From the IMG/VR virus record IMGVR_UViG_2162886007_000107, positions 172,431 through 236,430 of that record: a DNA stretch of 64,000 bases; one strand, 5' to 3'. A model generated the notes under the pieces. That model searched no databases, was not told the origin of the DNA, and was given only the letters and a program-made list of their open reading frames with translations. Shown one piece after another: positions 1-64,000 of this stretch (its first letter is position 1; the number at the start of each line of letters is the position of its first letter). Made by a program: the position numbers and the translations under genes.

Positions 1-2
1 GC

Positions 3-401
3 AACGCCATCCAGCGCCATATCGACAAGACTGTTAAAGGTCTGTCGAGAAGCGCACGGCGCTTTAAGCTGGATGGCTACGACGTACCTATTGTCAATGG
101 CAATTCCGTGTTCCGTAACGAACTGGGTGCGATCTTGGCAGTAGATGAGCCGTTCTCTGTGACGTACACCGATCACCGTGACGGACGGCAGTATTCACTG
201 CGTAGCAAAAAGGATGGTTTGCATGTAGGTGACATTGCCAAGCGCTTCGGTGGCGGTGGTCATGCTAACAGTGCGGCTTTCCGTATCCACATGGATGATG
301 ACCAATTCCATAACTCTCATCTGGAACTCTCTTCTACTCGGCACGTCAAGAACGGCAACGAGTGGGTCGAAGTTCCACGTTATGCAAAGAAGGATAGTTA
401 A
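3..401 (+). CDS. DHH/DHHA1-family phosphoesterase, C-terminal part (5' truncated by the window)
   Basis: Frame is open from base 3. Contains the DHHA1 signature YSLRS...VGDIAKRFGGGGHANSAAF. Confidence 0.8.
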   Translation, partial: NAIQRHIDKTVKGLSRSARRFKLDGYDVPIVNGNSVFRNELGAILAVDEPFSVTYTDHRDGRQYSLRSKKDGLHVGDIAKRFGGGGHANSAAFRIHMDDDQFHNSHLELSSTRHVKNGNEWVEVPRYAKKDS

Positions 402-403
402 TA

Positions 404-868
404 GTGAGAATGCGCTCCCCACGGTTAAATAAATCCTTGGAACTCGGGCGTAGTCGTATGCGAGAAGCCTTTGTTACGGAGGAAATGCAACTCCTTCGTA
501 CCAAGGCTTTTGAAAATCTGGAGACCCTCGGGTATTTTGACAAAGCCAACAAAGAGCTTCAAGGCTTTGAAGTAAGTATCCGTAATGAAATGTATGGGTT
601 TGATAACCCTACTGCTCCAGAGTTCATCAAGATTCGCGTTACTACTACCCAAGAACCATACCCGATGTTTGTAATCACGCGCGACGTGAAAATTACTGGT
701 AAACGCTTTGATCCAAACAAAGCACGCTTCCGGTTTTGCGCGGGTACCAAGAAGTGGTCGATCTTCAGCGAAAGCGCTGGGTATCCACTCCATGTGTCTG
801 TTTACAAGAAAGTATTGGAAACTCTCGTTGCCCACGATAAGGCACCTGTCAGGAGACCTGTTAAATGA
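404..868 (+). CDS. hypothetical protein
   Basis: 154-aa ORF tightly packed in a + strand operon. Confidence 0.7.
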   Translation: MRMRSPRLNKSLELGRSRMREAFVTEEMQLLRTKAFENLETLGYFDKANKELQGFEVSIRNEMYGFDNPTAPEFIKIRVTTTQEPYPMFVITRDVKITGKRFDPNKARFRFCAGTKKWSIFSESAGYPLHVSVYKKVLETLVAHDKAPVRRPVK

Positions 869-1242
869 CTTGCAATAACTGCGGCAATTGCAAATGTGAG
901 CCACAACCAACCCAGTACGAACTCGCCATGAACAAAGCTGGCGACGTCCTGGAGTACGCTCTGGATCATGTGGACCATCCACAGTTCGATCGTATCAAGT
1001 ACCCTAACCGTGTTTCGGTTGGTGGCTACTTCGCCGGTATCCACGAAGACGAGTTCTTCGGTCCCCGCATTTATCTGTGGGAAAGCGACAAGCCTGATGA
1101 AGATCCGATCGTGTACATCAACCGTACTGCGATGGGTCTGCACAACGTGGATGCTACTCCTCCAATGATCACCTCCAAGGAAATGAATGATCTGATGGCG
1201 CAGTTCAAAGACCTGCTCAACAAACACTTCTTCCAGGGGTGA
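865..1242 (+). CDS. hypothetical protein
   Basis: 4-nt overlap with the upstream gene; N-terminal CNNCGNCKC. Confidence 0.7.
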   Translation: MTCNNCGNCKCEPQPTQYELAMNKAGDVLEYALDHVDHPQFDRIKYPNRVSVGGYFAGIHEDEFFGPRIYLWESDKPDEDPIVYINRTAMGLHNVDATPPMITSKEMNDLMAQFKDLLNKHFFQG

Positions 1243-1246
1243 TATC

Positions 1247-1966
1247 ATGAATCAGACTTCTCAAAACCTTTTTGATCGGATTGTTAACGTACTCGAATAT
1301 GCCTGGGTAGCTGCTCCAGGTATGGTACAAAAGACTTCCGTTACTAGTGCTACTTTTGTTTTCAAGAAAGATGGGGAATGGACGATCCACTATTACGAGT
1401 ACCCGCTTGTTATTGGCGCGCCCTTGTTCAGCATTTCCAAGAACGGCCTTCAAGCTGACTTGAATACGACTGACGCCATTGTCGAAAGTAAGCTTCGTAA
1501 TTTGCTACATCTTCTGCGCACCGAATACGGTAACCCGTTACAAGCTAAAATGGTGACGATCGATAATTTCGAAGCCCGAGGTATGGTATTACCACCGGGG
1601 GTTGAAAGTTCTATCCAACCAAACGAAATTCTCAGTGCGGTAAGTGAGCTGTATCACCGGATGTTGGAATCCCTTCGTGTTGCCAATGACTACTATGGCT
1701 TCACTGGTCGACTGGCTACTGTCAACGGAGTAATTGTAACTACTGGACAGAATCGTACTTATGGTAAGGAGTTCACTTTTGAATTTCCTGCCAAAGACGG
1801 GGTTCGATCATCCACGGTTAACCTCTATTCCACTGGGTTCACGTTCTACTCCGGTGAACAAAGAAACATACCGGATTGTGAAGCCATGTTGGTTAACCTC
1901 CGTGTTATCAGTAAGGCGGTAATCGAATCCCTCACTCCATCCGGCATCAGCCATTTGGCTAGCTAA
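1247..1966 (+). CDS. hypothetical protein
   Basis: 239-aa ORF; GGGG SD-like sequence; operon packing. Confidence 0.75.
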   Translation: MNQTSQNLFDRIVNVLEYAWVAAPGMVQKTSVTSATFVFKKDGEWTIHYYEYPLVIGAPLFSISKNGLQADLNTTDAIVESKLRNLLHLLRTEYGNPLQAKMVTIDNFEARGMVLPPGVESSIQPNEILSAVSELYHRMLESLRVANDYYGFTGRLATVNGVIVTTGQNRTYGKEFTFEFPAKDGVRSSTVNLYSTGFTFYSGEQRNIPDCEAMLVNLRVISKAVIESLTPSGISHLAS

Positions 1967-1975
1967 GGAATAAAC

Positions 1976-2659
1976 ATGAGTTCCATCCGTGACTGTATGA
2001 CTATAGCTGCTGATGTGGTATCGGTCTACAAGAAAATTCTGGATGTCAGTATAGGGGACGTACCTATTGGTTGCGTTTACGTAGCTGATGGTATCTACGC
2101 TTCCGTGCTGACCGATACCGAGCCGTATCGTGTTGCGTTCTATGACTTTACTGTTTCTCACGAACCGTTCTTTATTGTAGGTGAAAAGACCTACGATCCT
2201 CGTGCAGATGGTAAGGATGGGGTTTACTTCTATCCTTTTGTTGTAGAAGCTCTGTATGCGTTCCTACGTCTGTTCGTTTCACGCGATCAGGTCAGGCCAG
2301 TACAGAACCCTGACATCTGGGATTGGGATCGTTCTCCACGAGTGTTGGTTGCATTCCACCACATGTGGCGTCTCATGAAGAAGAGTTATCCGAAAAGCCA
2401 GGAGATTACCACGCGCGCTGATTACTTCGTTAAAGGCGAGTCAAGCATGTGTGTCTGGATATGGAACGACGAACTTCAAACGGTAACGGCCTTTTGGGGC
2501 GGTATTGATTTGAATGGTCAAACCCGCGGCTTGGGTATTACCTATGACGGTAAAGCTCTAAGCAATGTCCGTGCAGACTGGGGAATCCACCTTGACGGTA
2601 ATGACACTTTGTTCTGTAAGGCTATTGCACATATCCCGTTCAATCCAGCGTTGCAGTAA
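1976..2659 (+). CDS. hypothetical protein
   Basis: AAGGAA RBS; 227 aa; followed by a terminator. Confidence 0.75.
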   Translation: MSSIRDCMTIAADVVSVYKKILDVSIGDVPIGCVYVADGIYASVLTDTEPYRVAFYDFTVSHEPFFIVGEKTYDPRADGKDGVYFYPFVVEALYAFLRLFVSRDQVRPVQNPDIWDWDRSPRVLVAFHHMWRLMKKSYPKSQEITTRADYFVKGESSMCVWIWNDELQTVTAFWGGIDLNGQTRGLGITYDGKALSNVRADWGIHLDGNDTLFCKAIAHIPFNPALQ

Positions 2660-2675
2660 TTTGTAAATCGTATAG

Positions 2676-2722
2676 CCTACCAGGGGTAATTCCCTGGTAG
2701 GTACACCCTTCTTTATTTTTTT
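2676..2722 (+). terminator. intrinsic terminator-like hairpin
   Basis: CCTACCAGGG/CCCTGGTAGG stem with a T-rich tract downstream. Confidence 0.75.
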
Positions 2723-2737
2723 GTTCAAGGCCTCTTT

Positions 2738-3178
2738 ATGGATCGTGATTACAGCTACATACAGGTGTCTCTAAGAGACGATCTCGTACAGGACGTATAT
2801 AGCCAGCTCATTGAGATTGGCGTTGCTCCTAACGACAAGTACGACCTCCACACAACCATCATGTTTGATGAGCGTGATCTGGTTGCTCCTTTCTGTGAAT
2901 TGGAACCTAACAAGGAATTCGTTGCCAAGATCAACGGTATGGGTAAATTGGGGGATGCTTACGTATTCCACCTTTATAGTCCGCAACTGCACGAGGCTTT
3001 TACCAAGCTTACTGAAGCCGGCTACGAGCATTCGTACGGTACTCCGTTGTGGCATCTGTCTTTGGCATACAAGCTGGATGATTTCCAATACCTATCCATT
3101 GACCATGCATTTGCTCATTGGATGGGTCGTGAGATCGTGTTGCGCAATATGGCGTTTGGTTTTAAGAAGAATAAGTGA
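2738..3178 (+). CDS. 2H phosphoesterase, Acb1/T4 gp57B-like (putative anti-CBASS nuclease)
   Basis: Two Hx[T/S] motifs (DLHTTIMF, WHLSLAY). Size (146 aa) and the intervening FHLYSPQLHE...GYEHSY pattern resemble gp57B/Acb1 as recalled. Confidence 0.7.
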   Translation: MDRDYSYIQVSLRDDLVQDVYSQLIEIGVAPNDKYDLHTTIMFDERDLVAPFCELEPNKEFVAKINGMGKLGDAYVFHLYSPQLHEAFTKLTEAGYEHSYGTPLWHLSLAYKLDDFQYLSIDHAFAHWMGREIVLRNMAFGFKKNK

Positions 3179-3187
3179 GGCTGGAAA

Positions 3188-3232
3188 TTTAACTTCTAGG
3201 ATTAGACACGTCTATATTACTCCCGTGTATGA
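3188..3232 (+). promoter_or_regulatory. phiKZ-type early promoter (TTTAACTTCTAGG-N11-CTATATTAC)
   Basis: TATATTAC at 3213-3220 in an intergenic gap; matches the known phiKZ early consensus. Confidence 0.8.
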
Positions 3233-3287
3233 ATGACAAAGGTTTTTAATAATTGCCTTGTCTCAACTGATAGCCGCGGGAGGCTCC

Positions 3288-4403
3288 ATGTTTCAAATAG
3301 ACACGATCGTAGAAGCGGTAACCAAGCACTCCAAGGTCGAGGACGATCTGGCTGCGGCTATCGTTGGGTTCTATCTGCTGGACATCAAGTTCATTGCAGT
3401 AAACCAACGCAAGAAAGTTCTGGATGCGCTGAAAGAACGTTTGGGTAAAACCTGGACTATCAGCAAGATCCGTGGTGTCAATCCAAAGATCTTGGGTGAT
3501 CTGCAATTGCCATCGAAAGAACAACCGGTAACTGGCGATAACGTCAGCCCGACTCACAAAGTCGAGGTCACCCCAAATGCCGCTCTGCAATACGAGTGGC
3601 CAGAAGGGCAAGGTCCGACAGCCGTCCAACACCAAACCAACACCAACACCATTTCGCACTCCGAGGAAACCAGCATGACCAACACCGCCATCACTCTGAC
3701 CTCCGCCCCTGAAGTTATCCTGGCGCACGTCAAAGAAAACAAGAAGGCCATCAAGGCCCAGGTCGAAGATTTCAAAGAGCTGGTCGAATCCGACAAGAAG
3801 CGCAGCAAGGCCGTCCACAAGTGGATCGAAGCCGACGAAGATCGTGAAGAAGCCTGGAAAGCTTTCAACGCTCACCTCGACGGCGCGATCAAGGACAAAG
3901 ACACCCTGCTGATCACCTTCGTTCGTCTGAGCGAAAAGCCGAAGAAAGAATTCCGCAGCCTGGAAAAAGCCATGAAGTCCAAAGCGAAAGAAATCGCTGA
4001 AGCCTCGGGTGAAGGTCGCAAAGACGTCGCAACCAGCTTCGGCCTGGGCGCAATCGTCGGTGGTCTCGGCAACATGTTCATGAACGGTTTCACGCCTGGT
4101 GCGGCAGTGGGTACCGCAGTGGCCGCTGGCGGCTGCTACTACCTCGGCACCAAGATCGACGAGCAAGGCGACGACGACGGCATCGACAAGCGCGCTGGCG
4201 CCTTCCTGCTGGGCGGTGGTCTGGGCTACGGCGGTGCAGCTCTCGGCCGCATGGCTGAAGTGCATGTCATCGAACAATACGCCGAATGGTTCGGCGGCAA
4301 GGAAGACGGCGAAGTTTCCGACAGCGTGTCGGTAGTCATCCACAACAACAACCTTCCGGCCGATAGCACTCAGAACTCTCTGCGTGCTCTGGGTCTGATC
4401 TAA
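3288..4403 (+). CDS. hypothetical protein with coiled-coil and glycine-rich hydrophobic C-terminus
   Basis: GGGAGG RBS before ATG 3288; strong C-ending codon bias; has its own promoter and terminator. Confidence 0.8.
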   Translation: MFQIDTIVEAVTKHSKVEDDLAAAIVGFYLLDIKFIAVNQRKKVLDALKERLGKTWTISKIRGVNPKILGDLQLPSKEQPVTGDNVSPTHKVEVTPNAALQYEWPEGQGPTAVQHQTNTNTISHSEETSMTNTAITLTSAPEVILAHVKENKKAIKAQVEDFKELVESDKKRSKAVHKWIEADEDREEAWKAFNAHLDGAIKDKDTLLITFVRLSEKPKKEFRSLEKAMKSKAKEIAEASGEGRKDVATSFGLGAIVGGLGNMFMNGFTPGAAVGTAVAAGGCYYLGTKIDEQGDDDGIDKRAGAFLLGGGLGYGGAALGRMAEVHVIEQYAEWFGGKEDGEVSDSVSVVIHNNNLPADSTQNSLRALGLI

Positions 4404-4410
4404 CCAGGTA

Positions 4411-4457
4411 TAGCAGAGTACCCCGTGGGGTACTCTGCTAGCACCCTTTTCTTTTTT
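4411..4457 (+). terminator. intrinsic terminator-like hairpin
   Basis: TAGCAGAGTACCCC/GGGGTACTCTGCTA stem plus T tract. Confidence 0.8.
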
Positions 4458-4473
4458 GCTGCGAGGTCTATTT

Positions 4474-4683
4474 ATGCAACATGTCGTTTTTGCAGTTCTC
4501 ACTGTTCTCGGTAGTGCAGCACCGCAAGCGCCACAAGTTACAACCTTCAGAACGGATGACTGTAAGGCAGGCATGGAACAAGTAGTTCGTAGCTACAGCC
4601 TGCAACAGTTTGTTCGTTCTTGGTCCGTTAAAAGCATGACTGCCGATAACGGTAAACTTCATTTGAAAGTCACTTGTAATTAG
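4474..4683 (+). CDS. small putative exported protein
   Basis: GAGG RBS; hydrophobic N-terminus; two Cys. Confidence 0.6.
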   Translation: MQHVVFAVLTVLGSAAPQAPQVTTFRTDDCKAGMEQVVRSYSLQQFVRSWSVKSMTADNGKLHLKVTCN

Positions 4684-4693
4684 AGGGTATCCA

Positions 4694-5344
4694 ATGGATC
4701 TGTTTAATGTTTTGACTGACGAGGATAAATGCAAATCCATCGTCAAGTACTTCATGCTCAACTTCCTGAAACAACCGTTCAACTATCGCCAAACAATCGC
4801 GCACAACAAATACCAGTTGGTGTTGGAATATTCCTGCACGTCGCGCGGTCCTAACTACGTCGTCGAGATTCTCAAGATGACTAGCGGCATGTTCACGCCT
4901 GGTCAGTTCAGTCCTGCTACTCAGCAGCGCATGGGCTTCCGTTACTTCCAGGATCGCGATGGTGTTCTGTCTTTGGGTCATGCCGAATGGCCAGAAGTTC
5001 TCGACGTTCTGGAAGACTTCCTGGTTAAGCAGTGCTGTGTCGTAGGTCCTTTGCAAGAGATCATTGCAGAGAAGACCAAAGACGCTACAGAAGCATCACA
5101 AGAGATCATCATCGGTGATGCGACCCTCTACGGAACTGTCGAGTACAATTCCAAAGAAGGCTACAGTCTTTATCTTGCAGGCGGAGATCCTTCTCGTCCA
5201 AGTGAAAAGATCATCATGAAAAGCATGGATACCAGTAAAGACGGTGTGCAATCAGGACTTGTGCGCGGTAACCTCAAGGAGCTGGCAGGGAAGATTTTCG
5301 ATATCCATAAGGACATCTGTAAACAACCCAAACGCGTGGAGTAA
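4694..5344 (+). CDS. hypothetical protein
   Basis: GAGGG RBS; 216 aa. Confidence 0.75.
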   Translation: MDLFNVLTDEDKCKSIVKYFMLNFLKQPFNYRQTIAHNKYQLVLEYSCTSRGPNYVVEILKMTSGMFTPGQFSPATQQRMGFRYFQDRDGVLSLGHAEWPEVLDVLEDFLVKQCCVVGPLQEIIAEKTKDATEASQEIIIGDATLYGTVEYNSKEGYSLYLAGGDPSRPSEKIIMKSMDTSKDGVQSGLVRGNLKELAGKIFDIHKDICKQPKRVE

Positions 5345-5347
5345 ATC

Positions 5348-5650
5348 ATGCCAGAAAGATCTCAATCCTTTCGTCGCCCCTGGATCTTCAAATCAATCGA
5401 CGAGCCAGACATTAACTACGTCTGGTTAGCCGAATACATGGCTCAGCACAACCTGACAATGGAAGTTGCTTTGGAACACCTTTCGCACAAAATGCGAGAG
5501 TTCCTGGAGAAGGGTAAGGAAGTCCTGGAGCAACTGGACGGTAGTAATCCAGACCTGCTCAAGAACTGCGAGGTCTTTGTTGGTAGTTATCAACACGCTG
5601 TAGACTTCTACAGTCCCATTCCGTTGGTGCCGATTATAAAGGAAGAGTAA
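5348..5650 (+). CDS. hypothetical protein, NPxW-motif family
   Basis: INYVWLAEYMAQHNLTMEVALEH; paralog of the next gene. Confidence 0.75.
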   Translation: MPERSQSFRRPWIFKSIDEPDINYVWLAEYMAQHNLTMEVALEHLSHKMREFLEKGKEVLEQLDGSNPDLLKNCEVFVGSYQHAVDFYSPIPLVPIIKEE

Positions 5651-6078
5651 TGTCGGATAAAGACAACAGCCTAGGCTTAGACGACTTTGGTGAGGACCCT
5701 CTTACCAAGCCGGAATTTCTTCGCAAGAAGACTGGTCCTCGTCCAATGCCATGGCTGACGTGGGATAACCCCAAAGTAAACCCCATGTGGTTGGCCGAGT
5801 ATATGCATCAACACGATCTCTCTTTAGAGGTGGCGATGGAGCATTGGGCTGTTCACATGGGGCGCTTCATAAAGCAGCTTACTAAAACGGTAGAGCTGGT
5901 TGAAAGTAGCGACGATAAAACCGTTAACGCCATAAAGGTATTTATCAAAGACCACAAACAAGTCGATGGCTTTTATGGTGAAATGCCTTTGGTTAATGTT
6001 CTCGTTAAGGGTAGCGAATGTCCTGTCCCGTTGAAAAAGAGCTTGCTGCCAGGTTCGAAAAACTCTTCAGAGACTTAG
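5650..6078 (+). CDS. hypothetical protein, NPxW-motif family
   Basis: TAATG overlap; VNPMWLAEYMHQHDLSLEVAMEH. Confidence 0.75.
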   Translation: MSDKDNSLGLDDFGEDPLTKPEFLRKKTGPRPMPWLTWDNPKVNPMWLAEYMHQHDLSLEVAMEHWAVHMGRFIKQLTKTVELVESSDDKTVNAIKVFIKDHKQVDGFYGEMPLVNVLVKGSECPVPLKKSLLPGSKNSSET

Positions 6079-6347
6079 ACCCCAAAAAGGTCGAAGACTT
6101 GATGGAAGAGTTGATTGATCACTACACCTACGGGAAGTATGGGTTGTCTGTGATCAGTGAGGTACGCAAAGTTAAGAAGTTCCAATCTTGCGTATCTATT
6201 CAACCTGTTGCTGAAAAGGCGATCCTCGTAAGCCCCTACGGATTCGAGATCACTTCCGTAACCCAACATCCAAAAGGTGGGGTCCAAGTTATCATGAAGG
6301 AGACTACTCGGAACGAACACATCCGTGAACAAAGCAGTCGAGGTTGA
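6018..6347 (+). CDS. hypothetical protein
   Basis: 109-aa ORF ending just before a hairpin; start codon uncertain. Confidence 0.6.
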   Translation: MSCPVEKELAARFEKLFRDLDPKKVEDLMEELIDHYTYGKYGLSVISEVRKVKKFQSCVSIQPVAEKAILVSPYGFEITSVTQHPKGGVQVIMKETTRNEHIREQSSRG

Positions 6348-6360
6348 GAGCAAGAACTAC

Positions 6361-6400
6361 TCCCTACTCCCCGCTAAGGGAGTAGGGAGGACTATTTGCT
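6361..6400 (+). terminator. terminator-like hairpin
   Basis: TCCCTACTCCC/GGGAGTAGGGA stem. Confidence 0.7.
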
Positions 6401-6418
6401 TTTAAAAGAAACTCAAGC

Positions 6419-6434
6419 CTAAATTATTACGGTA
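6419..6434 (+). promoter_or_regulatory. possible variant early promoter (CTAAATTATTACGGTA)
   Basis: AT-rich, TATATTAC-like sequence between a terminator and the next gene. Confidence 0.35.
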
Positions 6435-6456
6435 AGAACATAACGGAATTTTAATA

Positions 6457-6897
6457 ATGACCATGAGTAAGCGGGACCAGTTATTCAATCAGGTGCTCGG
6501 TGATTTCAAAGAGTTTTTCAAAGTTCCTGTTCGTGATGGCATGGCTGACGCTCCTGTATTGAACGTTAGCAATAACAAGAAGTTTCCTAATCTTAACGGT
6601 CGTCATTTCCTGGCTGGTTATTCCACGCCCAATGATGTGAAGAACCGTGCAGAAGGCATTGCGTTTGTAGAGTACTTCCCTGACAGAATAGGGGTGCTCA
6701 ATGTGCAGTGCATTATTCATATCTCTCCAACATCCGTACCGTCTGATGTATTAGGCTGTGAGGCAGGGGAAGATTCGGATCTTACCATTGGTGAGTGTGT
6801 GGAGTTATTCCGCATCCTGGGGGATTTCCTCACCAATTGGAAAATGGAACGTGAGTTCCTTACATCGGCAATCCCTCCCACTACTACTAAACACTAA
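6457..6897 (+). CDS. hypothetical protein, LxGRxF family
   Basis: PNLNGRHFLA...EGIAFVE. Confidence 0.7.
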   Translation: MTMSKRDQLFNQVLGDFKEFFKVPVRDGMADAPVLNVSNNKKFPNLNGRHFLAGYSTPNDVKNRAEGIAFVEYFPDRIGVLNVQCIIHISPTSVPSDVLGCEAGEDSDLTIGECVELFRILGDFLTNWKMEREFLTSAIPPTTTKH

Positions 6898-6908
6898 GAG
6901 AGTTAATC

Positions 6909-7331
6909 ATGCAAAAGTCTATCGAAGTAACCCAAGAATTCACCTTCGCAGAAGTTTACCGCGACCTGGTCTGGTTCGGTAATGAGTTTCAAAAATGTGC
7001 GGCAGTGAAGTTCGAAGCGAGTGGTGATCCATCCATTCCCGCCGATCTGAGCGGCCGTCAGTTCGTGTTCGAAACCCGCGTCGGTACCAACCGTGCTACT
7101 GGTAAATCTCTTGCCGGCATCCTGATCTACGAGGTCAAAGTCGACGGTCAGGAAGGCGAATACTTTGCCAGTGTTTCTCGCGACCTGGATCTGACAGAAG
7201 ATCCTGAAGTTATCTTCGCTGATCCAGAGAATATGCTGACAGTAGAAAGTGTCGAAATGCTGCTGCTGGTGGTTCAGAAATCGGTAATCGAATTCCGCGG
7301 TGAACTCGACCAACCTAAGGTTGTTCATTAA
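6909..7331 (+). CDS. hypothetical protein, LxGRxF family
   Basis: PADLSGRQFVF...AGILIYE. Confidence 0.75.
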   Translation: MQKSIEVTQEFTFAEVYRDLVWFGNEFQKCAAVKFEASGDPSIPADLSGRQFVFETRVGTNRATGKSLAGILIYEVKVDGQEGEYFASVSRDLDLTEDPEVIFADPENMLTVESVEMLLLVVQKSVIEFRGELDQPKVVH

Positions 7332-7343
7332 GGAGGGGTAGTC

Positions 7344-7757
7344 GTGACTACTTCTGAACCTTTCATCGTGAAATACGCCAAGGACTTCAAACTTTGGCGT
7401 ATCCACAAAACGTTCCTGAATTTCGGCTTGGCTACTCGTACCAAGCCCGAGGTTCGCTTCATGAAGAACAATCAGACTCCAGCTATTCTTCAGGGTCGTG
7501 ATTTTGTCTTCAGTACTGCTGAGGGTCTTGACTCTCAGAATAATAATCGCCCAGTGATCGGTGTACAAATTACAGAACGTATCATGGGCATGGAAGTTGA
7601 TTTGTGCAAGGTTGTGCAGTTCAAAGACGACAGATCGTCACCTGCGGTTGTAATGTTACTCGGTGGTAACGTGTTGGAAGAAGCGTTCATTAAGGACGTT
7701 CTCAAAATTGCTGAAGCAGTTATCCGTAACCATCCGGACTACTTCGACCCTAATTAA
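7344..7757 (+). CDS. hypothetical protein, LxGRxF family
   Basis: AAGGAGG RBS with GTG start; PAILQGRDFVF...IGVQITE. Confidence 0.75.
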   Translation: MTTSEPFIVKYAKDFKLWRIHKTFLNFGLATRTKPEVRFMKNNQTPAILQGRDFVFSTAEGLDSQNNNRPVIGVQITERIMGMEVDLCKVVQFKDDRSSPAVVMLLGGNVLEEAFIKDVLKIAEAVIRNHPDYFDPN

Positions 7758-7768
7758 GGAAGTCACCC

Positions 7769-8203
7769 ATGAAAACCCCTTTCTACGTTATTCAAGCGGA
7801 ATCGCGTGCTCCTGGTGAAAGTGTTACCAAAGTCGGCTATCTGTACGTCGACTCCGAATGCGGTATCGTGTTTGCCGATCGTTTCAACAGCGGTGGTTGG
7901 TTCTACACCACCGAAGCCGCCATGCAGCGCTGGGATTTCATCATGAATGAAGAACCCACCAAGTACACCGCCGGCAGCCTCCCTGGCTATCAGTACGCCA
8001 TCCCTCACGTGTTGCGCAGCGCTGTTGGTGGTCGGATCGATGTAGACGGCCGCTACGAGTTCACGTTCAAGCTGATCGAAGTCATCGGTCCTAGCCTGGA
8101 CAAGATCGAAGTTACCGTGGTTCGTGAGGTGGAAGTTATCGCCATCCAGTTCCACAATGAGTACGACAAGAAACCGATCATCACCATCAACAACATCAAG
8201 TAA
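7769..8203 (+). CDS. hypothetical protein
   Basis: AAGGAAG RBS; strong codon bias. Confidence 0.75.
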   Translation: MKTPFYVIQAESRAPGESVTKVGYLYVDSECGIVFADRFNSGGWFYTTEAAMQRWDFIMNEEPTKYTAGSLPGYQYAIPHVLRSAVGGRIDVDGRYEFTFKLIEVIGPSLDKIEVTVVREVEVIAIQFHNEYDKKPIITINNIK

Positions 8204-8211
8204 GGCTTGTC

Positions 8212-8619
8212 ATGGCTAAGGTATCGTTTAAAGAGATCCACACCAATCTGTCTACTTACATGGAAGCTCGTAAGGAATACCCTGTAGTTACTTTCGAAGA
8301 CAACGAAACTGTTCTTCGTCAGCTGCGTGGTAAAAGTTTCATGTTCGCTGCCATGAAAGGTGAGGACAAGCACAAGAAACCACAACTGGGGATCATGGTC
8401 GTAGAAAAGACCCCAGTTGGTGGTAATCCAGTCTGTGCACTCACTGCGGCCGATAAAGCCAAAGATCGTCGATTCAAAGTGCAGTTCCAAGGCAAACTGC
8501 TGCTGCTGGACGAGGAAGTCAACGTCCTTCTCCAGCAACTGGGTAACCGTATGAAGGCTGCGGCTCTTACCAGTAATCTGGCACAAGGAGCTTCTGATGG
8601 CTCGCAAACAACGCAATAA
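8212..8619 (+). CDS. hypothetical protein, LxGRxF family
   Basis: RQLRGKSFMF...LGIMVVE. Confidence 0.7.
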   Translation: MAKVSFKEIHTNLSTYMEARKEYPVVTFEDNETVLRQLRGKSFMFAAMKGEDKHKKPQLGIMVVEKTPVGGNPVCALTAADKAKDRRFKVQFQGKLLLLDEEVNVLLQQLGNRMKAAALTSNLAQGASDGSQTTQ

Positions 8620-8857
8620 AGAACCGGCTATTACTCGTACTTGCCCAGACGGTACTCTCATTATTTCTCGTGAGTGGATTGGCTGGGTTGTTATCTCTGG
8701 GACTATTGGTCAGTATTCGGGTATTGAAAGTATCCTGGCCTACGCCACTCGTCGTCTCAATGAAGACGGCATTGCCCCAGAAGGCAAGTATGCTTTGGTT
8801 TCTTACGACGGTCGTGCGATCGTTACCTACGTAGATAAAGAGGGAGTTACACCGTGA
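8597..8857 (+). CDS. hypothetical protein
   Basis: AAGGAG RBS; 86 aa. Confidence 0.7.
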   Translation: MARKQRNKEPAITRTCPDGTLIISREWIGWVVISGTIGQYSGIESILAYATRRLNEDGIAPEGKYALVSYDGRAIVTYVDKEGVTP

Positions 8858-9939
8858 CCGCCAAAAAAGCTGCTCGTCGTAATGCTGCAAAAACCCTGGA
8901 TCAGATCAAAGAAGTTTTGTTTATGACTGGGTCTTCTGACGAACAAGTGTTGGAACACATTCGTCAGTTAGAGCATTACCATTTTTACTTGAAAGAACTT
9001 GGTACTGCTGTTGCCACAGATTTGTTTAACGAAAGTACTGTCGTAGGCCGCGCAGAGCTGTTGTTTGGTGACCAAGGTCCATTTAAAGCAATGGCATCTG
9101 GCAATGGTCGTAACCTGAGAATCACCGGCGGTATTCACGGAACTCGTGAACTGGTTAAGGGCTTTGTTCAAATTCTGTCTGAGCATGCGCTGGCAGAGGC
9201 TGAGAAGCCAAAAGACCTTTTCTACGATGCAGCGGATTTCATGATTCGCAACACGCCGTCTGATGATGCAAAGCCTCAGACACTCGGACAAAGGCTTTGG
9301 CTGCTTAATCAAAGCCAAGGAATGTTTGCGCTCATGCACAAGCATCCGTCCATCAGCAGTAATGGTCATGCTGTACTGCGCTTCATTCAAAATGTTGTGG
9401 AGCAGCAGGTCGAAGAAAACAAACAGCTGACCGGACAAATTGCCACGGCTTGTTTGGCATTGGGCCTCAACCCATCAGAACCCAACCGCCTACCAACGGC
9501 ATTGTCGAACCTCACCACTGCGTTGCGGTTACTCAAGCCATTTACTGGAGATCTGACTGCAGCAACAGCAACTTTGAAACCTGCTGAAAGGGTTCTTCCT
9601 GCTGAGCCTGCTGTAATGATGGAACCTTTGAGCGCTGGCTCTCATGGTGTGTTCAAGATCACCCAAGAGTGGTACGACTGGTTCTGGGCTATCGATGATC
9701 TGGATGAAAGCCTCAGCTCCAAGATTCTCGAACGCCAAGGTCGCATGCGTCAAGCCATCGACAAACGTGTCATTGAAAGAATGACGAGCAACAAAGATGG
9801 GTGGCCACGTAACCTTTCCTTGATGGTTAACTTCGAAAGCGAAAAAGCAATGGGTCGTCCTGTTGTTCTTTTCACCGCTCAGGTTAACGACCAGGTCAAT
9901 AAGAACTTTGGTCCGGCCGCTCTGCAACAACAATTTTAA
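8854..9939 (+). CDS. hypothetical protein
   Basis: GTGA overlap; GAGGGAG RBS; 361 aa. Confidence 0.75.
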   Translation: MTAKKAARRNAAKTLDQIKEVLFMTGSSDEQVLEHIRQLEHYHFYLKELGTAVATDLFNESTVVGRAELLFGDQGPFKAMASGNGRNLRITGGIHGTRELVKGFVQILSEHALAEAEKPKDLFYDAADFMIRNTPSDDAKPQTLGQRLWLLNQSQGMFALMHKHPSISSNGHAVLRFIQNVVEQQVEENKQLTGQIATACLALGLNPSEPNRLPTALSNLTTALRLLKPFTGDLTAATATLKPAERVLPAEPAVMMEPLSAGSHGVFKITQEWYDWFWAIDDLDESLSSKILERQGRMRQAIDKRVIERMTSNKDGWPRNLSLMVNFESEKAMGRPVVLFTAQVNDQVNKNFGPAALQQQF

Positions 9940-9955
9940 TCATTAGGAGAATGAT

Positions 9956-10531
9956 GTGGATACCGTAACTCAAGAACTGCAAGCGATGTTGGCTAAGCCG
10001 AAAAAGAAATATGGCTTTCCTCCGTTCGTGCTGGATGAGTCCCTGTACCCTATCGAGCAAGAAAACCAGGTTATCGATTACTTCCGCGACAACTGGGTAG
10101 ATAACGATAAAAAGATTATCAAGATGGTGAAGCACGTTTACAACTCTGTGCCTCGCTTTATCCAGAAGTCTTTCCTGGACGTCATCTTGAAGGTAGCTGA
10201 CCCGAAAAAGATGTTGGTCTTCTACTTTACAGAGAAAGAGCGTTGGACAGAAATCATCAACCAGATGGTTGCTGAAGGTAACCACGGGGTTATCTACGAC
10301 GACCACAACGTTTACGGGTTTGTTGTAGAGACTCGTGAGAACTGGTTGAAGGAAGGCGACAAGTGGCACAAGGATGACGAACGTGAAATCATCAAGCGCT
10401 CCTACTACAAGTGGGCTCGTGAAAAAGGTCTTACTCATTTCAAGGGTAAGGTCATGATGTTTCACCACTTTGGTTTCTCGGGGATGTCTTACTTCTTCGA
10501 CCACAAAATCGACGATAGCGAAGGCTACTAA
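9956..10531 (+). CDS. hypothetical protein
   Basis: AGGAG RBS; 191 aa. Confidence 0.75.
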   Translation: MDTVTQELQAMLAKPKKKYGFPPFVLDESLYPIEQENQVIDYFRDNWVDNDKKIIKMVKHVYNSVPRFIQKSFLDVILKVADPKKMLVFYFTEKERWTEIINQMVAEGNHGVIYDDHNVYGFVVETRENWLKEGDKWHKDDEREIIKRSYYKWAREKGLTHFKGKVMMFHHFGFSGMSYFFDHKIDDSEGY

Positions 10532-10542
10532 GGAGAGCTTCT

Positions 10543-11136
10543 GTGACGTTCTATAAAGGTGGCGAGTTGTTACCCCTAACGTTGTATCGGGGAGAAGTAG
10601 ATCACCCCAGTGTCAGCAAGCCACACAGCTTCCCGCGTGCTTTGTACTTCGGTGACTTGGAAACAGCTCATGCTTATTCCGATTACCTGGAAAACTCGGG
10701 CGATTACAAGACCAGTCGTATCTATCCGGTACACATTGTTCTTAAACGCCCATTTATCAATCAACCGGAAGATCCGTTTCTGGATATGCCAGAGATTGTT
10801 AGTCGTCTTGGTCTGGAAGAAGCTCGTCGTATTGCTAAGCGCTTTGCTAAGTACATCGAAGAGACGGATCAATGGCGGTATCGTGTCAATTCAGAAGGTC
10901 GGTATGATGGGGTAGAACATTACCTTGCCTGTCCGCGTTCTGATGTAAACAATCTGTGTTTCCAGGCGTATCGATTCTTCGATAGCCAAATGGAAGTAAA
11001 TCGTTTGAGAAGGTTAGGGTATGACGGTGCGATCCATGCTGGTAGTGGAAGTGGAAGTGCCGGTAAACCCGAGTACTGCGTGTTCAACATCGAACAAGTC
11101 TTTTCCATACCCGGTCAGTCTTTTCTGAGTAAATGA
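10543..11136 (+). CDS. ART-PolyVal-like ADP-ribosyltransferase fold protein
   Basis: Ordered motifs LYRG, ALYFG..ETAHAY, IYPVHIVLKRPF, GYDGAIH and EYCVFNIEQV match the ART-PolyVal pattern. Confidence 0.65.
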   Translation: MTFYKGGELLPLTLYRGEVDHPSVSKPHSFPRALYFGDLETAHAYSDYLENSGDYKTSRIYPVHIVLKRPFINQPEDPFLDMPEIVSRLGLEEARRIAKRFAKYIEETDQWRYRVNSEGRYDGVEHYLACPRSDVNNLCFQAYRFFDSQMEVNRLRRLGYDGAIHAGSGSGSAGKPEYCVFNIEQVFSIPGQSFLSK

Positions 11137-11495
11137 AAATGGCTAATGATGAGGTATATAAAGCGGGGCTTGACGAACCTTCCGTCTTTAGTGGTGATGG
11201 GGAGCAACCAGTCAGTATCCACTGGCTGGCCTGGTACGTCCGTAACAACCATGGGGCTAGCCTCATGGTAGCAATGATCGCTGGCAACAATCTGATCCGT
11301 CAGCTGTGTAGCGAGGGGCTTCGTGCAGTCTGTACCAATAGCGAACCTATCATGTTTGTAGAAGTGTTCATCAATGAGACAGCATTTAGTGTGCCTCGGA
11401 TGGAATGGGTTATCTGGTACGCCAATCTACACAAGGTTGGTTATACCAGCGCTAACTGGGCAGGAAAGCTTCAAAACTATATCACTAACAGGTAA
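11133..11495 (+). CDS. hypothetical protein, NPxW-motif family
   Basis: VSIHWLAWYVRNNHGASLMVA. Confidence 0.7.
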   Translation: MKMANDEVYKAGLDEPSVFSGDGEQPVSIHWLAWYVRNNHGASLMVAMIAGNNLIRQLCSEGLRAVCTNSEPIMFVEVFINETAFSVPRMEWVIWYANLHKVGYTSANWAGKLQNYITNR

Positions 11496-11514
11496 TCAAT
11501 AGGAGGTATCCAGG

Positions 11515-11991
11515 ATGGCTGGCTTTAGTTACATTCCTTTGATCAACGAACCGTGCATGTTTACCGGAGTACGTTTCCGCTTAAACAGGGATTGGGTTTT
11601 CTTCGTTAAACGGTTGGCGGCTGGTATCGCTGTAAACAAAGGTCAGGAAAAGTTTAATGAGAGTGTGAAAGCATTTGAAGAATTCTTTTCGCCAACCATC
11701 CTGGGCTTCAATCAAGACAAATCCCTGCGGTCTCAACACAACTTGCAACACCAACGGGATATGGCTCTCTTTGTGAACAACATGGAGCTGGTTAAGTCGG
11801 GGATGAATGTGATGCACAACATCCATCAAGAGTTGAAAGATGATTTGGATGAAGACGGGTTTGCACAACCAACTTCAATCCTGACCATGGACAAACTCAT
11901 CAGTATGCGTTGGGTGATGCATACTGCTCGCGTAGATCGCATGCTTCCTGAAGAAGCCTATGTGCTTGCTCAGGCTTTAACTAAATCTTAA
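11515..11991 (+). CDS. hypothetical protein
   Basis: AGGAGG RBS; LNRDWVFFV weakly resembles the NPxW motif. Confidence 0.75.
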   Translation: MAGFSYIPLINEPCMFTGVRFRLNRDWVFFVKRLAAGIAVNKGQEKFNESVKAFEEFFSPTILGFNQDKSLRSQHNLQHQRDMALFVNNMELVKSGMNVMHNIHQELKDDLDEDGFAQPTSILTMDKLISMRWVMHTARVDRMLPEEAYVLAQALTKS

Positions 11992-12006
11992 TTAGGGGTA
12001 ACAACC

Positions 12007-13305
12007 GTGTCTGATAAGAATGTAACGAATTCGAACGACCCTGTTGAAAAGATCGAATATTTCGAGGACAAGCTCCACAGTGAGCATCATGTCCACACTG
12101 GATTCGCCAGCATTGCCAAAGCAGCGGATAACTCGCTGTGTGAGCGTGAAGAACTCGCTCTGGGCGATATGTCCGACAACGACCTGGCAAAGGAAGTGCT
12201 CAAGCTGCAAGAGTACCTGCAACTTCCTAGCGGTATTTATTACGGTGAGCTGCTCAAGGCCATTGTTCACCGGCTGCGTTTCCTGAGCGGTCGTCTGCGC
12301 CACTATGAAGGCAAAGAAGTCTTCGACATGGAAGACCCAACTCCAAATTTGGATGCTGCAAGGAAACGAGTTCAGGATTACCTATCGGGCCTTCCCCCAA
12401 CAAACCTCAACGATATTCTTACTCACCCCGGTGGTGGTGATCCACAGCATTTGGTGGACACTGAAGTTGTTTTCAGCTCTCCTGCAATGGAAGCCTTTGT
12501 TCGTGACAATCCTCAGTTGTTGGAGGTTCGTCTTGGCAAGCTGCGGCCACAAGGTACTTTCCATGGTGGACTGTATTACGCGATAGGGAAACCTAATCTC
12601 GATTTCAATGGCGATGGTGAATTCACCATGCCTAAAGCCGGGGAGGATATTGGTCCTGAGTATAAATACGTTTCTGCTCAGTCCACGCTAAACATGTCTC
12701 CTGAATTGCAGAAACTGATTGCCGACTCAGCGCCAAAGTTTGATGGTTCTACTTTGCGTGATATCGGCACGTCACAGACTGTTCATGTTGAAGTCAGCGG
12801 CCCTGGCGCCGACGATCTGGTTCAGTCGGCTAACCTCAAAGACCAGCCTTATCTAGTAAAGGTTGGCACCATGTTGGCGTACACCCATCCAGTAGGCGGT
12901 CTTCTCGTGAGCGACAATTTCGAGAGGACTCGTCGTGACATTCGTAATACACTGGATGCGCAAGCCGACGTATACCGTCGCACCAAAACCATGTTTGATC
13001 GTCTGTGCTTCTTCCTGGGAATTCAGGATAAAGAAAACCTAGGGGCAATTGCTCACAAGTTAGTCGAGAAACACAACGCCACTGGTGAAGGAGTGTTCGT
13101 AGTACTTCGTGCGGCTGCGCTCATGGACGGTAAAGCATCTCTCGAAGAAGCTGATAAATGCTACTTTGAGTTGCGCGATCTGGTACTGGCTATCAATCCA
13201 GGTTACGGCAAAGAGCCTAAGTACGACGCCAAGAATAGCCACGAGAGTTTCTTCAAAACAATCGTGCTCCCTTTTCCTGAAACTGGTAACGAGGAGAAGC
13301 CATAA
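12007..13305 (+). CDS. hypothetical multidomain protein
   Basis: 432 aa; N-terminal REEL..DMSDNDLA...RLRFLSGR segment shared with 44389. Confidence 0.75.
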   Translation: MSDKNVTNSNDPVEKIEYFEDKLHSEHHVHTGFASIAKAADNSLCEREELALGDMSDNDLAKEVLKLQEYLQLPSGIYYGELLKAIVHRLRFLSGRLRHYEGKEVFDMEDPTPNLDAARKRVQDYLSGLPPTNLNDILTHPGGGDPQHLVDTEVVFSSPAMEAFVRDNPQLLEVRLGKLRPQGTFHGGLYYAIGKPNLDFNGDGEFTMPKAGEDIGPEYKYVSAQSTLNMSPELQKLIADSAPKFDGSTLRDIGTSQTVHVEVSGPGADDLVQSANLKDQPYLVKVGTMLAYTHPVGGLLVSDNFERTRRDIRNTLDAQADVYRRTKTMFDRLCFFLGIQDKENLGAIAHKLVEKHNATGEGVFVVLRAAALMDGKASLEEADKCYFELRDLVLAINPGYGKEPKYDAKNSHESFFKTIVLPFPETGNEEKP

Positions 13306-13655
13306 TGGCTGATATCAACCCTGCTGCTGAACTGCCAAAACGCAATGCGGTTGTTTATCCTGTGGGTCGTGATCCAGAAGGTAAGCAGATCTGGTCTGTA
13401 AGTGTTCTCGGTCATTGCACTCTCAACCGTGCTCTGATGACCGAGATCTCGGCAGACGCCTGCGGAGAAGTAGAAAACGTTGTTTGGGCTACCGAACCTC
13501 CTCTTGTTGATGGGACAACTCTCAACAAGGATTGGTTGGTATGGTGTATGTCTACTCACCACATTGGTGAAGACGAAGCCAGGCACGAAGGCCATCGTCG
13601 ATTGCAGTTCTTTCAGTTCTGCGCCATTGCACGAGAAAGAAGCAATGGACAGTAA
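13305..13655 (+). CDS. hypothetical protein, NPxW-motif family
   Basis: TAATG overlap; LNKDWLVWCM. Confidence 0.7.
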   Translation: MADINPAAELPKRNAVVYPVGRDPEGKQIWSVSVLGHCTLNRALMTEISADACGEVENVVWATEPPLVDGTTLNKDWLVWCMSTHHIGEDEARHEGHRRLQFFQFCAIARERSNGQ

Positions 13656-13950
13656 AGAACCCACCTTGGAAGGTAGCCTTCGCGGTGGAATGAGTAAGTC
13701 CTGGGTGGAGTGGTATCGTGCTCAAGGCTACTCGTTATTGGAAGCTCGTGAAGAAGCCTTACGTCGCCTTGAACTTAAACGCGATAAAGCGGCTGAATTG
13801 GCTTCTAACAAACCGGAACCTTCCCTGCTCAATATTCATGGAAGAAAAAATCCGGAATGGGTGCGGTGGTATCGCGATAAAAATGGGGTAACTTTACTTG
13901 AGGCTTTGAATGCTCAGGTTAGTCGTATTTCTCAACTGAACAAGCAATAA
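13645..13950 (+). CDS. hypothetical protein with two NPxW-motif repeats
   Basis: SWVEWYRAQGYSLLEA and NPEWVRWYRDKNGVTLLEA. Confidence 0.75.
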   Translation: MDSKEPTLEGSLRGGMSKSWVEWYRAQGYSLLEAREEALRRLELKRDKAAELASNKPEPSLLNIHGRKNPEWVRWYRDKNGVTLLEALNAQVSRISQLNKQ

Positions 13951-13958
13951 ATATGCTG

Positions 13959-13993
13959 CTGTCAGGCTCCTCCGGGGGCCTGGCAGTCTTTTC
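13959..13993 (+). terminator. terminator-like hairpin
   Basis: CTGTCAGGCTCC/GGGGCCTGGCAG stem (G-U pairs) followed by TCTTTT. Confidence 0.65.
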
Positions 13994-14013
13994 TGTCAAA
14001 TGGGGGAATTGTT

Positions 14014-14574
14014 ATGCCGGATATGGTTAAAGGTGGGTTAATTGTTGCGTTTGCTGTTGGTCTGTTTTTCTTTTTCCGTTGGCTGATGAAACCGGAACCA
14101 GCGCTCAAGAAACGCGCTGAAGAATTCAATCGTCAATATGAGGAAGCCCAAGGCTACCCAACTGACGAACAACAACAACCGATCTACGACGAGCGTAAAG
14201 AAAAGGTTCGAGATCCAGTACCTGCTTTCCGTGAAGGTTATCCGCAACACCGTACTCGTTCCAACCCTCCTCCTCGCCCTAGTACTCCACCGCCACCTCC
14301 AGGTATGCGTGAAGGCAGTGGTCGTGAAGTACCTCTGACTTCTTCGCGTGATCGTGCTCGTGGTCTGCACCATCATCAACATTCTCGCGTATCCCATGAT
14401 GACAACATGGGTACCGGCGTAATGATGGGTATGATGTTATCCAGTAACAACCACAGCTCTCCTAGCCAGAGTGCGTGCTCTCCTTCACCTTCCTACGACC
14501 GCGACAGTCGTGCGGATGACAATCGTTGCGACGACAATAACAGCAGCTCTTCCAGCAACGATTCGAGTGATTAA
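14014..14574 (+). CDS. membrane-anchored protein with Pro-rich region and Ser/Asp-rich tail
   Basis: N-terminal TM segment; PPPRPSTPPPPP; low-complexity C-terminus. Confidence 0.7.
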   Translation: MPDMVKGGLIVAFAVGLFFFFRWLMKPEPALKKRAEEFNRQYEEAQGYPTDEQQQPIYDERKEKVRDPVPAFREGYPQHRTRSNPPPRPSTPPPPPGMREGSGREVPLTSSRDRARGLHHHQHSRVSHDDNMGTGVMMGMMLSSNNHSSPSQSACSPSPSYDRDSRADDNRCDDNNSSSSSNDSSD

Positions 14575-14579
14575 CCGTC

Positions 14580-14849
14580 ATGGAAAACGATGAAGAGATT
14601 GAAAAGCTCCCGACTGCTGCTAAAGTAATTTTGTGGGTACTGTTTCTTTGTTTGTGCGTGGCTTTGCGTAGTTGTTACGTTGATGCCAGGAAAGTAGCCG
14701 ACGATCCCAATGTTGGGGTGGCTGCCGATCTGAAGCGTTTGAAGATGAGTACTTGTTCTAATGAGTACGACACTCCTCAATGCCGTGAAGATCAGGCTGC
14801 TCGTAGAGCCGAAGCTTACGAAAAAGACAAGCACTTAATGGATAAGTAA
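14580..14849 (+). CDS. small membrane protein, Cx8C-loop family (1)
   Basis: TM followed by CSNEYDTPQC. Confidence 0.7.
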   Translation: MENDEEIEKLPTAAKVILWVLFLCLCVALRSCYVDARKVADDPNVGVAADLKRLKMSTCSNEYDTPQCREDQAARRAEAYEKDKHLMDK

Positions 14850-14851
14850 TT

Positions 14852-15109
14852 ATGTGGGACAGCAGTGGAGGTGGTGGGGTGAGCAATTCAAGTAGGTTGA
14901 ACTGTAAAGAAGGACTCGGCCTTTTGGGTGTGTTTTCCTTTATCGGTGCAATAATTTATGGTGCCTGTTATTTGCAGGATATAGAAAACCAAGATCGTTG
15001 CATGGGTAAATACAACACCTCCGCTTGCTTTGAGCTTAAAGCTAAAGAAGCTAAAGCCAAAGAAGAATACCTGTTAAAGGTTGAGGGACTTCGTAATGGA
15101 AGTAGTTAA
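14852..15109 (+). CDS. small membrane protein, Cx8C-loop family (2)
   Basis: TM followed by CMGKYNTSAC. Confidence 0.7.
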   Translation: MWDSSGGGGVSNSSRLNCKEGLGLLGVFSFIGAIIYGACYLQDIENQDRCMGKYNTSACFELKAKEAKAKEEYLLKVEGLRNGSS

Positions 15110-15203
15110 AATTGTTTTTGCTGTGCTTCTGGTAGTTATGTTTGTGGACCTGGCAGTTGATAGTTTCCGGGAACATCCCACTTGTTGCGAAGAAGATGAT
15201 TAA
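15096..15203 (+). CDS. small hydrophobic peptide (35 aa)
   Basis: Read manually as MEVVKIVFAVLLVVMFVDLAVDSFREHPTCCEEDD; GAGGGA RBS; fills the gap. Confidence 0.5.
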   Translation: MEVVKIVFAVLLVVMFVDLAVDSFREHPTCCEEDD

Positions 15204-15212
15204 GGGGTAGCA

Positions 15213-15452
15213 ATGAAATCTCTGACTCAAGCATCGTTAAAAGACGGTGTGGTCGTATGTTTGAAAATGGTCGTTATGATTACAGCGGCTTTTGCAATTG
15301 TTTTTGGTGCCGAGCATCTGCGTGACCGTATCAAGGATCAACGCGGCGGGTTTAACGACCAGAACTGCGTGGGTAGTTTCAACACTATCCCTTGCCACCA
15401 GATGAAGATCAACCAGCTCCTCAAAGAGCGGGATCTAAAAGGAGTCCAGTAA
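15213..15452 (+). CDS. small membrane protein, Cx8C-loop family (3)
   Basis: TM followed by CVGSFNTIPC. Confidence 0.7.
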   Translation: MKSLTQASLKDGVVVCLKMVVMITAAFAIVFGAEHLRDRIKDQRGGFNDQNCVGSFNTIPCHQMKINQLLKERDLKGVQ

Positions 15453-15733
15453 TGGGCGATTGGTTTAAAAACTGGTGTGGTATAAACAAACCTGTCGTAG
15501 TCGGCATTATTTGTGTCGTCGTGATCGGGGCACCCATTATGTATTGGGTATCTAAAGCAGTGGATAATTTCCAAGCTGCTAACCGGCAGATTATTGCGCG
15601 TAATAACGCAAGTAATTGCCAAGGACAGTGGCGCACTATCGAGTGCTATCAGTTCAAGATTGACCAGCTCAAACTGGAGCAATCCTACCAGGAGGTTCTC
15701 AATGCAAAACAACCTGGTAAAAGCGCCAATTGA
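15452..15733 (+). CDS. small membrane protein, Cx8C-loop family (4)
   Basis: TAATG overlap; TM followed by CQGQWRTIEC. Confidence 0.7.
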   Translation: MGDWFKNWCGINKPVVVGIICVVVIGAPIMYWVSKAVDNFQAANRQIIARNNASNCQGQWRTIECYQFKIDQLKLEQSYQEVLNAKQPGKSAN

Positions 15734-15989
15734 AGGTGAGTATTTAGCCAAGGGCGAGTATTGTCGTGACGAGGTCACCGTTGATATGGCTGACCTATTC
15801 CGAACTGTTATTGTCCATTCAGAAGAATCTTTCTGCCAATGGAAAAAGACAGAAAGCACACCTAAGCCTAAGCCCACTTTCATGAGTAAGGTAAAGGCAA
15901 ACCCTTGGCCGTATGTTTTGTTCTGCATGCAAATGTTCTGGCCAACTGTTTTAGTAGTCTGGTTAATCTTTCGACAGTTCTGGAGATAA
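15702..15989 (+). CDS. small protein with C-terminal TM segment
   Basis: GGAGG RBS before ATG 15702. Confidence 0.6.
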   Translation: MQNNLVKAPIEGEYLAKGEYCRDEVTVDMADLFRTVIVHSEESFCQWKKTESTPKPKPTFMSKVKANPWPYVLFCMQMFWPTVLVVWLIFRQFWR

Positions 15990-15991
15990 CT

Positions 15992-16486
15992 ATGGCAATT
16001 GACATGAGGGAGTTTCCTATGGTAGCTAATACCCTGCCTCCACCTGATGGGTTGGTTGGTCGCGTATATCCGGGTCATCAATACCGGCGTCCGCCTCCAC
16101 CAGCTCCTCCGCCTCCTAAAGGCGGGTTTCATGACGTGCCTTGGCCTCCAGTGCCTCCAAGGCTTGGTGAGAAGACAGATATCATTCCGCCAGCTCCTGT
16201 GAAAAGGCTGGAACTTACTTTGCCTCCACCATGGGAGCGTAAGAAAATGATAGTCAATCGTGAAAAAGAAAAGCCACCCACTCTCATTGCTTGGTTGGGG
16301 CTTATTGTAGGTATTGTTACCTTCAGTTGGCTGATGGCATTGGGTATGGAAAAGCAACAGAAGGATGTTTCCGACTGGGCTAAGGGTTTTGATTATCGTC
16401 ACTGTTGGGGTAAGTTCGACACTCCGGCTTGTCATGAACGCAAGGCTAAAGAAAATGCTGAAGCCTACAAAAATTACAAGGACTAA
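15992..16486 (+). CDS. Pro-rich membrane protein, Cx8C-loop family (5)
   Basis: Poly-Pro N-terminus, TM, then CWGKFDTPAC. Confidence 0.7.
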   Translation: MAIDMREFPMVANTLPPPDGLVGRVYPGHQYRRPPPPAPPPPKGGFHDVPWPPVPPRLGEKTDIIPPAPVKRLELTLPPPWERKKMIVNREKEKPPTLIAWLGLIVGIVTFSWLMALGMEKQQKDVSDWAKGFDYRHCWGKFDTPACHERKAKENAEAYKNYKD

Positions 16487-16489
16487 GTA

Positions 16490-17575
16490 ATGGGCTTTTA
16501 TTTGCCTCTTATTTTGATACCGGCCTTCTTAGTGGCTTTGATCGGAAAGTTCTTCTTTCCGCACAAGATCACTTTGAAGGAGTGGGGGTTGCAAGGACTT
16601 GGTGTGATTATTAGCACCGCTCTTTGCATGGGGATCGTTACCGTGTCTTCTTTCGGTTATAGTTCCGACATCTCCATCTTCAATGGGGAAGTTACTGGTA
16701 AAGACAGTGTTCACGTAAGCTGTAGTCATCAGTATGTGTGCGGGGAAACCTGCCGCACGGAAACTACAACCGACTCCAAGGGCAAGCGTTCTTCTCGTCG
16801 GGTGTGTTCGCCTAAATACTGTGACGAGCACGCCTACGACATCGACTGGGATGTTTATACGACTCTGGGGACGTACACCATTGATCGTGTAGATCGTCGC
16901 GGTACGAGCATGCCAGTGCGTTGGGATTTGGTTAACAATGGAGACCCTGTTTCCAAGAGTGTCATGGTAACCAACTACATGTTACTGGATGAGGATCGGT
17001 TTAAAACCAGTTCTGCTATTCATGCTCGTTTTGCTGAGCAGTTGCCTGCTTATCCTGAGATCTTCAACTACTACATGATTCATCGTGTCATCGTCACATT
17101 CCCTGGCGAGTACGAGAAGATCGGTGACTGGCTTAGCAACCAGTTGAGGAAGGATGGTAAAGAGAAAGAGCTAAACGTCATCCTGGTAGTTACTCGTAAC
17201 CAGCCTGACTATTTCTATGCTCTCATGGAGCACTGGAAAGGCGTTAAGAAGAATGATGTGGTCATCGTCTATGGTGTTGACGAAGAACAGAACGTCACGT
17301 GGGCTCAAGCAATGTCTTGGGCTGAAGGTCAGAACAACCAGGTTATGCTCAAGCAACTTCAGAGCATGACCTACGAACGTAAGTTCGATCAAAAGCTCGT
17401 GGAAGAACAATACGGGCTGATTGTGAAAGAATTCAAACGTGTGCCTAATGAGCACTTTGAATACATGCGTGCCGGCTGGGTTCCTCCGACTTGGATCATT
17501 GTCTTAATGGCTTTGTTCAACCTGGGAACTGCTGTTGGTATTGCATGGTTTGTTATTAAAGAAGACGTCGCCTAA
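16490..17575 (+). CDS. multi-TM membrane protein with Cys-rich loop and TPM-like domain
   Basis: N- and C-terminal TMs; CSHQYVC...C..KYC; HWKGVKKNDVVIVYG. Confidence 0.7.
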   Translation: MGFYLPLILIPAFLVALIGKFFFPHKITLKEWGLQGLGVIISTALCMGIVTVSSFGYSSDISIFNGEVTGKDSVHVSCSHQYVCGETCRTETTTDSKGKRSSRRVCSPKYCDEHAYDIDWDVYTTLGTYTIDRVDRRGTSMPVRWDLVNNGDPVSKSVMVTNYMLLDEDRFKTSSAIHARFAEQLPAYPEIFNYYMIHRVIVTFPGEYEKIGDWLSNQLRKDGKEKELNVILVVTRNQPDYFYALMEHWKGVKKNDVVIVYGVDEEQNVTWAQAMSWAEGQNNQVMLKQLQSMTYERKFDQKLVEEQYGLIVKEFKRVPNEHFEYMRAGWVPPTWIIVLMALFNLGTAVGIAWFVIKEDVA

Positions 17576-17591
17576 TCAAGGAAATGAACGA

Positions 17592-18161
17592 ATGAAAATT
17601 GTCGGTATTGTTTTTGGTGTGCTGCTGGCCTTTGCGGTTGTAGCCGGTGGTTCTGTGTTCCTGGCTTACCAGTCGATGTATGACACCGCGGTAGGCTTCG
17701 AGAACAACATCAAGAAGCTGGACAAGCAAAGTGAAGCTTCGCTGTCGTCCACTACCATCAAGATCCAGAACGCTGTGGGTCTGACCGCTCAATACACCGA
17801 ATCCCTCAAGGAAGTGGTGCGTGCTGCGGTCGAAGGCCGTTACGGTAAGGACGGTAGTAAAGCTACCATGCAGTGGATCCAGGAACAAAATCCGGTTTAC
17901 GATTCGAAAGTGATTCTGAAAGTTCAAGACATCATCGATGGTGGTGGTAGTGAATTCAAGATCACTCAGGATCGCAAGATCGAAGAATGTACCAAATACG
18001 AAACTTCTCGTGATTCCCTGGTTCGTGGCTTCTTCCTGCGCCTGGCTGGCTTCCCGAAGAAAGACGTCGAAGACATGTGTAAAGTGATCTCCGACGCTTC
18101 CACTCGTGAGGCCTTCTCGACTGGTCTGCAAAAACCAGTGATTCAAGCACCAAGCAAGTAA
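17592..18161 (+). CDS. LemA-like membrane-anchored coiled-coil protein
   Basis: N-terminal TM; YDTAVGFENNI and EQNPVYDS...KVQDII...KYE...FFLRLAGFP resemble the LemA pattern. Confidence 0.6.
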   Translation: MKIVGIVFGVLLAFAVVAGGSVFLAYQSMYDTAVGFENNIKKLDKQSEASLSSTTIKIQNAVGLTAQYTESLKEVVRAAVEGRYGKDGSKATMQWIQEQNPVYDSKVILKVQDIIDGGGSEFKITQDRKIEECTKYETSRDSLVRGFFLRLAGFPKKDVEDMCKVISDASTREAFSTGLQKPVIQAPSK

Positions 18162-18172
18162 TACCGCAGTAA

Positions 18173-18212
18173 ACTACCTAGAGGGTCTGGCCCTCTAGGT
18201 AGTATTTATTTT
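18173..18212 (+). terminator. intrinsic terminator
   Basis: ACTACCTAGAGGG/CCCTCTAGGTAGT stem plus ATTTATTTT. Confidence 0.8.
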
Positions 18213-18236
18213 CTTAACCAAAAGAGTACTTTGTTT

Positions 18237-18704
18237 ATGAATGCACTAATACAGCGAGCTAAAGATTACCTTTTTGGTAAAACCACTGTCGAGAAGATCC
18301 CTTCCTACGACAAAGAACAAATCAACAAGGAACTGGCAGTAGAGTTACAAGAAACGCTCAAGGTCGATCTGATCATGCAAGCCAAGACCGTTCCGTTATC
18401 AACGCTGGACGGCAAGCCAAACCCACAATGGGTAAAGATCTTCAAGCTGGGATTCCCCAACCTGCTCGAAGAAGAAATCAAAGCCAAGCAACTGGAACTT
18501 ATCCAGGCGGAAGTTGCAATCATCGATGCCTTCCTCGATAAGGAAGATGTCGAGGTAGATGACAGTTGGATCGACGACCTGAACCCCGAAGTCAAGATGG
18601 ACGACCTGGGTTACTGGCATGTGAAGATCAACGGTCAGTGGTGCGCTATCGCCAGTAGTACGGCAAGCGGCCACTCCATCAGAGACACGTTGTTCAATCG
18701 ATAA
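18237..18704 (+). CDS. hypothetical protein
   Basis: About 155 aa; GKPNPQWVK motif. Confidence 0.7.
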   Translation: MNALIQRAKDYLFGKTTVEKIPSYDKEQINKELAVELQETLKVDLIMQAKTVPLSTLDGKPNPQWVKIFKLGFPNLLEEEIKAKQLELIQAEVAIIDAFLDKEDVEVDDSWIDDLNPEVKMDDLGYWHVKINGQWCAIASSTASGHSIRDTLFNR

Positions 18705-18718
18705 GCAATACCAGGGCA

Positions 18719-18746
18719 CTCCTAACCTCCGCAAGGAGGTTAGGAG
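18719..18746. terminator. hairpin between convergent genes
   Basis: CTCCTAACCTCC-GCAA-GGAGGTTAGGAG. Confidence 0.75.
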
Positions 18747-18769
18747 CATCTGATATATTATTTTTTACT

Positions 18770-19480
18770 TTAGAAAGGTTGTGGGGTGTAATCACCAACA
18801 TATCTGGCAAAGTTAGAAAAACGAATACGTCCGAAGTTACCTGGATAGCAACGGTTCGTGGCGTTAAAGTACCCAAGATACATTTTGGTAACTGTAGGTA
18901 AAGCTTGGGTTTTATTAAAAAGACTTTGTTTGGTGCCGTTAACTGTACCGTTCTCTAAGAGTTGTCTTACTCCATTTAACATTACAAAAAAGTAACTTCC
19001 TTTACGTACCAAAGCCCAGCGATTAAGTTGACCAATTACTTGGGTTTTAGTAGAGCTTGGTCTCCAGATACGAGCATTGTTCCAATCAGAGGCGTTGAAC
19101 TGATTACGTTCTTGGTACCCGCCATCTGTCCAACGGCAACCTATCGGAAAACCTGCGGTATTAGTGATATCCATGAAAAGCTCAGTCGCATAACCTGACT
19201 GGTAAGCGTTCCAAATAGACGACCATTCCAAGGTCCAATTCTGCATAGTCTCTAAATCTAATGCCGTCGGTAATGTAATTAGGACACCAGAGTTAACCGA
19301 AGAAGTTTTAAGAGTGGATTGCCCGTCAATTAAAACAGCGGGGTCTACTTCAGTAGCTGTTTTAATTGCACCTACAACCGTGTCGCTAATCAAATCTTTA
19401 TTTGTAGCGGGGTCGTATAAAAAGAGGACGTCACCAGTTTGGGGTTCTTCTGCCTTGGTACCTCCAAGAAGCTCGATCAT
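18770..19480 (-). CDS. putative virion protein, ConA/LamG-like lectin fold
   Basis: MIELLGG start; WTLEW, LNRWALVRKGSYFFVMLNG and FGRIRFSNFARY are typical of LamG-like domains. Confidence 0.6.
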   Translation of the reverse strand: MIELLGGTKAEEPQTGDVLFLYDPATNKDLISDTVVGAIKTATEVDPAVLIDGQSTLKTSSVNSGVLITLPTALDLETMQNWTLEWSSIWNAYQSGYATELFMDITNTAGFPIGCRWTDGGYQERNQFNASDWNNARIWRPSSTKTQVIGQLNRWALVRKGSYFFVMLNGVRQLLENGTVNGTKQSLFNKTQALPTVTKMYLGYFNATNRCYPGNFGRIRFSNFARYVGDYTPQPF

Positions 19481-19528
19481 GTTATTTCTCACTAGGGTAG
19501 GTATAAATGGGACATCCCATAAAGTTGC

Positions 19529-19568
19529 CTTAACTCTTGAAAAAATTCAAACCTAGATTATTAGGGTA
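19529..19568 (+). promoter_or_regulatory. variant early promoter (CTTAACTC...CTAGATTATTAGGGTA)
   Basis: Same spacing of the TTAAC element and core as the canonical copies. Confidence 0.5.
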
Positions 19569-19586
19569 ACAGTACAAGAGGTAATT

Positions 19587-20186
19587 ATGAACATTAACGA
19601 ACTGCGCGTCGAAATTGTCAAAGAATTTTCCCCTGTATGGGAACTTAACGATAGAGCCCATCGAGTTGAACATTTTGAAGAAGTGTTCAACTGTGGTGTA
19701 GCAATCAACGAAAAGCTGAATCTGGGTTTCGATCCAAAGTTGATTCTCTTTGCTGCTTATTTCCACGATATGTTTGCGTGGAGTCGTAACAATCATCATG
19801 AACTCAGTTTTCACTGGATGATGTCTACGGATAACAAGTTGATTCTGGATAACTTGAATCCTCGTGAAACAATGATTGTGGCGTGGGGTTGTCAGCAACA
19901 TCGTGCTTCGTTTAAAGGCAACTTCAAAAGCGTGTTCTGCGAACTGATCAATTCTGCTGATCGTGGTTTTCCTGGTGACGTTGGGGCTATGTTGAATCGA
20001 GCTGTTCAATTCAGGGAGAAGAAATTTCCCGAGATGACACCGGGTGAACGTGTAGCAGGTGCTGTAAATCACCTGAAAGAAAAGTACGGTACTGGAGGTT
20101 ATGCTCGCTATACCGAAATGTATTTGGAAGTGTTCGGTGATCAGCTTTATCAACAGCGCGCTGATATAGACACTTTGCATTGTTAA
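19587..20186 (+). CDS. HD-domain phosphohydrolase
   Basis: H...H (AHRVEH), FHD, QHR and NSAD metal-binding pattern. Confidence 0.8.
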   Translation: MNINELRVEIVKEFSPVWELNDRAHRVEHFEEVFNCGVAINEKLNLGFDPKLILFAAYFHDMFAWSRNNHHELSFHWMMSTDNKLILDNLNPRETMIVAWGCQQHRASFKGNFKSVFCELINSADRGFPGDVGAMLNRAVQFREKKFPEMTPGERVAGAVNHLKEKYGTGGYARYTEMYLEVFGDQLYQQRADIDTLHC

Positions 20187-20196
20187 GGAGATTATT

Positions 20197-20736
20197 TTGA
20201 ACAAATGGCCAGCTCCTCTTCCTCGTCACCCGCACGTAACCAACCATTTTCCTCAGATGGATCTTCGTGCAATGATGCCTATTATCGAAATCGATAAAGA
20301 AGGGTATCCTGTTAACAGCGGTTTTAGCTTTCTGTCTGGTGTGCAGGCTGACGCAGAAAAAGCTACCAAGAATCGCCCTCTGCAAATCGGGAAGACTGTA
20401 GTCCCTCCATTCGATCCATTCCATGATCACCTGACTACATTGATCCTCAAAGATCCTCAGGTTATGTGGCATGTTAATCGGCTGAACGCATTGCAAGAAA
20501 TTTCACAGACTCCTCTTGGCTATATGTGTAAAAACATGGCCAAGTCGTTCATTAAAGATTTCTGTGGCGAAAATCAGTTGCGGCAAATGTCTGCAAGGTC
20601 CAGCTGGATAATCTCGGATGAAGAAGCAAGTAAGTTGCGTGATGTTCTCACGCATCCTACTCCTTACGTATGTCCTTACCCTGATACGCAAGTATTGGGA
20701 TATGACAGATTCGGTACACCTAAAAAGGATAGTTAA
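20197..20736 (+). CDS. hypothetical protein
   Basis: AAGGAG RBS with TTG start. Confidence 0.65.
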   Translation: MNKWPAPLPRHPHVTNHFPQMDLRAMMPIIEIDKEGYPVNSGFSFLSGVQADAEKATKNRPLQIGKTVVPPFDPFHDHLTTLILKDPQVMWHVNRLNALQEISQTPLGYMCKNMAKSFIKDFCGENQLRQMSARSSWIISDEEASKLRDVLTHPTPYVCPYPDTQVLGYDRFGTPKKDS

Positions 20737-20738
20737 TT

Positions 20739-21182
20739 ATGACTCGTATGCGTAATGTAATTCGTGGTGCTGATAAAGATGTTTTTGATAAAGCTTTCGA
20801 CGCTTTTAACAAAGACGCCCAAATCGCAAAAGGTGAGTTTTATATCAGTGGTATCGTCGCCACCGGTGACGTTACCCGGCATTTCATTCTGGAAGGCCTG
20901 GAGCTACGTCGTGAAACCAAGGACCGCATAATGTCTGCTATCGAAGCTAACCGTTATAAGCCTTCGATAGTAGAGGTAAATAATGCAAAAAATCATTTGG
21001 GACGGCTCAACGATATCGCTAAAGGTCTGGGCGGAGCGACTCATTTGATTAAGTCTTCCGCAAAGATCGTTGCTAAAGGCTCCATGGATAAACTGGGCCA
21101 TGATGAGCCGGTACAAAGTGTTACTCGGAACATCGGGGAACTGGAAGCCACCATCCGTGGCGTTAAACAGTGTTTCCACTAA
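20739..21182 (+). CDS. hypothetical protein
   Basis: AAGGA RBS; 147 aa. Confidence 0.7.
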   Translation: MTRMRNVIRGADKDVFDKAFDAFNKDAQIAKGEFYISGIVATGDVTRHFILEGLELRRETKDRIMSAIEANRYKPSIVEVNNAKNHLGRLNDIAKGLGGATHLIKSSAKIVAKGSMDKLGHDEPVQSVTRNIGELEATIRGVKQCFH

Positions 21183-21199
21183 GTCTCGGGGAGTTTTAA

Positions 21200-21520
21200 A
21201 TGACCGAGGGTGACAAGCCAGAACCTATTCTGATCTCCTCTAAAGGAGAAATGAATACGCAAGCCTGGTGTGCATGGCATCGTGAAAAGTTCAAGAGTAC
21301 TGTCCATCGGGCTCAGATGGCTTTCAATGAGAAAGTCCAGTGCATGCCTGAGCCCGAGATGATCCTTAAAGGAAACAAGGTTAATCCTGTCTGGGTCAAA
21401 TGGTATCGCATGCGCAAAAAGGTTTCTACTAACGTCGCAATATCTGTAGCCCGCAGAAGGCAAACGGCTATTGCAGAAGGTAGAAAACCATTGGAAGAAC
21501 ACCTTACAGCCTGGTGGTAA
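21200..21520 (+). CDS. hypothetical protein, NPxW-motif family
   Basis: KVNPVWVKWYRMRKKVSTNVA. Confidence 0.7.
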   Translation: MTEGDKPEPILISSKGEMNTQAWCAWHREKFKSTVHRAQMAFNEKVQCMPEPEMILKGNKVNPVWVKWYRMRKKVSTNVAISVARRRQTAIAEGRKPLEEHLTAWW

Positions 21521-21522
21521 AT

Positions 21523-21891
21523 ATGCGTGACCATAAACATTTCAAAGGTCCCCTGCCAGTTTTTAATCTGGTTCTTACAGAAGAGATGAAGGAAATTATG
21601 GATAAGAATACTCCGGCAGAAGCTTACGCAAAAGGTCTGCTTGATCCTGAAAAAGTTCAGGCAGTTGAAGTTGATCTCAGTGGGTTCAACGTCAGCCGTC
21701 ACGTCAACTATGAGTCGGCCAAGCAACACGGTTTCGAAGGCACGCCTCATCGCTGGGAGCAAGTCAAGCACAAATACGCTACTGACATGCTCGAAAAGTT
21801 TGGTCCAGATCACCGTATCGATTTCAACAATCTGTTGATCGGTACCGATAACTGGTTTGAATTCCCACCGGAACATCAACAAGGGTTCTGA
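21523..21891 (+). CDS. hypothetical protein
   Basis: Operon packing; 122 aa. Confidence 0.65.
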   Translation: MRDHKHFKGPLPVFNLVLTEEMKEIMDKNTPAEAYAKGLLDPEKVQAVEVDLSGFNVSRHVNYESAKQHGFEGTPHRWEQVKHKYATDMLEKFGPDHRIDFNNLLIGTDNWFEFPPEHQQGF

Positions 21892-21893
21892 TC

Positions 21894-22517
21894 ATGAATC
21901 TGCAAGACATTGTGAACGCAACTCTCCTCGGCACTTTCCAAGGTAACCGTGAGGAATTTGCTCTCGACTGCTTTAAGAAGTACGAAGTTGAAGAACCGGC
22001 CTTGTTTCTCAAGAAGCACGTCTCTGTCAACCAGTGGTGGGTTCTTTGGTACATGGCAAAGAACGACGTAGACCGCTTCAAAGCAGCCATGGCCATCATG
22101 CCCCGTTGTAAGGAACTGGCTGCCGATCCAAAAGCCTTTCACTGGTTGCGTCGCCATTGCCAACAGCGTCTGGCTCTTCGTAACCGGATCAAACGCCAGT
22201 ACCAAGCACTGAAAGAAGGGGGTTCTGGCATACCGCTAGATGACATGGTGGAAAATGCGCTTGGGGAACGCATGACCAAGAAAGATAACTTTGAAACAGA
22301 AATCATCTTCCAGGCCGATCTGGTTCCTAAGCATCGTTTCAAGCTTACGGACATGCATGGAGGCAAAGGCGTGATCGTTAAGGTTATCCCTAATGATCAA
22401 CTCCCGAAAGACCGCAATGGCAAGGTTGCGGACATTACCCTCCACGACTACCCGTCTTCTCCGTTCCGTCGTCCTGAAGGCGACAGCTGGATTAGCAATC
22501 TTCCCCGCAAGAAATAA
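21894..22517 (+). CDS. NPxW-family protein fused to an RNA polymerase beta-like fragment
   Basis: VNQWWVLWYM in the N-terminal half; C-terminal FKLTDMHGGKGVIVKVIPNDQLPKDRNGKVADI. Confidence 0.7.
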   Translation: MNLQDIVNATLLGTFQGNREEFALDCFKKYEVEEPALFLKKHVSVNQWWVLWYMAKNDVDRFKAAMAIMPRCKELAADPKAFHWLRRHCQQRLALRNRIKRQYQALKEGGSGIPLDDMVENALGERMTKKDNFETEIIFQADLVPKHRFKLTDMHGGKGVIVKVIPNDQLPKDRNGKVADITLHDYPSSPFRRPEGDSWISNLPRKK

Positions 22518-22569
22518 AAACGCTGTAACCTTACAAACTGTTGGCTACATTTCTTATTAGGAGTTTCAC

Positions 22570-23001
22570 ATGTTCAAGAAAGTAATCTTGGTAGTAGCGC
22601 TGTTCCCTACTCTGGCTTTTGCTGCATTGTCTAACAATCGTGTCATCGACAGTGCTCCGGTGTTGAACTCGTTTACTTGCCAGAAATACACCGACAATGA
22701 ACTGAGCATGGAACAAGGATATCTGACCGATAACCCGGCGACCGATCTGGTCTTCAATATCGATCAGACCAAATACGAGTTCATCGTTAAGAAGAACGAT
22801 CTACTCAAGAAAGATATTCGCCTCACCATTCCTGAAGGCGGAAACATCAGTGGCATGTCTGGCAATGCCCACGAAATGATGTTCAAGCGAATCGACGGTG
22901 ATGACAAGCCGTATTTCGTTATCTACTTCACCAACTCCGATCCAAAGTCGGATGGTGGTATCAATCGCGCGGTATTCATCGCCAAGTGCGACAAGGGTTA
23001 A
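22570..23001 (+). CDS. putative exported/periplasmic protein
   Basis: AGGAG RBS; signal peptide MFKKVILVVALFPTLAFA; two Cys. Confidence 0.75.
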   Translation: MFKKVILVVALFPTLAFAALSNNRVIDSAPVLNSFTCQKYTDNELSMEQGYLTDNPATDLVFNIDQTKYEFIVKKNDLLKKDIRLTIPEGGNISGMSGNAHEMMFKRIDGDDKPYFVIYFTNSDPKSDGGINRAVFIAKCDKG

Positions 23002-23004
23002 GTC

Positions 23005-24156
23005 ATGAACTTTATTACCGATACTGATCCAAGCCAAACGTTTTCAATTGTTACCACTATCAATGGTAGCGCCCAAGACATCCAGCGTTGCAACCTGGAC
23101 CTGATCCCACTCGTTGAACATCTGCTCGACGGGTTCCGTGAAGAAACCTCCCTCCGCCACTTCGTGGATGTGCAGGATCGTTTCTTTGTTGCGATCGAGA
23201 ACTCCACCGGTTTGGCGGTCGCATTGCTGGTGTTGACGAAGGAGACTGTAAAGTTTCTTTACGTACACAAGCCTTACCGTCGCCAGGGCCTGGCCACCAA
23301 ACTGTACAAGGAAGCAGTCGAGTATGGTGAAAAACAACCATACTTTGTTTTCATGTACAACCCTGTGGTAAAGGAGGCCGGGAAGTTCTTGACCTCTATC
23401 GGCGCGCTGGATGCCTTTTTGCAAGATTCAGCAGAAGGTGTGTCAGGCGGGAAAGTTCTCGTCCATACCCGTCGTGTCTATCTGAAGCCTGGCGGCTTAC
23501 ATCAACCAAAACACAAGCCTTGGGAGTTGCACGGTCTTCCGGTTAATGTGCATTTGGAGTTTTCTAGCCAGACTACAACTAACCTGAACGTCAAAACCCA
23601 GCTGGCAGAAATGATCAAGCTGTTGAAAGAAGAGGTCGGTGACACTGAAGCTACCACTGAACAAAATTATATTTTGGCAGTGGAGTACCCGAGCAATACT
23701 CCGATCGGTTTCCTTACAGCAGAACAGTCTTTTGCCTGCCGACGGTTAACCGGTGTTTGGATCAAGCCGGAATATCGTCGTAAGAACATTGCAACTGTTT
23801 TGGTTGCAACTCTTATTTCGTATGGCACCCTGGACGACGCCACCATGGCTGCTGTCGGTGTAAACAATTTGGCAGCTCGTGAGTTCTTTGGGTATGTTGG
23901 ATTTGAGCCCACCAATCTCAGTCCAAATAAACAAGAACAGTTTTACAGAATGACCAATGGGGATCTGAAACGCCAAGAGTACCTTTGTAAAGATCGTCAA
24001 ACAATCATCGACTCCAAGAGCTACGTGTATTGGGACGGTCCTGAAGAAGTAACTCTTGACGGCAGTTACAACCTGACTGAACTGAAGGCGCTTGTTCGTT
24101 TCATCGAGAACGGTGGTCCTGGTAAGGGTCACAAGAAACACGAAGAAATCTTTTAA
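23005..24156 (+). CDS. tandem GNAT acetyltransferase (two domains)
   Basis: Motif A twice: LYVHKPYRRQGLA and VWIKPEYRRKNIA. Confidence 0.8.
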   Translation: MNFITDTDPSQTFSIVTTINGSAQDIQRCNLDLIPLVEHLLDGFREETSLRHFVDVQDRFFVAIENSTGLAVALLVLTKETVKFLYVHKPYRRQGLATKLYKEAVEYGEKQPYFVFMYNPVVKEAGKFLTSIGALDAFLQDSAEGVSGGKVLVHTRRVYLKPGGLHQPKHKPWELHGLPVNVHLEFSSQTTTNLNVKTQLAEMIKLLKEEVGDTEATTEQNYILAVEYPSNTPIGFLTAEQSFACRRLTGVWIKPEYRRKNIATVLVATLISYGTLDDATMAAVGVNNLAAREFFGYVGFEPTNLSPNKQEQFYRMTNGDLKRQEYLCKDRQTIIDSKSYVYWDGPEEVTLDGSYNLTELKALVRFIENGGPGKGHKKHEEIF

Positions 24157-24166
24157 TAAACCTTAA

Positions 24167-24196
24167 TAGCAGAGTACCCCTAGGGGTACTCTGTTT
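24167..24196 (+). terminator. hairpin nearly identical to 4411-4440
   Basis: TAGCAGAGTACCCC-TA-GGGGTACTCTG. Confidence 0.65.
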
Positions 24197-24215
24197 CACT
24201 TTGAGAGTATTTTTT

Positions 24216-24911
24216 ATGAACGGCGAAATCCCTAAAGACTATCTGGCTATTCCTTTGCAAGAAGGTCGTACTGTTCGCAGTATCAACGTTGCTGTTATCC
24301 AAAAGGATTTCGGTGACATGCTCAAAGAGCAGCGTTATACCAACATGCATCATGCTCTTGTTTCTTTGTTTGTAATGCGTAATCAAGAAGTAGCTCCGAG
24401 CAATGAAGTTTTTGTTATTAGCGCGCTGGAGCATTACATCAAACACACCACCCACATTTATTTGGCTTTGACCGAAGAGAATGTGGTTATCGGCTATGCC
24501 TTGGCCGATAAAGCTTACGTACATGACATTTTTGTCGCAAAAGAATATCGTCGTGATCGCATCGGCATTAGCCTGGTCAACATGATCATGCACAAAAACC
24601 AGGAAGCCGAATACGTCAACTTCCTCAGCAAACGGGAAAAGAAAGAGCCTTGCGAAAGTTACTTCTTCAGTAAGCTTGAGGCCAGTCACCCGCACTGTGG
24701 ATACAACAACGATCATTTCAAGCATTCGCATCAAGTGGTTAACCAGGTCGCTCGTCGGGAAAAGGCCCGCAAAGAAATCACCGGACGTTTGGCTGTATTG
24801 GCTGCAGATTACGAGGTTGTCCAAGGTAAGGTTAAACTGGATGGCCTATTTAGTGTCAAACAATTGCACCTGCTCGCTGAATTGGCCGAGCTTGAAGAAG
24901 GAACGCGTTAA
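24216..24911 (+). CDS. GNAT acetyltransferase
   Basis: VIGYA...DIFVAKEYRRDRIG. Confidence 0.75.
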   Translation: MNGEIPKDYLAIPLQEGRTVRSINVAVIQKDFGDMLKEQRYTNMHHALVSLFVMRNQEVAPSNEVFVISALEHYIKHTTHIYLALTEENVVIGYALADKAYVHDIFVAKEYRRDRIGISLVNMIMHKNQEAEYVNFLSKREKKEPCESYFFSKLEASHPHCGYNNDHFKHSHQVVNQVARREKARKEITGRLAVLAADYEVVQGKVKLDGLFSVKQLHLLAELAELEEGTR

Positions 24912-25549
24912 TGGAATTTAAACACTTCAAACGAATTAAAGATCTGGTCGATGGTGAACTAGCTTTCTCCAATGGGTGGATGGATTATCGTCAGAAGCTA
25001 ATGTGCTTTGTAACTCGGCATGATGGTCTGGATCCGATTGAAGATCACCAATATGCTACAAACTATTTTGGTCAACTAATCCGTGGTTACGATATCAAAG
25101 ACGTCGTAATTGCTCTGGACGATAACGACGAGATCATCGGGTTTATCTGGGGCGACAATGGCGACATTGGTTTGGTGAAGGTTCCCCTAGCTTTGCGTCG
25201 TAAGCAGATCGCTACCAAAATGCTTAAACTGTATTTGGAGAAGACCGAGCCAAAAGCCGGTAAGTACGAATACTACTCTCACTGGTTCCATGAAGATGTA
25301 GGCCTGGCCAAGCTTTTTCTTGCACAAGGGTTTACTATCACCAGTATCCATGATGTCCAGTCGCCCACGCTGACTCGCATCATTGCAACCAAAGCAGCTC
25401 CTGATGATTTTCATGAGAAGCGTTTGGATGCTGCTGATCGTGGATATGTTGACTTCCGTGAGGATTATGCGGTGGTTGATGGTCATTACACGTTGGATCA
25501 ACTGGAGTCTCTGCTCGTGCTTGCACGTAAGGAACTGAAAGGTGGTTAA
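24911..25549 (+). CDS. GNAT acetyltransferase
   Basis: IIGFI...LVKVPLALRRKQIATKML...FLAQGF. Confidence 0.7.
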   Translation: MEFKHFKRIKDLVDGELAFSNGWMDYRQKLMCFVTRHDGLDPIEDHQYATNYFGQLIRGYDIKDVVIALDDNDEIIGFIWGDNGDIGLVKVPLALRRKQIATKMLKLYLEKTEPKAGKYEYYSHWFHEDVGLAKLFLAQGFTITSIHDVQSPTLTRIIATKAAPDDFHEKRLDAADRGYVDFREDYAVVDGHYTLDQLESLLVLARKELKGG

Positions 25550-26075
25550 GAATAACCAGTGGTTGGGTTCGTATTACAAAGTTCGGATGTTTCACAAGGA
25601 CGCTCTGTGTGAACGCACAAAGCAATTACTTTGTAATGCGTGGAATGACCTTACCAAACACGAAATGCGTCTGGTACTGCGTCACGAAGCCATTGCAAAG
25701 GTCTTTGAGCAACATGTCGGGGAACATACTTCATTTGGTCGTGATTCAGAGAAGTTCCATGCTTATTTGGCAGATGTGGAGTGGGTTTACATTATTGAAC
25801 GGATAGGTGTTCCTGGTGTCAGTGCTTTCATGGCTGTTACCAAGGATCAACAAATCCTTTCTCTATTTGTGGCTCCTCCATACCGCGGGAAGAAGCTAGG
25901 GACGTATCTGGTAAACAACCATCTGGAGATCTTCGGCAAGCCGGTGTCGTTGCAGTGCTTTAAGTTTAATGAACTAGCTTTAAAGTTCTACTCGTTCATT
26001 GGCTTCAAAGCCAGCTATGTGGCTAGCCGTGAAAATAATGGTGATCTGTATGACACACTGGTTCGTATGGTTTAA
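25542..26075 (+). CDS. GNAT acetyltransferase
   Basis: LFVAPPYRGKKLG...NELALKFYSFIGF; start could be ATG 25587. Confidence 0.8.
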   Translation: MVKNNQWLGSYYKVRMFHKDALCERTKQLLCNAWNDLTKHEMRLVLRHEAIAKVFEQHVGEHTSFGRDSEKFHAYLADVEWVYIIERIGVPGVSAFMAVTKDQQILSLFVAPPYRGKKLGTYLVNNHLEIFGKPVSLQCFKFNELALKFYSFIGFKASYVASRENNGDLYDTLVRMV

Positions 26076-26117
26076 CTTCTAGGCGGTCTTAAGCCTATAT
26101 TACTCCGGTGTATCAAT
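26071..26117 (+). promoter_or_regulatory. phiKZ-type early promoter
   Basis: TTTAACTTCTAGG-N11-CTATATTACTCCGGTGTATCAATG; core at 26096-26103. Confidence 0.8.
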
Positions 26118-26161
26118 GGAAAAAAGACATTCGGTCTGACTGATACATCGGAGTTTTCGAC

Positions 26162-26374
26162 ATGCTCTATCGACTGCAAATTTTGGCTTTACTGATGGTC
26201 CCCTTGTGCCTGTTTCTCGCAGGCTGCTGGCTCATCATCTGGGCTGCTAAACGGTATTACCCTGACTGCAAAGAGCGTCAGGTTTCCATCGCCATCATTC
26301 ACGGTGGTGTGGTCTTAGGCACATTTGGGCTTATGGGTCAAATCATGTATCACTTGCATGATCTTGATATGTAA
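26162..26374 (+). CDS. small two-TM membrane protein
   Basis: GGAG RBS; two hydrophobic segments. Confidence 0.65.
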   Translation: MLYRLQILALLMVPLCLFLAGCWLIIWAAKRYYPDCKERQVSIAIIHGGVVLGTFGLMGQIMYHLHDLDM

Positions 26375-26416
26375 GCAGTAAACCAAACGTCGAAGATTCT
26401 GGTGGAACAGTTTTAC

Positions 26417-26448
26417 CGTATGCACTGGAACAGCTATCAGTGCATACG
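26417..26448 (+). other. perfect 11-bp intergenic hairpin
   Basis: CGTATGCACTG/CAGTGCATACG with a 10-nt loop. Confidence 0.6.
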
Positions 26449-26500
26449 TTTACCTTTATTACTAACGGCTAGCTATTTCGGCAGCCAAAGGAGATTTACC

Positions 26501-27091
26501 ATGACTCAACTTTTCTCTGATCGTAAATTCGTAGACACTTTCTCCACTCGCAATGTAGTGTTTGAAAGCTACGCCGGTTTCGACAAAGCAGGTGACTTGG
26601 TTCTGCGCACCTGCATGGAGTTCGCTCACAACGGCCGTATCAAACGCACCAAGGTCATCAAGACCGAAGGCATGAGCGTCCACGCTATCCACACCGCCGT
26701 TGGTGAGTATCAGGCTGAAGTCCTGGACATCATCAACGTTCTGGAAGACTACTGCTCCTGGGTCCGTTCTGGCAAGGTAGAAGTCTTCTCGGAATTCATC
26801 GGCACCGATGATAGCCCGCTGTATTTCCACGGCCACTGCACCAAAGGCTACCCATCCCTGTTCATCTTCGGTCAGGAACTGCACAGCCTAGAACTGTACG
26901 GCAAAGGCACTCTGAAATCTCAGGGCGAGAAAGTCCCTTACATCGAGCGTATCGAATCGCTCGCTGAGTGCTATCGTGAACACCTGAAATCGCTGGATGC
27001 CGTTCCGGCTAATGCTTTTAAAGGTGGTTACGTAGAACGTGTTTCCAAAGGTTCGGTAATTTCCATTGAACAGTATGCAACCGCACGATAA
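26501..27091 (+). CDS. hypothetical protein
   Basis: AAGGAG RBS; strong codon bias. Confidence 0.8.
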   Translation: MTQLFSDRKFVDTFSTRNVVFESYAGFDKAGDLVLRTCMEFAHNGRIKRTKVIKTEGMSVHAIHTAVGEYQAEVLDIINVLEDYCSWVRSGKVEVFSEFIGTDDSPLYFHGHCTKGYPSLFIFGQELHSLELYGKGTLKSQGEKVPYIERIESLAECYREHLKSLDAVPANAFKGGYVERVSKGSVISIEQYATAR

Positions 27092-27103
27092 GGAAAAGCT
27101 TTA

Positions 27104-27571
27104 ATGAACAAGGTGTTCGCAGTAATTGTTTTTGCTTTGGCTGGTAATGCATTTGCCGGTAGTGCTAACACAATCACTTGTGCTCAGTACGGTTATACCA
27201 ACAACCCTGACAACTTTGCTGATATACCGGTTGCTGCAAAGCAATCGGTATTTAAGGTTAACGACCTTACCGTATCGTTGGATGGGAAAGTTTACAAAGT
27301 GATCGATCCAGAAATGGTCGGTCTGGAAGGCCTCGCTGTCGTTTACAAAGACAGTAAAAATAACCAACTCCTCTATCTTTATATGAACGATAATGGGGAG
27401 AAGGAAATCGGGGTTTCCAATATACCGGAAGATTCTGATACTTTCTTCGGAGATAAAGGTGTGTACAAGCAGTGCACACTTACCGAGGATAAAGAGGATG
27501 CTTCTACCGAATCGGTACTTAGAACTGCGGGAGGAAGAGTTTCGACTACTCTCCCGGTTTACAGTTTTTAA
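27104..27571 (+). CDS. putative exported/periplasmic protein
   Basis: Signal peptide MNKVFAVIVFALAGNAFA; two Cys. Confidence 0.75.
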   Translation: MNKVFAVIVFALAGNAFAGSANTITCAQYGYTNNPDNFADIPVAAKQSVFKVNDLTVSLDGKVYKVIDPEMVGLEGLAVVYKDSKNNQLLYLYMNDNGEKEIGVSNIPEDSDTFFGDKGVYKQCTLTEDKEDASTESVLRTAGGRVSTTLPVYSF

Positions 27572-27572
27572 A

Positions 27573-27722
27573 GTGAAAGTCATTAAGGGAGCCGGAGCAG
27601 TTATTGCTTGCGGTTCTCTTAATTTTTTTATTAAGTCTGGTCAAAATAACTTAAAGGTTGGCGAGAGTTTGAAGTTCCAAGGTGGACTACTCGTACCTAA
27701 AGACCAAGGGTTGTGGATATAG
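27573..27722 (+). CDS. possible small protein (49 aa)
   Basis: GTG-start ORF filling the gap; weak RBS. Confidence 0.3.
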   Translation: MKVIKGAGAVIACGSLNFFIKSGQNNLKVGESLKFQGGLLVPKDQGLWI

Positions 27723-27731
27723 GAGCTTGTA

Positions 27732-28202
27732 ATGCGTGTTGAACACCTGATGTACGCGGACGACTTCAAACTCCTCCGTGGTCGGTTAAGCGTTGTTCAA
27801 GAAAAGGATCTTGATCCTCATATTGTCCCATTCTTAACCGCAGCAAATTGTTCCGACGAATTGGTTACCGTTTGGTCCTGTGAAGGTCACCGTGGTAGTC
27901 GTCGTTGGAACAAGGGTTACGTTATCCTGGGTGTTCGTGATCGTGACCATATGTACAAGTTGTATGACTTGGTTCGCCAAGAGTTTGGTGAAAGCCAACA
28001 CTTGGTCAGTTTGAATATGACCACCCGTCTTAACTTCGTCAAGGGCAAAAATCCCAAGACTGGGTTGCATGGCTGGTTTGCTGTTTGGATTCTAAACTGG
28101 AAGCATGATAAGAATGTTTCCAGAGAAAAAGGTTGGGAGCATTTAGAGGCTGCCGGGGTAAAGTTTATCGAATGGTTGCAAGGACCGAGGTTGATGACAT
28201 GA
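27732..28202 (+). CDS. hypothetical protein with TYW3-like N-terminal motif
   Basis: LDPHIVPFLTAANCSDELVTVWSCEGH. Confidence 0.65.
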   Translation: MRVEHLMYADDFKLLRGRLSVVQEKDLDPHIVPFLTAANCSDELVTVWSCEGHRGSRRWNKGYVILGVRDRDHMYKLYDLVRQEFGESQHLVSLNMTTRLNFVKGKNPKTGLHGWFAVWILNWKHDKNVSREKGWEHLEAAGVKFIEWLQGPRLMT

Positions 28203-28588
28203 GTGAAGTAGTCGAAAAAGAAGAAGTAAAAGAAGTCGACATTATCAAGGATTTTGTTGACTACGTCTTTGACACGACCAACATCTTTGATCGTGAGAAG
28301 TTTTTGGGTGGTCGTAACGTGACTGGTAATGCTTTCGGTAAAGAAGCTAACCTGCGTTACCAGTACTGCTCTGGTGGTTACTACGCCGAAGGTTGGGCTG
28401 GCAATATCAAGTTCCGTATCTACGGCTTGACCAGTCGTACTGTTACAACCTGGCGTTATCACGTCTGTCCGATTGATGACCAGATCAATGAAGAAGACAA
28501 TGAGTTCTGCTTCATCGGCCGGCGTAAAGAAATGTTGTTGGATGAACTCAAACGTCACGTCCTGGAAGACATCTGTCCGGACATTTAA
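28199..28588 (+). CDS. hypothetical protein
   Basis: ATGA overlap; GAGG RBS. Confidence 0.7.
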   Translation: MSEVVEKEEVKEVDIIKDFVDYVFDTTNIFDREKFLGGRNVTGNAFGKEANLRYQYCSGGYYAEGWAGNIKFRIYGLTSRTVTTWRYHVCPIDDQINEEDNEFCFIGRRKEMLLDELKRHVLEDICPDI

Positions 28589-28600
28589 AGGAATAGCGTT

Positions 28601-28855
28601 GTGTCGTGGATTATTATTCAGACTATGCTGTGGTCAATCGTGTGGTACCTGTGGATTGTGCGCAGGGGCTATATCCAACACATGAGTGAAGTGCTTACAG
28701 ATACTTTCGAGTATCATGCTTTCCTGCTCAAAGAAAGTTACTGGCTTAAGTTGGTAACCAGCTTTGTGGCTGTTCTGTCGGTTTCAGATTTTGTAGTAAA
28801 GACCTGGAACCTTATTCAATACATCAAGTACTCGGGGTTACCTCATGTCTACTGA
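28601..28855 (+). CDS. small membrane protein
   Basis: AAGGA RBS with GTG start; two hydrophobic segments. Confidence 0.6.
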   Translation: MSWIIIQTMLWSIVWYLWIVRRGYIQHMSEVLTDTFEYHAFLLKESYWLKLVTSFVAVLSVSDFVVKTWNLIQYIKYSGLPHVY

Positions 28856-29246
28856 ACATCAAAAACCTGTTCCAACTATGGAAGAGTATGACATCCTGGA
28901 ACGTTGGGTGGACTTCATCCGTGCTACCGATAACTACTGGGATCCAACTACGTTCGGCACCAAGGACAGCTACGGCAAGATCTTCGGCAAGCAGGCTGCC
29001 ATGCATACGGTCTTCTGCCTGGGTAATGCCTTCGCTGATATCCGTATGACTCGGGAACGCACTAATCCAGAAGTGGCTGAAGTGCGGGTGTTTGTGTTCT
29101 TCAACTCCCTCCAAAACTTCCAGGTCTACGTTGGCTACGGTTTTGCCAATGAAGAAGTGGTCGTCAACATGGAAAAGGCCTCGGCTACTTTCCAACCGTT
29201 CCAACACGCTCGCTTCATGGAGCACATGAAAGAACTGTTCGCATAA
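28845..29246 (+). CDS. hypothetical protein
   Basis: 133 aa; codon bias. Confidence 0.75.
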   Translation: MSTEHQKPVPTMEEYDILERWVDFIRATDNYWDPTTFGTKDSYGKIFGKQAAMHTVFCLGNAFADIRMTRERTNPEVAEVRVFVFFNSLQNFQVYVGYGFANEEVVVNMEKASATFQPFQHARFMEHMKELFA

Positions 29247-29253
29247 GGAGCGG

Positions 29254-29511
29254 GTGATGGAGTGGTATTTCAAAGTACTGGCATTCGTGGTTGTTTACAT
29301 CTTGTTGTGGAAGTTCTTTTTCCATGCATTCGTTTCTGAGCTTATCGCCAATCAAAACGGCGGATTGTTGCAAGCTGGAATCATGAACAAATACGGTCTT
29401 CCGTTCAAAAAGACCAAACTGTTGTGGACCATGTATGGTTGCAACATTCTTTATGCGTTGTGCTGGATCTACATCGTGATCCTGGCCATCGTTATCATCT
29501 TCAAGTCTTAA
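29254..29511 (+). CDS. small two-TM membrane protein
   Basis: AAGGAG RBS; two hydrophobic segments. Confidence 0.7.
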   Translation: MMEWYFKVLAFVVVYILLWKFFFHAFVSELIANQNGGLLQAGIMNKYGLPFKKTKLLWTMYGCNILYALCWIYIVILAIVIIFKS

Positions 29512-29521
29512 AGGGGTTGCC

Positions 29522-29794
29522 GTGTCAACATTCAAGTTTCTCCAAAAGGTAAGTCAACCTGACTTCAAACAGATCACCGAGCAAATGCGCGGCGCTGGTC
29601 TGCACGTAATGCGGGACCCTAAACCAGGTGGTCTGAAGATGGATCATGTGGTCGGTCGCGTGTCGTCTGCGTTCAACCTGGGCAAAAAGGTTGAAGTAAC
29701 CGCCAACATTTTGTACGACCCTAAGGATGAGGTGAAACTCACCAAAGACGACGGTGTCTGGTATCTGGTGATCAAAACCAATTCCAACAAGTAA
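29522..29794 (+). CDS. hypothetical protein
   Basis: AGGGG RBS with GTG start; followed by a terminator. Confidence 0.7.
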   Translation: MSTFKFLQKVSQPDFKQITEQMRGAGLHVMRDPKPGGLKMDHVVGRVSSAFNLGKKVEVTANILYDPKDEVKLTKDDGVWYLVIKTNSNK

Positions 29795-29809
29795 CAACTA
29801 CGGTATCTT

Positions 29810-29843
29810 CTAACCCTTACCGCTATCGGTAAGGGTTAGTTTA
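29810..29843 (+). terminator. terminator-like hairpin
   Basis: CTAACCCTTACCG/CGGTAAGGGTTAG stem. Confidence 0.75.
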
Positions 29844-29869
29844 CCTAATTTTTGTTTGGGGAATTTTTT

Positions 29870-30517
29870 ATGTCATTAGGTAAGGAATACGAAGAAGGGA
29901 CTGTTGTATTCGATCCCTTAATGGTCGTAGGTAAAGATTTCGTATCAGGTAGTGGCATCGACACCCACTATTTTGATTACGCCTACACCGTCACCCCAGT
30001 AATGTCGCAAAAGAAACGCAAGAAAGGAGATCCCGAACATTTCAGATATGACTGGAACGGTTATCTCAACATCGGTTTGAAGTACCGGATTCATTTACAC
30101 AACATCGAACCTGATGTTGGACTGGTAGAGCAAGAAGCTAAGCTACAACTGCTTAAGGATACCTTAGACGAATTCTTGAAGGAATTCAGGGCTCGTCTGA
30201 AGACTCCTGGTAAGAAAGATCTGGTGGTTAAAAACTGGCTCAATCCAGAGACTAGCCGTTACACCAGTTTCGCTGCATACAACTTGGATAAGAATGGCAA
30301 TGGGTCTTTCAGTATTTCTGATTGCCATAAGAGCAACGTCATCTGGGTTTATACTGTGCGTGATGACAGTGGTAAAGTGCGTGGTGGACACTACAGCACT
30401 AAAGAAATCCAAACCCTAGAGGAAGTAAGCAAGGGTGTTGGTAAGAGTATCAGGGCGATACAGCAGCTGCGCAAGTTCTTTGAACGGGAAGTCCTGGACA
30501 GCCCTTCTGAGAAATAA
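29870..30517 (+). CDS. hypothetical protein
   Basis: 215-aa ORF. Confidence 0.7.
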   Translation: MSLGKEYEEGTVVFDPLMVVGKDFVSGSGIDTHYFDYAYTVTPVMSQKKRKKGDPEHFRYDWNGYLNIGLKYRIHLHNIEPDVGLVEQEAKLQLLKDTLDEFLKEFRARLKTPGKKDLVVKNWLNPETSRYTSFAAYNLDKNGNGSFSISDCHKSNVIWVYTVRDDSGKVRGGHYSTKEIQTLEEVSKGVGKSIRAIQQLRKFFEREVLDSPSEK

Positions 30518-30524
30518 TTGAAAC

Positions 30525-30550
30525 CTATATTACCTAGGTAGCTGTATCAA
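30525..30550 (+). promoter_or_regulatory. TATATTAC early promoter of the chaperonin gene
   Basis: Core at 30526-30533; the upstream TTAAC element is not at the usual spacing. Confidence 0.7.
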
Positions 30551-30572
30551 CAGAATTTGTAACCGGAGTAAT

Positions 30573-32210
30573 GTGATGTCTGATAACACTTTGCAATTTA
30601 TCACTCTCGATGAAACCAAACGTCTGGCCGAAGATGTGGTCAATGACGTCGAGCGTGCCGTTGTCGCGACCATGGGTCCGAACGGTCGCTTGTCCGTAAT
30701 TACTGTGGGCACTACACCTAAAGTAACCAAAGACGGTGTAACCGTAGCAAAAGGTCTGAAGTTCAACGATCCACGCAAGGAACTGATCAACAAGATCATT
30801 ACCGAACCGGCGATCAAAACCGACGAAGAATGTGGTGATGGCACCACCACTACCATCATGTTGATGGCACAGTTCTTCCGTGTGTATCGGGCCTTCCCAA
30901 GCTACCGTCAGCACGCGTTCATCGATGAAGTTACCAAAGCCTGGATCGAAGAACTGCGTCGCCTGAGCATCCAGCTGGAAGTGGATGATCCACGTCTGAT
31001 GCAAATGGCTCTGACCTCTTCGAACAACGATGCGGAAATGAGTCGTATCGTAGTAGATCTGTACCGTGGCAGTAAGGAACACTTCCCATCGATCGAACTG
31101 GTTTACGGCGTGGAAGATACCGACCGTGTGATTCACACCGACGGTCTGCGCATGAACATGGAACTGAGCAATCCTCAGTATGCAGGTAACACTGCCGGCA
31201 CCCTGACTCTGGATAATTACATCCCAGTTCTGGTAGATGGTTTCATCAAACCAGAAAACGTTCAGGAGCTGATTAAGTTCTGTGGTGAGATGACCAATCT
31301 GCATGGTGACTCTCCAGTTACTGTTGTGATCATTGCTCGTGCGCTGGAAACCCAGATCGATGGTGCCATCCTGAAACTGAATGCTCAGTTGAGACAGGCT
31401 GGCAAGAAGATCAGTTTCGCTGGTGTACGTACCAACCTGGGTGGTTCTCTGGGTAGCAACATCATGCAGGACATGGCGTGCATGCTGAACTCCAGCATGG
31501 TCAGTGATCTGGATCAAGCTTGCAGTGTTACGTGGGAAGTCAACAATGACCAGTTGACCATCACCAACAACAAAGCAATCCTGATCCCAACTGAGAAAGC
31601 TGCCACTCGTATCGAAGAACGCGTGGAAGAAATCCGCAAGGTCCTCGAAAACTACGATGCTCGTACTCGTTGGAGTCGTCGTGCTCGTTTCGACGAAGAT
31701 CGTCTGCGTAACCTGACTGGTGAAGTTGTCAACCTGTGGGTTGGTGGTGAAACTCAGTCGGAAGTCAAAGAACGTCATGCACGTTTTGAAGACGTTATCA
31801 AAGCGGTCAAGAGCGGTCTGGTTAACGGCATCCTTCCAGGTTGCGGTATCAGCCTGATCGAGAGCCTGGAAGTAGCAGGGGCCAAGTTCCTGAAAGAAGA
31901 AATGTCTGAAGAAGACCGTAGCTTCAAAACCGAAATCATCGGTGCACTGGTAGAAGTTTCTCGTCACCAGTACAAGTACCTGATGGAAAAGGTTTCCGAT
32001 GTTTACATGCAACGGAACGAAGAAGGTCGTCTGATGGTAACCAACCTGGCCACTGGCGAAAATGGTTCTCCAGAATCGTTGGGTGTGTTCGACACTGCTT
32101 ATGCGTCGATCACTGCGCTGAAGGGCGGTTCTCAAACTGCCAAGATCGTAGCGACCCTCGACTCGGTAATCATCAGTGACAAACTGACAACTGTGGCCGT
32201 ACAAGGCTAA
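30573..32210 (+). CDS. phage GroEL-like chaperonin (EL gp146 / OBP gp246 type)
   Basis: TMGPNG, TKDGVTVAK, EECGDGTTT, VGGETQSEVKER..RFED, GILPGCG, DTAYASITALKG. Confidence 0.95.
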   Translation: MMSDNTLQFITLDETKRLAEDVVNDVERAVVATMGPNGRLSVITVGTTPKVTKDGVTVAKGLKFNDPRKELINKIITEPAIKTDEECGDGTTTTIMLMAQFFRVYRAFPSYRQHAFIDEVTKAWIEELRRLSIQLEVDDPRLMQMALTSSNNDAEMSRIVVDLYRGSKEHFPSIELVYGVEDTDRVIHTDGLRMNMELSNPQYAGNTAGTLTLDNYIPVLVDGFIKPENVQELIKFCGEMTNLHGDSPVTVVIIARALETQIDGAILKLNAQLRQAGKKISFAGVRTNLGGSLGSNIMQDMACMLNSSMVSDLDQACSVTWEVNNDQLTITNNKAILIPTEKAATRIEERVEEIRKVLENYDARTRWSRRARFDEDRLRNLTGEVVNLWVGGETQSEVKERHARFEDVIKAVKSGLVNGILPGCGISLIESLEVAGAKFLKEEMSEEDRSFKTEIIGALVEVSRHQYKYLMEKVSDVYMQRNEEGRLMVTNLATGENGSPESLGVFDTAYASITALKGGSQTAKIVATLDSVIISDKLTTVAVQG

Positions 32211-32221
32211 CTGGTAAAACA

Positions 32222-32245
32222 GCTGGGGAGGGAAACCTCCTCAGC
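32222..32245 (+). terminator. GNRA-loop hairpin after the chaperonin gene
   Basis: GCTGGGGAGG-GAAA-CCTCCTCAGC; no adjacent U tract. Confidence 0.5.
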
Positions 32246-32265
32246 CGTTAGGAGTTCTATTTTTT

Positions 32266-32481
32266 ATGACCGAAGGCATGCAAAGACTGTGGGCTCAAAA
32301 ACCCATGTTGCTTATGAGTCTTGTATTAGGGTTAGCGTTACCTAGCAAGGCTTTGATTATCTGGATTATAATTGCCTCGTTCTTTTTGTTGGCAACTAAA
32401 TTCAGCACCATCAATTCAATCTTGCTTACTTTTACCATTAACTTCTTGTTAGTGGCGTATTTCCCCGAATTTTACATCTGA
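32266..32481 (+). CDS. small hydrophobic membrane protein
   Basis: 71 aa, almost entirely hydrophobic. Confidence 0.55.
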   Translation: MTEGMQRLWAQKPMLLMSLVLGLALPSKALIIWIIIASFFLLATKFSTINSILLTFTINFLLVAYFPEFYI

Positions 32482-32535
32482 TGCCTTAGGGATCTTATAG
32501 CTTAGCACCCGCAAGCTGCAATTTCCCGGGAAGGT

Positions 32536-33120
32536 ATGAGCATGGCCGATAAACAACATATGGAATTGTTCTTTGATCGATTCCTCGAATTCAACCTCGA
32601 TCGATTCAAAGACGATCCAAAATGGTTGCCCAAGTTTACTGGGCTGACCTTCAACATGTTGACCATTTCGGATATCACTCCGATCATGGGCAATACCCGT
32701 CGCAACTCGGCAGTCTTCTCTGCTGCCCGTCGCTTCCGCGGTCTCAACCAGTCTTGGACTCCAGCCAAGGCCGAAACCGATCTGAAGCTGTACAAGCCAG
32801 TCACTCCTGATGCACTGCCAAGTGTCGACAAGCTCTCTGAGCAAGTTGAAGCTGGCGTGTACTTCTACGTTGACGGTCAAGACGTTAAAGTTGGTGTTGT
32901 AATTGCCAACGGCGTCGAAGCAGGTCAACAAGCCGCTGCTGTGGAATCCACCCTGCGTGCTGCTCTGGTCTACGACATCCCAACGGTTACCGTCGCTGGC
33001 GTTGGTAACAGCGTTGCACTGGTGGGCGACTCCTACGAGGGCTCCCTGGTCTGGGCAATCGGTCAGGAAGCTATCGAAGTCATCCCTGATACCGACTACG
33101 GTCAACTGGTAGGTAAATAA
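32536..33120 (+). CDS. putative virion protein, paralog of 60187-60759
   Basis: LFFDRFLEFNLDRFKD versus LFLDRFIEYNVERYQD. Confidence 0.7.
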   Translation: MSMADKQHMELFFDRFLEFNLDRFKDDPKWLPKFTGLTFNMLTISDITPIMGNTRRNSAVFSAARRFRGLNQSWTPAKAETDLKLYKPVTPDALPSVDKLSEQVEAGVYFYVDGQDVKVGVVIANGVEAGQQAAAVESTLRAALVYDIPTVTVAGVGNSVALVGDSYEGSLVWAIGQEAIEVIPDTDYGQLVGK

Positions 33121-33130
33121 CAAGTAATCT

Positions 33131-33162
33131 CTTATCCCGGTCCCCAAAAGGACCGGGATAAG
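33131..33162 (+). terminator. terminator-like hairpin
   Basis: CTTATCCCGGTCC/GGACCGGGATAAG stem. Confidence 0.75.
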
Positions 33163-33238
33163 GGTTATGTTTGCAATATCATAAATTATAACGAAGTAAG
33201 CTATATTTTTGTGCATCAACGCACTAAGGAATTTTGTT

Positions 33239-33781
33239 ATGGAAACTCTTCAGCAGTATTACGACCGCCATCGTCGTGCCTTGGATCAGAAGACCCTGGA
33301 GGTGTTCTTCTCAGGTACACGTTTCAACGATAGCGACATGGTTGATTTTGTGAATGCATTAGACTTGTTGGATGACATTACTCGTACCCAGTATTTCAAG
33401 TCTGATCGTTACCTGGAAACCCCTGATACTTACGTTTGCAGAGCCGAGTCTCATCGTCTCTTCAATCTGAAGAAGGGTCCGCTTCCTAGTTCGGTAAACA
33501 AGATCAAAAAGGTTGGACACCCTACTAATGGACTTATCAAAGAGTTTCTAGACGGTCCTTACGTCGGTTTGTTTTACCGCATGATGTACGAGATCAAAGA
33601 AAACCGCATTGATGTAATCTGTGATCTGAGGCCAGTTAGTGTTCGTCTCGATCCAGCCGCACCCCACCCGATGTATGGTGTTATTGAATACCTGGACGTC
33701 GAGAAGAAGAACTTGTTGAAGCTTCCCTTCTTTTTACACCGCCTAGGACCGGCAAACATGCAAGCTCGGACGGGGACTTAA
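33239..33781 (+). CDS. hypothetical protein
   Basis: AAGGA RBS before ATG 33239. Confidence 0.7.
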   Translation: METLQQYYDRHRRALDQKTLEVFFSGTRFNDSDMVDFVNALDLLDDITRTQYFKSDRYLETPDTYVCRAESHRLFNLKKGPLPSSVNKIKKVGHPTNGLIKEFLDGPYVGLFYRMMYEIKENRIDVICDLRPVSVRLDPAAPHPMYGVIEYLDVEKKNLLKLPFFLHRLGPANMQARTGT

Positions 33782-33823
33782 CTTCTAAAGTTATTCAGCC
33801 CTACATTACTAGGGTAGCTGAAT
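33777..33823 (+). promoter_or_regulatory. early promoter variant (CTACATTAC)
   Basis: CTTAACTTCTAAA-N11-CTACATTAC, same spacing as the other copies. Confidence 0.65.
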
Positions 33824-33849
33824 GACAGCATTTCAAAGAGGTATCCGCT

Positions 33850-34404
33850 ATGAACGAGGCCATGAAAATGGAGGAGTCTTATGTAGACGCAGACACATTG
33901 GGTAATTACAGCTTAAACTACTTTAACGAAGTTCTATCTCCAGACTTCGTTAAAGAACTGATGGCGATCTTTGGTTTGAATGCCAAGCATCTCATCAAGG
34001 AATTCATCTTCGGGGTGGATATCCTGGTAGAGTTGGTAAATAGCCCAACCGTCCCAATGAAGCGTCTACTGAACAACAAAGACGTAACCGACGCTCTGGT
34101 CTTCAAGATGAAAGACCGAGCCTTCTCGGAAGGCAAGCCTGAGTATTACGGCTGCCAAGTCAACGCTTACGTTACCGATCTTATCGACGAGTTCTTTGAG
34201 CGCAAATATTTGCGTCTCTTCAACTATGTCCTCTCGGAGACTCGTCCTCATCTGGTAATCAAACTTGATGGCAGCGAATACCTGCTGACTATCAATAAAG
34301 CTTTGTCCCTGAGCACGCAACACTGCTCCGTGAATTTCAAGAACTTGGGAGATGGTGATCGACGGATCGTCATTCCTTTTAATACAAAACGGTTGACACA
34401 ATAG
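33850..34404 (+). CDS. hypothetical protein
   Basis: GAGG RBS; 184 aa. Confidence 0.75.
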   Translation: MNEAMKMEESYVDADTLGNYSLNYFNEVLSPDFVKELMAIFGLNAKHLIKEFIFGVDILVELVNSPTVPMKRLLNNKDVTDALVFKMKDRAFSEGKPEYYGCQVNAYVTDLIDEFFERKYLRLFNYVLSETRPHLVIKLDGSEYLLTINKALSLSTQHCSVNFKNLGDGDRRIVIPFNTKRLTQ

Positions 34405-34409
34405 GACTG

Positions 34410-34446
34410 TCCTGCTCGTCCTTAGGGGCGGGTAGGGCTTTATTTA
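34410..34446 (+). terminator. terminator-like hairpin
   Basis: TCCTGCTCGTCC/GGGCGGGTAGGG stem plus TTTATTT. Confidence 0.6.
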
Positions 34447-34464
34447 ACACGAGGAGAATGGTAA

Positions 34465-36837
34465 ATGTCTGAGCATGAATTTTTGGGTCACGGTGGTCAA
34501 GTGATGATGCGTAAAAACCTCACGGTTATTTTGACTGTTCGTGATGAAAGTTCCATGGGTCCCTTCAGTGAAAGTGAAGCGAAGGATCTGGCTGATTCGT
34601 TTAAAGTACTGGGGACGATGAAACAAGAAGAAGGTGTCTTTACCTTCGACATGGGCAAGTATGCTCGTGCAACGGATCACAAGCGCATCACTGAAGTGTT
34701 GGAAGCTTACTCCGTACGTCATCAGCGTCGAATGGTTTTCACCATGCGTTCGTCGGATGGTGAACTCGACGTCGCCAAGATCCTTCTAGAAAACAAGGAG
34801 GTCGATTCTGTCAGCATGATGGATCCTCGGCCACCTGAACTGAAGCCTGCTTCAGAAACGGTGGAAAGCACTGGCTTCATCGACGGCGTCTGGATTGCTG
34901 GTCGTAACAAAGCGGTTGCTGTTTATCTGATTGTTCCGGAAAGCCAAGACGTGTCTCTGAATTCGGAAGAGTTGATGGACGCCAACTTCATGGATTTCAA
35001 ACGGATCGATTCTCACCAGTTGTTCCTTACCTATCGTCGTTTGCAGGAAACTGCTTTCAATGATATCAAGCAACGAGTGGAATTGTTTAACCGGGGTACC
35101 GGCAATGTCGTTGTGGCCGACGTGAAGGTTCTCACTGCTGAAGAGATCGACTCTATTAATGAGAAGATTGCTCAGCGTGAAGCAATGCTGGAACGTGATC
35201 CTTTGCCAAAGGTGAATACATCCGTCCCCATGCCTCCTGTAAAGCCGCCTAAGCTCGAACTGGTTACTCGGGCTGCAGTACACCCAGATATGTTCAATCT
35301 TGACGTGAGCGTGATGCAGCGTGTCACAACAAAGGTTCTTGATGTAACCATCGGTGCTGATCGACCTTGGGGATCCGAATATCTGGCTACTGCAATTGAA
35401 ATGGAAGCTTGGCGTTTGGTCGCCCAAACCTTTCGTTCCATCCGTCAGCATCGATCTGCCACTCGTGTGCACAACAGCTTTACCGGCACTGGGATAATCA
35501 TGCTGGATGACTGCTGTGATGATCCGCACAAAATGCTGGAGACTCTTGACAAGATCAACAAAGAGTTTCCATGCAACATGCAGGTGAAGTTGTACGATCC
35601 GAACCTTATTCCGGTGAAGCCGATCGAACCTGGCGTTCGCATCATGAAGAACCACAAGGACATCAGTAACTATCGAGTGATGGCTCGTGTTACTGTAAAC
35701 GGTTTGGAAAAGTCAGAACGTGAGTTCTTCCAGCTGTTGTGTGCCGCTATGAACGGTACAGTTGTTTCGGCCAATGATTTTGAAATCGATTTGGGTGAAG
35801 CTCCTGATGAGTACACTTTGCGGGCTATTGTTGCCGGACTTATCCGAGTCAGCGATCTGCAAACAGGTAACGCGACCTACGACTACCGCTTCTACAAGAA
35901 GCATGTCTCTGATGGTACTGTTATCAAAGACGCAGTAACGTTCGACGAGGGCAAGAAAGTAGTACAGGCGACTATCCATGGTGAAATGACTACTGACATT
36001 GTTCAGAAGTTCAGTAAAGCCTTTCCTGTTACTGGTTCCTGGCTCAACTCCAATACCTTCCAGGTAGAGTGTGGTGAGCACGAAACTCCGTTTGAAGTGG
36101 CAGTTGCTTTGAACACCATGGTCAATGAAGTAAACAATGAGCGGCCTAAGGGATTCATCTCCCGCTTCTTGAGCAACCGTAATCCTCTGCGTCCACCACC
36201 ACGTCCTGGTAGCGCAGAACAAAAACGTCAGTCTGCTGTATGGGGGGCTGTGAACCAAAACTTCAACAACAATCTTGACGGAGCCATCTACGAACTGGAA
36301 AGGCAGATCGAAGAACGTCCACTGGAGAACATTCCAAAAGACGAACTGGCCAATGATCCTGCGATCAAAGCTCTGGGTGCTTTACGTTACACCAAGGCTG
36401 CTGCACGTAAACGAGTCATCAAAACTCGTCTGTGGCGATTCTTCATCGTTGCTCTGCTGATTGCTATCGGTGGTGCAATTTACCAATACAACGAGTACCT
36501 GTTTGACCGTGGTTATGCTACCTCGGTTCTGGATTGTTCGGTGCCTTATGGTAGCGATCGTTTAACCGGTAAACGCTACGTAACTAGCGAATACCGTTCT
36601 CTGTTTGGCGTACGTCTTTCCTTCGATAGCAATATCAAGGATGTGACGAAACTGGATCTGCCGAATGACAACATTATTCTGTTGGGTATCAACCCGAAGA
36701 ATAACAAGCCATGGCGAATGAATTTCGGTAAAGGTGAACAAGGCGCTCAGCCTTTGCAACCAACCGAGCAATACTGGTTCGTGGGTAACAAAGATGCCGC
36801 GACCGTTTCTTACTCCAACTTCTGCACTAAGGGCTAA
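34465..36837 (+). CDS. large membrane-anchored hypothetical protein
   Basis: 790 aa; GAGGAG RBS; single TM near residue 655 (FFIVALLIAIGGAIY). Confidence 0.8.
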   Translation: MSEHEFLGHGGQVMMRKNLTVILTVRDESSMGPFSESEAKDLADSFKVLGTMKQEEGVFTFDMGKYARATDHKRITEVLEAYSVRHQRRMVFTMRSSDGELDVAKILLENKEVDSVSMMDPRPPELKPASETVESTGFIDGVWIAGRNKAVAVYLIVPESQDVSLNSEELMDANFMDFKRIDSHQLFLTYRRLQETAFNDIKQRVELFNRGTGNVVVADVKVLTAEEIDSINEKIAQREAMLERDPLPKVNTSVPMPPVKPPKLELVTRAAVHPDMFNLDVSVMQRVTTKVLDVTIGADRPWGSEYLATAIEMEAWRLVAQTFRSIRQHRSATRVHNSFTGTGIIMLDDCCDDPHKMLETLDKINKEFPCNMQVKLYDPNLIPVKPIEPGVRIMKNHKDISNYRVMARVTVNGLEKSEREFFQLLCAAMNGTVVSANDFEIDLGEAPDEYTLRAIVAGLIRVSDLQTGNATYDYRFYKKHVSDGTVIKDAVTFDEGKKVVQATIHGEMTTDIVQKFSKAFPVTGSWLNSNTFQVECGEHETPFEVAVALNTMVNEVNNERPKGFISRFLSNRNPLRPPPRPGSAEQKRQSAVWGAVNQNFNNNLDGAIYELERQIEERPLENIPKDELANDPAIKALGALRYTKAAARKRVIKTRLWRFFIVALLIAIGGAIYQYNEYLFDRGYATSVLDCSVPYGSDRLTGKRYVTSEYRSLFGVRLSFDSNIKDVTKLDLPNDNIILLGINPKNNKPWRMNFGKGEQGAQPLQPTEQYWFVGNKDAATVSYSNFCTKG

Positions 36838-36840
36838 ATC

Positions 36841-37611
36841 ATGAAATCTGTAAAAGCAGTTATTGTTGTTGATGCAATGCAATTTCCTGATCCTCTCTCC
36901 GGCCAGCACGGACCCATTGATTGCATGCAGTTCAAAGGTAACCCTCTCTGCACGCCGGTCGGCAAATTGCGTGTCTCAATGAGCCGTCCCCCAATCAACA
37001 TGATGCAGGGTCAGATGCACATGTATCAGGCTCAACATCATGGAGTTGATGCGTATCTGAGCATGCACAACCCAGGTATGTGGATGACCAAAGAAGGTCA
37101 ATTCTCTTTCAACTGTGTCGACGGCAATGCACTAACGGCAACCCTTCCACAGTTGCTGGAAAAGCTCAAAGAAAATCTGGGAGGTGGGGATGACGTAGAG
37201 ATCATTAACGCTCATCTCCATAACCCAGGCACCCTGATGCATCTGGCCGGTATCCCTCGTTACGACGTTCGTTTTGAAACGATACTGGGTCAAGCAGTCA
37301 AGATCGCTGCTTTTGACGAGCACGACTGGGGTGTTCTGGATTTGGCGACCCGGAACTGGTACGGGGTCAATCTGAAACGGCACGTGCCAGGTGTCTTCAC
37401 CATTGAAGAAGGGGCAAAGGATATCACCTTGCACATGGCCAACGTCAATGACATTGTGTGTCGTTTTAACAAGGCGGGGCATCTCGTCAATGTTTTCTAC
37501 AAAGACACTGAAGAGCCCGTGGAGTCCTTGCACCTGAACGTCAACAACCCATTCCTCGACCTCATCGAGTCTGATGGCGTCGCAATTACCACCACCACCG
37601 AACAAGAATAA
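36841..37611 (+). CDS. hypothetical protein
   Basis: 256 aa; operon packing. Confidence 0.75.
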   Translation: MKSVKAVIVVDAMQFPDPLSGQHGPIDCMQFKGNPLCTPVGKLRVSMSRPPINMMQGQMHMYQAQHHGVDAYLSMHNPGMWMTKEGQFSFNCVDGNALTATLPQLLEKLKENLGGGDDVEIINAHLHNPGTLMHLAGIPRYDVRFETILGQAVKIAAFDEHDWGVLDLATRNWYGVNLKRHVPGVFTIEEGAKDITLHMANVNDIVCRFNKAGHLVNVFYKDTEEPVESLHLNVNNPFLDLIESDGVAITTTTEQE

Positions 37612-37620
37612 CCTGGCGAT

Positions 37621-37646
37621 AGCCCTGGAGTGACGCCCAGGGCTTT
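37621..37646 (+). terminator. hairpin
   Basis: AGCCCTGG/CCAGGGCT stem. Confidence 0.45.
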
Positions 37647-37651
37647 AAGGA

Positions 37652-38146
37652 ATGACCATGAAAGAGCATTATGGGGCGGAGATTAAACAGCTTTTCGATC
37701 GGATCTATTTGATCGATGGGGATAAGCACTCTTTCTTTTATCACAAGAAAGATTTCCGAGTGCTCGGGCCAGATGATGTGGTTAGTGTTTACGATCTCGA
37801 ACATGTGACTCGTATCAACACTGGGCTGACTGATCAGCGTGCTCTTAACTACATTGTCGTGTTGGGGGATGATGAGTTCCAGTTCGTATTCATCAGCAAC
37901 AAGGTTAGTACTTGTGTTGTCCTGTTTTCTATCTTCAGTCCACAGGGCCACAAGATCATTCTGGATCAGGGAGTGTCTGAACCGATTCTGGGTCTTAGTT
38001 CGTTAGTGAACGTGACCGGTGAAAAGGTTAAGGCAGGGATGGGTAACTGGTCGCATATTCATGGGTATGCTTCTAAACTGTTGGCGGTTCATTGTGATCC
38101 CAGCAGGCCGTCTATTGTTAAGTCTATTTATCGTGATGGAGTATGA
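37652..38146 (+). CDS. hypothetical protein
   Basis: AAGGA RBS. Confidence 0.7.
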   Translation: MTMKEHYGAEIKQLFDRIYLIDGDKHSFFYHKKDFRVLGPDDVVSVYDLEHVTRINTGLTDQRALNYIVVLGDDEFQFVFISNKVSTCVVLFSIFSPQGHKIILDQGVSEPILGLSSLVNVTGEKVKAGMGNWSHIHGYASKLLAVHCDPSRPSIVKSIYRDGV

Positions 38147-38149
38147 TTC

Positions 38150-38608
38150 ATGCAAGAAGTCGTCGAAACACCAGACACCGAGGAAATGCTGAAACTTTGC
38201 ACAGCTCGTCCGTTTGTTAACCGCCTTACAGGTCTGCCGGTCTCTCCTAAAGAAGCCGACAAGCTCGGTCACATCGAAGGCCGACACACTCTGCGTCTGA
38301 TCGCACCATGCATTCCAACCTATCTGAAAAAGAAGGTTGTGTTCCTTGCAGTGTTCCAGGCGAAGAACTCCAAGTTCACTGTAATGAGCGATGGTCTCAT
38401 TACTTTGTACATTTACCTGGGTGCTCCTGAAGATGGGTATACGACAATGCGTATGCGCATTCGTGCCGGTTCTCGGGATGTAGAAGAAGCTCGTTATTTC
38501 TTCCTCAACAGACCAAGCATTTCGTCTCCGGCAATTGTGTCGTTGATGCGTAACAAGATGAAAGACATCGAAGAGATCCCTCTCTTGTATAGTTTTTCTG
38601 AACTGTAA
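38150..38608 (+). CDS. hypothetical protein
   Basis: GGAG RBS; 152 aa. Confidence 0.7.
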   Translation: MQEVVETPDTEEMLKLCTARPFVNRLTGLPVSPKEADKLGHIEGRHTLRLIAPCIPTYLKKKVVFLAVFQAKNSKFTVMSDGLITLYIYLGAPEDGYTTMRMRIRAGSRDVEEARYFFLNRPSISSPAIVSLMRNKMKDIEEIPLLYSFSEL

Positions 38609-38663
38609 CCACCATTCTTATTGGGGCAATTCGCCCTTTGACTTTCTTTAAGGAGAAATTCGC

Positions 38664-39245
38664 ATGTTGACTAAAGCCTTTGAGTTGAAAAAAGAATTCC
38701 CGTTTCCCTTCCGTGGCGGCAAGCTGCTGTTGGACAAACGCACGTTGGTGCCTACCAACCTTAACGTTGCTGTAGCCATCAACAATGATCTGGTTTACAC
38801 TTTGAAACCAGACTTGAAAGGCGAGATCACTCTGTACGGTATCACCTACGGTAACCAAGGGTTGCCTATGGTTGTCATGAGTGACGGTCATCACACCCGT
38901 TACTACTGGTTCAGTCGCAAACGCCATTACACCTACCTGGTCGAAAGCGGTAGCAATGATCTGGACGAAGCCTGGCTGAACCTGTTCAAATCCATCGTCA
39001 CCAACACTCGGTCGAAAGTGATCGACATGTACGAGATCATGCGGACATTCATTCGTGAATACTTCTGGACTCTCGGTGACAAGGAACTGCACCTTACATT
39101 GTCGACGAAACACAACGATGAATTGTTGTACATCGAAGTGGCCAAAGAACACGGCATGCGTCGGGCGATGTTCATTACTGTCAATGGCAAGAACCGGTTG
39201 GTAGATTTCAGCAAGCATCCATTGCTGGAAGTATTGGAGGCCTAA
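38664..39245 (+). CDS. hypothetical protein
   Basis: AAGGAG RBS; 193 aa. Confidence 0.75.
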   Translation: MLTKAFELKKEFPFPFRGGKLLLDKRTLVPTNLNVAVAINNDLVYTLKPDLKGEITLYGITYGNQGLPMVVMSDGHHTRYYWFSRKRHYTYLVESGSNDLDEAWLNLFKSIVTNTRSKVIDMYEIMRTFIREYFWTLGDKELHLTLSTKHNDELLYIEVAKEHGMRRAMFITVNGKNRLVDFSKHPLLEVLEA

Positions 39246-39299
39246 GGGCTTTGACAGGGGTGGATTGTTCCGCCCCTTTTCTTATTTGAGGGATTAAAC

Positions 39300-40634
39300 G
39301 TGTCTAAGAAACAAACTCCGTTGCAGGTTCCATACAGCGTGGCTAAAGCCTTGTTAGCAGTTCACCTCGCAGGAAAAGGGGTGGATGTACACAGTAAAGA
39401 TTTCGATAAAGAATACGGTCCGTCTATCATGAAGCTTTACGGTACGGATGAGCCGCCGGTCAACATGGATCACCTGGTCCGTCCTGATCTGAATGACGAA
39501 CAGTTCGACGAACTCATCCGCCAAAGTCGTAGCCTGCGCATGTGGGACAAGCTAAGGGAGATTAACGATAAGTCTCCTACCGGCACGGCGTACATGATGT
39601 ATACCGATGCAAACGGTCACCCTACCTGTGCTGGCAGGAATTGCGGCGAGTGCGCTTCTTGCTACGACAAGGAGCTTTCTTTTAATCCGGTAATCGTTGG
39701 GGGCAACATGGGACCTGTTGATTACTTGAATGGTCTGCACATGAGCGGTTCCGGCAAGACTGGGTTGCTTTCAGCATTCCACAGTGCCAAGCACATTCCG
39801 GACAATATCCCCTTGACCAGTCTGTGCAGAACCGGTGGCTTCCGTCGTGGTGAGTTTGCGACGATAAGCTCCCTTGGTTTCGGTCGTTTTGACAAGCCGA
39901 CTACCAGCCATATCGCCAATCTGGTTCGTTCCATGATTGACAAGAAACCTTTGTGGCACATTAGCCTGGAGAACACTCCTCGCGGGTTTGCCTATGACTT
40001 TGAAATGGATGTCCATACCCCATCACATCCGATAACGAAGATGGCAATGTGGGGTAACGGTCCTCTTCGGGCTTATCGCTCGCGTCCTGGTAATCCTCAT
40101 CGTCCTACTCTTTATCCGGAGCAGATATTCAATCTGAAGGAACTGGAAAGCAAATCCTACATCTCAGTTACCTATTACGGTGACATCGAAGTAGGTGGTA
40201 AAAAGGTTCCAGGCGTTAAAGGTGTTCCTGCAACACCACGCAATGGGTATCACGAATACTTTTACGCAGATAGCTTGTCCGACAGGACTCTTTATCGTAA
40301 GCATTATTACGCGCGTAATGGTGTTTCTGGTATGCATGGTCTGGACGCCGATTATTACGGCGAAAGCATGTTGCTCCGCCCTATCGGTCCACGTGACAGC
40401 CTGGGGTACCCGGTGCGTGAAGACTGGGCTGAAGAAGCCATCGACAAAATGATCTGGTTGCAGTTGAACAAAGATCACATCCCGCTGACTTTTGACCCGA
40501 CGTATGGTCATGTCCGAAGCATCACCAACATCGGTAAGCCTAAAGCTACCTGGCAAACCCGTCATATCAAAGAAACAGCGCGCGAGCGTCTGCGTCAAGC
40601 CACCTCGCCAGGGAAGGATAAGCGTGGGTATTGA
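39300..40634 (+). CDS. mosaic hypothetical protein with Cys cluster and degenerate DnaB-like segment
   Basis: CAGRNCGECASC; GGFRRGEF...KKPLWHISLEN. Confidence 0.7.
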   Translation: MSKKQTPLQVPYSVAKALLAVHLAGKGVDVHSKDFDKEYGPSIMKLYGTDEPPVNMDHLVRPDLNDEQFDELIRQSRSLRMWDKLREINDKSPTGTAYMMYTDANGHPTCAGRNCGECASCYDKELSFNPVIVGGNMGPVDYLNGLHMSGSGKTGLLSAFHSAKHIPDNIPLTSLCRTGGFRRGEFATISSLGFGRFDKPTTSHIANLVRSMIDKKPLWHISLENTPRGFAYDFEMDVHTPSHPITKMAMWGNGPLRAYRSRPGNPHRPTLYPEQIFNLKELESKSYISVTYYGDIEVGGKKVPGVKGVPATPRNGYHEYFYADSLSDRTLYRKHYYARNGVSGMHGLDADYYGESMLLRPIGPRDSLGYPVREDWAEEAIDKMIWLQLNKDHIPLTFDPTYGHVRSITNIGKPKATWQTRHIKETARERLRQATSPGKDKRGY

Positions 40635-41262
40635 TTATTACGTACAAGACTTAGAGAACGGGGGGTACAAGTTGGACAGACGAATTGATGGAAATGCACA
40701 GCGTGTGTTTGATCACTCTTCGCGTTTTAGTTTTGCTGCGCGTCATGACGTGGGTTGGCCTTATCCACAGAGTCGTCTCATGCGAGACCTCAAATTCATG
40801 AAAGTCTTTGGTGGTTTCCAGAAATGTGAGACACCAATTACAGAAGGTTCTAATCCCTTCATACGCGTGGTCTACGTGCCTAAGCTTGCTCCGCTTATGG
40901 TGCTGGACAGAAAGATGTGTATCACTGTAGCCGGTCACAAGGTCTATGTTGGTTGGATTGCCCGTTTAGGCCAGAACATGTGGCGGGATATTTCCAACAG
41001 CATTAAGTCAGTGCATCACGCGATCAGAAACTTGGATAAAGATGGTTACCCACGAGATCCGGTTAATCGTAATACTGATCGTGCTGAATGGGTGGAGAAG
41101 GCCATGTACCAAATGGGGTTCTCTCGTTCCAACTACAAACCAACGTTTCAAGAACGGTTTCCATACGTCAACGTAGGAACCATCGGTCACCGGGATCATC
41201 CAAAAGCGTTGACCCCAAACACTATTAAAGCAACTATTAAGGAATTTCTGCATGACTTCTAA
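40624..41262 (+). CDS. hypothetical protein ending in an EF-Tu G1-like motif
   Basis: AAGGA RBS with GTG 40624; [23 protein letters not shown]. Confidence 0.7.
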   Translation: [212 protein letters not shown]

Positions 41263-42052
41263 AACTGATAATCTGTTGGGTCTGTTCACTATCTGCACTG
41301 GTTATGTGGCCCTGACCGGTAACTACCACAAAGACGACAACAAGACCGTCCAGGAATGGATCAACGGCTATCGCCATGCTCACGAAATCACTGCTGAAGA
41401 AAAAGCAGAGATGGTTGAACTCGACCAGGTCATCACCATCGATTTCTGGCTGGATCGTTTCGGTGAACGCTACACCTGCTTCGGTGGTTCGGTAGAAGCT
41501 GCTGCGGCTCGTGCTTTCGAACGTGCCAAAGTGCTGACCGAAAAAGCCGACTTCACCTTCGAGCTGGGCAAGATTAACCTGACCGAAGCAGTCGAACTGT
41601 TGGTCAAGATCTGTGCCAAGTCGGTGGATCTGGAATACAACCAGTACAAATCCACCAACTGGGGCTACCACGGCACGCAGGGCGAAGACCGTACTGCTGC
41701 CGATTACGTGGCGTTCCTGAAAGACACCAATCCGGAAGATTTCGTACCGGATATGGATGGTGACGTCGTCTTCACTCAGGAAGTTTGTGAGAAGATGATC
41801 GAGACTGGTGAAGTCTTCGAACTCCGCATCTATCCTCACACTACGATCGGTTCTTACTCTTACCTGCATCACGACATCGGCTTCATTGTCTATGGCGCTC
41901 TGGTAACGGTCAAAGACGAGAACCTTTTCAACGGTGGTGACGTCGAACAAAATCGCGCCCTCTCCCAGGCCATCCAAAACCTGGAAGTTAATCCAGCGAT
42001 CAATACAGTCGGGTTCGATAACGTTAACCTCAACGGCGGGTGGAAACCCTAA
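41252..42052 (+). CDS. hypothetical protein with internal domain duplication
   Basis: AAGGA RBS; strong codon bias; two similar halves. Confidence 0.8.
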   Translation: MTSKTDNLLGLFTICTGYVALTGNYHKDDNKTVQEWINGYRHAHEITAEEKAEMVELDQVITIDFWLDRFGERYTCFGGSVEAAAARAFERAKVLTEKADFTFELGKINLTEAVELLVKICAKSVDLEYNQYKSTNWGYHGTQGEDRTAADYVAFLKDTNPEDFVPDMDGDVVFTQEVCEKMIETGEVFELRIYPHTTIGSYSYLHHDIGFIVYGALVTVKDENLFNGGDVEQNRALSQAIQNLEVNPAINTVGFDNVNLNGGWKP

Positions 42053-42613
42053 ATGACGCTCCCCAACTTCAAGACTACAAAAGCGAAGCCGGGGCGGGCA
42101 GAGTTGTACCACATCTCGTTTAAGGATCGTTCCTTTGGCGGGATGTGGAGTCCTGATAACCCAGCAGGGTTTGATGAGTCGGAAGAAAGTTCTCCAGGGG
42201 TCGTGGGTGATCCCTCCTGGCCTTATGGGGAACCTAGCCTCCCTCGCATCAGTGTAGGTCCAACCATCGAACAATGTTTCCGTGGTGTGTTCCCCAATGT
42301 AGCGCAGTTCTTCGAGAAGAAGAATTATCCCTACATGCAGTTCAGTGTGTTCTCTCCTAAGTTTGTTGGTACTGAACGTATCATCACTCCGGAAGAACTC
42401 ACTAAGCACCGTATGGTTTGGGATGCGTGTGTCAATGATGAGCATTGCATCTTGGATGAAGTTTACATGGGCTACGTGGGCACTGTGATTGTGTATAACA
42501 CGAATAAGTCGCCTACCATGTATATCCATCCCTTCGGTGATGAAAAGCTTAAGCTGGAGAGTGTAGGGCCTGCTACCATCAAGTGGAAGTGGGAAACCAA
42601 ACTAGTTCCTTAA
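42053..42613 (+). CDS. conserved phage protein, possible ART-like fold
   Basis: LYHIS...EPSLPRISVGPTIEQC...VWDACVNDEH. Confidence 0.7.
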   Translation: MTLPNFKTTKAKPGRAELYHISFKDRSFGGMWSPDNPAGFDESEESSPGVVGDPSWPYGEPSLPRISVGPTIEQCFRGVFPNVAQFFEKKNYPYMQFSVFSPKFVGTERIITPEELTKHRMVWDACVNDEHCILDEVYMGYVGTVIVYNTNKSPTMYIHPFGDEKLKLESVGPATIKWKWETKLVP

Positions 42614-42654
42614 CTTGAAGATGAAGTTGGGTCTATATTACCAGAGTGTATGAA
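42609..42654 (+). promoter_or_regulatory. phiKZ-type early promoter
   Basis: CTTAACTTGAAGA-N11-CTATATTAC; core at 42634-42641. Confidence 0.8.
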
Positions 42655-42687
42655 GAAACAACTTTTATTTTCCAAGGAGAAAGTGTC

Positions 42688-43260
42688 ATGGGTCTGGGTC
42701 CTGGCGTCGAACCTGATGCTAAAGAAGCATCTGAAAGTAATAACAAAAACATGTATCGCGATAAAGATGATCGCGATGGTGTTTCCAGCATCCTGTTGTC
42801 TGTTGGTCCGGAAGACGAAACCCAGATCATCAAGCGTGGTGCTCTGGCTGAAAAGCAATCCGGCCTGATTGAAATGGATAACCGCTACCTCGCTCAAGGC
42901 GTAGCAAAGCTGGCTGACTTCGGTAATGTCGGTCGCGATGTGGCAAACATGCTGCGTGTCGTAGCCGGTCGTCTAATTCTGGAAAGTGTCCCACGTGATT
43001 TGTGGCGTGAGTACATTCCAGAAGGTAGTGAAGCCAAGGCCTGGTCGCTGATCGAATACCGTTCTTTCGGCACTATCGCTCGCTACACCATTTTCAAACA
43101 AGGACCTGGCAACGATCGTCGTGATGAAGATTCGGTAATGCAGATCCTCATGATCAGTAGCTCTGGTCAATTGCTGGAACGTCAACACCTCACTGGTGGC
43201 AAGGCTGAAGAACATCGCAACTATCTTGACGCCTGGATGCACCAGCAGCGTAGTTGCTAA
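42688..43260 (+). CDS. hypothetical protein
   Basis: AAGGAG RBS before ATG 42688. Confidence 0.75.
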   Translation: MGLGPGVEPDAKEASESNNKNMYRDKDDRDGVSSILLSVGPEDETQIIKRGALAEKQSGLIEMDNRYLAQGVAKLADFGNVGRDVANMLRVVAGRLILESVPRDLWREYIPEGSEAKAWSLIEYRSFGTIARYTIFKQGPGNDRRDEDSVMQILMISSSGQLLERQHLTGGKAEEHRNYLDAWMHQQRSC

Positions 43261-43283
43261 GTTTCAACTGTAATCTGTAATAC

Positions 43284-43309
43284 CTAAGGAGGAAATGATT
43301 TCTCCTTAG
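43284..43309 (+). promoter_or_regulatory. hairpin sequestering a perfect SD sequence
   Basis: CTAAGGAG...CTCCTTAG. Confidence 0.4.
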
Positions 43310-43354
43310 TTTCTCTTGTTGGATACACTTCTACTAGTAAAAAGGAATCTTTCC

Positions 43355-44305
43355 ATGTCCGCTGTTAAAGCCGCAGTCCCTGCTTCTTCCGTTACCGTCC
43401 AGAACAAGAAAGCGTTGCAGTTCGTTCTCGACACCGGTCCAAACGAAAAGAATCTGGAAGAACTCGGTATGAGCCGTGACTTCCAGCGTGATACCAAGAA
43501 CCGCATGATCGAGATCAACGTCCAGACCGGCCTGCCAGCCAAGCAAGGTCAAGACGTTCCGGTGCACGTCGTCTACCTCAACGGTCCGGTCATCGCTTAT
43601 GGTCTGATCTCCACTGTCGAAGATGGCTTCCGCCTGGCCACGATCTGCACCCAAGCCAGCACCACTTACATGGTCATGGTCGGCAAGAAGTGCTTCCACT
43701 TCGTCTACGACAAGACTGCTCGTTCGTGCCGTGAAGCGCTGGAAACCCTGTTCACCGAATGCCTGAATCGTGGTCCTCGTGGCTACGAAAACAACAACAC
43801 CATGATCCCGGACTTCTGGGACCGTCTGCTAACCCTGCTGATGCCTGAAGGCGGCATCCTGGAATTCGGTCTGTTCACTCGTGACAAAGACTACGTTCCT
43901 TCCCGTCTGTACTTCACCGTCGGTGCCAAAGACCACACCCTGTCGGTTGGCGGTCTGTGCTACAACCTGGTGTTCGACAAGTTCCCACGCGAGTCGATCA
44001 ACAAAGGTCTGAACAAGTGGAACGATCAGCAGAAGCAGGCTGGCAAAGCTGTGGGTGCTCGCGTTTCCCTGGGCGACCTCATCGTCCCAAAAGGCAACAA
44101 GGACAAAGCCAAACGTCCTGAAGCTATCGATCCTGCAAAGCTGGGTATCAAGCCGTGGGAAGAGCTGGTGAAAACCCACGAGCGTACTCCTGCTGAAATC
44201 GAAGGCGATCGCAAGCGTGCTCTGGCGGTACAAGCCAAGCGTGAAGCCAAAGGCGGTACCAAGCCTGCTGCAAAGCCTGAAGGCAAGGGCAAAGCCAAGA
44301 AGTAA
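43355..44305 (+). CDS. hypothetical protein with Lys/Ala-rich tail (probably highly expressed)
   Basis: AAGGA RBS; very strong codon bias. Confidence 0.8.
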   Translation: MSAVKAAVPASSVTVQNKKALQFVLDTGPNEKNLEELGMSRDFQRDTKNRMIEINVQTGLPAKQGQDVPVHVVYLNGPVIAYGLISTVEDGFRLATICTQASTTYMVMVGKKCFHFVYDKTARSCREALETLFTECLNRGPRGYENNNTMIPDFWDRLLTLLMPEGGILEFGLFTRDKDYVPSRLYFTVGAKDHTLSVGGLCYNLVFDKFPRESINKGLNKWNDQQKQAGKAVGARVSLGDLIVPKGNKDKAKRPEAIDPAKLGIKPWEELVKTHERTPAEIEGDRKRALAVQAKREAKGGTKPAAKPEGKGKAKK

Positions 44306-44324
44306 GTAACAACGCTGCGCATAT

Positions 44325-44370
44325 CCTCCTAGTCCCTAAACAGGACTAGGAGGTTTTATTTCTTTTATTT
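44325..44370 (+). terminator. intrinsic terminator
   Basis: CCTCCTAGTCC/GGACTAGGAGG stem plus TTTTATTT. Confidence 0.85.
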
Positions 44371-44388
44371 GTTTTAGGGGTAGTTGTT

Positions 44389-45294
44389 GTGTCTAAAGAA
44401 GAACGTCCTGCACCAGTAGATATGCTTTGGTTGGCCAATGGTGAAAAAGATCTGCATCCTCGTTATGTAGAGATTGGTCGTGAAGAACTGATGGGTGCTC
44501 ATCGCCTCAGTGATGATGAACTCGCCTGGCATCTGGCTATGATGTCAACTATTAGCGAGGCTGAAGATACTCAGCGCATGATGCAGTCTCATCGTACCGG
44601 TGGCGACTACATTAACAAAAGCACCCTGGGTGAAATGGGTAAAGACCGCATTCGTTGGTTGTCTCGTCGGGTGGCTGTGCTGGAAGGTCGGTATCCAGGC
44701 GTTCTCCCGCCAATCTCTGCCCAACCAGCACCGCCTGTTGCTCTGGACGATATCAAGATCGATCCTCCAGAGTTGGTTGCTGAAGCAGAGTTGGAATTCC
44801 ATCTGCCAAGACTGACTGCGGTATTGGGAATTACTCCGGATACTCCAAGCACGTCGGTTCCTCGGATCCTTCGTGAGAAGAAGTTCGGACTCAACCCGGT
44901 TAAAGTCGGTATTGTCTTTGGGCATCTGCTCAAGAGCAAATCGTCAGAGCGTTGGCATCTGTACGTGGAAATGGTTCGCGATCTCCTGAAGAACTACAAG
45001 CTTTATGTTCCATTCCGTGAAGACGAGTTCTCATTGATTCGTCATGAGCGCGGTGAACGTACTGTTCTCATCGGGAAGTCGCGTTACCTATCCAGCGGGT
45101 CCCACGTTATCCGGGAAACCCCTACCACTGGTTTCAGTCAACAGGCTATCGATCATGAAGCTGAGAAGATCTACAACTCCTGGAAAGAACAGGAAGGGTG
45201 GACTCCTTGGCAGAAAGGTGGTAACTCAACCAAACAAACCGAAGCCCGCCAACTAGCTCTCCAAGCACTGACCAAGGAACATAACGATGTCTAA
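44389..45294 (+). CDS. mosaic hypothetical protein
   Basis: REEL...LSDDELA...KDRIRWLSR at the N-terminus; GWTPW..GGNS.KQ.EAR at the C-terminus. Confidence 0.75.
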   Translation: MSKEERPAPVDMLWLANGEKDLHPRYVEIGREELMGAHRLSDDELAWHLAMMSTISEAEDTQRMMQSHRTGGDYINKSTLGEMGKDRIRWLSRRVAVLEGRYPGVLPPISAQPAPPVALDDIKIDPPELVAEAELEFHLPRLTAVLGITPDTPSTSVPRILREKKFGLNPVKVGIVFGHLLKSKSSERWHLYVEMVRDLLKNYKLYVPFREDEFSLIRHERGERTVLIGKSRYLSSGSHVIRETPTTGFSQQAIDHEAEKIYNSWKEQEGWTPWQKGGNSTKQTEARQLALQALTKEHNDV

Positions 45295-45937
45295 TTCTTA
45301 CATTCCAGATTCTCCACAAGGCCACCTTGAATGGTCCGGGCAAAAGATCAAGAACCTGCTGGAAATCCATGATTACAGCAACACCAAGGCGATCATCAAA
45401 CAGTTGATTGTCAAAGACATCAACTTGAACCCTCGTCACCTTTCTGTCTTGTTTGACCAAAGACTTCCTCTTATCACCGATGGTGACCGTTTCACGGTAC
45501 TCAAAGAAGTGATGGAAAACCTGCGGTCTCAAGGCATCTACATTCCGTACATACTGGACAGCTACACCCTGAAAAACGGTGTTGGGTATATTGTCAAGTC
45601 CAGTCATCATATACTCGGCACTTTGCCTATTACCAAACACAACGCCCTGGATCTCTGGCGTTGGATGAAGTACGGTCAAAGCGTTCAGTCTCTTGTCGAA
45701 CGACATGAGAAGGTTGCGGCTATCGCCAAGGAAATCCATGCCGGCTGGAACCACCGCCTGGGTTGGCAACCGTGGGTTCCTACAACTATGGCGGAGGGTT
45801 ATCAGCTTTACGCAATTAACGCAGCCATGGATCAGATCGATCAAGAAGATCGTACCGAAATGAAATGGGACCAGGTAATGGAGTACGCCAAAAGCATGAT
45901 GGAGGGTAATCTTCCTCTGGAGCTTCCAAGTGCCTAG
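45287..45937 (+). CDS. hypothetical protein
   Basis: AAGGA RBS; A..I...W...GWQPW motif shared with the upstream gene. Confidence 0.75.
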   Translation: MSNSYIPDSPQGHLEWSGQKIKNLLEIHDYSNTKAIIKQLIVKDINLNPRHLSVLFDQRLPLITDGDRFTVLKEVMENLRSQGIYIPYILDSYTLKNGVGYIVKSSHHILGTLPITKHNALDLWRWMKYGQSVQSLVERHEKVAAIAKEIHAGWNHRLGWQPWVPTTMAEGYQLYAINAAMDQIDQEDRTEMKWDQVMEYAKSMMEGNLPLELPSA

Positions 45938-46361
45938 ACGTCCAACCAAGAACCCGGGTACTAATGAAAAGGTAGTCATCAGTAAAAAGCACGAGATGCT
46001 TGCACTGACCCTGTCTATCCTTCGTCTGTGCCCGCTGTACCTGTTTTATCGTTACGACCGTGCAAAGGTAGGTCTGGAATGGGATCGTCCCGCTAACACG
46101 GTTGTGGTGACTTACTGGTATAACGAAGTATTGATGTACCGGGTTAAAGCATACGTGCATCAAAATGCCGATAAAGAAAAGGTCGAAATCGATCTACGGC
46201 ATATGTACGTGCCTGACCACACGCCGGAAGAATTGGCGTTGTTAAAGGGCATGACTATTATCACGGCGTTCTACAACTTGATGGGGGTTATTACTCGCGT
46301 TACGTGGCAGAACAATCGTGAAGCTGAAGATACTGAAGATAGTTGTACTCGACAGTATTGA
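45930..46361 (+). CDS. hypothetical protein
   Basis: GGAG RBS with GTG start; ends before a terminator. Confidence 0.65.
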   Translation: MPRRPTKNPGTNEKVVISKKHEMLALTLSILRLCPLYLFYRYDRAKVGLEWDRPANTVVVTYWYNEVLMYRVKAYVHQNADKEKVEIDLRHMYVPDHTPEELALLKGMTIITAFYNLMGVITRVTWQNNREAEDTEDSCTRQY

Positions 46362-46369
46362 TCGGTATA

Positions 46370-46410
46370 CTACCTCTACTCCCAAACGGGAGTAGAGGTA
46401 GGTCTTTTCC
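46370..46410 (+). terminator. terminator-like hairpin
   Basis: CTACCTCTACTCCC/GGGAGTAGAGGTAG stem. Confidence 0.8.
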
Positions 46411-46413
46411 TTA

Positions 46414-46459
46414 TTTAATTTCTGGGCCTTTTTAAACCTATATTACTTGGGTATATCAA
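46414..46459 (+). promoter_or_regulatory. phiKZ-type early promoter
   Basis: TTTAATTTCTGGG-N11-CTATATTAC; core at 46439-46446. Confidence 0.8.
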
Positions 46460-46504
46460 TAGTAACAATGATTCATTCTGGATCATTAAACTAAGGGACT
46501 AAAA

Positions 46505-47017
46505 ATGAAACTGATTAACTCTGATCTGCGTACCTTCATCGATGCTTTCGGTATTGAAGGTGTTCGTCTGGTAGAAGCCTTCAATGTAGATATCTACATG
46601 CTGGATGATGCAACCGCCCAATCCTTGAACCTGGGTGAAGTTGGTGCGATGACTGCTGGTAACTGGTTCCGTAAAGACGGTGAAGCTGTTGCCATGATGT
46701 TCTTCAACATGGACCGCATTGCCGCATCGGTTGATCCACTGACCCGTCATATCAAAGGTTCGGTCTCCAAAATCTTCTGCTCCTACTTGGTGCATGAACT
46801 GACCCACGTTCAACAAATCATCGACGGTCGTATGAACCAGAAAGATGGTAAGTTGATCTGGGAAGGCAAGGTTTGGAAATTCAAGAACGATGGCTCGGCA
46901 GAGTACTACAACTACCCGTGGGAGCAGGAAGCCCACATGGCTCAGTTCACTTACCAGTGTGATGGTGATGTGAAAGCCGCTCGTAAAGCTCTGAACAAAC
47001 TGGCTAAAGCCGCTTAA
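46505..47017 (+). CDS. putative zincin metallopeptidase
   Basis: VHELTHVQQ...YYNYPWEQEAH. Confidence 0.7.
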   Translation: MKLINSDLRTFIDAFGIEGVRLVEAFNVDIYMLDDATAQSLNLGEVGAMTAGNWFRKDGEAVAMMFFNMDRIAASVDPLTRHIKGSVSKIFCSYLVHELTHVQQIIDGRMNQKDGKLIWEGKVWKFKNDGSAEYYNYPWEQEAHMAQFTYQCDGDVKAARKALNKLAKAA

Positions 47018-47027
47018 GGATAAGCAA

Positions 47028-47597
47028 ATGAAGTTTGAGAATTTCAACATTACTCTGTTCCGGGCAATGTTTGGTAGTGATGTTTATGACCTTGTTAAAC
47101 ACCTTGACTTTACGTTCAAGGTTACTAACAACCCAGTCAAAAATTTCAAGACCCTTAGTCCGGCGCATACCACTTGGTATGTCAACGAGGATGGCAAGAA
47201 CTGCATCATAGTTGAGTACAACATGCACCAGGTAATGGTGGCAGCCCAATTGGAGGGTCGCAGTAAAGGAGACTATTTGCGGGCATATCGCTGTGGTGTC
47301 TTTGCTCATGAACTCAAGCATGTGATTCAGATGTTGGATAGTCGTCTGTCAGGTAATAAGAAACACATTATCTGGGAAGGCAAGAAGTATCCAATGAAGC
47401 CAAGGAATCACTGGAAGTATTTGCAACAGCCTTGGGAGACTGAGGCTTTTGTAGCTGGGTACGTAATCACTTACGGGATCAGCGAGCAAGCAGCAATTAA
47501 ACTCTACCATGCAGCGGTCCACCGTGCGCGTCCTGCGTACATCGTTGTTTGGGATTGTCTTAAAGCCCTATTCGGGAAGGAACAGAAAAATGGCTAA
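47028..47597 (+). CDS. putative zincin metallopeptidase (paralog of 46505)
   Basis: AHELKHVIQ...YLQQPWETEAF. Confidence 0.7.
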   Translation: MKFENFNITLFRAMFGSDVYDLVKHLDFTFKVTNNPVKNFKTLSPAHTTWYVNEDGKNCIIVEYNMHQVMVAAQLEGRSKGDYLRAYRCGVFAHELKHVIQMLDSRLSGNKKHIIWEGKKYPMKPRNHWKYLQQPWETEAFVAGYVITYGISEQAAIKLYHAAVHRARPAYIVVWDCLKALFGKEQKNG

Positions 47598-48057
47598 CGT
47601 AACTGGTTATCGCGCTACCACCACTTTCCGCTACTTGGATCAATCTGACTTCTGCGACCATGTTTCTCATGGCGATGTCAGCAATGCGGTTGGCGAGTTT
47701 TACGAAGACGATAGTTTCGGCCCAGTTGGTATTTATATCGTCTGTGCTGCTTGCCGTGATAAATGTTTGGAATCTCAGGGTAATGAACCTAAAGTTTGCC
47801 ACGACTGCCGTATGACTGTCTTGCATAAAGACACCATCACCTGGAAGTGGTATGACTTCGATTCCAGACAAGGTGACGAGCCGCTCGTGATCTGCAATGG
47901 TTGCTGTGTTCTCCCTACTCACATTGCGCGGGTAGATAACGACACTCGTAACTATCGCGAAGAAATGGGCTACGAAGATGAAGATGACCGCGATGACGAT
48001 GATCAAGATGATGATCGCGATCGTTTCGATGTAGAAGACGAGCTTCTCGGGATGTAA
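47590..48057 (+). CDS. Cys-rich (putative Zn-binding) protein with acidic tail
   Basis: CDH, CAAC, CHDC and CNGC motifs; D/E-rich C-terminus. Confidence 0.7.
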   Translation: MANVTGYRATTTFRYLDQSDFCDHVSHGDVSNAVGEFYEDDSFGPVGIYIVCAACRDKCLESQGNEPKVCHDCRMTVLHKDTITWKWYDFDSRQGDEPLVICNGCCVLPTHIARVDNDTRNYREEMGYEDEDDRDDDDQDDDRDRFDVEDELLGM

Positions 48058-48145
48058 CAATGAAATACAAAAAGCCCGGCAAGTTAAAGCACTTGTACTT
48101 GTTGTTAAGAAGACTCTTTTCCAAAGATGCGTAATAAGGTTAATA

Positions 48146-48196
48146 CCTCCTATCTCCCAAGTGGGAGATAGGAGGATAACTTGTTTCTTTTTTTTG
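48146..48196. terminator. terminator between convergent early and late blocks
   Basis: CCTCCTATCTCCC/GGGAGATAGGAGG stem plus T tract. Confidence 0.8.
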
Positions 48197-48198
48197 CT

Positions 48199-49536
48199 TT
48201 AGACTTCTTCGATGATTGGTCTCCAACCAGCGTAGGTTTGAGTGCCGTTTAAAGCAACATACCAGCCAGCCAAAAGTTGACGGTTACCTGCGTTGTCAGC
48301 ATCGTTGTAGCCACGAACCAAATGAGCACTGTTACCAGTGATAATTTCCTGACACCAGGTCATTACACCAGCGCCTGCTGAGGTAGCTTTACTGGTAGAA
48401 AGCCCCAGTTCAGCATCCGTGTAAGCAGCCCAACGTGGATAAGCTTGCACCTCTGGCTGATTCAACGATACACCGCCGTATACGGGGTATATGAGGTCGT
48501 TAAACGAACCACCTGTGGCAATGGTGCCATAACCAGCAGGCTCGCTAGCAGCGCCTGTAGGAAGCCTCAGGGTATGTGCTTTACCATTGATCTGGAACTG
48601 TGTCGTCCCTTTGGTAATACCCAAATTATTCATTGCTTCCCATGTCATGCCATGACGCAGAGCTTTCTTCGGCATGTACACAGTCTTGCCTTTATAACGA
48701 TACTTCAACCAGGTGGTGTTAGCATTCGTTACAGAACCAATGGAACCCATACCAACCAAGGACGTCAGTGCAGCAACAGTAATGAAGTCTGCTTCAGCTA
48801 CTTCCCCATAGAACAAATCTTCAGGAGGAAGTTCACCAATGAATTCCAACACAGGACGGAAGCCATAAACATCCAACGTACCTTGTCCGTTACCTTCACT
48901 AGCATTAGCGTCATTGATAATGGTGTGCCGGGCAATTGGATTAAGACTTGTGCCAGCAGAGTAATCCCAGCCACGAGCAGACAAAGCAGTAGTAATGCTG
49001 GTATGTTGGTTTTTACATACCGAGATCACACCTCTTTGTCCAATCAAGTTGGGCGCTGTTAGCAAACCTAGATCTCCTGCGGTGTAATACGACCACACAT
49101 CAGCAGAAGGACGATCGGGAGCAGAAAAAATTGGCCACAGATATTGATCCCACTCACCGCCACCGTTGTTGTTCAGGATGGAAGAGAAAGGGTCAATAGA
49201 CATACCAGACATCAGACGGACCTTGTAACCTAATCCGCCGATAAGAACTTGCTTACCTGTCAGCAAAGAAGCTGCCTTTAAAGCAGCGACTGTTGTGCCA
49301 TAACGCAATGGTTTACGTGCAATGTAAAACGTCTTGCCTGCATCGATGTATTTCAACCAACCAGCTTTATCGTTGATCGGTGTCCCAGAGGTCAAGTTTA
49401 ACAAACTAGCCAATGCAGGACCATCAATCAGATCATCAGAACTCACCCATCCTTGGAATGGTTTACCTGCCACTACGGCAGGAGGGACAAACGGGAGCAC
49501 TCCGGTACTCCCAACAGAAATCAATTGTTCTATCAT
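48199..49536 (-). CDS. virion structural/putative receptor-binding protein, two GWRP domains
   Basis: MIEQL start; WLKY...GKT...P...; GFRPVLE and GWRPIIE. Confidence 0.75.
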   Translation of the reverse strand: MIEQLISVGSTGVLPFVPPAVVAGKPFQGWVSSDDLIDGPALASLLNLTSGTPINDKAGWLKYIDAGKTFYIARKPLRYGTTVAALKAASLLTGKQVLIGGLGYKVRLMSGMSIDPFSSILNNNGGGEWDQYLWPIFSAPDRPSADVWSYYTAGDLGLLTAPNLIGQRGVISVCKNQHTSITTALSARGWDYSAGTSLNPIARHTIINDANASEGNGQGTLDVYGFRPVLEFIGELPPEDLFYGEVAEADFITVAALTSLVGMGSIGSVTNANTTWLKYRYKGKTVYMPKKALRHGMTWEAMNNLGITKGTTQFQINGKAHTLRLPTGAASEPAGYGTIATGGSFNDLIYPVYGGVSLNQPEVQAYPRWAAYTDAELGLSTSKATSAGAGVMTWCQEIITGNSAHLVRGYNDADNAGNRQLLAGWYVALNGTQTYAGWRPIIEEV

Positions 49537-49546
49537 GAAATGGCAC

Positions 49547-50008
49547 CTATGCCGCCATAGCAACAGGCTTTGGCAAAGTTGGATTCTTAACGATACGGTA
49601 CACGTTAACACCGGCCATGATTACTTTCTTCTTCCATGGGGTTACTTCTAGCACATCCATTGACTCTTTCAAGATAGCGTCAATTTCTTTGCGTGTAACC
49701 GGTACTCTGGTTTCAACTCCATTTACCAACTCAATGATGTAGTAAGTAGTACAGAGCTTGTCATGCAAAGTGGTGCATTGAGTGTACTCGCCAATCGGAG
49801 GAAGCAACCACCACAGCCAACGTGGGATAGTAGCGCCATCCGTTTGAAAGCCTGTCTCAACAGTGACGTAGCGTTTGGAGTTCTCTACGCCAATGTAATA
49901 ATTAAACCCAGGAACAGTGTCCCAAAGATCCTTCTTATTAATCGCGCTCGCAAGTTTGTTGTAACGCAACTGCTCTTCAGCGCTAAACCGTGTGAATGCG
50001 CTCATCAT
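49547..50008 (-). CDS. DUF1353-like protein
   Basis: VTVETGFQTDGATIPRWLW...LHDKLC...RKEIDAIL. Confidence 0.75.
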   Translation of the reverse strand: MMSAFTRFSAEEQLRYNKLASAINKKDLWDTVPGFNYYIGVENSKRYVTVETGFQTDGATIPRWLWWLLPPIGEYTQCTTLHDKLCTTYYIIELVNGVETRVPVTRKEIDAILKESMDVLEVTPWKKKVIMAGVNVYRIVKNPTLPKPVAMAA

Positions 50009-50031
50009 TAAGCTCCGTGCAAGTGTTCGGT

Positions 50032-50661
50032 CTATACCCAGGGCTGGTATCCAGAAACCCAGATAAGAAGAGGACGCCAACCGTTAGAAGCAAAGGTGGT
50101 ATCCATGTTCTGATTATAGAGCGTTGTGTATTCGCCCTTAACTCCACGCGTGTAATACTGGAATTGGTTGTAGGTTTCGGTAATGTAGTTACTGACACCC
50201 TGACCAGCCGTGTTTTCTGGACCTATACCAATATCGTCATAGCTAAGGTTTGCCCAGCGGATTGGTGGATTTTGCCCATTCTGCAATTTACCACCAACAA
50301 TGATGCCAGACATAATCCTCATCCAATCGCTAGTATTGCCGTCTAAACCAGTAAAAGCCTTAATCATCCAGACACCACCCGCAATGTTCACATTCTTGCC
50401 GTACAGCAAGTTAGCGCTTTGCATGGTGCGATAAGAAACAGAATGGCGCAAAGGTTTCTGAGGAATGGCGTAAACGGTGTTGCCCTCGCGAAGAATCATC
50501 CATTGGATGCTGTCTCCTCCAGGCATTAACGTCCCCATCGACCCGGCACCTACAAGTGTGGACAAAGCAGACGCAGTAATAAAGTCGGCTGGATCAACTT
50601 GTACAAAAATTGGTTTGGGAGGAGTACCCTCAGTTGGGTTACTTATTAGCGCTTCGATCAC
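50032..50661 (-). CDS. virion structural protein, GWRP domain
   Basis: MIEAL start; C-terminal GWRPLL. Confidence 0.7.
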   Translation of the reverse strand: MIEALISNPTEGTPPKPIFVQVDPADFITASALSTLVGAGSMGTLMPGGDSIQWMILREGNTVYAIPQKPLRHSVSYRTMQSANLLYGKNVNIAGGVWMIKAFTGLDGNTSDWMRIMSGIIVGGKLQNGQNPPIRWANLSYDDIGIGPENTAGQGVSNYITETYNQFQYYTRGVKGEYTTLYNQNMDTTFASNGWRPLLIWVSGYQPWV

Positions 50662-50680
50662 GGTAAAACTCCTTCAGGAC

Positions 50681-50707
50681 TATCCTCCCCCAACTAGGGG
50701 GAGAATA
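50681..50707 (-). terminator. hairpin within the late cluster
   Basis: CTCCCCC/GGGGGAG stem. Confidence 0.45.
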
Positions 50708-50729
50708 ACCTGTTTACTTAAGCGCTTTA

Positions 50730-51386
50730 TTACGCGGTGAAGAAATCTTCTTCTGTTGGCAGGGTCGGAAGTTCTTCAATGGTGGTGGCGTCACGAGCAG
50801 CGTCTTTCACGTCCCAAGTTTTCTTGTAGCCAAGGTTAGCAGCAGTAAATGCGGCGTTAGCCACTTCTACCATTTCAGCTGCACTGATGTCTACCACAAC
50901 GTTTTCATAGACGCGGAACGAGAAGGTTTGTTCGACGTTTGCTTCCACCATTTCTTTAGCAATGATGCGCAACCCAGTCAAGTTAGCGCGGTCGGCATTG
51001 CGAATCTGAACGTGATAAACGTTCTCGCCGAAAGTGTGAGGGAAGCCACGATCGAACATAGCGATACGCATGGTTTCAGCCTGAGTCTGCAACAGAGCTT
51101 TAGCGGTAGCCAGTTTCTCGGCCATCTCGACTTCACTGAAAGTACGAGAAATCCAAGTCTGACGCCATTCGCCATTAACTTCTTCAGGTGGGCCTTCAGT
51201 TACAACATCATTCACTGGAGGAGAAACTTCGGTCACAACTTCCAAGCCGAACTCGATCAGAATTTCAGCAGTGCTGGTTGGACCAAAAGAAGTATTCGGT
51301 GCAAAGGCCGACAGATCGGTCAGGAACAACGGATACGTGCCGGATTCAGAATGGATCAGGCGGGTTTGACGGGTTACTGTGGTCAT
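50730..51386 (-). CDS. tail fibre assembly-like protein (DUF4376-like C-terminus)
   Basis: VTEGPPEEVNGEWRQTW; QIRNADRANL...FRVYENVVVDISAAEM. Confidence 0.65.
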   Translation of the reverse strand: MTTVTRQTRLIHSESGTYPLFLTDLSAFAPNTSFGPTSTAEILIEFGLEVVTEVSPPVNDVVTEGPPEEVNGEWRQTWISRTFSEVEMAEKLATAKALLQTQAETMRIAMFDRGFPHTFGENVYHVQIRNADRANLTGLRIIAKEMVEANVEQTFSFRVYENVVVDISAAEMVEVANAAFTAANLGYKKTWDVKDAARDATTIEELPTLPTEEDFFTA

Positions 51387-51398
51387 GAATTGTTCTCC

Positions 51399-52304
51399 TT
51401 ACAGAACTAGTTCAAAGAGTGGACGCCAGCCGTGTTGAGGGTGTACTGCGGCTGTAGTCAGGCTGACGTTAAGCAAATCGGGGTTTGTCCCGCTACCACG
51501 GTTAATGCAAGTACTGGTTTGCAAGTCTGTGGAGAAGGTAATCCATCCGGCGTTAGCAATGTCATCCATTTGCCGGATACCCAATGTATCTGGATATGCG
51601 CGTGCTTGGAAAACATAAGGAAGAATCAGATCGTATTCGCCACCAACCTGATCAGCTGCCGCACCACTGGTACTGGACATTACTGCACGAGACGTAGGTA
51701 CTCGCATGATGAAAGAATGGTCACCCTTCGTTACTCCTTTGGCTTGAGGGATAGTACCAAAGGTAGTTTTAGCGTAGGGAGCCCAATCCGCACTTGGGAA
51801 GTTACCGTAGATCACACCGGCACGATACAACAGCTCCCAGGTCAGGTTGGTATAGATAGCCTGGCTTGCGATAAAGAGGATCTTCCCTTTATACACAAAC
51901 TTAAACCAACCTAGGTTAACGTCGGTGTTCTCGGTAGCAGAGCTAGGAATAGTTCCGACAAAGTTTTTACACTCTTGGGTCGTGAACAAATCAGACATTG
52001 CAAGTTTGCCGAAATAACCGAAGTTCCAATCACCACGATTAAGTACCTGAGGTCCCGGACCGGTGTATGGCATGTAAGCCAATGCCTTGTTTGGTGTCAA
52101 AGCTACGTCGGTTCCTTTACGAGAAGCTACGCGATAGTAGTACAGCTGATTACGTACCGCGGTATCGTCTGTGTAGGTCAGAGTGCCGCCGGGAACGACT
52201 ACCAATGGAGCTGGTAACGCGCCATCAGCAATCGGCGAAGCAGACCGATAGATCGTGTAATCATCAGCCGCATTTGAATCGGTCCAATCAATTTTGACGG
52301 GCAT
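51399..52304 (-). CDS. virion protein: FN3-like N-terminus plus GWRP domain
   Basis: IDWTD...YTIYRS...YYYRV; GPGP..L..GD..FGYFG; GWRPLFEL. Confidence 0.75.
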   Translation of the reverse strand: MPVKIDWTDSNAADDYTIYRSASPIADGALPAPLVVVPGGTLTYTDDTAVRNQLYYYRVASRKGTDVALTPNKALAYMPYTGPGPQVLNRGDWNFGYFGKLAMSDLFTTQECKNFVGTIPSSATENTDVNLGWFKFVYKGKILFIASQAIYTNLTWELLYRAGVIYGNFPSADWAPYAKTTFGTIPQAKGVTKGDHSFIMRVPTSRAVMSSTSGAAADQVGGEYDLILPYVFQARAYPDTLGIRQMDDIANAGWITFSTDLQTSTCINRGSGTNPDLLNVSLTTAAVHPQHGWRPLFELVL

Positions 52305-52315
52305 TTAACCCTCCG

Positions 52316-53269
52316 TTAAGCAGGAATGTATTCAAGAACAGGCACCCAGCTAACCCAAGCTCCAGAAGCCGCACCAGTAATGGCCCGGGGGAACACATCA
52401 GACCAGTTGGCGTTACTAACCGACCAGTTGTTAGTAGTGTTGAAATGCTGGGTAGCCATTAATGGATAAGGAACACCAGAAGCATCGCCCCATTTAAAAG
52501 GCTGTAGTAAAGGGACGTCAGCAGCAAGAATAGACGTGGTCATAGAGCACATCAACTCACACCACTCGCTTCCTTTAAACGTGCTACGATCAGGAACGTT
52601 TTGATCCGTTGCCAAAGTACTGTTTTTAGGAATACGTACCAAGAAACTATCGCTACCGACGGTGACGACCTTTTTCTGGTTAACTGGGGCCGAGATAACA
52701 GGACTGGCTCCAACCGTTGTCAGGTTAAATGGAGCAGCCCCTGGGCCATCAACACCGTAAACCAATCCCAAGTTATAAATCTGAGACCAGGTGGAAGTGC
52801 CTGCTACGGAGAACGTGTTGTTGGGGAAAAACAAGATTTTGCCATTAAAGACAAACTTGTACCAACCGGTCATTGTGCCATCGGCCGGAGCAGATCCCAG
52901 CTGATTACTGGCATTTACTGCTGTACGCAATCCAGAGATAGTAAACAGCTGGGCAGCGGGCACAAAGCCCATATACCCAGCATTCCAGTTACCGCGCAAT
53001 ACGGTATTGCCGCCTGGCCCTGTCTTGGAGAAGTTTCCGTACAACATGCACTGACTGTATTGAGTATTGGACCCGGCCTTAACGGCCTCAACCATGTAAT
53101 ACCGAGTGCTTCGATCTGGGACCGTAGTGTCGGTATACGTGACGGCTGTTGGATCCAACACCGCTTTGGTGCCTGGCAATGTTGCTGGAGTGAACGCCGT
53201 ATCGGACCAGTAGATCGTCAACGTGTCAGGAAGGCTGGACATTGCAGGCCAATCAATTTTGATAGACAT
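52316..53269 (-). CDS. virion protein: FN3-like N-terminus plus GWRP domain
   Basis: Paralog of 51399; WYKFVFNGK; WVPVLEY. Confidence 0.75.
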   Translation of the reverse strand: MSIKIDWPAMSSLPDTLTIYWSDTAFTPATLPGTKAVLDPTAVTYTDTTVPDRSTRYYMVEAVKAGSNTQYSQCMLYGNFSKTGPGGNTVLRGNWNAGYMGFVPAAQLFTISGLRTAVNASNQLGSAPADGTMTGWYKFVFNGKILFFPNNTFSVAGTSTWSQIYNLGLVYGVDGPGAAPFNLTTVGASPVISAPVNQKKVVTVGSDSFLVRIPKNSTLATDQNVPDRSTFKGSEWCELMCSMTTSILAADVPLLQPFKWGDASGVPYPLMATQHFNTTNNWSVSNANWSDVFPRAITGAASGAWVSWVPVLEYIPA

Positions 53270-53278
53270 GGAATCTCC

Positions 53279-54229
53279 TTAGCTTTCGATCAATTCCAGT
53301 ACTGGCCACCAGCCGTAGAGTACACCGTTCCAGGTGGCCGCAGCTCGGTTGGCAGGACCGGTACGGTTAGCAGTACCGTTACCACGAACCAAGTTGTTGG
53401 CGGAGTTACCAGCGGCAATACGTTCTTGAACGACACTGCCAGAAGTCACGCCAGTGGAGGACATGAACAGGTCGGCTACAGTAGCTTGTTGAACGTTAGC
53501 CATTCGTTGCAGATCTGGGCAATACATCGACAATGGATAGACAATGTCATTCCATTCGTTAGGCCACAATTCAGTAGGCTCGGTAACGCTTGGTGTAACA
53601 GGATAACGTGCCAAAGTATCGTCAAAGCCAGTCATGCAGCGCACACGGTAGAGTTCACCGCCAATGGTTACCTTAGCACTTTGGTTAACGTTAGCCCCGG
53701 CGTTAGTTGGGCCAGGACCATCAACACCGTAAACCAGCCCGAGGTCATAAAGAGTTTTCCAACCAATGTTACCGCAGATAGGACCATTAGGAACGTACAA
53801 CACTTTCCCGTTACGAATCCATTTATGCCACAAAGGACCTGGTTGGTTAACTACACCAATGGTCAGACCTACAGCAGTACGCAGATCAGTGGTATTGATA
53901 AACTCGCCAGAGGTCAGTGTACCAAAGTAACCATAATTGAAATCACCAATCTGCAAACTAACAGGCCCAGCACCTTTACGAGGGACAGCCCGAATAGGGA
54001 TGTTGTCGGTGCTTTGTTTATCGCCGTTGCTATTGATGGTGGTTTCAAACACGTAGTAGTACAACGTGTCGCGAACAGTGGTAGTGTCGGTGTAAGTGGT
54101 TTCGTTATTGGTCAATGTCGCAATGGGGTTAGCGAGATTAGAACGATCCAATTTACTGGTACCACGATAGATCTTGGTGGTGAATGTACCTGGAGCATTC
54201 AGGTTAGTCCACTGAAGAATCGTATCCAT
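53279..54229 (-). CDS. virion protein: FN3-like N-terminus plus GWRP domain
   Basis: Paralog of 51399; WHKWIRNGK; GWWPVLEL. Confidence 0.75.
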   Translation of the reverse strand: MDTILQWTNLNAPGTFTTKIYRGTSKLDRSNLANPIATLTNNETTYTDTTTVRDTLYYYVFETTINSNGDKQSTDNIPIRAVPRKGAGPVSLQIGDFNYGYFGTLTSGEFINTTDLRTAVGLTIGVVNQPGPLWHKWIRNGKVLYVPNGPICGNIGWKTLYDLGLVYGVDGPGPTNAGANVNQSAKVTIGGELYRVRCMTGFDDTLARYPVTPSVTEPTELWPNEWNDIVYPLSMYCPDLQRMANVQQATVADLFMSSTGVTSGSVVQERIAAGNSANNLVRGNGTANRTGPANRAAATWNGVLYGWWPVLELIES

Positions 54230-54241
54230 TATTTACTTCCT

Positions 54242-55246
54242 TTAAGCGACATACGAGCCGGTGATAGTAAAAGCCTTAAGGCCCGGAGACTCCGCGGTAC
54301 CTCTAGGTGCCGATGGTTTAAGAGCCTGATTAACAAAACTGTAAGTCGGGTTAGGTAGCTGATAAGGCCAAGTTTTTTGTCTTGGAGCTGCCGGTTTTTG
54401 AGCCGGGCTACCTGTCCACTGCCGAACATCATTAATGACTGGAGCAAAAGGACCTGGGGTTCTGTACAACAGGGTATATGGATCTTTAGCCTCTGTATCA
54501 GGAATCAGCTCCAGCACTGGACGCCAGTAATGGCCACTAATGCCTGATACTCGATCTGTTTTAAGGATCGTTCTGTAAGCACCCATGATCACACCACTAG
54601 CGCCATCACCACGTACGTTACACTGGTTAACGTTGTTGGACATGGTTTCCATGGTAACGGAGTCAGGGCTAGACTGACTCCACCCTAAGGCGTTATAGGA
54701 CATTGTAGCAAACTTTGGGGTAATGTTGCCATCAAGCGAAATACTGCAACGACCCAGCAATTGACTCCATTCACCCGTGTAGTCCCCGACGTTTGCAGGG
54801 GCAACAGGATCAGCAGCGTAACCTCTAACTAGTCGAGGTTTTAATACCCAGAGTTTTTCACCCTCATATTTAGGCATCTGAATGAACTGATGCTTAGGAG
54901 TGGCCAGAGGGTATTTGCCGTTATCGCGCGTCCCATACACCATACCAGCAGCATACAGGTCAGCCCAGGACACGTTACTGCGGAAAGGTCGTTTAGCAAT
55001 GAAGATGACCTTGCCGTTCCAGATGAATTTAAGCCAGTGGTTAGCACCAGGGACCAAGTCTGGGTGGTCGGTACCTTGATACATACCACCCGCACCAGCC
55101 ACCTGGGAAATGCCAAACAGTTGAGTGTCCGTCACTTCACCAAAGTAACCCAGGTTCTGATCACCGCTAAGCAGTGCTTTTGGTCCAGGACCTGAGTTAC
55201 CGATGTAAATAGCTTTACTACCTGTAGTAAGTAGTTGCTCAATCAT
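54242..55246 (-). CDS. virion protein, GWRP domain
   Basis: MIEQL start; GPGPKALLSGD..GYFG; YWRPVLEL. Confidence 0.75.
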   Translation of the reverse strand: MIEQLLTTGSKAIYIGNSGPGPKALLSGDQNLGYFGEVTDTQLFGISQVAGAGGMYQGTDHPDLVPGANHWLKFIWNGKVIFIAKRPFRSNVSWADLYAAGMVYGTRDNGKYPLATPKHQFIQMPKYEGEKLWVLKPRLVRGYAADPVAPANVGDYTGEWSQLLGRCSISLDGNITPKFATMSYNALGWSQSSPDSVTMETMSNNVNQCNVRGDGASGVIMGAYRTILKTDRVSGISGHYWRPVLELIPDTEAKDPYTLLYRTPGPFAPVINDVRQWTGSPAQKPAAPRQKTWPYQLPNPTYSFVNQALKPSAPRGTAESPGLKAFTITGSYVA

Positions 55247-55259
55247 GTTGTTCCCTCCA

Positions 55260-56516
55260 TTAAGGGACTAATTCGAGTACCGGTCTCCAGCCATAACCAG
55301 CATGAGTGGTGTTAGCGATCTGGTACCATACGCCAAGGAATCCAGGATAACCGCGTGTCAACCATCCACCATTAGCACTGTTGGCTTCTTGGCACAAGGT
55401 CAGCTCGCCGTTGCCTGTACTACCAGTCCAACCAACATCAGTATTGGTAAGAGAGTCCCAACGATCAGCAGCTTGTCCCGAATAGTTGACAGTAACGCGG
55501 GAGAAGTAACTGTTATATTCACCACCAGCCGTAGCGCCTGGGTTAGAGGTCGCGCCTGTCATTAAACGAACTTTGTAGTTAAGCCCACCAATGTTAACAA
55601 CCTTCGTACCGTTAACAGCGCCAACGGCATTCAGTTGCTCATATGTAATCGCACCGAAGAAAGGAGTCTTGGCAATGTAGAACGTTTTGCCGTTGTCAAC
55701 AAACTTCAGCCAACCACCGTCCGGTTGGATAGATACTTTACCGGTGTTAGTAACACCAAGAAGGTTGTACAACGCCAGACCACCAATTAAGTTAGCTGCC
55801 GTTACTACACCTCTATAAGGAGATGGAGGAATGGTAGATTTCTTAACAAGTACTGGACGCCAACCGTAATACGTCTGCGGGTTATTAGGCGGCATGTTCC
55901 AGATACCCATGATAGGGTGGTTACCACTGGAATTCTGCCAGTCATTGCCTCGCAAACAATAACCGTTAGCTAAAGTCTCGGCGCAAATAGTGAAAACACC
56001 ATCGCCAAGGTCGGCTCCTCCTGGAGCACCAAGTCCTAACATTGTTCTTGTGTAGTTACCCCAAATGGGGGCTCCACTAATGCCACCACGGTCAGAGTTA
56101 TCATAGATCGCATACATGTAGCGATTCCACTCACCCCCAGCGTTGGACGGCACTGCATTTGCAGAAGAAGAAATTGCACCTGTCATCATTCGACAGATGT
56201 AAACCTCCCCTCTGATAGTAATCTCTTTGGCACCATTGTTGGTGGCCTGCATGATTTGTTCGTAAGTAGTCGCGTAACGAATCGGCTTCTTAGCGATAAG
56301 CAGTTCTAGTCCGCTGTCTTCAATGAAATGAAGCCAACCACCATCCCTATTCATTGTTGCGCCGGGAGTTAACCCGATAAGTGTAGCGAGGGCATCACCA
56401 TAAATAAAGTCAGCTGACTTTGTTATTCCTTTAAACGGAGTCCCTTCCGGAAAAGGTATGTCGGAATTGTCATCAGCTCCCTGTTTATATCCGGTCCCAA
56501 TCAGAGCTTCGATCAT
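55260..56516 (-). CDS. virion protein, two GWRP domains (paralog of 48199)
   Basis: MIEAL start; GWRPVLV and GWRPVLEL. Confidence 0.75.
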   Translation of the reverse strand: MIEALIGTGYKQGADDNSDIPFPEGTPFKGITKSADFIYGDALATLIGLTPGATMNRDGGWLHFIEDSGLELLIAKKPIRYATTYEQIMQATNNGAKEITIRGEVYICRMMTGAISSSANAVPSNAGGEWNRYMYAIYDNSDRGGISGAPIWGNYTRTMLGLGAPGGADLGDGVFTICAETLANGYCLRGNDWQNSSGNHPIMGIWNMPPNNPQTYYGWRPVLVKKSTIPPSPYRGVVTAANLIGGLALYNLLGVTNTGKVSIQPDGGWLKFVDNGKTFYIAKTPFFGAITYEQLNAVGAVNGTKVVNIGGLNYKVRLMTGATSNPGATAGGEYNSYFSRVTVNYSGQAADRWDSLTNTDVGWTGSTGNGELTLCQEANSANGGWLTRGYPGFLGVWYQIANTTHAGYGWRPVLELVP

Positions 56517-56547
56517 CTTGTGATCCTTTAAAGGAAGAAACGAACAC

Positions 56548-56575
56548 TAGGAACCTCCCCGTAAGGAGGTCCCTG
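56548..56575 (-). terminator. hairpin after the tail fibre gene
   Basis: ACCTCC/GGAGGT stem. Confidence 0.4.
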
Positions 56576-56586
56576 TGTCCATGAGG

Positions 56587-59500
56587 TTACGGAACTACAG
56601 CGCCCGCTGCACCGACCCACTCAACACCATCCCAGGTGAAGGTAATGAAGGTACGGCTACCAGTCAACGATGGAGGAGCACCAGTGTTCCATACCAGAGC
56701 CGTAGCACCAGTAGGAGCAAAGGTGATCGCACCAGTTGCACCATTGATCTTGAACACCAGTACCTTGGCACGAACAGGACCTTTCGGACCATCGCTCAGG
56801 GTAATGGTTTTAGCAGTGGCTGCAGTGTTGGTGATAACAATGAATTGATCCACCAGCGCATCGACAGTACCAGTCGCAGACAGAGTCTTGATTGGCAGGT
56901 CGTACTGGTTGAACTCGATCCATTGGCTGTTCTTGTACACGTAGGTCTTGCCGTCGTTACCGCCAACAGGACCAGAGATGCCAGACGAAGGTGCGGTGTA
57001 AACCACCCAGGTCTTGTCACCTTTACGAAGGTACAGATTGCTGTCTGTCGGAACATCAGCAAAGCCAGGTACAAACGCATTGATCTGCGCCTGGATTTTA
57101 CCGAACGCCTGGATCACCGTGTCAGCAGCAGCGATCGCGCTGTTGGTTGCCAAGCTCAAACCAGTCAGAGGCGTCGAACGAACACGAGCCTGAGTGAAGT
57201 AGAGGTTAGTAGTACCCTCCACAACAGCATCAGTGGTGCCAGGCGAAGCCACCAGCTGGATGTACGCGGAACCAGACCAGCGATACTGAACGTTGGTGTT
57301 GAGGGCGATGTAGATTTTGCCAGTTTCACCAGTAGCCGGGAAGGCTGCAAGGTTGGCAAACTCCAGCACGTCATCAACGTAGCTTGGCAATTGGCTTGCA
57401 GGAACGAAACCGTTAACCAGCGTAGCAACCGACACACCCAGTTCTGCGACAGGAACACCACCCAAGCTCATGAGAGTCGGAGGCTGGTATTTCAACCAGT
57501 CACCGTTATCAGCACCTTCGGTACGAGTACGCATGTACGGGAAACCGTCATCAGGCACGTCGTCCTGAATTGCAGCGGGCACCCAGTTACCGCCCAGACG
57601 CACAACTTTGCCCAGAGACAGCAGTGGCGAGTTAACGTCACCAGCAACCAGACGACCCCACAGTACCCAGCCATCAGTAGCCGTCTTATAAAAGACGTTG
57701 AAGGTAGCCGAGATAGCCCAGTCGCCAACACGACCAGAGAAGGTATCGGAAGGAGCATCCATGCCAGCAGGCAGAGTCAACCAACGGCTACCCTGATCAC
57801 CTTTAACACCAGGCTTACCAGGCAGGCCTTCACCAGGAGGACCTTCTTTACCCTCAGGACCACGGAACTCACCAACGTCTTTCCAGTCGGTAATGCTCGG
57901 AGCCCAAATAACCAGGTGACCGTTTTCCAACATGTAAGCGTCGGTCTGGGTACCGGTAGGGTGAGCAGCACGCAATGCGGCCATGTCTGCGAAGGTGTCT
58001 TTGATGGCTACGGTCGCGCCAGGATCGCCCTGGATACCTTTACCGCCATCAGGACCTACAAAGTCAAACGGACCGTTGTACTGACCATCGACAACAACAT
58101 AAACCTGCTTGTCGTCCAGAGTCTGCCAGCCGTCGCCTTCTTCAGCAAAACCATCGCCTTCACCGATTGGAGGAAGTGCCGCCAGGTTTTCAACAACGCC
58201 ACGCAGTTTGAGCGGAGTACCGTTCTTACCGATGTCACCTTGTTGACCCTGGAACTTACCCGCATTCTGCCAAACGTTTTCGACGTTCACCCAGACAAAC
58301 TTGTCGAGATCGACGTAAGCTTTGCCTTTGGTGATATCGGTGGCTGGAGGAATGGTCTGATCTTCTTCGGTCAGGATCTTGATGATGTCGAGGGATTTAC
58401 CATCTTTACCATCAGTACCTTTGAAGCTACCCATCTTCAGCCAGGAGCTGCCGATGTAAGCGTACAGAGCGTTTTCATCCTGTACCGAGTACACCCACTG
58501 ATCTTGCGGGCTAGCCGGCAAGTCAGCAAAGGTCGCCACAACACCACGCAGATAAATGGACTGGCCGTCAGCACCTTTAAGCGAAGTATTGAAGTCAGCT
58601 TCAGATCCAGAGTTACCCAGATCCAACCAGTTTTGGTAAGCGGACTTACCATCAGCGCCTTTGAAAGGACCGAGGTCTTTCCAGCCACCACCCGAAGTGC
58701 TCCAGACCCACAGACGATGAGTGGAGTTAACCACGTATGCGTCTTGATCCTGAGGAGAAGGAATGGCTTGAAGTGCTGCGTCATCGGCTACGGAGCCTTT
58801 GATTTGCAGGTTCTTACCGTCTTCACCATCAGCGCCTTTCTGAGCAATCCAGTAATCTGCTTCAGTCTTGCCATTGTTTTCTGGCAGGGTCAGCCAGTAG
58901 GCAACAGCGTTAAGACCAGGATCACCTTGGAGACCTGGTTCACCTTTGAACTCACCCAGGCGAACCCAAGCGGCGTTGATGTAACCGTAAATCGAGTTAT
59001 CTGCACGTACAGCCCAGATATCCTGTTCTTCAGGTTCAGCAGGCAGATCACCGACGGTGTTAACTGCGCCCTTCAGGATCAGGCTTACACCAGGAGTACC
59101 GTCGATACCTTGGAAGCGACCCAGGTTTACCCATGCATCGACAATCCACATCCAGACGGTGCTGGTGTCTTGGACGGCCCAAGCATCCTGATCGGCAGGA
59201 GAGGCAGGTAATGCAGACTGAGTAGCCACGGCGCCTTTGATAATGACGTTACGACCGTCAGTACCGTCTTCACCTGGTTCCCCGTCTTTACCGTTGAATT
59301 TGCCCAGGTCTTTCCAGACAGCATCTACTTCAACGTATACCCACAGGTGGGACGTATCACGCAGAACGTAAGCGGCCTGGTCATCCTTAGGCTTGGTGTC
59401 GAGTTCGGCAGCATTAGCAACCGTACCAAGGATCTGGAGGTTTTTACCAGGGATGCCCTGATCGCCTTTGGTGGACTCTTGCCATTCTTCAATGGTCTTG

Positions 59501-60168
59501 TTTTCGTTACCAGGAATTTTCTTCCAGGTTGCGAAGGCGTCGTCACCAGGGTTACCTTTCAGACCGCGTTGAGCCTCGATGAACTCAGCTTCGGTCTTGT
59601 TCTCGTTACCTGGCTGACGTTTCCAGATATCGTAGTTGGATTCACCGGCAGGACCACGGATACCCAGTGCTTCCCATTTCTGGGTGTCATCACTTGGAAC
59701 CAATACGTGGATGTCGTGTTGCCAGATGTAAGCATCACCGATTTCATTCTCGGTAATTTCTGGCAGTTCGAGGTTGTCAGGCCAGGTACCCAGGAGGTTC
59801 AAACCATTCTTACCACGCAGGCTACCGGAGCTAGCCCATTCAGTACCGTTCCATACACGCAGAGAGAACTCCACGAAGTAAGCAGTACCTACTTTCAGAC
59901 CTACGGTAGGAATGGCATTCAGTTCGTCTTCGTCACGCAGCTCACCCTTGAGGATGATACCGCCTGTAGCTAGACCCTGAATGATTTCGTACAAGTAACG
60001 AGTACGTGCATCCAAGACACGAGCCTGGAAGTTAGCAGCACCCAAGCCATCAGCACCACCACGGACCTTTACGCCAGTGACAAGAGCCGGAAGGTGTTCT
60101 ACCCACAATGCCTCTTCGGCAATAGCAGGCAACTCACCAGGAGTTACAGAATCATCATCGATAGCCAT
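56587..60168 (-). CDS. long tail fibre-like protein with collagen G-X-Y repeats
   Basis: N-terminal W...GG.DG.AN.QA..L..RT.YL; about 10 repeated ~45-aa modules separated by GXY runs. Confidence 0.85.
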   Translation of the reverse strand: MAIDDDSVTPGELPAIAEEALWVEHLPALVTGVKVRGGADGLGAANFQARVLDARTRYLYEIIQGLATGGIILKGELRDEDELNAIPTVGLKVGTAYFVEFSLRVWNGTEWASSGSLRGKNGLNLLGTWPDNLELPEITENEIGDAYIWQHDIHVLVPSDDTQKWEALGIRGPAGESNYDIWKRQPGNENKTEAEFIEAQRGLKGNPGDDAFATWKKIPGNENKTIEEWQESTKGDQGIPGKNLQILGTVANAAELDTKPKDDQAAYVLRDTSHLWVYVEVDAVWKDLGKFNGKDGEPGEDGTDGRNVIIKGAVATQSALPASPADQDAWAVQDTSTVWMWIVDAWVNLGRFQGIDGTPGVSLILKGAVNTVGDLPAEPEEQDIWAVRADNSIYGYINAAWVRLGEFKGEPGLQGDPGLNAVAYWLTLPENNGKTEADYWIAQKGADGEDGKNLQIKGSVADDAALQAIPSPQDQDAYVVNSTHRLWVWSTSGGGWKDLGPFKGADGKSAYQNWLDLGNSGSEADFNTSLKGADGQSIYLRGVVATFADLPASPQDQWVYSVQDENALYAYIGSSWLKMGSFKGTDGKDGKSLDIIKILTEEDQTIPPATDITKGKAYVDLDKFVWVNVENVWQNAGKFQGQQGDIGKNGTPLKLRGVVENLAALPPIGEGDGFAEEGDGWQTLDDKQVYVVVDGQYNGPFDFVGPDGGKGIQGDPGATVAIKDTFADMAALRAAHPTGTQTDAYMLENGHLVIWAPSITDWKDVGEFRGPEGKEGPPGEGLPGKPGVKGDQGSRWLTLPAGMDAPSDTFSGRVGDWAISATFNVFYKTATDGWVLWGRLVAGDVNSPLLSLGKVVRLGGNWVPAAIQDDVPDDGFPYMRTRTEGADNGDWLKYQPPTLMSLGGVPVAELGVSVATLVNGFVPASQLPSYVDDVLEFANLAAFPATGETGKIYIALNTNVQYRWSGSAYIQLVASPGTTDAVVEGTTNLYFTQARVRSTPLTGLSLATNSAIAAADTVIQAFGKIQAQINAFVPGFADVPTDSNLYLRKGDKTWVVYTAPSSGISGPVGGNDGKTYVYKNSQWIEFNQYDLPIKTLSATGTVDALVDQFIVITNTAATAKTITLSDGPKGPVRAKVLVFKINGATGAITFAPTGATALVWNTGAPPSLTGSRTFITFTWDGVEWVGAAGAVVP

Positions 60169-60186
60169 TGAGCTTTTCCTCTGACT

Positions 60187-60759
60187 TTACAAGTAGCGCA
60201 GATTTGGTTCGTCGTAACTGTGCAAGCCGTTATAACGAAGTACATTGTCGTAAAGAGACTCGTACACAGTGAACAGACCAAAAATAGTCTCGTTACGAAT
60301 ACTTACCTGACCACCACCGTAGCCAAGGTCAACATCCGCCGCACTGTATTTCAAAGAATTCTTCACTTGAGCGAGGACGTAATCCGGATCCCCTTTCTTG
60401 CCACTAATGACAAGTAGGCTGGCAATCATTGCCTCGCCCATGGTGTAAACACCTTCTTCGGTTTTCAACGACAATTCGTTCTCGTCGTCTACATGACCAA
60501 GGATGGTGAAAAGTTTGCCGGTTTCTACGTCGGCTGGAATGAACTTCTGATTGATGCCCATAAAGACGCCTGGCATGCTCACATCGTAGAAATGAACAGG
60601 GCGGGCGGGATTAGTGTTGTCAACCTGGAAGTTCGTAATCGTGATTTGATCCAGAGTGAGGCCCTGGAGCACTGCAACAAGTAACGGCTTATCCTGGTAA
60701 CGTTCGACGTTATATTCGATAAACCGATCCAAGAACAGTTGCCGATTTGGAATGGCCAT
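60187..60759 (-). CDS. putative virion/tail-associated protein
   Basis: First gene of the late operon; paralog of 32536. Confidence 0.7.
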   Translation of the reverse strand: MAIPNRQLFLDRFIEYNVERYQDKPLLVAVLQGLTLDQITITNFQVDNTNPARPVHFYDVSMPGVFMGINQKFIPADVETGKLFTILGHVDDENELSLKTEEGVYTMGEAMIASLLVISGKKGDPDYVLAQVKNSLKYSAADVDLGYGGGQVSIRNETIFGLFTVYESLYDNVLRYNGLHSYDEPNLRYL

Positions 60760-60801
60760 GTTCTTTTTCCCGGGAAAGGTTAAGAGCCTTAGGAGCTAGG
60801 G

Positions 60802-60805
60802 CATA
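60802..60805 (-). promoter_or_regulatory. candidate phiKZ-type late promoter (TATG)
   Basis: TATG on the - strand about 45 nt upstream of 60759. A 4-mer, so position is the only support. Confidence 0.35.
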
Positions 60806-60847
60806 ACATTGATCAAAATAGAATATAACTAGCATGGCTAAAATATA

Positions 60848-60892
60848 CTTGACTTTTGCAATTTCTCAGACCTATATTACTTGAGTAGATAA
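60848..60892 (+). promoter_or_regulatory. phiKZ-type early promoter
   Basis: CTTGACTTTTGCA-N11-CTATATTAC; core at 60873-60880. Confidence 0.8.
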
Positions 60893-61002
60893 ACAACAAC
60901 GGATTATTTCGTTCTTGTTTATTTGGTAAATGAAGTTACTTGTTGATAGGACGAGAAGTATTCTGCTTCTCTCACTTGGATAGTCTTAAGGAAAGAACCG
61001 TA

Positions 61003-61248
61003 ATGGCAAAGTCTGCTCTGGTAGTAACTCTGGAAAATCGTGCACTGCGTCACATGTCTGCTATGGAAAAGCTGAATAAGCGGATCGATAGTTTGTACAA
61101 CCGCGTGGTTAAATGCACCTGCCCAGAGAAGCGCAATGAACATATGCTGAAAGCTATGGAGTTGCGTAAAGATCTCAACCTGGCCAAGTTCAATTATGAC
61201 GTAGTCATGACTGAGTTGTATGGCACTGCACACAAACGTGTTTCCTAA
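61003..61248 (+). CDS. small helical hypothetical protein
   Basis: AAGGA RBS before ATG 61003. Confidence 0.7.
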   Translation: MAKSALVVTLENRALRHMSAMEKLNKRIDSLYNRVVKCTCPEKRNEHMLKAMELRKDLNLAKFNYDVVMTELYGTAHKRVS

Positions 61249-61270
61249 ATCACTAAAAGAGGATAGTTCA

Positions 61271-61525
61271 GTGATCGATGTTAAAGTTGCGAAGGATCGT
61301 GCTCAACGTGTTGCCCAGATTAAACAATTGATCGAAGACGGTAACCGTATCTGCTCCCAGGGTTTGAGCCACCCTAACGATACAACGTATCAAGAACTTG
61401 TAAAAGAAGGCCAAGCCAAGCTGCAAGAAGCAGCTCAGCTTCGGGATGAGTTTTGGGAGTTGTACCCTAATGCTCTGATTATGAACAACTGTCCGTGGAT
61501 GGCTCGACAAGTCACCCATTCTTAA
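61271..61525 (+). CDS. small helical hypothetical protein
   Basis: GAGGA RBS with GTG 61271. Confidence 0.65.
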   Translation: MIDVKVAKDRAQRVAQIKQLIEDGNRICSQGLSHPNDTTYQELVKEGQAKLQEAAQLRDEFWELYPNALIMNNCPWMARQVTHS

Positions 61526-61538
61526 TTAGGAGAAACTG

Positions 61539-61751
61539 ATGGGCCAGGTCATCGATTTCATTCGTTACAAGAAGGCTCGTAATTCCAACGAGCTTGTCCA
61601 GATTGATGGCCTGCGTCGTCAACTGGCAGAGCTAGAAACTGTCTTGCACACTTCTGGTAACTACTTGCTTCGTGAGCAGGCGGCTATTGAAATGAGCACG
61701 GTACAGATGGAGATTGTTGAACGCATGCACAAGTTGGGAATCATGCGATGA
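61539..61751 (+). CDS. small helical hypothetical protein
   Basis: AGGAG RBS. Confidence 0.7.
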   Translation: MGQVIDFIRYKKARNSNELVQIDGLRRQLAELETVLHTSGNYLLREQAAIEMSTVQMEIVERMHKLGIMR

Positions 61752-62065
61752 ACAAAATCCTTCAGTTTCCTGTGAATCCAAAAGTTGCTCACCTGGGCAA
61801 GATTCGTTGTGAACTGCAAGTGGTGCTGAATGATTTTGCGAAAGCTCAGACTCTTGAGGAACGCGATCGTTTGGCTACTCGTTTTCTGGAACTTGAAAGT
61901 GAGATTGGTGAAGCGGAGATCAGCATTCGTACTACGCTGTTTGTTCCTAATCACCGGGCCGACAACTACATGTTCCTTAAAAACAACTTTAAGGTCACCA
62001 TCAAAAATGAAGTGACCTTTAAACCTTTCAATTACATTCCTCCGGATCAAACCCCGGAAGAATAA
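61748..62065 (+). CDS. hypothetical protein
   Basis: ATGA overlap. Confidence 0.7.
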   Translation: MNKILQFPVNPKVAHLGKIRCELQVVLNDFAKAQTLEERDRLATRFLELESEIGEAEISIRTTLFVPNHRADNYMFLKNNFKVTIKNEVTFKPFNYIPPDQTPEE

Positions 62066-62099
62066 ATTTAGTAAGCAACTAAGACTCTAGGATTAAACA

Positions 62100-62444
62100 A
62101 TGAGCCAAGATCTGAACAACCCCGCTCGCCGCCGCGTTGTAGCTACTATGACTCGCGGTCAATCCAAAGAAGTAATCATGACTCGTCATTATGCTTATTT
62201 CGATACCGCCATGCCCCGCATGTTGCAAATGGCTATCAGCTATTGCAACGAGGGCGATTTTGTTGAATTCGCCAGCATCGAGCATGGCTTCCAGCTCGGT
62301 GTGTTGCATGTTCGCAAAGGCGGTAAGTTTGAGGTGAGCATGAGTGCTCTGGTTAAAGCCAGTCCGTCTCTCCTCAAACTCATGTCCGAAGACGCCAACT
62401 GGGATAACCCGTTGATCAACTCGGCAATGCGTAAAGCTTCTTAA
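62100..62444 (+). CDS. hypothetical protein
   Basis: AGGA RBS; codon bias. Confidence 0.75.
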   Translation: MSQDLNNPARRRVVATMTRGQSKEVIMTRHYAYFDTAMPRMLQMAISYCNEGDFVEFASIEHGFQLGVLHVRKGGKFEVSMSALVKASPSLLKLMSEDANWDNPLINSAMRKAS

Positions 62445-62470
62445 ACTCATCGATCAGAGGACGTGCTGAA

Positions 62471-62740
62471 ATGGGCAAAGTCGTGTATATCGAAGACTAT
62501 CGAAAGGAATCTCCGGAACAGATGTGGGATCGCATCGTGGGAATCCATCTGGTAATGCTTACGGTGATCCAAGACCCTCGCAGCACTGTCCTGGATCTTG
62601 AGATGGTAATGAAGCTGGATAGCCTCAAGGACCTTCTTGTAGATAAGGTCCTCACTTATCAGGAGCAACATCAGTATGGCGAAGTCCAAAGCACAGAAAC
62701 AAGAGGAAGCACTTCAACGCAAACGACGGTTGTTTGGTGA
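62471..62740 (+). CDS. hypothetical protein
   Basis: GAGGA RBS. Confidence 0.65.
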   Translation: MGKVVYIEDYRKESPEQMWDRIVGIHLVMLTVIQDPRSTVLDLEMVMKLDSLKDLLVDKVLTYQEQHQYGEVQSTETRGSTSTQTTVVW

Positions 62741-63086
62741 GAAGAAGTCCGACAACATCCGTTACAACCCAGGTGGTATGTGGTACGAGAACTGTAAGAA
62801 GTTCCAAGGTCAGGAGTTAGCCGACCGACGTGCTGCGGAGAACAATACAGCATTCGGTCGCTATCTGCGAGAAGCACAACTCACCAGCGAAGGCCTGCCG
62901 TATTACCCCGGTCAAAAGGTGGTAGTCGAAGCCGGCGAAAGCGTTTTGGGTGACATCATGACGATCGCTGCTCTTACTGGCGGCAAGTTCGTCAAGCGCC
63001 CGCCAGAATGGCAAGGCGCATACACCATCGAAAATGGTCAAACGGTCAAACGTACTCCTACTGGGAAAGAAACAGCATGCCATTAA
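62676..63086 (+). CDS. hypothetical basic protein
   Basis: AGGAG RBS inside the upstream gene. Confidence 0.7.
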   Translation: MAKSKAQKQEEALQRKRRLFGEKKSDNIRYNPGGMWYENCKKFQGQELADRRAAENNTAFGRYLREAQLTSEGLPYYPGQKVVVEAGESVLGDIMTIAALTGGKFVKRPPEWQGAYTIENGQTVKRTPTGKETACH

Positions 63087-63274
63087 TAATGTCGGTTGAG
63101 CAACGCTTCAAAAAGGTAGAAGATTACTGCAAGACTAACCATATTGCACTGAGCCTTGACTTCGACCACGTTACTGGTACTTGGACCGCATGGGAAGACC
63201 AGGAACAACTCACCGATGCCGCTGACGGCTGGGCTGAGTTGGTCGAAGCTCTCGAATCAGAGTTCTCGATTTAA
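63077..63274 (+). CDS. hypothetical protein
   Basis: ATG 63077; ends before a terminator. Confidence 0.65.
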   Translation: MPLIMSVEQRFKKVEDYCKTNHIALSLDFDHVTGTWTAWEDQEQLTDAADGWAELVEALESEFSI

Positions 63275-63283
63275 CACCATGGT

Positions 63284-63316
63284 AAAAGCTCTCTTTATGG
63301 GAGCTTTTATTTTTTT
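63284..63316 (+). terminator. intrinsic terminator
   Basis: AAAAGCTCTC/GGGAGCTTTT stem plus T tract. Confidence 0.75.
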
Positions 63317-63335
63317 GCATTAGGGGAAGGGAAGG

Positions 63336-63770
63336 ATGTCAAGAAAGCATTTGGAAACACCAGTCATTATCAATGTGTATGCTGCATTGCGTAAACGTAA
63401 GGGTGCGCCGATGGTCACTCTGCGGCATGATATGAAAAAGGTTATCAGCAAGATCACTTCTGATATCGGAGTTAGTGCTCGTCCTGGGTTCCCTCAGGAG
63501 GGTGTTCGTTATTCCAGAATCAGTAGTGAAATTGATCGGTTGGGTGAATCCCTGGCACAAGGCGATCACGATAACAATCTCTATCTGGTGCTGGGTAACC
63601 ATGATACTGTAGCCAACGGTAACTGGGAAGATCCGCAGTTCCAGGCTTTCTTGATGGACCACCTGGCCAACAACTTCAGAAGCGATTACCCAGGCTTCAT
63701 GTTTATCAAGAACGTTCCAAGAAACTTGAGCACTATTCTGCTCGAACGCGACATGACCTGTCACGGATAA
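63336..63770 (+). CDS. hypothetical protein
   Basis: 144 aa; GGGAAGG RBS. Confidence 0.7.
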   Translation: MSRKHLETPVIINVYAALRKRKGAPMVTLRHDMKKVISKITSDIGVSARPGFPQEGVRYSRISSEIDRLGESLAQGDHDNNLYLVLGNHDTVANGNWEDPQFQAFLMDHLANNFRSDYPGFMFIKNVPRNLSTILLERDMTCHG

Positions 63771-63791
63771 TTTAACTTTGGGGGGCTTATC

Positions 63792-63950
63792 ATGAGAATT
63801 CGCATGACTTATGAAGAAGCCCTCGAAGGCTTCCGAGAGGCTACAGAACACCTCGCACGTTTACACCCTGATGACGAGTTGGTCTACTTAGTAAAAGCTC
63901 AGGTAGAACAGTATAGACGTCTTGTAGCGGCATTTGAGAAGCATAAATAA
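63792..63950 (+). CDS. small hypothetical protein (52 aa)
   Basis: Read manually as MRIRMTYEEALEGF...FEKHK; GGGGG RBS. Confidence 0.55.
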   Translation: MRIRMTYEEALEGFREATEHLARLHPDDELVYLVKAQVEQYRRLVAAFEKHK

Positions 63951-64000
63951 CCTACTCTTAGCCCTGAGGCTAAGAGTAGGTTAGATACATTCTTTTTTTT
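63951..64000 (+). terminator. terminator
   Basis: CCTACTCTTAGCC/GGCTAAGAGTAGG stem plus T tract. Confidence 0.8.

What the first reader, a model, noticed from the sequence alone, without database searches (positions are those of the whole stretch)
48199..56516. Palette of nine GWRPVLE domains in seven virion genes: DGR-like lectin heads diversified by paralogy
Seen: each domain has W.K[FY]...GK....P, a central GGEW-like motif and a terminal RG-(variable)-G[WF]RP[VL]LE. They are mounted on either an MIExL tag (four genes) or an FN3-like N-terminus (three genes). Known: C-type-lectin-fold (FGE/Mtd-like) domains end in a G[FV]R[PL] strand preceded by the ligand-binding variable loop that DGRs mutate. 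Inference: a multi-receptor adhesin set with two interchangeable anchors, diversified without a visible DGR.
Basis: partly seen in the sequence, partly recalled or inferred. Interest (0 to 1): 0.6.

Follow-up and report, generated by a model that had tools for sequence, protein, structure and literature searches.

The report
Lectin-fold tail proteins, jumbo phage
A phiKZ-like giant phage carries seven neighbouring genes with nine old copies of a domain that no sequence database names but that folds like a C-type lectin; they probably bind the host surface and have diverged by gene duplication, with no mutagenic retroelement in the genome.

Summary
Seven minus-strand genes (48199-56516) carry nine paralogous domains of about 190-230 residues, 17-38% identical to one another. 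No tenth copy exists in the 236-kb genome.

- **Fold:** Pfam names nothing. A confident AlphaFold model (pLDDT 94.5) matches only C-type-lectin/FGE-like structures, at modest Z (5-7.5): Lcl C-terminal domain, PvdO, the DGR variable proteins TvpA, Mtd and TaqVP, and a DUF6273 domain.
- **N-termini:** The three "FN3-like" N-termini are true FN3 (Z 8-9.9). The MxExxL N-terminal motif is conserved across the family.
- **No DGR:** The genome has no reverse transcriptase and no template repeat.
- **Virion and tail link:** The genes follow a 1193-residue collagen-like tail fibre. The homologues 201phi2-1 gp452 and gp456 were found in virions by mass spectrometry. Relatives fuse the domain to Kelch propellers or tail-fibre repeats.
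- **Age:** Eight of the nine domains fall in well-supported orthogroups shared with related phages, so the duplications are old.
- **The loop before GWRP:** It is the most divergent segment between paralogues. Among alleles it is not specially variable, and in the 418-residue gene it is below the domain average.

The lectin-fold, paralogy and no-DGR parts are supported. Ligand binding, multi-receptor use and "anchor" roles remain inference. I rate this a new member of a known kind, of moderate interest.

The parts
55260..56516 (-). 418-aa gene. MIEALI tag (56445-56516), lectin-fold domain 1 (55833-56444), domain 2 (55263-55832).
   Evidence: phrog_1062 E 1.2e-131. Two HMM domains. Domain 2 modelled at pLDDT 94.5 with C-type-lectin-like matches. 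39% identical over its full length to 201phi2-1 gp456, a virion protein by mass spectrometry.
54242..55246 (-). 334-aa gene. MIEQLL tag, one lectin-fold domain (54497-55189), and a proline-rich C-terminal extension whose last stretch is conserved (54245-54496).
   Evidence: phrog_3589 E 3.5e-39. One HMM domain. Its domain nests with the FN3-type genes in the tree. Conservation of the C-terminal tail is shown.
53279..54229 (-). 316-aa gene. FN3-type N-terminus (53978-54229) and lectin-fold domain (53282-53977). Its terminal motif is GWWPVLE.
   Evidence: Paralogue of the modelled 301-aa gene and a row of alignment A3.
52316..53269 (-). 317-aa gene. FN3-type N-terminus (53018-53269) and lectin-fold domain (52319-53017). 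Its terminal motif is SWVPVLE and it lacks the RG motif.
51399..52304 (-). 301-aa gene. FN3 domain (about 52062-52304) and lectin-fold domain (51402-52061).
   Evidence: Full-length model at pLDDT 93.3. Residues 1-79 match FN3 structures at Z 8-9.9, rmsd 1.6-2.8, and Foldseek gives probability 1.0.
50730..51386 (-). 218-aa DUF4376 protein that interrupts the array. It has no lectin-fold domain.
   Evidence: Pfam DUF4376 E 7e-10, phrog_4998, and a weak match to phrog_1348 (tail fiber protein). Kept at the same place in relatives.
50032..50661 (-). 209-aa gene with a GTG start. (M)IEALI tag and one divergent lectin-fold domain (50035-50610). It ends GWRPLLIWVSGYQPWV.
   Evidence: No orthologue in ten related phages. 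Long terminal branch of 1.64.
49547..50080 (-). DUF1353 protein inside the array. The true start is probably near residue 25 of the listed ORF.
   Evidence: Pfam DUF1353 E 1e-17 and phrog_1158 'tail assembly chaperone' E 3e-34. Lies just upstream of a tandem lectin-fold gene in relatives.
48199..49536 (-). 445-aa gene. MIEQLI tag, lectin-fold domain 1 (48832-49464), domain 2 (48202-48831).
   Evidence: phrog_1062 E 9e-97. Two HMM domains. Orthologues 70-81% identical in L003, L005 and L011 begin at this ATG.
56587..60168 (-). 1193-aa tail fibre directly upstream of the array. Short collagen-like Gly-X-Y runs alternate with at least seven repeats of a module of about 55-60 aa.
   Evidence: phrog_3904 'tail fiber protein' E 5.6e-170. 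Repeats counted. Phage EL has the same order: gp158, gp157, gp156 (tail fiber), gp155 (virion structural protein).
60187..60759 (-). 190-aa protein upstream of the fibre. Its first 86 residues match the N-terminal part of phrog_21620, a family that elsewhere carries this N-terminus fused to the lectin-fold domain.
   Evidence: phrog_21620 positions 1-88, E 3e-10. Relatives lie next to the fibre and lectin-fold genes in EL, RisingSun and Joad.

Best explanation
The window is the end of a phiKZ-like jumbo phage genome. Downstream of a long collagen-like tail-fibre gene lies a tail-associated module of seven paralogous virion proteins. Together they carry nine copies of a sequence-orphan domain with the C-type-lectin (FGE/Mtd/DUF6273-like) fold.

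Each copy is an old duplicate with its own surface loops, and those loops are kept among related phages. The most likely role is a fixed set of host-surface binding heads (glycan or protein) displayed on the baseplate or fibre apparatus. The heads would be attached through a short conserved N-terminal MxExxL peptide in four genes and an FN3 domain in three. They would give multi-point or multi-ligand adsorption.

Diversity comes from duplication, divergence, domain shuffling and gain or loss of genes at the array's end, not from a retroelement.

What is shown: the domains, their homology, the fold class, the FN3 domains, the absence of an RT and template repeat, the age of the paralogues, the tail-gene context, and virion presence of homologues.

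What is inferred: ligand binding, different ligands per head, and the anchoring role of the N-termini.
For: - **Nine domains and no more:**. Independent PHROG hits, best-family E 1.8e-15 to 1.2e-131.
- **Fold:** the model has pLDDT 94.5. The exhaustive structural search returns only the C-type-lectin/FGE superfold:
  - Lcl C-terminal domain, Z 7.5
  - PvdO, Z 7.0
  - TvpA, Z 7.0
  - DUF6273 N-terminal domain of an IgA peptidase, Z 6.8
  - Bdellovibrio fibre tip Bd2740, Z 6.4
  - Mtd, Z 6.1
  - TaqVP, Z 5.4
  - many animal CTLDs
- **Nearest named family:** ESM Atlas DUF6273 clusters at TM 0.68, and language-model features point to DUF6273 at 0.85. DUF6273 is a lectin-fold DGR target in gut phages (PMC10743442).
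- **Tail context:**
  - A phrog_3904 tail fibre lies upstream.
  - DUF4376 and DUF1353 ('tail assembly chaperone') genes lie inside the array.
  - Phage EL has the same synteny around its tail fibre gp156.
  - A distant homologue sits in the distal tail module of an SPbeta-like prophage.
  - Homologues are fused to Kelch propellers or to Phage_fiber_2 repeats. In phiKZ a propeller domain sits at the fibre tip (PMC13250141).
- **Virion presence:** the 201phi2-1 gp452 and gp456 record notes state mass spectrometry.
- **No DGR:**
- **Old paralogy:** starred orthogroups for 8 of 9 domains, with the same gene order in L002, L003, L004 and L011.
- **Paralogue-specific surfaces:** the loop before GWRP has the lowest between-paralogue identity (0.11) but 0.65-0.83 identity among orthologues.
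- **N-terminal types conserved family-wide:**
Against: - The structural Z-scores (at most 7.5) lie in the range the tool calls middling. Foldseek on the PDB found nothing below E 1e-3.
- No Pfam lectin-fold model matches, so homology to known lectin-fold families is not shown.
- No ligand-binding residues are conserved. Only W, G and P are invariant across the nine copies.
- Allelic variation is not focused on the loop where Mtd-type proteins bind.
- Strict conservation of each paralogue and of gene order would equally fit fixed structural positions in a complex baseplate.
- The phiKZ structural atlas did not place the related gp83, so the position of this family in the virion is unknown.
- PHROG files the families under 'head and packaging'.
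Confidence: 0.6

Rival explanations
1. The seven proteins are building blocks of the large jumbo-phage baseplate or fibre network. They would have diverged to fill non-equivalent structural positions, as phiKZ gp26, gp27, gp139 and gp131-135 do, and would have no ligand-binding role. The lectin fold would serve only as a protein-protein interaction scaffold.
For: - Each paralogue is old and kept as an orthogroup in a fixed gene order.
- Paralogue-specific loops are conserved among orthologues, as expected for fixed protein-protein interfaces.
- The phiKZ outer baseplate is built from many paralogous and multi-copy proteins (PMC13250141).
Against: - Copy number varies from 4 to 9 domains among close relatives, and the end of the array gains and loses genes. 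That is unusual for core scaffold parts.
- The same domain is fused to Kelch propellers and tail-fibre repeats, and it sits in the distal tail module of an unrelated siphovirus prophage.
- The closest structural analogues are surface-binding heads: Lcl, Mtd, TvpA, Bd2740.
Confidence: 0.25
2. They are capsid or tail-sheath decoration proteins of the Hoc or tentaclin type (a lectin-fold head on Ig/FN3 stalks). They would bind environmental or mucus-like polymers rather than the host receptor.
For: - The FN3 plus lectin-fold architecture of three genes resembles tentaclins, which have a lectin-fold head plus Ig/FN3 domains (PMC10743442).
- PHROG places the families in 'head and packaging'.
Against: - The gene neighbourhood is tail fibre, DUF4376 and DUF1353, not head genes.
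- The domain order is reversed: here FN3 is N-terminal and the lectin-fold domain is C-terminal.
- The PHROG category follows a generic 'virion structural protein' label.
Confidence: 0.1
3. The domain is an FGE-like enzyme (formylglycine-generating, sulfoxide-synthase or PvdO-like) carried in the virion.
For: FGE-fold enzymes (PvdO, CarF, EgtB, FGE) are among the structural matches at Z 5-7.3.
Against: - The domain (about 190 aa) is shorter than FGE domains, and only 115-139 residues align.
- The FGE-sulfatase HMM finds nothing in the genome at E <= 10.
- Only W, G and P are invariant in the nine copies, with no conserved Cys, His or metal ligands.
- Nine divergent copies fit a binding module better than a catalyst.
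Confidence: 0.03

Closest known systems
201phi2-1 gp452/gp456, Noxifer gp78/gp79, phage EL gp155 and other 'virion structural proteins' of phiKZ-like jumbo phages (PHROGs 1062, 3589, 16120, 21620)
   Same: True sequence homologues. Noxifer gp78 is 63% identical and 201phi2-1 gp456 is 39% identical over the full length of the 418-aa gene. They share the tandem-domain architecture and the MxExxL start. 201phi2-1 gp452 and gp456 are proven virion components and are noted as paralogues in the record.
   Different: Those phages carry fewer domains in the stretches examined: four in two genes at the Noxifer locus, and two annotated paralogues in 201phi2-1. Several fuse a C-terminal Kelch propeller that is absent here. 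I found no paper or record that assigns them a fold or function.
DUF6273 (PF19789) lectin-fold domains: tentaclins and Mtd-like DGR targets of gut phages, and the N-terminal domain of Thomasclavelia IgA peptidase (9qa6)
   Same: The nearest named family by predicted structure (TM 0.68 over about 157 residues), by language-model features (0.85) and by a solved structure (Z 6.8). These are phage receptor-binding or adhesion heads, sometimes joined to FN3/Ig domains.
   Different: The DUF6273 HMM does not match. DUF6273 heads are often hypermutated by a DGR, whereas here there is no RT, no template repeat and no allelic hot spot. In tentaclins the lectin-fold domain is N-terminal to the Ig/FN3 domains.
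Bordetella phage BPP-1 Mtd, Treponema TvpA and Thermus TaqVP (DGR variable proteins with the C-type-lectin fold)
   Same: Same fold class (Z 6.1, 7.0 and 5.4). The last strand sits at the C-terminus, preceded by surface loops. Mtd is a tail-fibre-tip receptor binder.
   Different: No detectable sequence similarity and no DGR. Variation between alleles is not focused on the C-terminal loops. Diversity is held in nine hard-wired paralogues.
Legionella Lcl C-terminal domain (DUF1566, 8q4e) on a collagen-like stalk
   Same: The best structural match (Z 7.5, 117 residues aligned). It is an adhesin head associated with collagen-like repeats, as the fibre gene is here.
   Different: The Lcl_C HMM finds nothing. 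Here the collagen-like repeats and the heads are in separate genes.
phiKZ gp131-gp135 tail-fibre paralogues and Bdellovibrio mosaic fibre tips (Bd2740, 8oks)
   Same: The same strategy of several paralogous fibre proteins with a shared attachment part and different distal heads (PMC13250141). The Bd2740 tip has the same fold class (Z 6.4).
   Different: phiKZ heads are beta-propellers with a gp131-type N-terminal domain, and no homology to them was detected here.

Membership tests
phiKZ-like 'virion structural protein' family (phrog_1062 / 3589 / 16120 / 21620; 201phi2-1 gp452/gp456) | Significant sequence match to the family profiles and members | tested here: met
   All seven proteins hit these PHROGs (best-family E 1.8e-15 to 1.2e-131). 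tblastn shows 63% identity to Noxifer gp78 and 39% to 201phi2-1 gp456 over the full length.
phiKZ-like 'virion structural protein' family (phrog_1062 / 3589 / 16120 / 21620; 201phi2-1 gp452/gp456) | Presence in the virion | not testable with these tools
   Known only for homologues: the 201phi2-1 gp452 and gp456 record notes state mass spectrometry. No proteome exists for this uncultured phage.
C-type-lectin-like fold superfamily (CTLD / FGE / Mtd / DUF1566 / DUF6273) | Three-dimensional fold | tested here: met
   The model has pLDDT 94.5. All 50 listed entries of the exhaustive structural search have this fold, Z 4.5-7.5, with 92-139 of 190 residues aligned. The second-look search agrees. The Z values are modest, and Foldseek found nothing significant in the PDB.
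Pfam DUF6273 (PF19789) | Match to the family HMM above its cut-off | tested here: not met
   No Pfam hit at E <= 1 for any of the seven proteins. The HMM finds nothing in the six-frame genome at E <= 10. Only structural (TM 0.68) and language-model (0.85) resemblance.
Pfam Lcl_C / DUF1566 (PF07603) | Match to the family HMM | tested here: not met
   No match in the genome at E <= 10.
Pfam FGE-sulfatase (PF03781) | Match to the family HMM and conserved catalytic residues | tested here: not met
   No match at E <= 10. Only W, G and P are invariant in the nine copies.
Diversity-generating retroelement target (Mtd / TvpA type) | Reverse transcriptase in the genome | tested here: not met
   RVT_1 is absent from the whole 236-kb record, which CheckV rates 100% complete. 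The control genomes gave hits.
Diversity-generating retroelement target (Mtd / TvpA type) | Template repeat nearly identical to the 3' variable region | tested here: not met
   blastn of 48199-56516 against the whole genome gives only one 40-bp, 82.5% match between two paralogues.
Diversity-generating retroelement target (Mtd / TvpA type) | Allelic hypervariation confined to the C-terminal variable region | tested here: not met
   Entropy of the loop before GWRP is 0.27 against 0.51 for domain 1 and 0.60 against 0.82 for domain 2 of the 418-aa gene, over 20 alleles. In the 301-aa gene it is one of three raised patches.
Fibronectin type III domain (N-termini of the 316-, 317- and 301-aa genes) | FN3 beta-sandwich fold | tested here: met
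   Residues 1-79 of the 301-aa model match FN3 domains at Z 8.0-9.9, rmsd 1.6-2.8, with 69-78 residues aligned. The matches include FN3 domains of phage T1 and lambda tail tips. Foldseek gives probability 1.0. No Pfam fn3 hit. Only the 301-aa gene was modelled; the other two are its paralogues in alignment A3.

The most novel reading that the evidence does not exclude
The array would be a hard-wired, retroelement-free counterpart of a DGR. Nine fixed lectin-fold heads would plug, through a short MxExxL docking peptide or an FN3 domain, onto the repeated modules of one beaded collagen-like fibre or onto the baseplate. That would give a branched fibre with several specificities in phiKZ-like phages. 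The family would also be a previously unrecognised jumbo-phage branch of the lineage that gave rise to DUF6273/Mtd-type variable proteins.
Probability: 0.15. Interest if true: 0.65.

Novelty: new member of a known kind. Interest (0 to 1): 0.42.

Why it matters
Host recognition by phiKZ-like jumbo phages is poorly understood. The 2026 phiKZ structural atlas places the gp131 family on the fibres and does not mention gp83 (the phiKZ protein that the 201phi2-1 record calls similar) in its main text. A 2021 survey of 224 jumbo phages reported no FGS (C-type-lectin-fold) domains in them (PMC7824862).

Assigning a lectin-like fold to a widespread, mass-spectrometry-proven virion protein family gives concrete receptor-binding candidates for Noxifer, 201phi2-1, EL, RisingSun and their uncultured relatives. 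It also offers a natural comparison of two routes to diversity on the same fold: hard-wired paralogues here, retroelement mutagenesis elsewhere.

The practical value is in host-range prediction and engineering of jumbo phages in laboratory strains. It does not reveal a new kind of system.

Tried and rejected
- **Sequence routes that named nothing:**
  - Pfam scan of all nine proteins in the region gave only DUF4376 and DUF1353 for the two non-family genes.
  - A profile of the nine domains against PDB sequences gave only chance T-cell-receptor rows at E > 0.1.
  - Megablast of the region against GenBank phages gave no match.
- **Foldseek against the PDB:** nothing below E 1e-3 for either model. 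Only the exhaustive aligner showed the fold.
- **HMMs run on the genome:** Lcl_C, FGE-sulfatase and DUF6273 found nothing.
- **Pfam at E <= 10** on the 190-aa upstream protein, the C-terminal extension of the 334-aa gene and the N-terminal tag found nothing. The suspected link of the 190-aa protein to DUF7941 rests only on the neighbourhood of a distant homologue and on phrog_21620.
- **DGR reading rejected:** no RT, no template repeat and no allelic hot spot.
- **Three heterotrimers idea dropped:** nine domains could be read as 2+1, 1+1+1 and 1+2, but relatives carry 4, 5, 6 or 7 domains.
- **Fibre-repeat idea dropped:** I considered that the number of fibre repeats matches the number of lectin-fold genes. 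The data do not settle it: among the fibre-bearing relatives the lectin-fold gene sets differ (L010 has the fibre but no FN3-type genes), and the relatives with only two lectin-fold genes have no fibre gene within the 10-kb flanks fetched.
- **Not run:**
  - Complex prediction, because no specific pair had a good enough prior and the report claims no specific pair.
  - The large representative-protein search, because the word search already gave about 200 homologues.
  - The read-mapping tools, which this question did not need.

Full report
**What the window is.** The window is the last 64 kb of a 236,430-bp viral record that CheckV rates 100% complete. The genome encodes a phiKZ-type major capsid protein (E 2e-137). 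The nearest cultured relative of the region is Pseudomonas phage Noxifer, 63% identical in protein over the 418-aa gene. More distant hits fall in 201phi2-1, D6, Psa21, PhiPA3, EL, the Erwinia phages RisingSun and Joad, Ralstonia phages and others. There is no near-identical DNA in GenBank phages.

**Check of the observation.** Seven minus-strand genes carry nine copies of one domain:
- 55260-56516, 418 aa, two copies
- 54242-55246, 334 aa
- 53279-54229, 316 aa
- 52316-53269, 317 aa
- 51399-52304, 301 aa
- 50032-50661, 209 aa, GTG start
- 48199-49536, 445 aa, two copies

Orthologues start at the ATG at 49536.

The pattern W.[KH][FYIW] matches eight of nine copies. The strict GGEW-like pattern matches six of nine, and the rest carry variants. 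RG occurs in eight of nine and [WF]RP in seven of nine.

Pairwise identity between copies is 17-38%. Independent PHROG profiles hit all seven proteins, with best-family E-values from 1.8e-15 to 1.2e-131. This is homology, not chance. A family HMM run over the six-frame translation of the whole genome finds these nine and no other copy. Two unrelated genes interrupt the array: a DUF4376 protein (50730-51386) and a DUF1353 protein (49547-50080), which PHROG calls a tail assembly chaperone.

**Fold.** Pfam names none of the seven proteins, and a profile of the nine copies finds no solved structure by sequence. I collected 47 homologues of one domain and modelled residues 229-418 of the 418-aa protein with a 56-row alignment. 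The model has mean pLDDT 94.5 and pTM 0.91.

Foldseek found nothing significant in the PDB, although the FGE-fold proteins CarF and PvdO appeared among weak rows. The exhaustive aligner, run against 48,161 representative chains, returned 50 listed entries that all belong to the C-type-lectin/FGE superfold:
- Legionella Lcl C-terminal domain: Z 7.5, 117 residues aligned
- PvdO: Z 7.0
- Treponema TvpA: Z 7.0
- DUF6273 N-terminal domain of an IgA peptidase: Z 6.8
- PorKN: Z 6.4
- Bdellovibrio fibre tip Bd2740: Z 6.4
- CarF and EgtB: Z 6.2-6.3
- CEL-I: Z 6.1
- Mtd: Z 6.1
- InvE: Z 5.8
- TaqVP: Z 5.4
- many animal CTLDs near Z 5 (the second-look search agrees)

The tool warns that Z below 8 is middling. 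What carries weight is that every row is the same fold and that alignments run from the first strand to the last strand, GWRPVLE.

In predicted-structure space the closest clusters are uncharacterised jumbo-phage virion proteins (TM 0.80-0.89). DUF6273 clusters come next, at TM 0.68. Language-model features also point to DUF6273 at 0.85, which is a lead only. Published work describes DUF6273 as a lectin-fold head of phage receptor-binding proteins that DGRs often target (PMC10743442).

The Pfam HMMs for DUF6273, Lcl_C and FGE-sulfatase find nothing in this genome even at E <= 10. I therefore file the domain under the fold class, not under any of those families.

**N-termini.** The full 301-aa protein was modelled with 58 rows at pLDDT 93.3. 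Residues 1-79 match FN3 domains at Z 8.0-9.9 and rmsd 1.6-2.8, including FN3 domains of phage T1 and lambda tail tips. Foldseek gives probability 1.0. The FN3 reading is therefore correct for that gene and, by paralogy, for the 316- and 317-aa genes.

The other four genes start M(V)IE[AQ]L[IL]. An M-x-E-x-x-[LIVM] start occurs in 68 of 97 homologues of the 418-aa gene and in 20 of 47 single-domain homologues. The FN3-type start occurs in 55 of 56 homologues of the 301-aa gene. The tag is followed by a variable linker of about 15 residues. This looks like a docking peptide, but its partner is unknown.

**No DGR.** RVT_1 is absent from the whole genome, and the control genomes gave hits. The only internal DNA repeat is a 40-bp, 82.5% match between two paralogues.

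**Evolution.** Ten related jumbo-phage contigs were fetched. L002, L003, L004 and L011 keep the same gene order, and domain counts in the fetched stretches range from four to nine:
- Noxifer (fetched twice, from GenBank as L001 and from IMG/VR as L006) and L007 have four domains in two genes.
- L008 has two plus three.
- L009 has six.
- L005 has seven.
- The window has nine.

A maximum-likelihood tree of 68 domain instances has two well-supported clades:
- One clade holds the 334-aa gene together with the three FN3-type genes. A tagged gene thus nests among FN3-type genes, so the N-terminal module has been exchanged at least once.
- The other clade holds the tandem-type domains and the 209-aa orphan.

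Eight of the nine domains sit in starred orthogroups with relatives, so the duplications predate the divergence of these phages. The 209-aa gene has no orthologue and a very long branch. The end of the array, after the DUF4376 gene, is where genes come and go.

**The loop before GWRP.** Between paralogues it is the least conserved segment, with mean pairwise identity 0.11 against 0.15-0.59 elsewhere. Among orthologues of five related phages it is as conserved as the rest, 0.65-0.83 against 0.57-0.82.
- In a panel of 20 alleles of the 418-aa gene (63-83% identical) it is below the domain mean. Entropy is 0.27 against 0.51 in domain 1 and 0.60 against 0.82 in domain 2.
- The hot spots in that gene are the helix-plus-loop segment just before the WLKF strand (0.84 and 1.32), the loop after the RL.TG strand, and the long loop after the GGEW helix.
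- In 16 alleles of the 301-aa gene it is one of three raised patches, at 0.84 against a mean of 0.49.

The weaker statement holds: each paralogue has its own loop, and that loop is stable within the paralogue.

**Context and virion link.**
- Directly upstream lies a 1193-aa protein matching phrog_3904 'tail fiber protein' (E 5.6e-170). It has short Gly-X-Y runs alternating with at least seven repeats of a module of about 55-60 aa.
- Upstream of that is a 190-aa protein whose N-terminus matches the N-terminal part of phrog_21620. In that family this N-terminus is fused to the lectin-fold domain.
- Phage EL has the same order: gp158, gp157, gp156 (tail fiber), gp155 (virion structural protein), gp153 (Kelch-like).
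- The 201phi2-1 record states that gp456 and its paralogue gp452 were identified as virion proteins by mass spectrometry and resemble phiKZ gp83.
- Orthologues of the 418-aa gene that are about 700 aa long, including Noxifer gp78, carry a C-terminal Kelch propeller. One homologue carries Phage_fiber_2 repeats.
[quoted passage not shown] That atlas does not mention gp83 in its main text.
- A distant homologue in Heyndrickxia lies in the distal tail module of an SPbeta-like prophage, with no RT nearby.

**Interpretation.** The best-supported reading is a tail-associated set of host-surface binding heads with a lectin-like fold. They are hard-wired as old paralogues and shuffled with other modules (FN3, Kelch, the tag). 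I give this 0.6.

The main rival, at 0.25, is that they are structural paralogues filling fixed positions in the large baseplate. That would also explain why each paralogue's loops are conserved. Copy-number variation, fusions to fibre-tip modules and occurrence in an unrelated prophage tail argue against it. Decoration proteins of the tentaclin or Hoc type (0.1) and an FGE-like enzyme (0.03) are less likely.

Binding itself, distinct ligands for each head, and the anchoring role of the N-termini are inference. I ran no complex prediction because no pair had a good enough prior.

**Novelty.** The family and its paralogy were already annotated, as 201phi2-1 'virion structural protein' entries noted as paralogues. 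The fold assignment appears new in the searchable literature. A 2021 survey stated that no FGS (C-type-lectin-fold) domains were found in jumbo phages (PMC7824862). Lectin-fold receptor-binding heads and multi-paralogue fibre sets are both known kinds. I therefore rate this a new member of a known kind, with moderate interest.

Noticed in passing
window 55260-56516; relatives L001, L003, L005, L007, L008, L009: Orthologues of the 418-aa gene in several relatives, including Noxifer gp78, are about 700 aa long and carry a C-terminal Kelch beta-propeller. The window's gene ends right after the second lectin-fold domain. The propeller has therefore been gained or lost within the clade.
   Followed up: partly
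window 55263-55832 versus 55833-56444: The second (C-terminal) domain of the 418-aa gene evolves faster than the first. Entropy is 0.82 against 0.51 across 20 alleles, its terminal branch is 0.36 against 0.086, and its best identity is 62% against 85%. This suggests divergence or recombination specific to that domain.
   Followed up: partly
window 56587-60168: The 1193-aa tail fibre is a beaded design. Thirteen short Gly-X-Y runs alternate with at least seven repeats of a module of about 55-60 aa ending W..LG.F.G. A non-repetitive C-terminal region of about 300 aa follows.
   Followed up: partly
window 54245-54496: The 334-aa gene has a proline-rich C-terminal extension. Its last stretch (LKAFTITGSYVA) is highly conserved among orthologues, which might mark a second docking element.
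   Followed up: no
window 50032-50661; L002 16188-16982: The 209-aa gene has no orthologue in ten relatives. L002 instead has a different single-domain gene on the opposite strand at the same end of the array. The stretch after the DUF4376 gene is a hot spot for gain and loss.
   Followed up: partly
window 46505-47017 and 47028-47597: Two adjacent plus-strand paralogues (170 and 189 aa, phrog_10499) each carry an HExxH-like motif (VHELTHV and AHELKHV). This hints at small metallopeptidase-like proteins. Pfam has no hit.
   Followed up: no
window 47509-48057: A 182-aa protein (phrog_8344) is cysteine-rich and has a strongly acidic Asp-rich C-terminal tail. Its function is unknown.
   Followed up: no
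window 49547-50080: The listed TTG start of the DUF1353 gene overlaps the end of the 209-aa gene by about 49 bases. Homologues align only from residue 19-26, so the true start is probably an internal Met and the overlap is an artefact of ORF listing.
   Followed up: partly
L014 10001-10954 (Heyndrickxia oleronia genome): A 317-aa homologue of the domain family lies in an SPbeta-like prophage. It sits after YomG-like and YomF-like tail genes and before a lysin, so the family reaches Bacillota siphovirus prophages.
   Followed up: partly
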